This document shows positions 1 through 64,000 of a DNA stretch of 64,000 nt, piece after piece. The stretch spans positions 10,230,001 to 10,294,000 of the forward strand of contig NW_026889761.1 of the NCBI RefSeq assembly GCF_033153115.1. The letters run 5' to 3'. The notes under the pieces are model-generated. The model did no database searches and was not told the DNA's origin. It was given only the letters and a program-made list of their open reading frames with translations. The position numbers and the translations under genes are program-made. Each line of letters begins with the position of its first letter. Within the stretch, counting starts at the first letter, position 1. Origin of the DNA: Saccostrea echinata (taxonomy: Eukaryota).

Positions 1-12445
<12,445 letters not shown>

Positions 12446-12983
12446 TCTTCTTAATTATTAAAAAACAAGAGGAAATCGCACTTTTACATTCCCTCTACGA
12501 TTCTGCCGCCATATTTATGTTTAGAAGGTTGCTACGAGAAGTAAGCATGCGCGTAAATATTGTTTCCGGTTATAAGGTTTGACTAAAAAGTGTTGAAATG
12601 CCGAAACATTTGATAATAATAATATAACTCAAAGATAAAAAGACATCAATTTTTAACTTTTGTTTTATAATACTTATTCACGTTTCTTGAACAGAATGCG
12701 CTATGGAAATATTTCCCTTGAAAAAAAGGAGCTTTTATAATAAAATTATATCACCCTATTTTTATTCTTGTTGTATTTTACTATATAGTTTACAGAGATA
12801 TACATGTACATAAATGGAACACTGAATTCAAATCTTATTTGAATTTTGAAGACATTATTCGAAGAAGTTGTCTAGCTTTTCCGGCGTTATTTAGTAGATG
12901 CAAATCCCGAGGTGTTCCGATGTCCGTAAAATGAAAGTAGCCAAAAAAGAAAATTATCGGTAACCGTAAACTTCAAGATTAAA
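12446..12983. promoter_or_regulatory. Probable bidirectional promoter for SPAG17/MECR
   Basis: Divergent ATGs 538 bp apart; CpG-richer than the flanks; YY1-like GCCGCCATATTT (12505), X-box-like GTTGCTACGAGAAG (12528), NRF1-like GCATGCGC (12545), ETS-like TTCCGG. Confidence 0.6.
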
Positions 12984-14102
12984 ATGTTACTTAGAATACT
13001 TGTGCCTATATTAAACCCCCTCAAAAATGGAGGGATTCGGCGGACAGCACATGTGTTTACACGTTCTGCATCGAGTCTGTCATCGCAGGCAATAATGTAC
13101 TCTAAACAAGGTGATCCTAACTCGGTGCTATATCTGGAAAACAGTCAGATATTGCCAGCCCTGAAAGACAATGAAGTGCTGGTGAAAATGAAAATGGCAC
13201 CAATCAATCCTTCTGATATTAACATGATCGAAGGGACCTACCATATGCTACCAGAACTTCCAGCTGTCTGCGGGAACGAGGGGGTCGGTGAGGTTTTGGA
13301 GGTAGGGAAAGGTGTGTCTAGCTTCTGTCCTGGAGACTGGGTAATCCCTGCAGGTACTGGTTTTGGAACCTGGAGGACTTTCGCAGTGTCCACTCAAGAT
13401 ATGCTAAGAAAGGTTCCAAATGATGTACCTGCAATCAGTGCTGCCACAATTATGGTCAATCCTTGTACAGCTTACCGAATGCTAAAGGACTTTGTCTGTT
13501 TACATGAAGGTGACATTGTGATTCAGAACGGTGCAAATAGTGCTGTTGGTCAATCAGTTATTCAGATAGCAAAGGAGTGGGGATACAAAACTATCAATGT
13601 TGTAAGAAACAGACCAGACTTTGATCAACTTGCAGAGTACCTTAAAGGTTTAGGAGCCACCCATGTGGTTACAGAGGAGTTTTCTCGATCTCATCAAATG
13701 AGAGACTTGATCAAATCAATGCCATGTCCCCCAAAATTAGCATTCAACACAGTAGGTGGTGATAGTGCAACAAATCTTCTCAAACATTTGGACAGCAAAG
13801 GTGTAATGGTGACATATGGAGGAATGTCCAAAAAACCAGTGGTGGTATCTACAGGAGCCCTTATTTTTAAGAGGGTGAGGCTAACTGGCTACTGGAATGC
13901 TAAATGGGTGCAAGAGAACAAGGAAAACCCAGAACTTGTGAGGATGTTTGATGATCTGTTTGACTTAGTCAGAGAACGCAAGCTTTTGCCACCATCCTCA
14001 GAAACATTTTCTCTGTCTGATTTCAAGCTAGCAGTCAAATCCTCCCTGGAGGGCTATAAAGGAAGCAAGAAAATTTTCCTCATGGATGATTCTTCCTCCT
14101 GA
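12984..14102 (+). CDS. MECR: Mitochondrial enoyl-[acyl-carrier-protein] reductase (trans-2-enoyl-CoA reductase), intronless CDS, 372 aa
   Basis: Intact ORF; Arg/Ser-rich N-terminal presequence; MDR-family motifs APINPSDINMIEGTY, GNEGVGEV, FGTWRT, VNPCTAYRML, IQNGANSAVGQSVIQIA, MVTYGGM. Confidence 0.96.
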   Translation: MLLRILVPILNPLKNGGIRRTAHVFTRSASSLSSQAIMYSKQGDPNSVLYLENSQILPALKDNEVLVKMKMAPINPSDINMIEGTYHMLPELPAVCGNEGVGEVLEVGKGVSSFCPGDWVIPAGTGFGTWRTFAVSTQDMLRKVPNDVPAISAATIMVNPCTAYRMLKDFVCLHEGDIVIQNGANSAVGQSVIQIAKEWGYKTINVVRNRPDFDQLAEYLKGLGATHVVTEEFSRSHQMRDLIKSMPCPPKLAFNTVGGDSATNLLKHLDSKGVMVTYGGMSKKPVVVSTGALIFKRVRLTGYWNAKWVQENKENPELVRMFDDLFDLVRERKLLPPSSETFSLSDFKLAVKSSLEGYKGSKKIFLMDDSSS

Positions 14103-14520
14103 TATTATTTTGTTAAAAAAATAGTAAATGGGTATATATTAGTAAAACATCTCATGTGTCAAGTATTAAAGCACTTTAATTTAGGAATATACTGGAATAA
14201 AAATTACTCCGATAGATGACTTGATGTTGCTTATTACATGTAGAAAAAGTCAAAATTAAAAAATCAGTTGTCAAATAAAAATCAATGTCAAATTACTGGT
14301 AACGTTGATAGTGTTATAAACTCTGCAAATATTAGCATATTAATTTTACACTACTATAGATAGTGATACTGTACTTTCAGTTAAGGAGGCCTTATATTAT
14401 TGTAATCAAAGCACCTGTGTTTAGGGGATTAAAAGACGCATGATTATTTGATTTTCTTGGTAACAATGCCCCCATTCTAGGAGTAGGTCCATTGTCTTAC
14501 CAAAACATCTTTACGCTTTA

Positions 14521-14657
14521 AAGCAAATTGACCAGTTTAAGTAAAGCAAATTGATCAGTTTAAGTAAAGTAAATTGAAAAGTTAAGTAAAGCAAATTGAT
14601 CAATTTAAGTAAAGCACATTGATCAGTTTAAGTGAAGTAAATTGATTAGTTTAAGGT
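14521..14657. repeat. 23-bp minisatellite, 6 copies, downstream of MECR
   Basis: Unit aagcaaattgatcagtttaagta. Confidence 0.85.
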
Positions 14658-14849
14658 AAATCCAGAGCTTGACAAACTTCTTTACAATTCTAGTGTTTTA
14701 AAATTGATGACAGAATTTAATGAGGCTTATAATGGACCAAATATATAGAGTATCTATTTGTCAATGACCTTCAAGTCTTTGTACTTGCTACATATATATG
14801 CTAGATTTATGAGCAAGGTGCTTGTTCATTTTGTAATCATAACATCAAA

Positions 14850-17395
14850 TACAGAAAATGTAAGTCAAATCCAGCATCTGAAGCAAGTTTAAGAGTGTCC
14901 GTCCCTTAATGCATCATCCATGCAAGTTTGGTTCAGATAAGCCTTATAGTTTCTTGGTAATGGACCTGCTCCAAAAACTTCAACCTGGTCACTCCTCCAG
15001 AAAATGTAGGTCTGATCAAGCATCTTAAGGATACACCAAAGGTTTTCAAATGCCAGGATTTGCATGTAATTCTTTCCTTATCAAAGATAACATGATAAAA
15101 GTATATATCATTTGAAAGCTTGTTAAATTTACTATTTAATTATCCTAATTTAAACTTGAATTAATAACTTATTTAAAAATTATTTGAATATTTTTGTAAA
15201 TTTTAGTGCATAAATATTTTATAAATCAACTTTTTTGTATTTAACCCCTCAAAGTGGTCATTTTGCCTCAAGGTAGATTAAAGATTGAACTTAAGAACTA
15301 TATCTCAGATTTTTGATAAATCTTCTAATTCAAAAGTTACAGCCATTTGCCCTTCAATATTACCAATTTATTAGCCTAATTTAACATTTCCCTCAATAAT
15401 TCCAAAACTAAGCTAGATATCAAAAATCTGAGATACATTTTTGTGAACACACATTTGAGGAGCAACGGATCCAATTTTCAGAGAAATTGGTCCATAAATA
15501 AGGGAGCTGAATCCTTTGAAATAATACCACAAACTGTCTGATCTTACTTTACAGTAGAGGGCAAAAACCCATTACACAACAAAATCTGCCAAAGCTAGGA
15601 ATATATGACACCTTGGAGATTCAGCTTTGGATACCTGTCACTTAGCCATATTTCCCATGCATATTCACAAGAATGGGAGGTTCTTTTCTGTATTTAGATA
15701 CTTTTAATTAAGTAAAATACGTTCAATTCTGAATCAGAAAGATTTCCCGGCAAATAGCAAGAGCTAAGCTCCACCTCCTATTTTATGGTCATCAGTGATC
15801 TGTTAGATCTCCTTCTCTAAATCTAGAGTCCCTGTAGTTTAATTACTGATGGCTAGTGAAGAATTTCCCAAGTGGCCACAGTGATTTATTGCATCTTTCA
15901 TGAGCAGGCAGTCACAAATCAAATCAGAAGCTTCAATAACGGAACATTTACATGTGGTAGTGTTTATGTTTCATTATTGTTAAATAATTAGAAAACCATT
16001 TCATAATTACCCAGAATTCTGCATGCATTATAAAGCAGTGATTAACTTCTTTTTCCTAGCCAAAAATCTTAAAATTGTTGAAAATCTTGAAAAAAGCCTT
16101 TGGTGTATCCTTACGCAAGTCCAGTAGTGTGCATCCTTAGATGTAACATCCATGCAAATTTGGTCAATATATGGCTTTATAGTTACTTGGAAATGAAATC
16201 TGTTCAAGAAACTTAAACTTGGTCACTCATCTGGAAAATGTAGGTCAGATACAGAATCCAAAGCATCCATCCCTAGATGCATCATCCATGCAAGTTTGGT
16301 CGAGGTAAGGCTTATAGTAACCTGAGAATGGACCTGCTCCAAAAACTTTAACCTGGCCACTCATCTGGAAAATATAGGTCAGATCCAGCATCCAAAGCAA
16401 GTCTGGTAGTGTCCATCCTTAGATGCATCATCCATGCAAGTTTGGTCAAGGTAGGGCTTATAGTTACCTGGGAATGGACCTACTCCAAAAATCATTAATC
16501 TGGTCACTCATCTGGAAAATCTAGGTCAGATCCAGCATCCGAAGCAAGTGTGGTAGTGTCCATCCCTAGATGTATCATCCATGCAAGTTTGGTCCATATA
16601 GGGCTTATAGTTACTTGGGAATGGACTTGCTCCAAAAATTTCAACCGTGAAGCCAACGCTAACGTCGATGCCAATGCTAATACTAATGCCAACGCTGGGG
16701 GTATAGCATAAGCTCATCTCAACTTCGTTGAGGTGAGCTAAAAATCAATCTCTTCATATTCCACATGTAACTACATGTGTATATACCTAGTATGTTTTAT
16801 TACTATTTTATCTTATAACAACACTGTTACAATAAAATACACCTTTATTGACAATAAACATGTGAAAGTGACATTATCAAATACTCTCATAATTGCACAA
16901 AATGCAAATTTAGTCAATATAGGGCTTAATTATTATAGTTACTTGGAAACTTAAATCTGGTCACTCATCCAGAAAATATAGGTCAGATCCAGAAATAAAT
17001 GTGGTAGTGTCCATCCTTAGATGCACCATCCATGCAAGTTTGGTTTAGGTAGGGCTTATAGTTAGGTACCTGCTCAAAAATCTTTAATCTGGTCACTCAT
17101 ATGGAAAAAGTCAGATCCAGCATCCAAAGCAAGTGTGGTAGTGTCCATTAGATGCATCATCCATGCAAATTTGGTTCAGGTAGGGCTTATATAGTTACTT
17201 GGGAATGGACCTGCTCCAAAATCTTCAACCTGGTCAAGATGTATCATCCATGCAAGTTTGGTCCATGTAGGGATTATATTTACTTGGGAATGGACTTGCT
17301 CCAAAAACTTTAACAGGGATGCCGACACTAATACTAACGCCAATGCTGGGGGTATATAACATAAGCTTATCTTGACTTGTGGAGATGAGTTAAAA
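14850..17395 (-). mobile_element. Helentron-associated (HINE/pearl-like) non-autonomous elements with ~140-bp internal tandem repeats; two copies
   Basis: Repeated core ggtcactcatctggaaaat..ggtcagatccagcatcc..catcatccatgcaagtttgg..atagttac; GCCAAC-like microsatellite; terminal hairpin agctcatctcaacttcgttgaggtgagctaaaaa at ~16710-16744 and a degenerate one at ~17364-17396. Confidence 0.7.
15029..16110. mobile_element. Kolobok-like non-autonomous DNA transposon nested in the HINE repeat array
   Basis: Perfect 14-bp TIR ggatacaccaaagg...cctttggtgtatcc; left flank TTAA, right flank TTAC; RR..YY termini. Confidence 0.7.
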
Positions 17396-19368
17396 ATCAA
17401 TCTGCTTCATTTTCTACATGTACATTGTAACTACATGTGTATACCTAGTATGTTCTAGTTACTAGCTATTTTATCTTACAACAACACTGTTACAATAAAA
17501 TACACCTTTATTGACAATAAACATGTGAAAGTGACATTATCAAATACTCTCATAATTGCACAAAATGCTTTTGACACAACTCTGTCACAATCACCTTAAT
17601 ATGGAGATTCGTAGCATAACAGAGAGGAACGATAACTCTTCAAATATTTCAACACAAATAAAAACATGTAAACAATGGACGGCTTCATCATTTGTATAAT
17701 TCACATAAAATTTTACATAATCTGCAAGTATTATACTCACAAATTTTTCATTGTACTTTATGCTACAACATGCTAGTTTAATAAATCTTACTTGTATATT
17801 TACATATACTCTGTTGTAGAAAGGAAGAAAAATAAGACAAACAAACAAAAAAACAGAGGTGATAAAAAGTCATTCCTGATTACCTGGTAATACACTAGTA
17901 AGTTTCCTAAAAGATGTTAATTCCAAACTAAATTAGTAAATTGTGCAATATATTTGTAAAATATTTTGTAATATCTACTTGTAATATAAGATTTTGCTAC
18001 ATTGTCCTAACCTTAAGTTCACTGAACTGAGTTTTTCTGTAAATCATTACAATTTTAATTTATAACAGTGGATTGAGTTTATGTTAATTGTTAACTGTTC
18101 ACTCATAAAATTTTGCTTTAATGCTAACAATTTTTCAAAAGCTTATTTATGATTTAAATGCAAACATATTCAGCATATCTGGTAGTGCAAAATTTGAAAG
18201 AGATTGGTCATTCAAATTGACAATTTTATAAAGGAGTAATGGACATTTATCCCACTGAGAGTTATTTCTCTCTTTTCAGAAGAACAGTGGACCTTAAAAA
18301 TGAAATCCATACAAATCTACTATTCTGAGATAACTCCTTGTTGAAGTCAAGATGAAATTTTTTTTAAGGGAATAGTAACATCAGTTTTAGAGTTATCTTT
18401 CTTTGCAAAGGGCACACCTCCTTAAGGATTCCATACAATACTAGTATCACAGTTATATACATAGCAATGTCCAACTTTTCAAGCAGTAATTTTCTGGTTA
18501 CTAAGACATTTAAAACCCTCCAATTCACTTTGAGACACTCCTCACCAACAGTCAAGTAACAAACAACTGGTTTAACTTTCACTCTTCCATATTAAATAAC
18601 AAATCACATTTCTGTTACCTAGTTTAAAGTGTATACTTATCTTTTTAATTAAGCTTGGCATAAATTATGAATGAACCTTCATAAATAGATAATTACCAAA
18701 ATAGTAAAAAATCTTTTGATTTAATAACATGAATCTCTTATAAAACATCCAGAATAACAGAGGAATGTTAAGTGTGTTGCATGTAAATTAATACATGTAC
18801 TGGTAGTTTTGCAGAGAACAAAATCATGTTGACAGACAGAGTATCCCTAAGAGCTGATTAATTAATATGATTATGTTGGCTTATTCCTATTTTGGCTTTT
18901 AATCTTATTGTATGACCTTGTTCTCTTACACTGTCACTAAAATTGAAGTCTTCTCAGATCTACCTTATACCAAGGTCAGATAAGGACAGACTGATATATG
19001 CCATATTCCTCTAGGTAAGAAATTAACTATGATGCAGAGAAATCAAATGTTACAGTGATGTCATGTTTAGTTTAAAACATTAAACATAATTCTAAATGCT
19101 TTTCAATTTGAACAGTAAAAGAAATGTTCAAAGAAACTGTATCCAAAAATAAAAAAAAAAATAACCTTGTGGGGTATGTGAGTGATTTCAAACAAATCAA
19201 AAATCATCATCAAGTGGGCAAAAAGCAGAAATTTCTTTCAAAAAATTATAACTCTTAATTGCAACAAACATAAATGTAACTGAGACAAAAATATTGCAGC
19301 TTCCGTCACAGATTTCAAAGAAGTCTGGTCCAGCAGGCTACTTTCCCATAATGCACTATTTCTACTCA

Positions 19369-22300
19369 TCATGCACTGTCCATCAGGTTCAAAAGGTCAT
19401 CTTCATCCTCATTCTGGTTGCCCTGAATTGACAGTTCACCTGCTATCCTGCTCAGCTCATCATTCTTATTTTTCTGTTGGGAAAATTTTTGTCATTTTTG
19501 AATAATTCAGATTTCATCCTTGTATAAAATACAATGAAGAACAGAAACAGAAATTTAGAGGTCAGATGAGGACTGACAAACATACCATTAAAGGTTCTTT
19601 GCCATATAACCAATAAAATATATATGTATTGAGTCAGATAAATGTACCATGCATGTACATACAGTCAAACCCCGTTATCTCGAACTCGATGGGACCGAGA
19701 AAAAACTTCAAAATATCCGAGGCTTCGAGATAACAAAGGTAAAATACTTAAGAAGTGGTAAAGGCTTCCAAGTCACTTCGACATATCCATGGTATTCAAG
19801 ATATCCTTGTTCGAGATACCGAAGTTCCACTGTATAAATTTATTATTTACTGGTATTTATATGTATAAACACACTATGTATTATCAATAATCATTGAGAA
19901 AAGATTGACTGAAAAAAAAGAATTGAATTGTGCATGATTTCAATTGAAATATTCTGACAAATGTGAACAGATTTTTGAAGAAAAAGTATTCATTCATTAT
20001 GAGTCATACTCATAAAAAGAGTGACTTCTATAAAAACAAGCACATTTTAAGTTTGCTTTTGTGAGGTACATGCACTGTGAAATATCTTCTCTTGAAGCAC
20101 TTACTGGCTAGAGACAGAGAGGAGAAGAAAAAAAAACACACATAATACATTTAATTTGATTTGACTTTTAATGTCCCTATTAAATTCCATCTGTGCTGAC
20201 CAATTAAGTATATTCATTCAGTGAAGGGAGAATAAAATAAAAACACAAATATATAACTTACATGGCCCTGGTCAGCCTAACAGATGCATAGACATAATTA
20301 ATGTACTTTCTGTTCCTTAATTAGAAATAAACTACATAAATTTAGCTGTTTCATTCTGCCTGTGAGCATGTTATATGTCTTCTTTTTTTTTTTTTTTTAG
20401 CTAAATAGGATTTACCAAATGTACTGTGAGTGAGCTCACAAAACAAAACTCTCCACTGAAAATTCTTTTAAATTGTTGCATCCCTTTCGAATTCTCTTTT
20501 ACAAAGTTATGGATCAGATACAAATTTTACACTTTTTTTTTTGTCAAAGTCCATGAACTCGAACAAAATGACCTTGTGTCAAGGCCATATGATACATCCA
20601 CAGAACATTAGCAGTATATATTTCTTGTATAAACTTCCAATTATTTTCCATAAGAAAGTTACAGACCTTACATGAATCATATACTTTTTCCATTAATGAC
20701 CTTGCCCTTACCACAATGACCCTAGGTCAAGTCATGACTAATCCTTGGGTGGCAAAAATGATCCAATTACATGTATGTCCACAATGCATTGTCGAACACA
20801 AAAATACATGGGTACTTAACATGCTTAAGTGTACAGAAGTGTACAGAATTTAGTACCTATCAATGAACTTTAAACACAAAATATCTGAAAATATTTGAGC
20901 ACCTTTTCTTTATAACACATATAATCTAACCATATTTTTAGATTATGCAGAGATAATTTAAATTAAAGTCTTAAAATCAAATATAAGTGTGTTACAGTAC
21001 AAGTTAACACTATTTACAGTATATTTACATGTACCTTGAGATCAATGTTGACAACTTTTGACTGAGCATGGTCAACTGGTTGAATGCTTGCTACAGAAGC
21101 TTGCCTGAAATGAATATATAAATGTACATTTCAAGAATACCTGTAGACAAATTAAAAAAGAAAACTGCAGGTTCATGTAAACAAATAAATATACATGTAC
21201 ACAGGCATTAACTTTATTATTTTTTTTTCACCTTTGAATAATTTGTGAGTTTTGTGGACTGTAGAGTTACTTCCCTTATATACTAAGTACATCAGTACTT
21301 ACTCTTCCTCTTCATCTGTTTTGAACAGATTGAGTCGGATTTCTGATTTGGCAGCAGAGCTTCCAATTAGCTGACAGAGAAGATCTAACTGAGCTTTGGC
21401 CATTGGATCTGGGGTCGCTGATTCCTAACAAGAGGAAACAAAACATAGTTCATAGTAGGCCAACAAAATCAAGAAAAAAAACTATAACTTATTGCTTCCC
21501 TTCCCCATCCCATATATAAAAGAACGATTCCTTATACATTTAAGCTACTGATAAAATACAGTCAAACCTCGTTATCTCGAACTCGATAGGACCAAGAAAA
21601 AACTTCGAGATATCCGAGGATTCGAGATATCAGGGTAAAATACTTAGAGAATAGAGAGGTTAAGCAGATGACCGTGTACGTCTACGTGTACGTGTAGCTA
21701 GGGAAATCCCCTAATTTACTGCGATTTACGTCATCAGTTTTGCATAGCGCGTAATTCTACAAGTTGTACACAACGTGTAGATTCATATGTACACGTATGA
21801 AAGAACGTGTAGCTTCTTAAACCCAAATTATAGAATATATATTTTTCAGGCGGTCTTTGTTGTGATGTTGAGAGTTTATTACGTACATCTATGAATCTTT
21901 TTTAATCAAAGTCATAGAATTATTTGATACAAATGGATTGTAAAGTGACTTGTTGAAATGACGTTTTACACGTACCGCTACATGTACAGTTTGTTAAAAA
22001 GAACACGATGTTAGTTACGTGTACTTGTAAAATCACTTCTAGGTTTACACGTACACGTAGACGCACACGGTCAAATGCTTAACCTCTCTAATAACTAGTT
22101 GGGACTTAAATATCACTTCGACATATCCATGGTAATCGAGATATCCATGTTCGAGATACCGAAGTTCAACTGTATTGATAATGTTAGATAATTTAGAGAT
22201 ATTTAGTATCAGGTAGGACATTATTGTACAATACTTACAATATCAGATACAGTAGGTGTTGATTTAGATGTGCGATTGGATCCACTAATTTCTACTGGCC

Positions 22301-25300
22301 TTGACACAGAATACCTGTCAAATGTCAATGTTTAATTAAAAATAATCCCACTTGTGTTTCTGGAATGGAGAAGTAATACATGTAATTTGAAATTATTTTC
22401 TGAAAAGACACACAGATGCCACAAAACACTTTGATTATAAAAGCCCAATTGTGCCTCTGGCTTCAGATAGCTAAATCATCTCAAAATTACACTGACAGAT
22501 AGCTTTAGTTTGTATAGATATATTCTATGTAAGTCAAAACACTGAGAAGTCCAGCAAAAGAGGCAAAATAAGATTTTAATAGAAAATGAACATCTAAAAT
22601 TAATACATGCTAATATATATTACATGTATATACAAATGTAAATATACTGAAACCCAAAAGAAACGCAACAAGCAGTAATCTACAAATATTTGAATTTTTT
22701 ATCTAATGATTTTCAAAAATGAATACAGTAAGGTAAAACTCAATTTATAAACATCAGAGATTTTATAAAAATGTTAAATTATAATCTTTTAACTTTAGAA
22801 AGTAACACATGAATGTTAAAACACTCCCCACCCCGGTCATCCAATTACAGCTTGCAAGACTGCTGCGTACAACAGTTGCAGCTTGATTTCTACGATGCAG
22901 TAGGTTCATCAATCTCAAGATCTGAGCGAAAGAAATATTCTTTGCCATTTTTAAATGCCTGTTTTTCAGATGATGAGGTCGAATTTTCTCTAGCCAAGCA
23001 CCATGTAGTAACCCTTGGACTTCCGGTCCAAGGACTGTCATTCATGCTAATGATACGTAAGAGCCTGTTGAGGCGTGAGGTGTTGCATATTTGCATCTGC
23101 AACTCTCCATCACCTTTATTTTGAGATTTTCCAGCTAGAGCAATGGAAATACGTACTTAAGTCATTTTTAGGAAGCCTTGGCATTGCATATGGAAAAGAA
23201 AGGAGAATTTATTTTTCGTAACATTGCTTCATTACTTATGATGAAAAGATACAAATTCTTAAAACCCCATATTATTGCCAAATATTTTGTTAACTTGCAA
23301 TTTTTGATTTCTGTTAAGTGGACTCAAACTTAACTTCCGGTGATGGTATGAAAAGCATTCAACCGTTAAATTATCGATATTTACATAGTTGAAGATGTCC
23401 TTACATTTTAGATACAAAATTATATCCTATATATAATATTTCCCCCTAAAATAGGATGTTGCGTTTCTTTTGCGTTTCAGTATATATATTGAATATGAGA
23501 TAAAGATGCAATATATGCAACAGAAATACAATTCGATTTTATACCAATTAATACCTATTTGTAAATCCCTTATGACCCAGATGCATGGTTTTAATACAAT
23601 CATTTAAATGTGCATTTGTCATTTTCATATCAGTTACCCACTAAAGCAACACAGAAAACAGATTTTTTAAAATATAATTTGAGAATTAATTTAGAAATTC
23701 TACCATTAATATAAAGCTTTAGCAGTAGCTCATCCAAATAAAACACAAACAAAAACTCACTGTTGGCCATAGGCATGTATGTACCTATAAAATTAGTGTG
23801 AACTTTTAAAAACTGTAGTCTTTATTTATTTGAAAGTCATTTAACATTTTAACTTTAAGAACACTGTGTAAAATTATCACTTGCACAAAAAAAAAAAAAA
23901 AATAATGACTCTGTCTTGGTTATATCATTGTCCTATGTTACATGCACAGGTACCAATATATGCATTTTAATGAATATATTTTTTCAATCCTCACCATTTG
24001 AAATAAATGATTCTGTATAGACATAATTATTTTAGCAGGAATAACAGGGTTGTCCATAAGAATTATAATAGCAGGGGACATTAAAAAAGTAGGAAGGGGT
24101 CTATGGTTCCTTCCTTGACAGAGGGATGAGGAGGAATACCAGGATAGTGGGGGGAAATTCCCTGGCCCCAGGGTCTTAGGGACAACCCTGAATAATTATA
24201 TATTTTAGCACCTTTCATGCTGCTTCTTGTCCACTAAATTTATGTACATGCTAACATGTGATTTAAACTAATACAACTCTGTGGCGCTAATTTATGATTG
24301 CATTAATCAATTGAAGAGGATGCTTGCACTAAATTTTAATTATGTACAATTTCAAAACTTCACCATAATATGTCTCTCAAAAAAAAACCTAAACTGGGGA
24401 AAAAAAGTTGACTGCTTTTTTAATTAGTAGATGATCAAATCATGTTAAATGCAATGTGTATAGTAACCAACTATGGAATCAGTGTTCCTGTACATGTGTA
24501 TTACGGTAAGCATGAAACATGTGCAGGGCTCTAATTGGCGACTAATTTAGTCGCCATGGTGCCTAAAAATTTTGATTGGCGACTAAAATTTCTCTATAAG
24601 TCAACAAATTGGCGACCATTTTGTATTGCCTTGGCGATCATCAAATTCCAAAATATAAACATTTTTAACACTTTTTTTCTAAAGAGGTGAAAAGAAGTTT
24701 AAAAGTTAGCAATGAGCATAGCTTGTGTTTTCTTTGTCACCTTGTTTATCAGCTTTTAAAGTTGGCGCCTGAGAAAAATTTGCCTGGCGACTAAAAAATT
24801 TTGTTGGCAACTAAATTTTTTTGATTAGGAGCCAGCTGGCGCCTAAATTTTAGAGGTCACTTAGAGGCCTGACATGTGGCTTTTTAGCCTTATCTAATTC
24901 TTATACTAAGCAGTCTGTGATTCTAATTTTAACCATGCATGTAGATGTTTTTATTTATTTATTTATTTTTTTAATTTTTTTGCTTGTATCTTATAAATTA
25001 CAGATTCCATTCAACTGACTGCCTTGAATGGTAGATTTGTAACATTCCTAATAGAGTTTTCTAACCCCCCCCCCCCCCCCCCCCAATTTCTCATGTCTTA
25101 CATATTGGTTCCTAGGGTAGTGATTCTGTTCCCCATGATATCCAAGGACCCATCTCCCTGAGACGGCTGATAGCTTCCCCCTGGCGGAAATGAAGAGGTT
25201 TTAACCTCAGCACCACTGGCATTGAATAACCTGTGCAGAAAAAGGAAAACATACAGGTATTTATTAAATTTTCATCAGAGAAATACTGTCATTTATCCAT

Positions 25301-28300
25301 AAATAAAATTGTCACATCGTGAACATGTAGAGGTCATATGCACACTGCACAGTACCACATGGAGGCACAAATTTGGAAAACCAAAGATATAATGTAATAA
25401 ACAGAATGTCAATGAATTGTAGTGGATATGGAATTTATTTCACACATCAGACAGGGTTTTAATATATTTTTATCCTTGCTCCACACTCAAGAAAAATCCT
25501 GTCCCACTTCCGAAATAAATTCCATATATCTAAGTACAAGATTATCCTCTTAGACTATATTTAAATCTATGCAGGGGTCTATATTTATCACTGTTTATTA
25601 TTAATATCTTCTTTTTTATCTATCCCACCTGCAAACTGTATTGATTTATATTGCAAAAATTCTTTAGACGGAAAATGCATATTAACATGGAAACAAACCA
25701 AGGCACTGCATATCTTTGTTCTCTCCCAATACAATGTATTGATCGATACTAAATTAAGGTGTTCTCCACAACACTGTAATATAACAACAGAGATTCAATC
25801 AATCAGGCTTTTTTGAGCTCTTAAAGCCAATTAATGGTTTACTTAATGTAGCATGACATGTCTAAAGATGAAACACTTGTCAGGAAATCTCTCAAGGCTT
25901 CAAAGCCAAGAGACCAATTATATCAATAATAGACAGGTTAATTTCAGAGGCTAGGCAAATATTGATTGAAAGTCAGGAAGGAATATGACACAGAGGCAAA
26001 TATTGCCATTATAACGAACAATATTACATATTATTTGGTATATTTGCAGCATGAATAAATTAATAGAAATCTACAATGGGTGAATTGTCTGCATGCAGAC
26101 TTAACTAACCATAAATCATATTCAGCAAATCTGAATGTTTGACAAGAGATTTCCTGTCCATCAATATTTCCCTTGGGAAGCAATGTGTCATGGAATCAAA
26201 TGCAACAAATATTTGCTGAATATTTTGTCTTGGCATTTAAAATGCATTAAACATATTCAGATGAATTCCATCAAATTTCAAAATAAGCGTAGACTAAAAT
26301 TATTGTGAAGACTTTACGACTTCAGAGTAAGAATGTGTAACAAGATTAAAATGATTAAGAATTTTTTGGTATGTTATGCCTTCATGTAAATTTAAGTGCT
26401 CAGGGCAGATAGTTTTTGATTTTGTACATATATCTATGATGACAAAACAAACAGCTCCTTAGAACCAGTCATGCAGTTCTTGTACATTATTTTTACTTTT
26501 ATTTTTAGAATAGCCTCATTGTACATTCTTCCCACTTCTAAAGCATCTTTTGATGATTATTTTATGATTTCACTTACTTAATAGTTCCTGGAATCTCTGC
26601 TCCATAAGGCACAGCTCCACCTGTTGGTAAAACAAAGCGGCCATTGCTATTTTGTACTTTGTCCTTGAGGAATATTGAAACCTAAAATAAATGGTAATCT
26701 TTAAAAATGTTTAAATTATAATTAAAAATATCAACAACAAAAAGTTTAAAAAAAAAAAACACCATTTTATTTTAAGAAGATGGGTGAACATGACGAGTGA
26801 AAAGCCTATAGTATGACAAACATGAAGGTGAAAAATCATCAATTCTCAATTATAACAAAATTTTCCTTGATATTTCATCTAACATTAAAATACACTTTAT
26901 GAAAAATCTCTACAATTTGCAAAAATCTCACAAAGATTGAAATTATTTGCCTATGAAATATTATACACACACTACAGAGGGCAAAAAGAGTCATTTTCTT
27001 TTACTAAAACACTATTTTTCGATATGAGTGGGTCTTCGCTCCATTTTTTTGAAAGTTAATCCTCAAAGTTTGCATAAAAATATACATCTTTTGGTTACCC
27101 AAAACATGGAACAATGACCCACTATACCTTAAAAATATACTTTTATGACATAACATTTGCATTATTTTCGAGAAACACTTGAAGTCCATTAAGTCAAGGG
27201 TCATATCACAAACATGATTTAAATGCCACTATTCATCAGGTCTTGTGTAGTCTAGTGGTTATAGTATGCTTGTCTCGAAAGAAAATGATACTTAGGATTT
27301 TTATTGTTAGGGTTCAAACCCCACGAGTACCACATTATTTTTTAATAAAAGAATAAATTGCCGAGAAAACTTTTCTCAGAAAAGTTTTGTTTATCATAAT
27401 TTCATAAACTTCAATAATAAGGACGTAACTCTAAATGCAAAATTCACAAACTGAACGTGATTTTTATATATCTGAAGCTATAGGCTTTCTGCATGCTATG
27501 TTCACCCATTTCCTTTCAAATTCATTGATACCTAAAATAAACATTATTAATAAATTGCAAAGGTTTGATTTTCAAAAAAAAAAAAAAAAAAAAATATAAA
27601 AAAATAAAATTTTTAAAAAATTGAAACGCAGGAGAACTAAAAAAAAAATCATTTATAAAGGTTTTACTAAAACTGCAAATAGCTAAAAATGACACTGAAT
27701 TCATGCAGATTGTGTTTTAGGTTAAAAGATCAAAATGTCATATAAAACCAACAACATTAACATTTTTTCTCTCCAACTTTTACCTCAACAGACCCAAGTA
27801 TCAAAATGAGACCACTCATCTATGAATCAATGAATTGATTTGAAATTGCATCAAAGGACATTGTATGTATTACAGCTCACTGGTTTGATCAATTAATCTA
27901 AGATTAAAGGACTCAATTAAGTCCCATCTCTCCCGTAAACTTAAATTTCTCGATAATTCATTACATGTATTAAAAGCACACAATGGTCCATACTGGTAAA
28001 TTTTCAGCAGATCTTTTCTGAGTGTAAAATTTCTTTTTAGTAAATTTTGTCATAAAACAGATATTACAATACATTCATCTGAGGGTGCATTTTACAAAGA
28101 ATGAAACCTATACTTACCCTTATATGCATATCTTGGAAAAAATTTAGTAGTGTCTGTCTTATAAGCTGAAATTCTCCCATAGAAAGAGATCCAAAAGTCT
28201 AAAAAGAAACAAAATATATATAAGGACACTTTTTTAACTGAAACATTTGACTACATGGACATAGTTATCCTCTATGAATTGACTGTATCAATCAACATTT

Positions 28301-31300
28301 TTGTCGTCATTCTTTGCAATATTGCAGACCACTATATTTTTGTGACACCTAATGTTGTGAAATTGTTATTTAATATTTATAAGAAAGACAAAATTTTCCA
28401 TGCATTCAGACTGTTGTTGTACATGTATACATATTAAATCTTTATTAATAGAAATGTATGTTAAGATTGAAAATTTGGCTTGCAGAGGCCTAAGTAAAAA
28501 CATGTACATCACAAATAAAAAGTAATAGGAAAACTCATTTACAGGGAAGTCCCTGGAAACTCTTATTCTGCTTTCTTATAACCATTAAGCTGCTTTATAT
28601 CCATATAAGAAACAAAGTGAAGAGTTTTCTGTGGGATTTATAAAAGTTTCCTTATAAGTGAGTTCTTTGTATCTGAGTTTGACTGTATTTTATAAGCTTT
28701 ACCTCTATCAGTAGTCTGTAGACATGATCATTCTTTATATCTGTGTGTTACTGTATATAAGCTTTACCTCTATCAGTAGCCTGTAGACATGATCGTTCTT
28801 TATATCTGAGTGTTACTGTATATAAGCTTCACCTCTATCAGTAGCCTGTAGACATGATCGTTCTTTATATCTGAGTGTTACTGTATATAAGCTTTACCTC
28901 TATCAGTAGCCTGTAGACATGATGGTTCTATATATCTGAGTGTTACTGTATATAAGCTTCACCTCTATCAGTAGCCTGTAGACATGATGGTTCTTTATAT
29001 CTGAGTGTTACTGTATATAAGCTTCACCTCTATGAGTAGCCTGTAGACATGATCGTTCTTTATATCTGAGTGTTACTGTATATAAGCTTCACCTCTATAA
29101 GTAGTCTGTAGACATGATCGTTCTTTATATCTGAGTGTTACTGTATATAAGCTTTACCTCTATCAGTAGCCTGTAGACATGATCGTTCTATATATCTGAG
29201 TGTTACTGTATATAAGCTTTACCTCTATCAGTAGCCTGTAGACATGATGGTTCTTTATATCTGAGTGTTACTGTATATAAGCTTTACCTCTATCAGTAGC
29301 CTGTAGACATGATCGTTCTTTATATCTGAGTTTGACTGTATCTAAGCTTCACCTCTATCAGTAGTCTGTAGACATGATCGTTCTTTATATCTGTGTGTTA
29401 CTGTATATAAGCTTTACCTCTATCAGTAGCCTGTAGACATGATCGTTCTATATATCTGAGTGTTACTGTATATAAGCTTTACCTCTATCAGTAGCCTGTA
29501 GACATGATGGTTCTTTATATCTGAGTGTTACTGTATATAAGCTTTACCTCTATCAGTAGTCTGTAGACATGATCGTTCTTTATATCTGAGTGTTACTGTA
29601 TATAAGCTTTACCTCTATCAGTAGTCTGTAGACATGATCGTTCTATATATCTGAGTGTGACTGTATCTAAGCTTTACCTCTATCAGTAGCCTGTAGACAT
29701 GATCGTTCTTTATATCTGAGTGTTACTGTATATAAGCTTTACCTCTATCAGTAGCCTGTAGACATGATGGTTCTTTATATCTGAGTGTTACTGTATATAA
29801 GCTTCACCTCTATAAGTAGTCTGTAGACATGATCGTTCTTTATATCTGAGTGTTACTGTATATAAGCTTTACCTCTATCAGTAGCCTGTAGACATGATCG
29901 TTCTATATATCTGAGTGTTACTGTATATAAGCTTTACCTCAATCAGTAGTCTGTAGACATGATCGTTCTTTATATCTGAGTTTGACTGTATCTAAGCTTT
30001 ACCTCTATCAGTAGTCTGTAGACATGATCGTTCTTTATATCTGAGTTTGACTGTATCTAAGCTTTACCTCTATCAGTAGCCTGTAGACATGATCGTTCTT
30101 TATATCTGAGTGTTACTGTATATAAGCTTTACCTCTATCAGTAGCCTGTAGACATGATCGTTCTATATATCTGAGTGTTACTGTATATAAGCTTTACCTC
30201 AATCAGTAGTCTGTAGACATGATCGTTCTTTATATCTGAGTGTTACTGTATATAAGCTTTACCTCAATCAGTAGTCTGTAGACATGATCGTTCTTTATAT
30301 CTGAGTGTTACTGTATATAAGCTTTACCTCTATCAGTAGTCTGTAGACATGATCGTTCTTTATATCTGAGTGTTACTGTATATAAGCTTTACCTCTATCA
30401 GTAGCCTGTAGACATGATCGTTCTTTATATCTGAGTGTTACTGTATATAAGCTTTACCTCTATCAGTAGCCTGTAGACATGATGGTTCTTTATATCTGAG
30501 TGTTACTGTATATAAGCTTTACCTCTATCAGTAGCCTGTAGACATGATTGTTCTTTATATCTGAGTGTTACTGTATCTAAGCTTTACCTCTATCAGTAGC
30601 CTGTAGACATGATCGTTCTATATATCTGAGTGTTACTGTATATAAGCTTTACCTCTATCAGTAGTCTGTAGACATGATCGTTCTTTATATCTGAGTGTTA
30701 CTGTATATAAGCTTTACCTCTATCAGTAGCCTGTAGACATGATGGTTCTTTATATCTGAGTGTTACTGTATATAAGCTTTACCTCTATCAGTAATCTGTA
30801 GACATGATCGTTCTTTATATCTGAGTGTTACTGTATATAAGCTTTACCTCTATCAGTAGTCTGTAGACATGATCGTTCTTTATATCTGAGTGTTACTGTA
30901 TATAAGCTTTACCTCTATCAGTAGCCTGTAGACATGATGGTTCTTTATATCTGTGTGTTACTGTATATAAGCTTTACCTCTATAAGTAGTCTGTAGACAT
31001 GATCCACTTGTTGCTTGATGTTTGGCTGACCTTCAACAAAGGCACGGATGGCATCCATGTGATTTAATGTGATCAGTATGATCTCCTTTGGCCTTAGACA
31101 CAGTGACACTTGGTACTTGAAGGCCATTGTCATCAGGTCATATAGCTAGAAATAAAAGAAGTTTCATGGAGTCTCTACATTCATTTTTACATCTTTAAGA
31201 TTCTTTAGCTTCCTCAACATTATTATCAAATTTTCTATTGCCTGGTTAAATTTTTCCTTTTAAGACATATTGAATACATTGCAATGTTTATGGCCAGCAA

Positions 31301-34300
31301 TTTGATCATGAACATTTCCTGAAACTAACTGAGGAATATTGATAAGTTTCTTGCAAAATTGGTATATTCAATGTTCAGCAGATCTAAGTAGTTTATGTCA
31401 ACATTTATGCAGTACTAGCTCATGTACTTAAAGATTAAGCACTAATAAGAACTTTTCTGATGGAAAAAAGGTTAACAGCTAGTGCAAACTTGCTTGAGGA
31501 CTAGTAAATGTCAACAAGAAAAATTTGCAAATTGTTCGAAAAGTTCGTGGACGATGTCAATCTTTGTTATACTACTTCCAAGAAATTTAAAATAAGCACA
31601 ATATTATGTGTAAAAATATTTGTTTTGTTGATCTGTGAAATTTCATTTCATTCGATTTGATAGAAATTAATTTACTTCATTTTAAAATCAACATGTTTTG
31701 TAACCACGGAGCACACTTAAAATCAATGTAACGTCAAAAACATAGCGTCAAGAATTTCTTAAAAATACTATCCCTATACATTCACACAGTTTAGTACAAT
31801 ACCCACGTATTAAAAACCTTTTTCAATCACTTGACATTTATTTTTCTAACAATTGTTCTCGTTTTATAATTTCCTTGGTTAATGTTTAATTTCTTTTACC
31901 GCTTAACTGTGCTTTCACAAGATCAACAACTCTGAAGCGCCTACGTCTTTCCATGACGTCCCAACTTTTAAAAGTTTTCGTTCAGATTTTTACAGTTAAA
32001 CCGTTTCTTCACAGATTGTCCTGGTCCGATACAGAGTCTCTGTCACTCAAATACCGCCTCTACCATTTACGCACACATGCACTACTCGCTTGTGGCATTT
32101 TTTCTGATTCCTCCAACATTTTAGCGTTAATTCAGGATTTTCCACGAGTATAACACAAAACTGCATCGTTATCTGCTGCTCCGTGACGTTCTGCAACGTC
32201 ATCGTTTTTGTCGTTTTCAATGAGGACTATCTATCTTCTCAAATTGATTTCTTTTTACCGAAGCAAAATATTAAGCCATAATTTGGAATACGAATCGATG
32301 TAACAGTTCTTAATTTAACCGTCTAGGATTTTTTCGTTTTTGCTCCATTTTACAGAGAAGATGACTACAGACATTATTTAGTGTACTGTTTGTAAATAAC
32401 TAAATTTTGACCTGCGCCGCGATCCGATTTTTGCAGTTTTAAATTCTGGATAAGTTTTAAATAAATCATGCTATTTTTGAAAAATTTCATACTAATCATT
32501 TAAATTTATTGTTAAAATATTTCTACCAAATTTGGATGACATATGACGTTAAATAAAAAAGATATGAAAGAAGTCCACGAACTTTTCGAACAACCCTCGT
32601 AGTATATATATTTTTGAAAATGCTTCCTTAGTTAGTTTCTGCAAAATAGAACATGATTATGACTTTATAAATATGTTTAACTTTTCTTGCCAAGGAAAGC
32701 TCTACATCTACTTGTAACTTAGAACTTTTTTAAAACATTCTATCAGATTCTTCCAGGATTCTTTTGTGTTCTATCATATATTCTATCAGATCTAAAGCAG
32801 CTGGAAGGAAAACACTGTTTTTTTTTCCATGATGCAACAAATACAAACAAATCTTACTTTGTCCATGCTTGGGGCATTCAGCCTCATGATTGAGGCATGA
32901 GCTAATCTGTCAAACACTGTCCTCATGGCTTTTTTGGAATACAGAGGCTGGGGCTTAAATAACTCCTCCATGAATCTTTTGTGGAACATTGTAGATATGA
33001 TATCATGTAGAACTGTAAAATGAAGAAAATATGTTTATACAAACAAATTAAATTTGGCACTAAATATGACACAGTAAATAAACTACAAGTATAAACTATG
33101 TGTACACCTTTGCCCATTATATCCAACAGGTTGGTACAAGATTTAAGATGGCACAAATATATAATACACCTTGGCCAAAGAAAATTTTTGTGACAGATAA
33201 GATTTCAGATCTATTTGATTGTTTCTGTTATATGAGTTTGTTCAAGGCTTAATTTACCTAGTATATTCTCTTTGAAGACAGGGTTTGACATTAACTTTTA
33301 TGAGTACTAGACTAGTCGGGCTACTTCCCATAATTTTTACTAGCCCTGACCATATAAAAATCACTAGCCCTGACCAAACTTGAAAATTTTACTTTTTATA
33401 ACTTGCTAATTATTATGGGAAAAAGGTTGGAAACCATACTTTTAATAAAGATATATTCTCTCCCACCTGTTAAGATATATTTTTACAGATTGTTCTATAA
33501 GTCGCAGGCCAGTGAGCCAGGATAAGCGGGACATGCGAATATTATATGCCTTAAAGAACATTCAACAAACTTTAATAAAATAATTACCATAAATATAAAT
33601 AAATTAAAGAATATATTATTCAATAACTATTCATTCCAATTGATACTGAATGAAGCTAGTTTCAATGACTAATCTATTACAGCCCGATTAAAATGTTTTA
33701 GAATATTTACTTGACTGAAATGAGGGTTAAACTTTATTTCATCCACATGACCAGTCAGTCTAGATCAAGAACATTTTACATGACCGGACCACTCATTTAC
33801 TAGACTGGGTCGGTCGGGCGTGCCTTAGTGTCAAACCCTGGAAGAAGTGGACAGGCATAGCCTTTGGATGTATGCCATGCCTGTCCACTTCTCTAAAGAG
33901 TATAACGTTCAAAGGAATTGTTGTAAGTTGGATGCGGTCGATTTTTTCTATAATATAAGGCTTTAATATGAAAAAAGGCACGGTTGCAGTTCTATACATA
34001 TATTTTAAAATGTGACATACAGAAAAATGAGTATACATGTACTTATCTTTGAGACAAACAAACAATTTCTCAAAAATCTTGATCCGTGTGAAAGGTTAAT
34101 AAAATATTTTTTTTGCATGCAGTGTAACCGATTTTCGTAAAAAGATAGGCCTACTATCTTAATGCAGTACAGCCTACAGGCATGTAAGCACCCCCTGGCT
34201 GGTAGAATGGATTAATAATACTGCACTTACCTTTCCTTGATTTTTCATTTGGAATATTTTGAGCTCTTAGTCTTTGGTCCAAAATATAAATCATTTCACC

Positions 34301-34342
34301 GCCTAGGTTAATAAACAGTAGCGGTAAAGTTTTGTACGACAT
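19369..34342 (-). CDS. OSCP1: Protein OSCP1 (organic solute carrier partner 1 / NOR1), complete multi-exon gene
   Basis: Exons (minus): 34342-34231 (MSYKTLPLLFINLGGEMIYILDQRLRAQNIP), 33012-32858, 31145-30978, 28198-28118, 26681-26578, 25230-25102, [23784-23761], 22314-22239, 21424-21303, 21104-21035, [20276-20262], [20107-20105], 19473-19369 (TGA). All GT-AG and phase-consistent. Conserved motifs LAHASIMRLN, SMDKLYDLMTMAFKYQ, IRQTLLNFFQDMHIRVSIFL and C-terminal EDDLLNLMD. Confidence 0.94.
19662..19832. mobile_element. Tc1/mariner-type MITE (cagtcaaacc..gttatctcgaac family)
   Basis: TA|cagtcaaaccccgttatctcgaac ... gttcgagataccgaagttccactg|TA; related copies at 21559-22172, 42233-42398 and partial ~39475-39565. 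Confidence 0.85.
20105..20107 (-). CDS. OSCP1: Candidate 3-nt microexon of OSCP1 (CCA, Pro)
   Basis: Minus strand ...ttttttcttctcctctctgtctcTAG|CCA|GTAAGT: long polypyrimidine tract, perfect donor, phase-0 intron. Confidence 0.6.
20262..20276 (-). CDS. OSCP1: Candidate 15-nt microexon of OSCP1 (ADQGH)
   Basis: Minus strand ...tctaTGCatctgtTAG|GCTGACCAGGGCCAT|GTAAGT; phase 0-0. Confidence 0.6.
21559..22172. mobile_element. Same MITE family, interrupted by a nested insertion
   Basis: Ends match the 19662-19832 copy; TA TSDs. Confidence 0.85.
21653..22089. mobile_element. Nested PIF/Harbinger-like MITE
   Basis: ~44-bp TIR agagaggttaagcagatgaccgtgtacgtctacgtgtacgtgta / tacacgtacacgtagacgcacacggtcaaatgcttaacctctct; 3-bp TSD AAT. 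Confidence 0.75.
22645..23482 (-). mobile_element. Internally deleted Tc1-like transposon with transposase remnant
   Basis: TIRs tactgaaacccaaaagaaacgcaaca / tgttgcgtttcttttgcgtttcagta with TA flanks; minus-strand remnant 'NDSPWTGSPRVTT' (decayed GRPR linker) and 'IRPHHLKNRHL'. Confidence 0.75.
23761..23784 (-). CDS. OSCP1: Candidate 24-nt microexon of OSCP1 (YIHAYGQQ)
   Basis: Minus strand ...actaattttaTAG|GTACATACATGCCTATGGCCAACA|GTGAGT; phase 2-2, open in frame. Confidence 0.55.
24045..24190. mobile_element. 146-bp MITE with CAGGG termini and 5-bp TSD (hAT5-like)
   Basis: TIR cagggttgtccataaga / tcttagggacaaccctg; TSD AATAA on both sides. Confidence 0.8.
24524..24871. mobile_element. MITE with 7-bp TSD (P-element-like or hAT variant)
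   Basis: TIR cagggctctaa / ttagaggcctg; TSD ACATGTG; many internal tggcg(a/c)ctaa motifs. Confidence 0.75.
28670..31003 (-). repeat. 60-bp tandem array (~39 copies) derived from the end of OSCP1 exon 3, its 5' splice site and a MITE-like terminus
   Basis: Minus-strand unit GATCATGTCTACAGRCTACTGATAGAG|GTAAAGCTTATATACAGTAACACTCAGATATAAAGAAC; the first copy is the real exon end (30978). Confidence 0.95.
31532..32599. mobile_element. Non-autonomous mariner-like element
   Basis: Inverted ends ttgttcgaaaagttcgtggac / gtccacgaacttttcgaacaaccctcg|TA; left tip eroded. Confidence 0.7.
33279..33840. mobile_element. Non-autonomous CAGGG-ended element with 5-bp TSD (hAT5-like)
   Basis: TIR cagggtttgaca / tgtcaaaccctg; TSD GAAGA. 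Confidence 0.8.
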
Positions 34343-34458
34343 TTTGATTTCTTTCTAAATCGATCTGTCGGATCTCGTCGAAGAGCTTCACGTTGTTAGA
34401 AGGTGAAGGTCATTGTCAGGTGCCCTTTGGAACACCTCGGGCAAACAGTTCAACGAAC
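34343..34458. promoter_or_regulatory. Very short divergent interval between OSCP1 and CYP39A1
   Basis: Start codons only 116 bp apart on opposite strands. Confidence 0.6.
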
Positions 34459-37400
34459 ATGGATGTGCTTTCACTTTCCCTTGAACCTGTTGCACTTTTA
34501 ACTGCATTAATTCTCGCTCTCTCGATTTTTTACTTCTTTTCGTACAGGAAAAGACTGCAAAATAACAAATATCCCCCATCATATGAAGGTTGGATTCCGT
34601 GGTTAGGATGTGCTTTTGAGTTCGGGGTAGCACCACTAGGTTTTATAGAGAAAAAGAGGAGGGAGGTTTGTACTATAAACTTTCCAGTACAGACAATGTT
34701 ATTTAATTTAAAAAAAATCTTTGAAAAAACTCATAGTTATCTCCAAAGCAGTCCAACTCGATGACACTGGCGCATTAACTTAATTTGGGGGGTGTAAACA
34801 CCTATTTGCGAAATATTGCGTTTTAAGGGAGATAACTCGTTTGTCACTCAGAAATGTCAACATGGTCAAAGTCTTACTGTATGAGAAATATCCATTTTTA
34901 AGGAAAGAAATTATTTTCTCACTTGTACTGAATTCATTTATATGTCATCCATGCTGTTAATTCAGACCTATGAGAGAAGCATTAAAATACTAAAGAGAGA
35001 AAATTCTATAAATTCAATATATTTTGTGGAGGTTCAAGTTTCATGGATTTTGTTTGTACCCCTGTCCCGTGAATCTAATTCATAAGTTTTTCACAAAAGT
35101 ATGACTTGAAAACCAATTTTCTTTAGTTTGCCTATAACACATTTTCTTTAAAAGGTTTGTGAACCAATTTGATTAAAGCTAAGCGTTATTTTATCTCCAC
35201 AGCTTGGTCCTATATTCACACTTGGAGTGGCTGGCGAGAGGCTGACATTTCTGACAGAGAATGAGGACTTCTATCATTTCTTTCAGTCTTCTAATGTTGA
35301 CTTCCAGAGAGCGGTCCAGGACTCTGTCCAAAATGTGGGTATGTGCATCAGTAGTGAATTCCAGGCTGTAAAGGTCTAATACTTCCCACTTTTTTTGTTA
35401 TTGCATTTTCTTTTTTTTCAGTATTCTGAGCTGACAAGAAGAACATTGTTTACATTTATAATATATAGTAAAAGTTGTCAAATCTGGATATTATGTAATC
35501 CGAAATCTTGCCTGTCACAGTGTAAAGTTTTAGTCACTTTCATTAAATTTTAAAATTAATTGTTTGAATGTTATCTAGTCCAGAATGTTGTCTAATCTGG
35601 CCAATTTCTATGGAAGCAGTGGTGTCCAGATTAGACAAGTTTTTACTGTAATATGGTATGTCCTTTCACCTCACAACAAGAAAATATATCAGAAATCTCA
35701 GACCAGATATGTAAAGCTTCAGCTTAGAATTTGTTTACCTCAGCTAGTATAGCTACAGCATGCATTTAACACAGTAACTGAGACTATCAACACATTATAT
35801 AAATGAAATTTATTTTTAAAAAATTCAGAACAAAAGATATGTAATTCTAGCTTCTGTCAGTGAGGAATCTTTCATGCAAAACCACACCAAGATTCATGAT
35901 ATGTTGAAGGGACGGCTAGCATCTTCACGCCTGAGTGAAGTCACACCTCATTTGCTTCAGCAGTTTAAGGAGAGGATACTCACTGTATTTGGTCCAGAAG
36001 GTAGTTATTGTTCAGGAAATTTTTTGTTTTTAATGGGATTGTGTATATTTTTTTTAAAAAAATTAAGTAATGCATCAGAATACATTTACAGTATTTTCCA
36101 AACAATTTCAGGGGAGAGTGATCTGTTCAACTTAGTCAGGAAAACTATGTATGCTGGTGTTATAAACAACTTGTTTGGTGACAATACACTCCCAACAGAG
36201 GAAGCAGAGGTATTAACTCTAAAACACCACACTACAGTCAATTAATAATCATTTGAAGTACAGATCTGTACAATTCTTGCTAATGTATTAATTTATTTTT
36301 TTGCTTCAGGAATTTGAAAGGCTCTGTAAACATTTTGTTATATTTGATGAACAGTTTGAGTATGGAGCAAGGTTACCTCCAGTGTTTATCAGGTAAAAAC
36401 TCTCTTTCATTGAGGCTGCTTTATATACCCAAAAAAGAAAATTAATGCACCCACTAGCTAGTGGAAAGAATTATTACCATATACTACATTAGGGTTCAAA
36501 TGTTTATCCTTTGGTATTTCCTCTTTAAAGATGAGACTATTTAAATTCTGTGCTAATGGATACAGACTTTAATCCTTTCCACCTTTATGAAACATAGATT
36601 TTGAACCCAATTTGTAATGCAAATGTATAACAAATTTACCTCCCTTGTGACAGAATAATGATTTCTAAGTCTTAGACATTTTTATTCATCCAGAATTAAA
36701 ATTTGTACTGGGGGGAATGGGGGCCAGTTTAAGCTTTGACATGATAATTCATTTGTAGTTGGTGCATAAAAATTGGTTATGAAATTCAATATTAAATTGT
36801 TCCTAGTTAGTAAAAAGATTTTTCTAACTTGCCCTGTCACAATCATGCAAATAACATTTCATAAAATCATGTCATAAATGGACTTGTCCAAGGTAATTGG
36901 ACACCTGTTGAAGAACAGTACTGTTGTCCATGGGAAGGTATTAAATATATTTCTTAAAATTTAACTTGCTGTCTTTTGTGAAAAAAATTAGACAATTTCG
37001 CTTCAAAAATGCTTCAAGTATGCTATATTTAAATGTGATGTCAAGTGGATTGACATATGTTTTTGTCATATTGTGACATAGACAACAGAGGTTATATGAT
37101 ATAAACTTATTTATCTTTCCAATGAAATGGCGCATTACAACAAGAATTAAATTATTTACTATTTCATAAATTTACTGTAAACCAATTCATCGAAACATCT
37201 TTATCCATGATTCATAAGCGTGAAATACATCTGCGACTACTAATTTTTGCTACTCAGGAAACATTTAGCATAATGGCTCATGGCGAGAAATTTCATGAGT
37301 AAAAGAAGGTTGTGAAACTCGCACATATTTCTCACAGGTGAATCAAAGTTGGTTTACAGTATATGATTAATTTTGTTGAACAATTAGAACTTTACAACAA

Positions 37401-40400
37401 ATCTTAACTTGTATTTTCTGAAACACATACATTTATGCATCGTATATTGAGACTATCTGAATCAAGAAGTGTCTGCTATAAAATGATGCTTTTTCCTTGA
37501 TTTGTTACAGAGACTGGTCTACAGCTAAACAGTATCTTCTGTCAAAGTTCAGAGCCGTAGTTACCAAGTTAGAGAGTCAGGGAAAAAACAACAATCAGGT
37601 ACATACATAATAAAATCAGCTGACATAGATTGGTCTACAGCTAAACAGTATCTTCTGTCAAAGTTCAGAGCCGTAGTTACCAAGTTAGAGAGTCAGGGAA
37701 AAACCAACAATCAGGTACATGCATAATAAAATCAGCTGATGCTAGAAATTTGTTTTATATTCCAGCTGAGATTAATGAAAGTAAAATACATGTATTTCTG
37801 TTTTGTTGTTGGAAAAGAGAATTATCAATATCAAGTATTTAAGCATTAAATAAATATTGTCTGTGGAGGAAATAAGTAAATACATGGATGTGGTTATGTC
37901 GTGCAGAAAAAAGATTTCACTCTGTACTCTTGCTTTATCTAACTGGGTTAACTTCATTTGGTGCCCTACAAAAAATTAAATTGTACATACCATGAAAAGT
38001 TTTTATACAACAGAAATAGAAAAAAAACCCTTAAAATATTGAAATAGAGAGTAACTGATGGGAAAAGACCATTTAAGTGATTTTTTGTTGTTGTAATTCT
38101 GTAGTAAATTAGGAAGGTGGTCTTTCAAATCTCCAGCTGTATATTTATATAAATGAACAGTTGCTGCACGTACACTGTATCCTCTTTAAAATCTTTCTCC
38201 AAGTTAATAAGCTTAAACATCCTCAACTATTTTAGAAAGATATTGAGGTACATATGGCTCTCAAAAAATAATTCTTACTTTTGTGAAAAATAAAATAAGA
38301 TAAAAACTGAAAGGACTCTACATAAAATGGAATCCCCAAAACTGCTAGTAAATAATGCGACAAGGATAAGGCAACGCAGAGTACCCATAAAATATCTCAG
38401 TGCACCATCTGGGATAGCCTGGTTCCCTGGCTCATCCTTGACGAGGCAGGAGAGCCAGGTGGATTAAAATGGATGCTGTCCCTTGATTGGTCAGAACAAT
38501 TTGCGCTAAATCATAGATTTTTGAGCCATTACCGTTAACCACAGAAATAAATATTGACATCACAATGATACATTGCATCGATGGCGTAGAAAAATACATG
38601 TCACAATGAACTTCTACACCGGAAGCGCAGCTAAATATGACATCACAATGGGCTCAGATTCAGGGCAGATTCACATTGTAGTCCACCTGGCCCTAGTGTC
38701 GCAGAGTATACGAAGCATAACAGGGACAGGGAACCAGGCTACATCTGGGACTACTTAGATGTGACATCATAATAGCATGTGACATCATAATAGCATATGA
38801 TGTCACAACACTGAAAAGAGCTTTTTAAATAATGTTGCATGTAAAAAGCTTTCATGTTAATGTTTAATTCAGATGTTTGGACTGTTGTCTTAAACTTATC
38901 CTAAATGTGCTGTTATGATGGCACCGCACATTTGCAAAAATATCCCGATTCTTTCCTCTTGTCGGATATGCATCAAGTTCAAACAATAACAAAAATTTGA
39001 AAATGAATTGCTCCCCATTACGCATCTGTAAATAATCGAGTTTATGTCATGTAGGCATAATAGACTGATGCAAGTGATTTTAAAATTAGAATAAAATATT
39101 GAAGATATTTTGTGTGAATCTATTAAAAGAGTATCTTCTCTAACTGAATGTTTTGTTTTTTACCTAGCCTATTTTGTTTAAATTGCAATGTAGAGTAGAA
39201 AATACCCTCACAATCTTGTGGGGGTAAGTTGAAGTTCTCATGAAATATTTTATATACATGTAAGTAAAATGCAAACTTTCCCCCAGTACTTTTTGAATTC
39301 ATTTAATTGATAAATGTAACAAAACATACTCAATAATTGTGTTAATCACTCGTGCCCTTGCAATTTCCATGCAAGAACAACAAAATCATGTGAGGTAAAA
39401 AAATTCCATATATATTACACTGTACATTTACCTGATAAAACTCTCTTCACAAACTGGCTGTACTTATACACTTACAGTCAAACCTTATTATCTCAAACTA
39501 AATGGGACTTTGAGATATCTTTCAAATCTTTGAGGACTTTCAAATCACTTTGACATATCCATGCTATGTAAGGTTGTAGTTTACAAATTTAAATCAAAAC
39601 TTAGCTTGAAATGGTGGTGTTTTGAATGCATTTTTTTTAAAAAGCTTCGGAGATCGAGTCTTAATTATCAAAGGTGAAAACGTTTGTGTTATACCATAGA
39701 ATACTTATGCTGGTGCACCAAATTTGCAGTTATATGTATATTGAGTGTAGGATTTATTTTTCAGACAGTTTTACAGACATTGATCAGCATAACTGACAGA
39801 CCTCATGCTCCAAATTACGCACTTCTGCTGCTCTGGGCCTCACTGGCTAATGCTGTCCCTGTGAGTCAATCTTTATTTTCATTTCTGTAAAAAAAAATTT
39901 TATCATGTGAGGGTAAGTGTTCTTTTATTAAGATGATTATTTTTTAGCTTGTTTTTTAAAGCTGACATTTTGGGCACTGTGCCTGATTCTCAGTAACAAG
40001 ACAGTTCTACAGAAACTTCAGTCACAGATCGACGACACACTGGGAAATATTCCAGGTACTAGTACAATTGTTTTACACAGACTTCTGTATTGTATTTTGA
40101 AGACAAGAACACAATTAAAAAAATTGTAGATACTGGATATTGAATTCAGGTCAAAAATATTGTAGATGTTTTTTAACGTGTTATAATTTAAATCTGGTTT
40201 TAACATGTCATTTGATTGGATAGAAAAAGTAGTTTATATCATATAACCTGTATTGCCTGGGTCACAATATGACTTAATTAATACATCAAAAACATCAATT
40301 CACTTGACTTTACATTTAAATGTAGTACAACTGGAAGTAATTTTTGTTTTCGCTTTGTGATTTAAAAAGCATAAACTGCCTCCACCCAGCTTATACAGTT

Positions 40401-43400
40401 TAAGTTGTATAGCTATGAAATTTATTCCTTAAATAAATTTAGATATTTTTTAACAACTAAATCAGTCTAGTTTTGTCTATCTAGAGTGTTCACTTAATGT
40501 ATAGTCCAATCCACATTTGCAAAAGTTGTTTCCCTTTGCAGGGTCAACTAAAAGGTCAATAGGGAAAAAAGCAATGTTTCTTGATCTTCTTTACACTACC
40601 AAATCTTTGGGCATTCTGCGTTAAATTCATTGTGTTCAAATTTTTTTTCCTTCGATGTATGGGTAGCCCCATCCAAGGGCAATCAAAATACAAGACCCAA
40701 CCCATTTTGACGTCAAAGGACAATTTTAGGTTACAAACCTGAAAGTTACAAAGGCTAGTGTGAGAATTCTATGAGTTTTTTCCCCCAAAGATGGCAACCA
40801 AGGGACATAACTTTTTAAAAGTGTGGCTTAAACTGTTGGTTCATAATTTTTCTGTATAATCTACTGTGGAATGATTTTAAAATGTCACTTCCAAGATATA
40901 TATACACACGAGTCCTTTATCAATAGGAATTATTTCCCACCACACTAGCATACTACTTATCTGTAAAGACACATAACTTGTAAAGGTGTAAGCACTAGGT
41001 TACCTAAAGTCAGATGATCTTTAACACAATTCTAAATGATATGAAAAAGCTTTAAAAATGTTTACAAAACTTCTGAAATGACAGCCAAGATAAGAAAACC
41101 TTTCCCAGGCTCAGAAAAAAATGTTTTCTGAGGATGATTTAGAGATAATCAAGATCAAAATAGATAATGATACAGTCTATGTATCTCTATCAGTTTTGTT
41201 TATTTTCAGACGAGGGAAAAGGACAAAAATATATGTAAAAGGGTTTTTTTTCTGAGCATGAATTTAAGCCATGTTAGACAGTGATGAATGAAATGCTGCT
41301 ATATAAAAAGAATAAGTAAGGTGAAGGTTGTTTTGGATGATTTCAGATTTTCTTTTTCAAGTTATCTCAGATTTCTAGGAATTTTTTTAAAAAATTCTTA
41401 TCAATTGACGCATTTAATTTCATGCATCAAATGATGCTTAAGAAAAATTAAGAGAAGAGTATCTAAATTAAACTGATAAAAATAAAGTCCAGGTCATGTG
41501 AATTTCATTACTGGCACCAAAAAATGAAAATCAATAATATATTTTTAAAAAATGTTTTAATTCATTATTGATTAAACAGATGTTAGATTCTACGTATGTA
41601 ATGCAAAGCTAGGCTCTGAAGCTAACAAGATTTTTATCTAATTCTGTGTTATTTGATTTTGTTGCAAAGACTTTAAAACACAAGAAAAACATGTTTTCTT
41701 GGCAGAGACAAGTGTAATCAAATTTAGATAAACAAATTATTTGCCAGTAAACAGCCATTAAGATTCTGAATCAGTTATTCACCATCCAGAGGAGCATACT
41801 GAATCATCAACCACTTGCTTCTGAGATGTTATCATTCATGTTTTTTATACGATAATTCAGCCTTTTATATGAGAGTTCTGTAAGTCAGATTTTTATTTGC
41901 AATACTTTATACATGTATGTAATGTAGCATATTTCCAATAGGCAAAAATGAAGAAATTAATAAACAACTTAAAGAAACATTCATGTAACTTAGGTACATA
42001 AAAGTTATGTGCTGATACATGCAATTCTTTCCAATTCATCCCCCATAAAAAAGTACATGTACCTTACAACAAATAATTTGCAGCATAGGATGCTCTGCTT
42101 ACTTCTCTCTCCCTCTCTCTCCACCCCTTCTCTGATCTCTGTTGAGGATAACCTTTAGTATTTTAAGTTCATCATGTGATCCCTCCACTCCAAATTCCTG
42201 CATGCAATCATCTCTAAAATTTTCAATTATTACAGTTGAATTTCATTATGTTGAACACTGATATCTCGAATACCAAAGATAAGTTGACAGTCTCAATCAC
42301 CTTTTCTCTATGTTTTTTTCCCCTCATTTTCTTAAATCGTTAGATATCTCGAAGTTAAATCTTGGTCCCCTCAAGTTCAAGAAAATGAGGTTTGACTGTA
42401 TTATATTTAAAATAAATAATCTTGACAGAGGAGCAGTGGGACTTTAGTGAGGAGTTTCTTAAGAAGATGCCGTATTTGAGGAACTGTATATTGGAGGCGA
42501 TACGTTTACATCCTGTAGGAGTTATAACTCGAAGAGTGATGACATCATTTACTGTCAGGGTAAGGGCATTTTTTATAATATTTAACTTTACATTTTAAGA
42601 TGCAGTCATCTTTTATCACTAAAGATGCTGTATGAGAAATCAATGGTATAAAAAATTTTGTTTTATTTTTCTTATCAATTTATTAAATAAACTTTTTTCA
42701 TAAACTTAATTTTTTTAAATATTATTTATATTATTTACAGATGATGAATCACATATCTATTTCAGTATCATAAATGACCAAATATTGTACAATATCTATA
42801 CTATATATACATGTGCCGTCATTTCTGTTTTGCAGGATTACACAATACCTAAAGGAGACATGCTGATGGTGTCTCCGTACTGGAGTCACAGAAATCCAAA
42901 GTATTTCCCTCATCCACATACATACAATCCAGTAAGATCTACAGCTGTGATAGAATGTCACAGTCAAACCAATTTACAGAATACTTCACAAACATCTATA
43001 GCTATAATAGAATGTCACACTCAGATCAACCTTCAGAATACTTCACAAAGTTCTACAGTTATAATAGAATATCACGCTTAGACCAACTTACAGAATACTT
43101 CACAAAGTTCTATAGTTATAATAGAATATCACGCTTAGACCAACTTACAGAATACTTCACAAAGTTCTATAGTTATAATAGAATGTCACACTCAAACCAA
43201 TTTACAGAATACTTCACAAATTTCTACAGTTATAATAGAATGTCACACTCAAACCAATTTACAGAATACTTCACAAAGTTAAACAGTTATAATAGAATGT
43301 CAGACTCAAACCAACTTACAGAATACTTCACAAAGTTCTATAGTTATAATAGAATATCACGCTTAGACCAACTTACAGAATACTTCACAAAGTTCTACAG

Positions 43401-46400
43401 TTATAATAGAATGTCACACTCAAACCAATTTACAGAATACTTCACAAAGTTCTACAGTTATAATAGAATGTCACACTCAAACCAACTTACAGAATACTTC
43501 ACAAAGTTCTACATGCAGTTATAATAGAATATCACACTCAAACCAACTTACAGAATACTTCACAAATTTCTACAGTTATAATAGAATGTCACACTCAAAC
43601 CAATTTACAGAATACTTCATAGAGTTCCATAGCTTTGATAGAATGTCACACTTGGACCAACTTACAGAAAACTTCACAAAGTTCTATAGTTATAATAGAA
43701 AATCACACTTAGACCAACTTACAGAATACTTCACAAAGTTCTATAGTTATAATAGAATATCACGCTTAGACCAACTTACAGAATACTTCACAAAGTTCTA
43801 TAGCTATAATAGAATGTCACACTCAAACCAATTTACAGAATACTTTAATACAGTCATTCTACGATAAATGGACCAATTCAAAGTAAAAAACATGAAAAAA
43901 ATAATTGTTTCAAATAGCAAAATGTACATTATAATTCTCTAAAGGATATATCAGTGAACTTGAAAACAAAGAATTGTCCACAAATCTGGTATCGTTAACT
44001 TTTTACAACAATTTCAAGATACCAATTATTTTAAGGTAATGTTACGGAAGTTAATGCTTGATCAAGCCTTATTATTTTTTAAATAAAGATGAATTTGACC
44101 AATTTTTCGTTTCTGGTGTTCAGTAAAGAACGCTAAAGTATGATTCATGAAGTCTCGCATGAATCCGAATTTAAATTAAATTTTCGGGAAAAATATCGTT
44201 ACGGAAGTTAATCGTTACGGAAGTTAATTCCCAGCAATAAAAGTTAAAATTCTCTTCAATAGTTAAAATCAAAGTTTATTTTAGGGTATTAAACAAAAGT
44301 ATGAAGCATTTCGCTCCCAAAATGATAAAATTTTTTATACCTTTAATGCAAAAACTTTCCTGAATTACCGTTACGGAAGTTAAATTTTTAAAAGAGACAA
44401 CTGTTTTTGTCTAATTTATTTTGTTATGTCGAAAATGTAATCGTCTAAAATAGCTGACTCGCAACTAGAATCGATAATATAAGGTTCCGTGGTCACTTTC
44501 AGATAAGTTTCAGCTCTTTTTGAAATCTGCATTCTATGCGTGAAATTTAAAACAAAATCGTTACGGAAGTTAATAGATTTTAAGCGACATGCTTATGAAT
44601 TCGCATGAAAGGATATCTATGCATTTCTTTGCGAGAAGTGATTTGATTTCTTTTTATATAGGATAAAAGACATTTTTCAACATTCATTGCAATCTCTTCG
44701 GAACGATTTTACGGCAGAAAATTTCATCTTGAAATTTGTAAATAAATTAAGCGACATTAAGATTTGCAGTGGAATACGTTTTTCAACATAACATTGTGTT
44801 CATATCAAAACTTTAACTGCATATATATTGGTGAATATTTACAAAACCATGTGTGTATGTTAAGTCTTAGAGTTGAAATCGACCTTTAAATTTATGATTA
44901 AGATATTGCAACGGTAAATTTGTAAGCGACATGAAAAATTCTTAATTGGTCATGTTTTTGTAGAATGACTGAATAGTTCTATAGTTATAATAGAATGTCA
45001 CACTCAAACCAACTTACAGAATACTTCACAAAGTTTTATACTTATAATAGAATGTCACACTCAAACCAACTTACAGAATACATCACAAAGTTCTACAGTT
45101 ATAATAGAATATCACACTCAAACCAACTTACAGAATACTTCACAAAGTTCTACAGTTATAATAGAATGTCACACTCAGACCAACTTACAGAATACATCAC
45201 AAAGTTCTATAGTTATAATAGAATGTCACACTCAAACCAATTTACAGAATACTTCACAAAGTTCTATAGTTATAAAAGAATGTCACACTCAAACCAACTT
45301 ACAGAATACTTTAATCGTTCTATAGTTATACATGTAATGGAATGTCACATTAAGACCCTCATACATTCAACCATTGAGATCATTTCTCAAGTGCAATAGT
45401 GATATAGAGAATGAAACACTCTAAGAACATACTATCTTCAGTAAGACCACTTTACAAACCAAAGTGATTTACTATAGAGCAAACACTCATACATCCAATC
45501 CTGTAAACTCATGTCTTAAAGTGCTAAAGCTACTTGTAATCAATCACATCCAATTTGATATACATTCAATCTTCTTAGGTCATACATTTGTATTGTCTCA
45601 AAACTGTGCAGTAGTTATATTTATCAGTTTATAAACAATTTTAGACCTCCATACATTCAATTCAATATGATCATGAAGTGTTATAGCTATATAATTAATT
45701 TGACATATCTGAATTCACATACATGTACATTAATCAATCCAGTAAGATCACACATTGCTACAGCTATGTTTATGATATCATTATTGCTCTAAGGTAATAA
45801 GCTTAAAGCAAAAGAAAAAAAATCAGTAAGTGCTAGAAATATTAAATGTCATGTATTTATTAATTTAAGGACCGCTGGCAGACTTCAGAGCTTGAGAAGA
45901 ATTTGTTCCTGGACGGTTTTATTGCCTTTGGGGGTGGGCGTTACCAGTGTCCTGGGAGGTTTGTCTTTCTGTTGTCTGTCCATATCACAATTTATAGATA
46001 AAAAGTGCCAAAACTAAGTCAGACATATCACACAATATTTTAAATTAAAGCAACAGTTCACTTCGTACAGTATAAAGCTTGATATTTTTGTAGGTGGTAT
46101 GCCCAGATGGAGCTACAAATGTTTGTTGCACTGTTTTTGTACAAGTTTGATGTCGAGGTTTTATCAGAGCATATTCCTAAACCTGTGAGCATTGCAAAAT
46201 ATTTAGATTCAATAAAAATTATAAAATCCTAAAAAATTGACTTAGTTTTCTTGTAAAAAAAAAATAAAATAGATGTAATGAAGTGTAAAACTTTTGAGGG
46301 ATCTGCTTTGTAAAAATGTAGTACCAGGAATTTGTTTTTGCTTTTTATGTATTTGTAATTTTATTTGCATTTTTTCCTCCAGGGTTTTTTTTGTTCAAGT

Positions 46401-46497
46401 TACAGTTGCCTTTTTTTTACAGAGCCTGAAGCATGTTGTTGGGACACAACAGCCATCAGAACCATTCCTCGTCTCCTACAAAATAAGGACTCCCTAA
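34459..46497 (+). CDS. CYP39A1: Cytochrome P450, CYP39A1-like (oxysterol 7-alpha-hydroxylase family), 13 exons, 477 aa
   Basis: Exons 34459-34665, 35203-35338, 35851-36000, 36112-36209, 36310-36392, 37511-37598, 39765-39860, 39962-40055, 42429-42559, 42836-42931, 45870-45958, 46094-46184, 46423-46497 sum to 1434 nt in frame. N-terminal TM anchor followed by PPSYEGWIPWLGCAFEFG; I-helix LLLLWASLANAVP; ExxR (EAIR); PDRW; heme loop FGGGRYQCPG. Confidence 0.9.
37175..37359. mobile_element. Small TA-flanked MITE
   Basis: TA|ctgtaaaccaa ... ttggtttacag|TA. Confidence 0.65.
37511..37739 (+). repeat. 117-bp tandem duplication of CYP39A1 exon 6 and its donor
   Basis: 37628-37739 is a near-identical copy of 37511-37622 (exon plus GTACAT...aaaatcagctga). 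Confidence 0.92.
38415..38741. mobile_element. AcademH-like non-autonomous DNA transposon
   Basis: TIR tagcctggttccctg / cagggaaccaggcta (TAG...CTA termini); perfect 9-bp TSD CATCTGGGA. Confidence 0.8.
42233..42398. mobile_element. Tc1/mariner-type MITE (reverse copy of the 19662 family)
   Basis: TA|cagttgaa ... gaggtttgactg|TA, internal gatatctcgaa. Confidence 0.65.
42932..45350 (+). repeat. 57-bp minisatellite (~16 + ~6 copies) in CYP39A1 intron 10, split by a transposon
   Basis: Unit ~agttctacagttataatagaatgtcacactcaaaccaacttacagaatacttcacaa; begins at the exon-10 donor. Confidence 0.93.
43851..44971. mobile_element. 1121-bp non-autonomous TIR element with 4-bp TSD
   Basis: 28-bp imperfect TIR cagtcattctacgataaatggaccaatt / aattggtcatgtttttgtagaatgactg; TSD AATA; internal repeats gttacggaagttaa (x5) and taagcgacat (x3). 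Confidence 0.85.
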
Positions 46498-47705
46498 TCC
46501 AGGAAGGTACACTGCATGTCAAAACTGAAATTCTTTTTTATTTATTTTTTTTTCATCTCAATAGAAGCATTGCCTCATTTTGTACATTATATACTTATAA
46601 AGACAAAAAAATGTACATTCTGTTGATATATTGGATTGAAATAGAATGATTTGTTTTATATAATTTACTTTGCTCATGATTTTTTCATAGTGTTAATTAT
46701 TAAAGTTATTAAACTACATATTTTTAACATTTCTATACATATATAACAAATTTCATTCACCATTTCAGCTATCATATGGTAGAAATGATTTTGTAGACCA
46801 AATGATGTTAATTTAGACACTAAATTTTTATATGAATGTTCAGACTTTTTAAAAGATACTTTTGCCCCATGAGACAATGATAAATTTCTTGCAAGATTCT
46901 TTGAAATAAAAATATTTTTTTACTCTTTTTTTTGGACACTATAATAATACATCATGTAATTAGAAATCCACTGGGTTTATCAAACTTGTAAGTACATGGT
47001 TCCTTGTATCTTACTAGAATTCCATGACTTTTTCTTCTTGGGGATTAAATATGACTTTAAGATATCTATTATTTCACTTAACACATTTACTTAACTTGGT
47101 TTTTTGATATTTCTCAATAATTTCTATGACTACTAGCAAAACTATGAATTTTGAACATTATATACATGTATCAATAACACATTTATTTATCATTTTTGAA
47201 TTTCCTTTTTAGAATAATATATGCATGAACATTTGTCAATCATTAATATATTTTATATAGTAATTGACGAAGAATTTGTGATATGTACAGTATTCAATAA
47301 TCTTCACCAATTTATGTCCATCAAATTTCATTTTTCAGCAATAAAGCACGCTATAATTTCATTTAATGATCTCTGAATTTTAAACTCTTCCCTAAACCAA
47401 CATTAAAACGAATTATAATCAATTTTAGCTTTTTTTTTCAAATAAGTTGCATATTCATTAATGTTTTAATTGCTTGTTTTCCATCACCATGAAATAAAAA
47501 TTTGACAATCAGTTGAATACTTAATCATTATTTGATTTTTTTTTATTGAAAATATGAAAATATTCATATCTATTCTAATGTTTATTGAATCATTTTTTTT
47601 ATTTTATTTTTTTTAAAATAGACTTACCGGTAAGCAATAAAACTTGATGAAGAAAAAGTGTTATCTCTTGAAATTAGATAAATACATTTCCACTTTCTCT
47701 CATTA

Positions 47706-48378
47706 TTTTTTATGCCCCCGGAATGGAAAATTTCGGGGCATATAGTTTTTCCTGTCTGTCCACAAAAACTTGAATCTTCCAATAACTTTTGAACTGTTAA
47801 ATTTAGGGCTTTCATATTTCACATGTATTTTCCTTGTGAAAGACCTTTTTTGGGGTACCAACATATTTGACCTCTTATCCTTGACCTTGGAGTTTGACCC
47901 ACTTTTGCAAAGTTTTACCAAACTTTAACCTTAGCCATAACTTTTGAATGATAGGTCCTAGGACTTTCACATCTGTATTCCTTATGACAAGACTTTCCCT
48001 TGGGTGCAAACAAACACATTTAACCTTTTAACCTTGCAACCTGGATATAACTTTTGAACACTTGGTGCTAGGGCTTTCATATTCTTGTGACAAGATCTTT
48101 CCTTAAGTACATGTACCAATATTGTTGACCTCATGAACCTGAGCTTGGAGTTTGTCCTACTTTTGAAAAACTTTACCTTGACCATAATTTCTGATGGTTG
48201 CTGCAAGGGCTTTCACATTTCACCATGTGTATCTCTTGTGATGAGCCCATTCTTCGGATATATCAATATTTTTTAACTGTTAAATTGAACTTGGAGTTTT
48301 ACCTGCGTTTGAGAAAGTTTAACCCTTACCATGATTTGCTATACAGGGGCATCAATATTTCACAAACACATTTTGTTT
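47706..48378 (+). mobile_element. HINE/Helitron-like element carrying degenerate Cg170-like (~165-bp) satellite monomers
   Basis: 5' tttttatgcccccg..cggggcata hairpin followed by ctgtctgtc; monomers with tagggctttcatatt..gacaagacctttcc..gaccttgaccttggagtttgacc; 3' ggggcatc..tttcacaaacaca..ttgtt. Confidence 0.75.
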
Positions 48379-48743
48379 CTTCTCTTTTTGATACTCAGCC
48401 TTTCTATATATTGTGCATGTAAGTATACTGTTTCCAAAACCATTGGTTTTCATCATATAAAATTTAAATCCCCTGGCTAAAGATGCCAAGTTTTTAACAC
48501 CATTTGAATGGATCCACTTGTCTTCTTTTTATTCTCTCTGTTCGAATTCATTCATGTATTTACTACTACTGGTTTTAATACTAGATTTGTTGGTATGACA
48601 CAAATGTCTAGTCTGCATTCTGTTGGTTGAAATATACTTCTAATTCAAGCATTAATTCTGTTTAAAGCAAGTCAAACGGGTTGAGAAAAAGTTAACAAAA
48701 ATATTGCAAGTCATCATCTTACAGCATTCTGCACACTAAAATT

Positions 48744-48840
48744 TAGCTTCAAAAATGTAGCCTTATGGTTTTATGATTTGGTCTTTTATCAACTGTCAAA
48801 GACTAAAACATAAAACCATAACGCTACAGTTTTGCAGCTA
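48744..48840. mobile_element. 97-bp foldback (palindromic) element
   Basis: Two ~45-bp arms form an imperfect inverted repeat with TAG...CTA ends; flanks actaaaatt / actaaaata (8 of 9 match). Confidence 0.6.
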
Positions 48841-49581
48841 ACTAAAATACACCTCTTAGTCTGCAACAATAGTGTATTTTTTTTTTTTGGAAGGGGGCGG
48901 GGGGTATAAAAGGGTATAAAATCTATTTCTTTCAAATTTGGTTACTTTTTAAATTATTTTAAAATGAGTGAGATACGGGTTAGAAATAATATCCGATGAT
49001 TATAAATAATTAATCCATCATTGTAAAACATCACATCAAAATCCACCTTAATTTTGGATTTATCAATATCGAATTATCTTGACCAACAGATTTGTATGAC
49101 GTGTGCACATTTTTAGCAACTCTTCAAATCGGAAATGATTTAACAATATGGTATTTATTGAACACAAAATACATATGTTACATCAAAAGTATGTTTTAAA
49201 AAATTAAAGATTTTGACACGTTCTTACAAGTTTGAATTGATAAATTTTACATTTGAATGTAACATATCCATCACCATTCATCCAACGACGTACATGAACC
49301 ACAAGGGAAAAAACCCACACATGTAGATGGTATACGTATATCACGGATAAGAGCTACATATGTAAATGCGAACTGAAAGCTTATCGACCTAAAGAACATC
49401 ACGGTACCAATGTTAGCATATTTGCACCATACTGAATGCAGAATGTTCCACTGGAAATCTTAATATATCGATTACGTAACAATCAGAGGTTCCACTGATT
49501 GATTACATAATATTATCAGTATCACATAAAATTGGCGTTTTAAAGATACGAATATTTTTGGAGGACGTTTTAGATTCTAAA

Positions 49582-49738
49582 TGCGATGAAATTCTAAGTT
49601 GGCACAGCTACATGGTCTACATACGATATAATTCTAAGTTGGCACAGCTACATGGTCTACATACGATGAATTTCTAAGATGGCACAGCTACATGGTCTAC
49701 ATACGATGAATTTCTAAGTTGGCACAGCTACATGGTCT
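49582..49738 (-). repeat. 40-bp tandem repeat (4 copies) containing the last codons and stop codon of the adjacent ORF
   Basis: ctaag(t/a)tggcacagctacatggtct at 49594, 49634, 49674 and 49714; the last copy is the real DHVAVPT-TAG. Confidence 0.9.
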
Positions 49739-50880
49739 GGTGGCAATATTCCAGAATACATATCGTCACGAGATTCATTATCCTTAGGTTTAGAGTCTTC
49801 TAAGTCTTGAGCAATTTTTTCATCTAGTTCTTTAACAAATGTCTTAACCCTCTGAGTTAACGTTAGAAATTTGACTTTCGTTTCCTGTATTTGTTTATCT
49901 AGTCTTTCTTGACGTTTGTTTGGCATGTTGTCATTGTTTCCATCCATTCCTGTTAACTCTCTCATTTGTCTCAAAGACATCATCACCGGTTTTGACTTTT
50001 GCTGGCAAACCATTTTGATTCGGGATTTTGACTCTATTTCTTCCTCAATATCTGACTTGCTTCCTTCCGTTGCCGAAGAATTCTTCCGATTCTGTGCAGT
50101 ATTCACACCCGATCTTTGTTTCATGTCTTCAGTCTTTTCTCGATTTAGACTTCTTTGCCCAGAAGCGGTACTAGTTTGAGGTTTTGCACTATCTGTAGAT
50201 TTGTCAGATTTTTTTGATCTTTTTGATAATGTTATTGTTGGAGCAGTCTGTTCCCTCCTGTATTGCTGGCGAATTTTCTTTAAGCAATTGTCCGAGGCAG
50301 GTAGCACTGTTGTGTACCAGTCTTCGGGGTATTTTAAAGCACGGTTCTTTTTTCCACCTTCGGATTGATCTTCAGTTTTTGTGTCTTCTGCAGGCGCACG
50401 TTTTTCGCGCTTCTTTGCTCGTTCGAATTCTTTTTCACTCACAAATTCCTCGTGTTTACTCGCACTGTGTGCTCTTGTTTTGCTTTTTGGTTTCTCTGTC
50501 GGTTCCCGCTCTTCTGATTTGGCGCGTGACTTCTTGAAGTAACTTCCGGTCGTGTGAGGTCTGGTTTTCTTCTCGGGTTTTGGTATTGCACTTGATGTAT
50601 AATAATTCTCTAGAGTTTGTAGGAACTTCTTGGTCTGTGCAGATGAGGCATCTTTCATAGCCTGCAGGTTGTCAATTTCCCGTTTGAGCTCTTGGATCTC
50701 AATGTTTCGTACCATCTCCTGTCTATGCTTGTCTTTATGAAGTTCATCCAAGAACTTAGCGAGACGTTCTGCAAGTCGTTCATTTTCAAAATAGATATTA
50801 CTATGGTCCACCAAGAGAAGTTGCTCTATTTTACTTTTCTTCTTTCCGCGTTTTCTTAATTCGGATATTGCATCGTTCAT
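49714..50880 (-). CDS. Uncharacterised 388-aa Lys/Glu/Ser-rich protein with predicted coiled-coil segments; single coding exon
   Basis: Long intact ORF in AT-rich DNA; first ATG at 50880 (the track's start at 50892 is a GTG); in-frame TAA just upstream; splice acceptor ctttcattcTAG at ~50915-50917. Confidence 0.75.
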   Translation of the reverse strand: MNDAISELRKRGKKKSKIEQLLLVDHSNIYFENERLAERLAKFLDELHKDKHRQEMVRNIEIQELKREIDNLQAMKDASSAQTKKFLQTLENYYTSSAIPKPEKKTRPHTTGSYFKKSRAKSEEREPTEKPKSKTRAHSASKHEEFVSEKEFERAKKREKRAPAEDTKTEDQSEGGKKNRALKYPEDWYTTVLPASDNCLKKIRQQYRREQTAPTITLSKRSKKSDKSTDSAKPQTSTASGQRSLNREKTEDMKQRSGVNTAQNRKNSSATEGSKSDIEEEIESKSRIKMVCQQKSKPVMMSLRQMRELTGMDGNNDNMPNKRQERLDKQIQETKVKFLTLTQRVKTFVKELDEKIAQDLEDSKPKDNESRDDMYSGILPPDHVAVPT

Positions 50881-52308
50881 GCTGCTGTGCACATACTTTA
50901 CTGTTTCCTCTTAACTAGAATGAAAGATTAAAAGATTTTTTCAGTGAAAAAAATTAAAATGGAAAGAAATACTTGTATACAATGAAACACTATAATGTAG
51001 GCTTCATAATGACATAAAATATCGTAACCCTCGAATGTAATGAATTGTTCTGACTCAGCAGAAAAGCATGAACAAATAAATAAATTGAAAAAAGGAAAAA
51101 GTTATAAAAATGCGTGTAAATTTTTCTTGCAGATTTGTTTAATGCGATTTAATATTCTTTTACACATTGACAATTTATCAAATAATCTTTGACCCGAACT
51201 ACTAGCTATTTTTTTCATTGATGTGTCACTTGTAGCGAGATGACGATAATGAAACAATTTATATGTTTCAATCGCCCATGATTTGGCATATTATTTTTCC
51301 GAAAGAGTTTGATGCCCCTTAAGCAAACGACTTGGGTATATCTTTTGTTTACCCCAGGTTTAATGAGATTTGCTAAATTGTCTTTGGGAATATCACCCTG
51401 GACCTTTAAATGTTTAGGAGTCGGTGTTAGACTTGATTATGAGATAAGTTTATACATAAGAGGTGTTAGTTTTATGCATATTTTTTGGTCTATACATAAT
51501 AGTATCTAAACGCCTAACCACAGTGTGTATTTCCGAGATTGCAATCTCTACACATTTTATTTTAAATTCTAACTGGAGAGTGTGGAGTATAATGAGAAAA
51601 AAAATGTTAAAATAAGGAAAAGTTACTGTATCGAGAACAAAGATTTTTAGTCTAATTATTCTATTTTTAAACAGATATAACTTTTTCCTACTTTTTATAC
51701 TCTTAGACCGACCGTCCTATCAAACAACACATTACAATAGATTACATTTAGTGGAATGATATTGTCCGAACATATCTAAACCCAAGTATTTACAATATGT
51801 TTCCAATATACAAACAAACAAATTCATGGATTCATTCATGACTTTTTGCAGACCTAATTGGTCTCTTCTAAAGATCAAATAAAAGTATCATTATCAAATA
51901 GCAAGACTAATTAAAAATAAGCATTATTATACTAGGCAATCGCTCCGGAGAATGTGAACCACTGAATATTCTGGAGCAAAGCATCTCATCGAATAGAAAA
52001 ATGCTATTAATTAATAATTTATCAAAATTCGCATCAAGTCATCGAATCATTTGCATCATTTTTGGTCAAAAGTTTTGCAAGATTAATATTCTAAATTGTG
52101 TAGGAATTGTAAGTTGTGTTTGGTCGTAAGGTTGTAGACTGTGTAAGAATTATACGGTGTGCTGGCTTATAAGTTATTTGGATTGTTGAATTTAGGATTG
52201 TAAATTTTACAGGTTTGTAGATTGCGTATAGGTTGTGCAAGGTTGTAAATTGTGTTTGATTGTAAGTTGAGTACAGTAGGGTTTTATTGTTATGTAGGAT
52301 TGTAAATA

Positions 52309-53497
52309 TACTGAAAGGAAAAAGAAACGCAGGGTAACATAATATGCGAATTTTTTTTTACTGTATAACCGAAAATTATGAAAATTGGTCAGAGGGATAT
52401 CTTGGTTACTGTGCATTAAAATCAGTGTTCAGAACTACTCAACCGTGAAATGTTTGACGTCAAATAAGGAAAATAGTAAAAAGTCGAAAGCACGTGCATA
52501 TCGATGACGACATGTTTTTCAACACATCTCGTAGTACCATTTGCTGCACTTAAGTTATACACATCGTTTTTCGATATTAACATTCGATTTGCATTCCTTG
52601 AAATCAAGATACGGTTGACGGAAGTACCATGGGGTCTGGCTATCGCATAGCCTAAGTAAAGACAAAGGCATACAGGTTTATGTGCAGTTTGTTGTGAAGT
52701 TTTCCACAATAGAACATCTTACCCGTCCTCAGAGAGGGCGTAGAAAGGTTTCCAACCAACCGTGACGATGACGTTGACGTGTAACAGCACCACGTCAAGA
52801 TCGGGTTATTCATCCTGCAACCTGTATAATCACCATCACACTACCCTGAAACTGCTTTTAATACAGCAGGCTATCATGATCGTTATATTCACCCCAAAAC
52901 TGAAGGAAATCGATGGCGATTTTGGTTTGTGAGCTCGTCAACTTTACGTACGTGTTCCTCTAACTTGCGCATGCTTGCTTCGTTTGCCTATTTTTGGGGG
53001 GCATGTTAACCCCCATACCAATGCTGCCAGGATTTGTCAACATTTTCTCGCAAACAATCACATCTATCCACTTCACTGGTCTCTGTCAAGTCAATCGTTT
53101 TCGCATCAAACGTCTGTGGGACTACGTGGACGAAAGGGACTAAATTTTCCAAGCTGGTCTCAATTAACTAAGGGCTGCCTTCTCGGAAGGGTTGAAAAAT
53201 ATCCCTATTAGAAGGATAAACACACAGATGAACTCCATTCATAGGAGAATCAAGGCTGTGATAGATGTGCGAGGGAGACATGTGAGATAATGAGAATTTT
53301 CATTTTTCACTTTTGGCGGCTACCGTCATATGAGTTTCAATAACTCATGAATTATTGGGGAAAATCAAATGAGATTTTGGTAACATTTTTATTAAAGATG
53401 ATTTTAAATGTAAGGTAGGATAACTGGAAAATACGTCTGAAATATATAACCTTATTTCACCTAAAAGTTTACCCTGCGTTTCTTCTTCCTTTCAGTA
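52309..53497 (+). mobile_element. Internally deleted Tc1-like transposon with transposase pseudogene
   Basis: TIR tactgaaaggaaaaagaaacgcagggta / taccctgcgtttcttcttcctttcagta with TA flanks; remnant 'PHT.AARICQHFLANNHIYPLHW' followed by a decayed WPxxSPDLNPIE..W-like region. Confidence 0.8.
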
Positions 53498-53689
53498 TAG
53501 ATTATAAATAATGTAGGATTATTTGAAATGGTTGTAAGTTGTGTAGTATTATAATGTTGTATAGGATTGTAAGTTGTGTAATGTTGTAAGTTGCTCGAGG
53601 TTGTAAATTGTGTTGGATTGTAGATTAATTGTGTAGGGTTTTACTGTAACATAGGTTTGTAAGTTGGGTAGGCTTGAAAATGAATTGTA

Positions 53690-54949
53690 CGAAGGTTGTC
53701 CGGTAAAATTGTGGACAAGTAGTCTAGAGCAAAAAGTAATCTACACTGCTTTCTAAAATTTTCCCTACTTTTTAATACACTTTTCATCAATATACATAAC
53801 AAATTTCAAAGAGTTATATGTTCAAATAAACAAAATATGGAATTTTATGTTATGTGTTGTATGTCCTTACGGGCACGGATGATAACGTCAAAATGTCTAA
53901 AGCAACGTCACGTTTCATGTTTGCTTAATAATTCCGGGAATTCGTCGCACACACTCAGGTTTCCCTTTATTCCTCAATACACATTAAACAAGAACCAATT
54001 TCGCACACATATGGGACCTTATAAAACTTGTAGTAGTAAGTTATGGAAGGTACACTCACTTTTCACTGAACTAAATAGGCAGTCTTTTTTTCGACGGTCT
54101 GCCATGATAGCGTCTTTCGTTATTGCATATACTGTAGATTCCTAAATATACGCGAGGTATAAATTACCGCGTAATTACGCGAGAAGAACCGCTCGCGAAA
54201 TAAAATTACTCGCTTTTATTTTTATGGTGCTTTAATGTATGTAAATCTCTAGATAAATCACCCATTCGCGAATTATTATTCTCGCAATTTGACGCCCTTG
54301 GGTCATTTCGCGATAATAAGTACTCGCGTAAAATAAGGAATCTACAGTAATTGAATTTCTGTATGTTTTGATTTACCGGGGAACTCGATCAAAAAGCTTC
54401 CGCTTAAAAATGCCCATTCCACTGTATTCTAATGTATAAGTGAAATTTTTATATTTTGTTATCATTTAAAGTCTCTTAAGGCGTCATTACTAAATCAACA
54501 AATAACTGAACTGCTTTTCGGTGCTTTTCGTCATCAAATATCACCATTTTTCGTGTGTTGCATTTACTACTTTCCCATTTCAATTACAAAGTCTCGGAAA
54601 ACTGCCAAAAGTTGAAAAAATTCCTTGAAATTTTCCAAATGATGACATAATAGATAGTGAATTAAAAATATGACAATTTTTACCCAAACCTTACCTATTT
54701 AATACTTTTATTTCGAAATAATACTCGCACATTCCCCGATAAAACCCTGATTTTTGGTCGTGCGCCGTAGGACCATACCCTGTGTACACTCGCGTATACA
54801 TAGTAATAAAATCCTTATGTTTGCCTATAATTAAAAAAAAAATATCTACTTAAATATAATAAATAAACACTTGAGGAAAATTTCAGCTCAGTGCGTGCAT
54901 TATTTTTCGATAAAAACGCGATGTCCACGATTTTACCGGTCAACCCTCG
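53690..54949. mobile_element. Non-autonomous mariner-like element
   Basis: TA|cgaaggttgtccggtaaaattgtggaca ... tgtccacgattttaccggtcaaccctcg|TA. Confidence 0.8.
54132..54347. mobile_element. Nested TA-flanked MITE
   Basis: TA|ctgtagattcct..tacgcgag ... ctcgcgta..aggaatctacag|TA; rich in cgcga motifs. Confidence 0.8.
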
Positions 54950-55382
54950 TAAGTTGTGTAGGATTATAAGTTGCGCACGGATGTGTCGCTCTGTAGGATT
55001 GTAAGTTGCTTAGGGATTAAGTTCTCTAGGGTTGTAAGTTGTGTAGGATTGTTAATTATCCGGTATGTAGGATTGTAAATTAAGTAGGGTTGTAAGTAGT
55101 ATAGGATTGTAAGATGTGAAGAATTGTTTAAAAGTTATAAAGGATTGTAAGGTATATGTATGATTGTAAGTTCTGAATTATTGTCAGTTGTTGTTGTTGG
55201 GCTGTAACTTTTGAAAGATTGTAAGTCGTTTAGGTTTTTAAGTTGTGCAGGGGTGTAAATTTTGTAAGGGTGTAAGTTGTGTAGAAATGTAAGTGCGGTT
55301 ATATGGTGTTCTAGGTTGTGCTTTTATGTTATGGATGCCATTCTAGGAATCGTTGGTAATATTTTGCCTTTGCAATGTGATA

Positions 55383-56497
55383 TTTTTATGCCCCGCCATG
55401 AATATGGCCGGGGCATATAGTGTTTGTCATGTCCGTCTTCCGTCCTTCCGTCTGTCTTTCCGTCACACTTTGCGTTTAGCTCTGTTCAAAGCTCAGTTTC
55501 AAAGAATCTATCCAAGATATTTTTATCAAACTTCATATGCTGATAGATATTGATGAGAGCTATGCAACTGCATCAACATTTTTTGACCTTGACCTTGCCT
55601 TTGACCTTGACCTCACTTTTTTTAAATTAGTGTTTAGCTCAGTTTTAAAGATACCATTCAAGATAGTGTAATCAAACTTCATATGTTGATACATACTGAT
55701 GTAAGCTATTCAACTGCATCAACATTTTTTGACCTTGACCTTTCTTTTGACCTTGACCTCACTTTTCTTAAATTAGTTTTTAGCTCAGTTTTAATGAAAC
55801 AATTCAAGATATTTTTAATAAACTTCATATGCTGATACATACTGATGAGAGCTATTCAACTGCATCAATATTTTTAACCTTGACCTTTCCTTTGAACTTG
55901 ACCTTACTTTTCTTAAATTAGTGTTTAGCTCAGTTTTAAAGATACCATTCAACACAGTGTTATCAAACTTCATATGCTGATACATACTGATGAGAGCTAT
56001 TCAACTGCATCAACATTTTTTGACCTTGACCTTTCCTTTGACCTTGACCTCACTTTTCTTAAATTAGTGTCAAACTTCATATGCTGATACATACTGATGA
56101 GAGCTATTCAACTGCATCAATATTTTTTTGACCTTGACCTTTCCTTTGACCTTGAGCTCACTTTTTTTAAAATTACTGTTTAGCTCAGTTTTAAAGAAAC
56201 CATTCATAATATTTTTATCAAACTTCATATGCTAATACATACTGATGTATCCTTTTCAACTGCATCAACAATTTTTGACCTTGACCGTTCCTTTGACCTT
56301 GACCTCACTTTTCTTAAATTAGTGTCAAACTTCATATGCTGATACATACTGATGTAAGCTATTCAACTGCATCAATATTTTTTCACCTTGACCTTTCCTT
56401 TGACCCTTACCTCACTTTTCTCAATTTGTGTTAAAATGTTGCATTACTAATATACCCTCGGCGGGGCATTCATGTCCTATGGACATATTTCTAGTTT
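55383..56497 (+). mobile_element. HINE/Helitron-like element with ~120-bp internal tandem array
   Basis: 5' tttttatgccccgcc..ggccggggcata, (ccgt)n microsatellite, ~8 repeats with aaacttcatatgctgatacatactgatg..gaccttgacc, 3' ggcggggcattcatgtcctatggacat..ctagtttt. Confidence 0.8.
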
Positions 56498-59400
56498 TAA
56501 ATGTTGTTTATACTGTTGATACAATATTTAAGACTTAAAGTCTTTTATGTCCTGTACTTATATTTGTGATCGGTAGGTTACATCAGTAGTATTAATATCA
56601 CTATAAGATTAAAAAGAAACGTTTTGCAAGCAAGACACAAGCAAGAATAAGCTACACACATAATCCCTGTACTTGAAATGGGAAAAAAATGTCAATACTT
56701 ACTTTTCATGCACACAAAATGTGAATTAAATGTTAGACGGAATTTAAGGTCATTCATGAAAAGTAAGTATACTCACACATTGGATTTCTATAAATGATAC
56801 GAACATTTCAATACTATAGTTAAGTTGAGCCATTTTTTAGAGTCAACACATCATTGGCATAGCATACATTGTGTACTGCAACATTTAAACTCTTAACAAT
56901 ATTTTAGGATATGGGTAACAATGTAATATTACTCCTATAATGATGATAATGCAGAATCTGCCATGAATTCTGTAGAACATATGGAATTGCATGACCCTGT
57001 GATTTATCCAAGTTACTCTGACATGTCTCTTTGTTTCTCTGAAGTTAAAGTACAAGAACGAAGAAGTATGTGGCGAACCCCCATGTTCCGTGAAGAGATT
57101 TAAATAATATCCAATGTTTCACAAGATTTGATACAGGTATTTAAAACAAACCAACAACTAATGTTAAAACATCACTTGATTTGTTTGAAATATATTTCAA
57201 TAGCATTTAAGAAGAAATACATGTCTTTATGTGTGAAAAAAAATGTATAAAATTTCCAGTATCAATAGAAATGCCGGTTTTATCGTGTACTGGTATAATT
57301 TTCATAGCTTGGTTTTGAAAATATGAACATTTTAAATAAATGATTTGATAAGATCGTATTGATTTCACGTGGGTGAAGATTTGAAAATACAGAAACGACG
57401 TTCTGTTTAACTTGAACGTGTGTTTATTTCCAGATATAAGGATTTAATGTTAAAAAAGAAGTAAATTTTATTTCAAAATTTATATTGCAAATTGTCGAAT
57501 TTATGTACCCTCCTCTCCCTCCAAAAAATTAAAATACGTATCGAAAATCGTAGATATTAGTATTGTAAAACTATACTTAATTGTAACAAATATCTTAATG
57601 GAACTTATAAGAGAAATCAAACGTACCTATCAAATCTCCTCTTTTAGTGCCCTTAATTGAAGCCCCTTTAAGGAGTCCAGTCTCCTTTTGGTTACAACTT
57701 CATCCTTTTTGGACACTTAGATGTATATTCTGTTACGAGGAGACGAATATTGATCAGGTTTTGGACAGTTTTTGTCTTCGTGTTTCGGCGGTTTGTATCG
57801 TCTATAGTCCCAGTGATTGATCGTGAATATACACTCATTGTAAATCCATTGTTGTCCATTTAAAGATTCTTTTTAATTAACATCTATAGTCATTAGATTC
57901 ATGACTTAGTTAATATACAATATAGCTTGCGACTGATGAGACGATATAGACATAATTTAACGATAGGCGGTTTTGGTGGACATTTAACAGTTTTGTTTCC
58001 AGCGAAGCCAGGATTTTATCACAGAATTTTTAAAGTTCTGTTTAAAAGTTATCTTTAATACTCTGAACTTCAAAAAAGCAAACACCTTAAACAATGTATA
58101 TTTCCTAAAATGTATCAGAGATTGGCGTCTTGATACTCTTTGGTCGCAATATTCAAAATTTTATTTGTATTTTTTCAAACAATATGCTCTGCATGATGCG
58201 TTTAATTTATAATATTTTTGCAAAATGCTATTATGCAATGTCAAAAAAGAAAAACAAATGATTGCTGTGCATAGACGTCTGTTTTGAAATGTGAAACTGA
58301 CTTTTTACAACCTTCCAAAATACAAATGTAAAAGAGGAAAGCTTAATTTTTTTTCAAAATCCGCAATAAAGGATATTAATCTTCCAGATATCGCTGTGGT
58401 TTAAATTTGAATTTGCTATATAAATTTTTTTTTTTAATACACAAAACTCCTTCTACTACTTTTGACATGTTTTTGATTTCTTCACATTTAAGCAACTTTA
58501 GATTGTTATTTATTAAGTGTCCAGCTCTTTTTTTGAAAGGATTTGGTTCAAAAAATATAAAATAAAATAAAATGAACCTTTTTATATTTTAATTACTATG
58601 AATAATTGTTATTTGTGGCTAAATTTATCTCAAATAATGCCGAAAAATAGAATTTCTTTATCAGTCATATGTTTTATTATTTTGAATTGTTAAATGTGGA
58701 AAATGACTGATTGATTTATATATTGAACGATTAACTGATGGTCATATAGATAAGAGCTAATCTATAACAAATGTTTGGGTTTAAAATTGTCAATTGCTAG
58801 ATAGTGTTTTACAAATATTTAAAACTTTTCAGATTGTGAATCTAATTTTGTGAAAAGATAGTTTCATTTTTAAGAGTTATACAACAAACGAAGGATTGAT
58901 TTTTAATGCTTGAAATGTCAAAATAAAAAAATGTTTCGGGGAAGAGTTACAAACCACAAAGTCCTTGATGTACTAAAGGTCAGAAACAAGACAGAGTCAT
59001 TTCTTTTAAACACTATTTTTTAATTTAAGGCTATCTAATTTCATATCTCTGACCCTTATCTCCCTGATGTTAGTTTTGAGAAAAAAAGGTAAATTCACAA
59101 ATCACCGACTTCTAGATAGATAACACGCTTTTCTGGCTTGAAGAATATATTGAGGAAGGTATGTGTTGACTGGTGAAACTAGAGCATGGAATGATAACAT
59201 GAAACTCTTGCTCCCTTTTTTTCTCTTCAAAATTCATAGAAATCACATGGGAAATACGAATCATTTCTGATTTTCTTTCTTTAATGGATATTAGAATGTA
59301 TTTTGCTATGCCTGTAAACATTGTTATTTACCATTTTATGGCTTATTTTAGAGGGAACAATTAGAGCAAACTCTTAACAAGTTAATGCCATATATATTAA

Positions 59401-59779
59401 ATAAATGTATCACTGATACTGAAAAGGAAACGTTTACATTGAAGAACTACACGTAACAGGTGAATTGGAGTAAATATCATTCAGTAATTTCAATTAGAAG
59501 TCCATTATTTACGGCATCTTGTCCTATATAAATCTAATGTTTTAAGTATTTGTCAATTCCAAAGTTTAATATTATTTTTCAACCTCGTCAAATATAAATT
59601 TGATTTAGTCTTTTAATACATTGAACATTTCATTCTATATATTTCAAAATAAAATATAAAAATTGAAATCTTATGATAAACTCCTAGTCATGCTGCAGTT
59701 TGTATTCAAATGTGGAATTTTATCAATTTTCTCTTTTAAATTGAATTATTGGATTACTGTGCAACAATATTTTCGAGAG

Positions 59780-60900
59780 GTGGTGTAATGAAATATGAAG
59801 ATAACGAACAGTATTCAACAGAGATGTGGATACTTAAAAATTCCAAGGAACTTTTGGAAAATTTGAAATCACAGAATTTTACCAAAAACTACAACATAAA
59901 AACTTACGACTTTTCAACTTTATAAACAACCATTCCCCACGATAAATTAAAGTCCAGGCTTTTTGATATCATTGACTCCTGCTTTTTCAATAAAAAATGG
60001 AACTCGTAAATTTACTTACCTTGACACTAGTCATTTGCAAAATTATTTTGTTAAAAAACATTCTGATTGTACACACAAGTTCTCTGAAGTTGATATTAAA
60101 AAGATTCTTGAGTTTCTGATTGACAATGTCTATGTGGTTTTTGGAGACCAGGTCTTCCAACAATCTATTGGAATTCCCATGGGTACCAATTGCGCCCCGT
60201 TATTAGCAGACCTATTTTTGAATTCTTATGAAGCAGAATTGTGTAAAATCTTATACGTGAGAAGAAGAAAACGCTTGCTGTGGCCTTCAACTCGACATTT
60301 AGATATATCGGCGACGCATTTGTCGATTAACAATGGTTATTTCCATCCTTATATCGATACGATATATCCCGGTGAGCTTGAAATAAAGATACCACAGAGT
60401 CTGACACATCTGTTTTATATTTAGATATTTTACTAGAAAAAGACGTTAATGGTAATCTAACAACCAAGCTTTATGATAAACTTGATGACTTTATCTTTTC
60501 AATCGTCAACTTCCCTTACTTATGCAGCAATACACCTTCATCACCTGCATACGGGGTTTATATCTCTCAGTTGATTCGATATGCAAGAGCATGCTCTGCG
60601 TATGAACAATTTCTAAAAGGAGGTAAGTTATTGACAAACAAGTTGATGAAAAAAGAATATCAGCAGTCTCGTTTAATGTCGTCATTTCGGAAGTTCTATG
60701 GTCGATACAATGACCTCGTCAGCAAATACAATTTATCATGAAGTCAAATGCTGACTGACGTTTTTCATACTAATTGTCTACGGATTTTTTCGCTATTTCT
60801 CGATTTCTCACACGGCGGGTTTGACCGGTCGACAGGGGATACTCACTCCTCCATGGTACCTGATCTCACCTCTGATGTTTTAGAGGTCCGTGTTTGCTCT
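59780..60900 (+). mobile_element. 5'-truncated, frameshifted Penelope-like retroelement (Naiad-like) reverse transcriptase
   Basis: MWILKNSKELL, IKTYDFSTL, GIPMGTNCAPLLADLFL, decayed RYIDD (agatatatcggcgac), KLYDK.DDF.FSIVNFP, PAYGVYISQLIRYARACS; the ORF ends near 60740 without a C-terminal GIY-YIG. Confidence 0.82.
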
Positions 60901-62004
60901 GCTCCAAAATTTATATTGTTTAATGGACTTTTGAGCTTGAATACTGTTCTTTATCTCAATACATTTCAAAATATCTCGTTGGTACATTCAGTGTGTATAT
61001 CATTTTAAATCATCGAAGTAACTTAGTAATAGATTGTACACGTGTTTGTAGAATACTAGTAGTAAGTATTTGTAAATCAAGAGAATATTTTTACAAATTA
61101 ATTGGAAATTAAATATCTTCCATCACTGAGGTAGCATTGAAGGAACACCTACATGGGTTCTACATAGTATTGGTATTTTAATCATTGATAAAGCATAGTA
61201 TATTTAATTAACTAAAAACTATTAATAAGTAATTATAACAGATCTAGATATCACTTGTTCAAACATGTAGTTTTGTATTTTTTGAAATATCTTTTATTAC
61301 TGAGGTTGCATTAAATTCAAAGTTATAAAACCTATCTATATGCACATGTAATAACGATATTGGATTGTACTTGAAATTTTTATTGGTGTATCAATTAAAA
61401 ATCACTACAATGATGCTGAATTCTATCTGGAATTATGGGCGATGTTTTTATATATCCGTTATCCGTATAAACTAATAAAATGCATGAATATATCTACAAT
61501 GCAATATTTTTACTACAAAGATGTTAAAATAATACATACATGTATGAATTTTGAGTGTTCTTTTTAAAACACAATCATATATCTATTACACATGGATGGC
61601 GAAGACGTTTTATAATACTTAAATGGAGACAATATTATGAAAATGAATTTTAGTGTTACTTTTAAATTAATTATTATATACCCTTGGTATATCGATGATG
61701 TAGACATATATAATGTTGTGACATTACAATTCTTTATTTTGATATGTATACTATTGAACATTTTCAATCATTACAATATCAATGATTTGAAAGTGCAAGC
61801 AAATTTGTATTAAAACTGAAAATTAAAATAAGTATGACCTTAAGATTATTATACTAATATATGAAAAATACAACTATTTGGAATACGAAGAACCAGAACC
61901 AAAAATCTACACACTTCTGTATCCAGTAGTGTAATGTATCCTACCAATGCTTCGTTGACTCACTATCTCAAAAGCGATGAACTACCTGCCCCCTCCCTTG
62001 TTTA

Positions 62005-62146
62005 TACGTTTATATAACCACCTAATCTTAGCATCGGCTTCGTCAATCAATCTGGCACTACTGTGTGAGGGGGAGACGGAAGGATTCTACTGCTCATGAT
62101 TCCATCCAGCCTGAAGGTCGTCACTCGTGCTTACAGAAAAGGTCAG
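62005..62146 (+). other. Possible promoter and first exon of a downstream gene
   Basis: TATATAA near 62010, a GC-richer segment, then AG|GTCAGT donor at 62141; no coding support. Confidence 0.25.
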
Positions 62147-64000
62147 TGATTAAAGAGTAATTAATTCAATCCATAATCACTAAAAATTAGTCTTTGATCA
62201 ATATGATATTAACTGTTGATATTGAAGATTAAAGAGTGTTTTGTTTTTTAAATCATACTTTGCTAATATTGATTTTAAGTCTGTTACTCAAACAGATTTT
62301 TTCTTGTCTTTCTCTTTAATTAGGAAAATTTATTTTACACACAAAATACATGAATATAAATTTTGTGTTTATATAGCAATGCAGACTGGAGGCTATTCCA
62401 ATCTCGAATCTCGTTTGATTGTATATAGTGATTACAATTCTATTACATGTAGATTAAAATAATCCAATTTTGTTTCCAATTATGAATTAAGTTATATTTG
62501 TCATTTAGTGAAATAAACATGGATGATTTTATTTACATGTATTGTATCAGGTGAAACGGCCAAGATTTTCCTGCGCCGCGGGAAAACCCACGAATTTTAT
62601 GTGATGCAAGGTTTTTGCCTCAGACATTATAATACCTGACATTAAATTTTATTTATTTATTTTTTTATATAAAACGAATGTGAATTAAACATTTTAAGTT
62701 ACGTTCTTGCAAAACTGAAGAAATGTATAATGTATAAAACTGTACTTTCAAAGCAGTACTTTTTGGGGCACAGGAAAAGAGAATGTTTTTGTGAGTAGTA
62801 AATGTCATGTTCCCCTTACTTTAACAATCTCTGGAATGTACTGTCCAAACTGTATTCCGAATTCTTCCTGGTATTGGACAAGACCATCTCCGCAAATAAA
62901 TCAAAGACACATCCTGACTAAGCGGGAAAAGTTGATCCTAAAAATCATAAACAATTGTCTTCTAATTTTATAGCCCCTACCTCACCCCCCTTCAGCTGTA
63001 TTGCTTTCAAAATTATTAGAGTAATTTTTTTTCTTTCATTGTATTATCAGTTGCATTTTGTGAGTTTTAGTACAAGTTAAGGTATTTATATTTACAATTA
63101 AATAGAACCAAATCTGCAAAGAATATATCGGAGGAAATTAAGCCTAGTTATCACCAAGTGAATCATTTATCTTTTTCCTTGGATTGACCGCTGTGATTGT
63201 GGTCGAGAATTGACGAGAATCGCGGATCTTGTTTAAAGATTTGACATGCTCCCACCAAAAAACACGCGGGGTTCCGACCATCTTCCGATATGTTCTGACA
63301 CCGACTTGTATCTTTAGATTTTAGTAGTTTTTTGTGCTTTTCGTTTAGGAAAAGAGAATTAATGTCTTTGAACGAAACAAAACTGTCGGAGAAATACAAC
63401 ATTGTTTTGCTAGTTAAATTGTCGCTACTTTTCCAAAAGCTGAATTATTTATTAAACATGTATTTAATTTTTTTTTCAATATTTCTTACTTGCTTGGTCT
63501 AAATGTATAATTAATATGTACCCATCATTTTTAATCCTTAAAAATAAATTATATGGCTTATATTTCAAAGAGAACCATGGTATGGTAAATGCACGTATTT
63601 TCATCCCCCGCTTATCCAGAGACGAATCTCATATACGCTTATACGTCGATCTCTGGCTTATCAAACTTCTTATATTAATTAACAGACACGCAGCATTGCC
63701 AAAAACATAAATTTATGAGCAAGAATTTGACAACTTAGATTTTTCCATTGATTGCTTCAGATGAAAATAACTATGATTATTTTACTGTTGAAATATACAG
63801 ATTTTTATCATTTGTTTGAAATAAGCATCTCAGATATGGCTAACTTCCTGTAATCTACACGAACTGTTTTGATATAAGTATATATATAATGACGCAAGAG
63901 ATATCTCTTTATTTGCAAAACTGATAGATCGACACGATTTTTTTGGTGAGATTTTACATACTTTCCAAGTAAAAATGCATTAATGCCTATAGATTATTAC

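What the first reader, a model, noticed from the sequence alone, without database searches (positions are those of the whole stretch)
20099..20140. Candidate 3-nucleotide microexon (single Pro) in OSCP1
Seen: a pyrimidine tract of about 25 nt, then TAG, CCA and a perfect GTAAGT, inside a phase-0 intron of the sense strand. This arrangement is unlikely by chance. Established: 3-nt exons are the smallest frame-preserving microexons and standard aligners usually miss them. Inference: inclusion adds one proline between ..NIDLK and KNKNDE...
Basis: partly seen in the sequence, partly recalled or inferred. Interest (0 to 1): 0.7.

Follow-up and report, generated by a model that had tools for sequence, protein, structure and literature searches.

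The report
Unconfirmed three-base exon in oyster OSCP1
An intron of the oyster gene OSCP1 holds strong splice signals around just three bases, 154 bases after a second tiny exon whose counterpart is annotated in other oysters; it is likely a rarely used three-base exon that would add one proline, but the transcripts seen here skip it, and such exons are an already known kind.

Summary
The motif is real. On the minus strand, the last (phase-0, 1,561-nt) intron of oyster OSCP1 has a 27-nt pyrimidine tract, TAG, CCA (20107-20105) and GTAAGT. It lies 154 nt after a 15-nt exon (ADQGH) whose counterpart is annotated in three other oyster lineages. 

For: strongest tract of the gene's acceptors; 55-nt AG-free zone; TGCATG (RBFOX motif) at +31, the only one within 100 nt among 15 comparable genomic sites; frame kept. 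One extra residue gives the 8-residue linker seen in 68 of 81 homologues.

Against: RNA-like contigs from 3 of 4 runs show only skipping; 0 of 29 proteins covering the junction carry the proline; 3-nt motifs show no genome-wide excess (18 versus 44 and 27 for 2 and 4 nt; about 8 expected by chance); no UGC or CUAAY; the site resembles the end of a dispersed repeat. Both negative RNA and protein sources detect 3-nt exons poorly. Cross-species DNA conservation could not be tested.

Verdict: likely (about 0.55) a minor cassette microexon of a known kind, unconfirmed. A predicted RNA stem that bulges out the 15-nt exon's acceptor is an extra find.

The parts
20105..20107 (-). Candidate 3-nt cassette exon CCA (Pro); inclusion not observed
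   Evidence: Sequence; phase 0
20108..20136 (-). Pyrimidine tract with CU/UC repeats and acceptor TAG; 19 of 20 pyrimidines, highest of the 13 sites tabulated in the gene; AG-free zone 55 nt; no UGC, no CUAAY within 100 nt
20099..20104 (-). Consensus donor GTAAGT
20069..20074 (-). TGCATG, the RBFOX motif, +31 from the 3-nt exon and +188 from the 15-nt exon
   Evidence: motif meaning from PMC4317164 passages
20262..20276 (-). 15-nt cassette microexon (ADQGH), with UGC at -12 and CUAAU at -48
   Evidence: 5-aa inserts at the same junction in P0002, P0103, P0101 (GTQEN), P0114 (GEGGN), P0107 (ANQGH)
20269..20286 (-). 5' arm of a predicted 15-bp RNA stem; the acceptor UAG of the 15-nt exon (20279-20277) is bulged out
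20188..20202 (-). 3' arm of the predicted stem, between the two microexons
   Evidence: pair probabilities 0.70-1.0 in four window sizes
21035..21104 (-). Upstream coding exon ending ...NIDLK
19369..19473 (-). Coding part of the last exon, KNKNDE...MDSA*
23761..23784 (-). 24-nt alternative exon (YIHAYGQQ) of the same gene, present in X1 and absent in X2 isoforms of several oysters
19369..34342 (-). OSCP1 coding span (Pfam PF10188)

Best explanation
The CCA between TAG and GTAAGT is likely a minor, tissue-restricted 3-nt cassette exon that is usually skipped and would add one proline after K339 of OSCP1 when included. Shown: the splice signals, phase 0, the direct-skip junction in RNA-like contigs, and the neighbouring 15-nt exon. 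Inferred mechanism: three bases are too short for ordinary exon definition, so skipping is the default. The long CU-rich tract and AG-free zone would give a strong acceptor that PTB-type proteins can mask. An RBFOX protein on the UGCAUG at +31 would promote inclusion in some cells, probably neurons or muscle. The two microexons would give skip, +5, +1 and +6 residue forms. The predicted stem over the 15-nt exon's acceptor would help keep that exon off. The insertion falls in a low-confidence, likely flexible C-terminal linker, so the effect on the protein is probably small.
For: Tract 19/20, highest of the 13 sites tabulated in the gene; AG-free zone 55 nt, tied for longest (several constitutive borders there were 1-3 nt off and were fixed). 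Among 15 distinct genomic sites of the form tract-AG-NNN-GTAAGT, this one has the best tract, the longest AG-free zone and the only TGCATG within 100 nt. TGCATG follows GTAAGT within 60 nt in 2 of 205 sampled cases, one being this site. The tight pattern has 2 matches in 923 Mb, this being one (pattern shaped on this site). It sits on the sense strand, in frame, 154 nt from an exon whose counterpart is in 5 of 29 junction-spanning proteins. Long AG-free zones and UCUC-rich tracts mark eMIC-dependent exons (10.1101/2021.02.24.432780, passage). Downstream TGCATG is enriched up to twofold at alternative micro-exons (PMC4317164, passages). The ID..EL linker is 8 residues in 68 of 81 homologues and 7 in the oyster skip form, so +1 is a tolerated length.
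Against: Contigs of X1, X2 and X3 (2 samples, 2 studies) join 21035 to 19473 with no room for extra bases; X5 did not cover the exons. 0 of 29 proteins spanning NIDLK have the proline, while 5 have the 5-aa insert; 41 of the 56 members of the largest oyster cluster were not seen. No genome-wide excess of spacer 3: 18, against 44 (spacer 2) and 27 (spacer 4), and reversed-pattern controls of 68, 66 and 49; tight pattern 2 versus control 13. About 8 chance sites are expected per genome. No UGC and no CUAAY upstream. No proline in this linker in any of 81 homologues. The TGCATG may serve the 15-nt exon or descend from a repeat.
Confidence: 0.55

Rival explanations
1. Unused pseudo-exon: a chance AG-NNN-GTAAGT next to a pyrimidine tract that exists for another reason, such as a regulatory or locally duplicated U/CU-rich element behind the 15-nt exon.
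For: No spacer-3 excess genome-wide; about 8 expected by chance; skipping only; no Pro isoform. The 43 nt after the 15-nt exon's donor resemble the tract before this acceptor, at 107-nt spacing: score 43, above 2000 of 2000 shuffles and 108 of 108 pyrimidine-rich background acceptors. A local duplication could supply the tract without selection.
Against: A chance site would seldom also be sense-intronic, within 200 nt of a conserved alternative microexon, and top-ranked among 15 sites for tract, AG-free zone and TGCATG. The negative sources detect 3-nt exons poorly.
Confidence: 0.24
2. Decayed, unused 3' end of an abundant dispersed repeat. The repeat supplies a T-rich tract and CTAGCCAGT; a 2-nt insertion would have produced GTAAGT.
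For: 211 genomic matches to a pattern shared by the site and the repeat end, control 0 (pattern built after seeing both). The sequence after the AG aligns with the repeat end; only 5 of 2000 nulls with a forced NNN-GTAAGT and 6 of 4000 background AG sites score as well, and at least 4 of those 6 are visibly copies of the same repeat. Median local score is reached by 2 of 273 pyrimidine-rich background sites.
Against: nhmmer profiles from 25 copies give no hit at this site even at E up to 100. With the first 9 nt forced, 52 of 2000 nulls reach the score. The likeness was noticed after the fact among several repeat families. A repeat origin does not exclude later use as an exon.
Confidence: 0.14
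3. The acceptor is real but serves an alternative last exon: TAG read through the donor gives PVSASRED... for 36 codons to a stop, with AATAAA at 19844; or the CAG four bases further on puts a stop codon first and trims the last 34 residues.
For: 36-codon open frame and a poly(A)-like hexamer. Gene models in two other oysters end by reading from the 15-nt exon into this intron (P0101, P0107), so alternative 3' ends occur here.
Against: Does not explain the perfect donor at +4. A 36-codon frame is not rare in such DNA (own estimate about 5%). No protein with this tail among the 29.
Confidence: 0.06
4. Recursive (ratchet) splice point used to remove the intron in two steps.
For: Acceptor and donor signals are nearly adjacent.
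Against: Recursive sites are AG immediately followed by GU, typically in introns over 10 kb (PMC13149111, passages). Here three bases intervene and the intron is 1,561 nt.
Confidence: 0.01

Closest known systems
3-nt microexons: mouse Ncam, Drosophila troponin T (PMC8042270, passages), human TLN1 (PMC4317164, passage), Drosophila homothorax micro-Ex8 (PMC7392893, abstract)
   Same: One-codon, frame-keeping exon between AG and GT; hard to map from reads.
   Different: Those have transcript support, and TLN1 and hth are conserved; this one has neither shown. hth micro-Ex8 is the first 3 nt of a 48-nt exon; no strong downstream donor for such a longer form was found here.
RBFOX/PTBP1-regulated alternative micro-exons (PMC4317164)
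   Same: Pyrimidine-rich upstream flank and TGCATG in the downstream intron.
   Different: Motif conservation, binding and tissue bias untested; that work is on mammals and set aside exons under 6 nt.
SRRM3/4 (eMIC)-dependent neural microexons (10.1101/2021.02.24.432780; 10.1101/2024.09.17.613571)
   Same: Long AG-free zone and long UCUC-rich tract.
   Different: No UGC near the acceptor and no CUAAY. About a quarter of SRRM3/4 targets also lack UGC. The neighbouring 15-nt exon has both and fits this class better.
OSCP1 family (PF10188), a ciliary base and axoneme protein (PMC6522010, passages)
   Same: The host gene is a clear orthologue; microexons are enriched in cilia genes in vertebrate retina (10.1101/2021.09.08.459463, passages).
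   Different: The 5-aa insert at this junction was seen only in oyster proteins among those examined; no paper held both 'OSCP1' and 'microexon'.

Membership tests
Alternative cassette microexon (3-27 nt) | 3-27 nt flanked by AG and GT on the sense strand of an intron | tested here: met
Alternative cassette microexon (3-27 nt) | Keeps the frame, adds no stop | tested here: met
   phase-0 intron, CCA = Pro
Alternative cassette microexon (3-27 nt) | Inclusion junctions in RNA | tested here: inconclusive
   3 of 4 runs show skipping only; contigs drop rare variants. No raw-read run was listed.
Alternative cassette microexon (3-27 nt) | Inclusion isoform among proteins | tested here: inconclusive
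   0 of 29; sources are gene models and assemblies; 41 of 56 members of the main cluster unseen
Alternative cassette microexon (3-27 nt) | Conserved exon and flanks in related genomes | not testable with these tools
   No other oyster genome is held; the metagenome scan returned no locus with this intron from an oyster
eMIC (SRRM3/4)-dependent microexon | UGC between branch point and AG | tested here: not met
   none in 100 nt; the 15-nt exon has one at -12
eMIC (SRRM3/4)-dependent microexon | Long AG-free zone and long UCUC-rich tract | tested here: met
   55 nt; 19/20 pyrimidines; six TCTC/CTCT words
eMIC (SRRM3/4)-dependent microexon | Strong CUAAY branch point | tested here: not met
   none; nearest YTNAY at -76
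eMIC (SRRM3/4)-dependent microexon | eMIC-bearing Srrm2/3/4 in the genome and neural-biased inclusion | tested here: inconclusive
   PF15230 search blank, and its control rang nowhere; tissue bias not testable
RBFOX-enhanced microexon | TGCATG in the proximal downstream intron | tested here: met
   +31; background about 1-2%
RBFOX-enhanced microexon | Inclusion depends on RBFOX binding | not testable with these tools
   needs knockdown, CLIP or a minigene
Recursive splice site | AG directly followed by GT in a long intron | tested here: not met
   3 nt intervene; intron 1,561 nt
Repeat-derived site (dispersed repeat end, possibly HINE-like) | Significant similarity to the repeat | tested here: inconclusive
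   pairwise tests suggestive, profile search blank. The HINE label rests on terminal palindromes and PMC7492417 passages, not on a sequence match.

The most novel reading that the evidence does not exclude
A one-codon exon was born from the decayed end of a mobile repeat inside an oyster-specific two-microexon cassette (15 nt + 3 nt). It lost the repeat's 13-nt frame-breaking donor and gained an in-frame one. An RNA stem that bulges out the 15-nt exon's acceptor switches between the two, and inclusion returns the C-terminal linker of a ciliary protein to the 8-residue length of most animals.
Probability: 0.08. Interest if true: 0.55.

Novelty: new member of a known kind. Interest (0 to 1): 0.24.

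Why it matters
If real, it adds a mollusc example to the short list of 3-nt exons. It would show that oyster annotation misses such exons, and it gives a compact 300-nt cassette (15-nt UGC-type exon, RNA stem, 3-nt RBFOX/PTB-type exon) for minigene tests of microexon control in molluscs. My two searches ('microexon' + 'oyster'; 'microexon', '3-nt', 'eMIC', 'mollusc') listed no study of this. It changes no concept: 3-nt exons are known, and one proline in a likely flexible linker probably has a small effect.

Tried and rejected
No run on record as RNA and no raw-read run was listed; this blank is no evidence. No contig covered 20086-20393, also no evidence. Runs X4 and X6 remain unexamined. The metagenome scan gave 19 loci of OSCP1 relatives, none an oyster copy of the last intron. 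Searches on the C-terminal part and cluster listings gave intron read-through fragments into the last exon and no Pro isoform. The PF15230 search was uninformative. The earlier-findings look-up returned nothing. Whole-region folding z-scores were not significant (-1.22 and +0.75), so the stem rests on the duplex test: -24.2 kcal/mol, matched by 13 of 5000 random partners, 53 of 6000 random AG sites and 28 of 970 GC-matched sites, and it was found after the fact. The pair list was mis-indexed and redone. A profile search for the repeat missed the site. The pattern with downstream TGCATG gave 84 matches versus control 26, but many are repeat copies, so I did not use it as evidence. Recursive splicing was rejected on geometry. 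The AlphaFold model is too uncertain at the junction (pLDDT under 50 at residues 322-344) to predict the proline's effect. No supplementary files were read; microexon tables in supplements could hold an OSCP1 entry I did not see.

Full report
Observation. The minus strand reads a 27-nt stretch with one purine, then TAG (20110-20108), CCA (20107-20105) and GTAAGT (20104-20099). In a scan of both strands of the window for tract + YAG + 1-51 nt + GTRAG, it is the only 3-nt case among 16 rows. The host gene is OSCP1 (PF10188). Eleven exons of the window translate exactly to P0115, 381 aa, named OSCP1-like X1 of Saccostrea echinata by its source. The site is in the last intron (21034-19474, 1,561 nt, phase 0), so inclusion would put Pro between K339 and K340 of the 373-aa form.

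Neighbourhood. A 15-nt exon (20276-20262, ADQGH) lies 154 nt upstream in transcript order. Five of the 29 proteins that span NIDLK have a 5-residue insert at this junction: GTQEN in Crassostrea virginica (P0002, P0103, P0101), GEGGN in C. gigas/angulata (P0114) and ANQGH in Ostrea edulis (P0107); 24 have none. I infer that the 15-nt exon is a real, fast-evolving oyster microexon; it was not among the Saccostrea isoforms listed. A 24-nt alternative exon (23784-23761) is a third small cassette. The 15-nt exon has UGC at -12 and CUAAU at -48. Its acceptor sits in a predicted 15-bp stem (20286-20269 with 20202-20188) with the UAG bulged out; pair probabilities are 0.70-1.0 in four window sizes. 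The duplex is the strongest of 12 acceptors of the gene and is matched by 13 of 5000 random partners and 28 of 970 GC-matched AG sites. Whole-region z-scores are not significant and covariation was not testable.

Is it more than chance? From 928 kb of strand-bases (400 kb of the own genome plus the window), the rate of tract >=19/20 + YAG + NNN + GTAAGT is about 7e-6 per intron of this size but about 8 per genome. Whole-genome counts of Y10-N-YAG-spacer-GTAAGT are 44, 18 and 27 for spacers 2, 3 and 4, with reversed controls of 66, 68 and 49; this site itself misses that pattern by one purine. A pattern shaped on the site has 2 matches against a control of 13, and for spacers 1-12 together 151 against 159, with over 40 of the 100 listed from one repeat. 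So the motif class shows no excess and the motif alone proves nothing. Context is what sets this site apart. I fetched one representative of each distinct 3-nt match (14 loci; duplicates dropped). Against them this site has the best tract (19/20 versus 14-18), the longest AG-free zone (55 versus 13-48) and the only TGCATG within 100 nt. It is also sense-intronic and next to a conserved alternative microexon.

Transcript and protein evidence. Six runs were listed, all as assembled contigs with RNA status guessed; four were laid. X1, X2 (one sample) and X3 join 21035 directly to 19473; in X1 and X3 the record coordinates leave exactly 69 letters for the upstream exon and none for an insert. X5 did not cover the exons. 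Skipping of both microexons is therefore the main form in those samples. Contigs drop rare variants, so this does not show absence. X4 and X6 were not examined. None of the 29 junction-spanning proteins has the proline; 41 of 56 members of the largest oyster cluster were not seen. From my own knowledge, standard aligners and gene predictors rarely place 3-nt exons; PMC4317164 (passages) reports 21.7% of 3-nt inserts mapping ambiguously and set aside exons under 6 nt.

Rival origins. First, the 43 nt after the 15-nt exon's donor resemble the tract before the candidate acceptor at 107-nt spacing (score above 2000 of 2000 shuffles and 108 of 108 background acceptors), so a local duplication may have supplied the tract. 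Second, the site resembles the 3' end of a dispersed repeat, with 211 matches to a shared pattern and 7 end cores in 400 kb. The anchored score is reached by 5 of 2000 nulls with forced NNN-GTAAGT, but by 52 of 2000 when the first 9 nt are forced, and nhmmer finds nothing at the site. This is suggestive only and was noticed after the fact. If true, part of the TGCATG may also come from the repeat, which weakens it as independent support. Third, an alternative last exon (36 codons, AATAAA at 19844) fits the acceptor but not the donor. Recursive splicing fails on geometry and intron length (PMC13149111, passages).

Likely mechanism. Shown: signals, phase, skip product. Inferred: default skipping of a 3-nt exon; a strong but PTB-maskable acceptor; help from RBFOX at +31. 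Downstream TGCATG is enriched up to twofold at alternative micro-exons and PTBP1 represses some through their tracts (PMC4317164, passages). Long AG-free zones and UCUC-rich tracts mark eMIC-dependent exons, with UGC and CUAAY as further marks (10.1101/2021.02.24.432780, passages). The site has the first two and lacks the last two; UGC is present in 74-79% of SRRM3/4 targets and is not strictly needed (10.1101/2024.09.17.613571, passages). Whether the genome encodes an eMIC factor is unresolved. On the protein, the junction lies in a segment with pLDDT under 50 just before a short predicted helix at 346-350. The linker between ID and EL is 8 residues in 68 of 81 homologues, 7 in the oyster skip form and Pinctada, and never holds a proline. 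One more residue is thus a tolerated length, but this residue is unusual there. OSCP1 localises to the ciliary base and axoneme in worm, mouse and human cells and is needed for cilia in zebrafish (PMC6522010, passages).

Comparison and novelty. 3-nt exons are known from mouse Ncam and Drosophila troponin T (PMC8042270, passages), human TLN1 and Drosophila homothorax (PMC7392893, abstract). No paper in the library held both 'OSCP1' and 'microexon'; 'microexon' + 'oyster' listed six papers, none on this by title and abstract start. PMC7492417 (passages) describes oyster HINE repeats ending in palindromes; calling the repeat here HINE-like is a lead, not a test. Other papers were seen only as listings, except 10.1101/2021.09.08.459463 (passages). 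No supplements were read.

Verdict. Observation confirmed; interpretation plausible but unproven. My estimate that the exon is included at a measurable level is about 0.55, a judgement that weighs no class-wide excess and no inclusion evidence against an unusually good context. If real it is a new member of a known kind. Interest 0.24.

Noticed in passing
window 20286-20188 (minus): Predicted 15-bp RNA stem enclosing the 15-nt microexon's donor, with its acceptor UAG bulged out; strongest such duplex among 12 acceptors of the gene.
   Followed up: partly
window 28662-31004: 65-nt tandem repeat, 36 copies, that copies the last codons of OSCP1 exon 3 with its GTAAAG donor and an upstream CAG, making dozens of decoy donors and 13-nt pseudo-exons in the intron.
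   Followed up: no
window 23784-23761 (minus): 24-nt alternative exon YIHAYGQQ (YMHAYGQQ in Crassostrea), shared by all oyster genera seen.
   Followed up: partly
window 20260-20219 and 20153-20115 (minus): Two similar U/CU-rich stretches 107 nt apart, possibly an old local duplication.
   Followed up: partly
L067 (G000:C19:1582402-1582424; similar matches at C19:1682927 and C41:1912813): Another 3-nt candidate (CGA) with a GTAAGT only about 37 nt before its acceptor, present in three places.
   Followed up: no
G000, many contigs: A repeat family carries a ready-made tract-CAG-GGTATA-GTAAGT 6-nt pseudo-exon in dozens of copies; another carries a 13-nt one. Both inflate microexon motif scans in this genome.
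   Followed up: no
window 12930-14102 (plus): Single 390-codon open frame that looks like a mitochondrial enoyl-thioester reductase (MECR-type; name recalled, not searched), apparently without introns.
   Followed up: no
window 19640-19835 and 21560-22175: Two copies of a high-copy inverted-repeat element inside OSCP1 introns, with heavy contig depth in all four runs.
   Followed up: no
P0004 (unnamed Logan protein): Oyster OSCP1 form with a 14-residue insert after ...MHIR, a further possible alternative exon; not looked for in the window.
   Followed up: no
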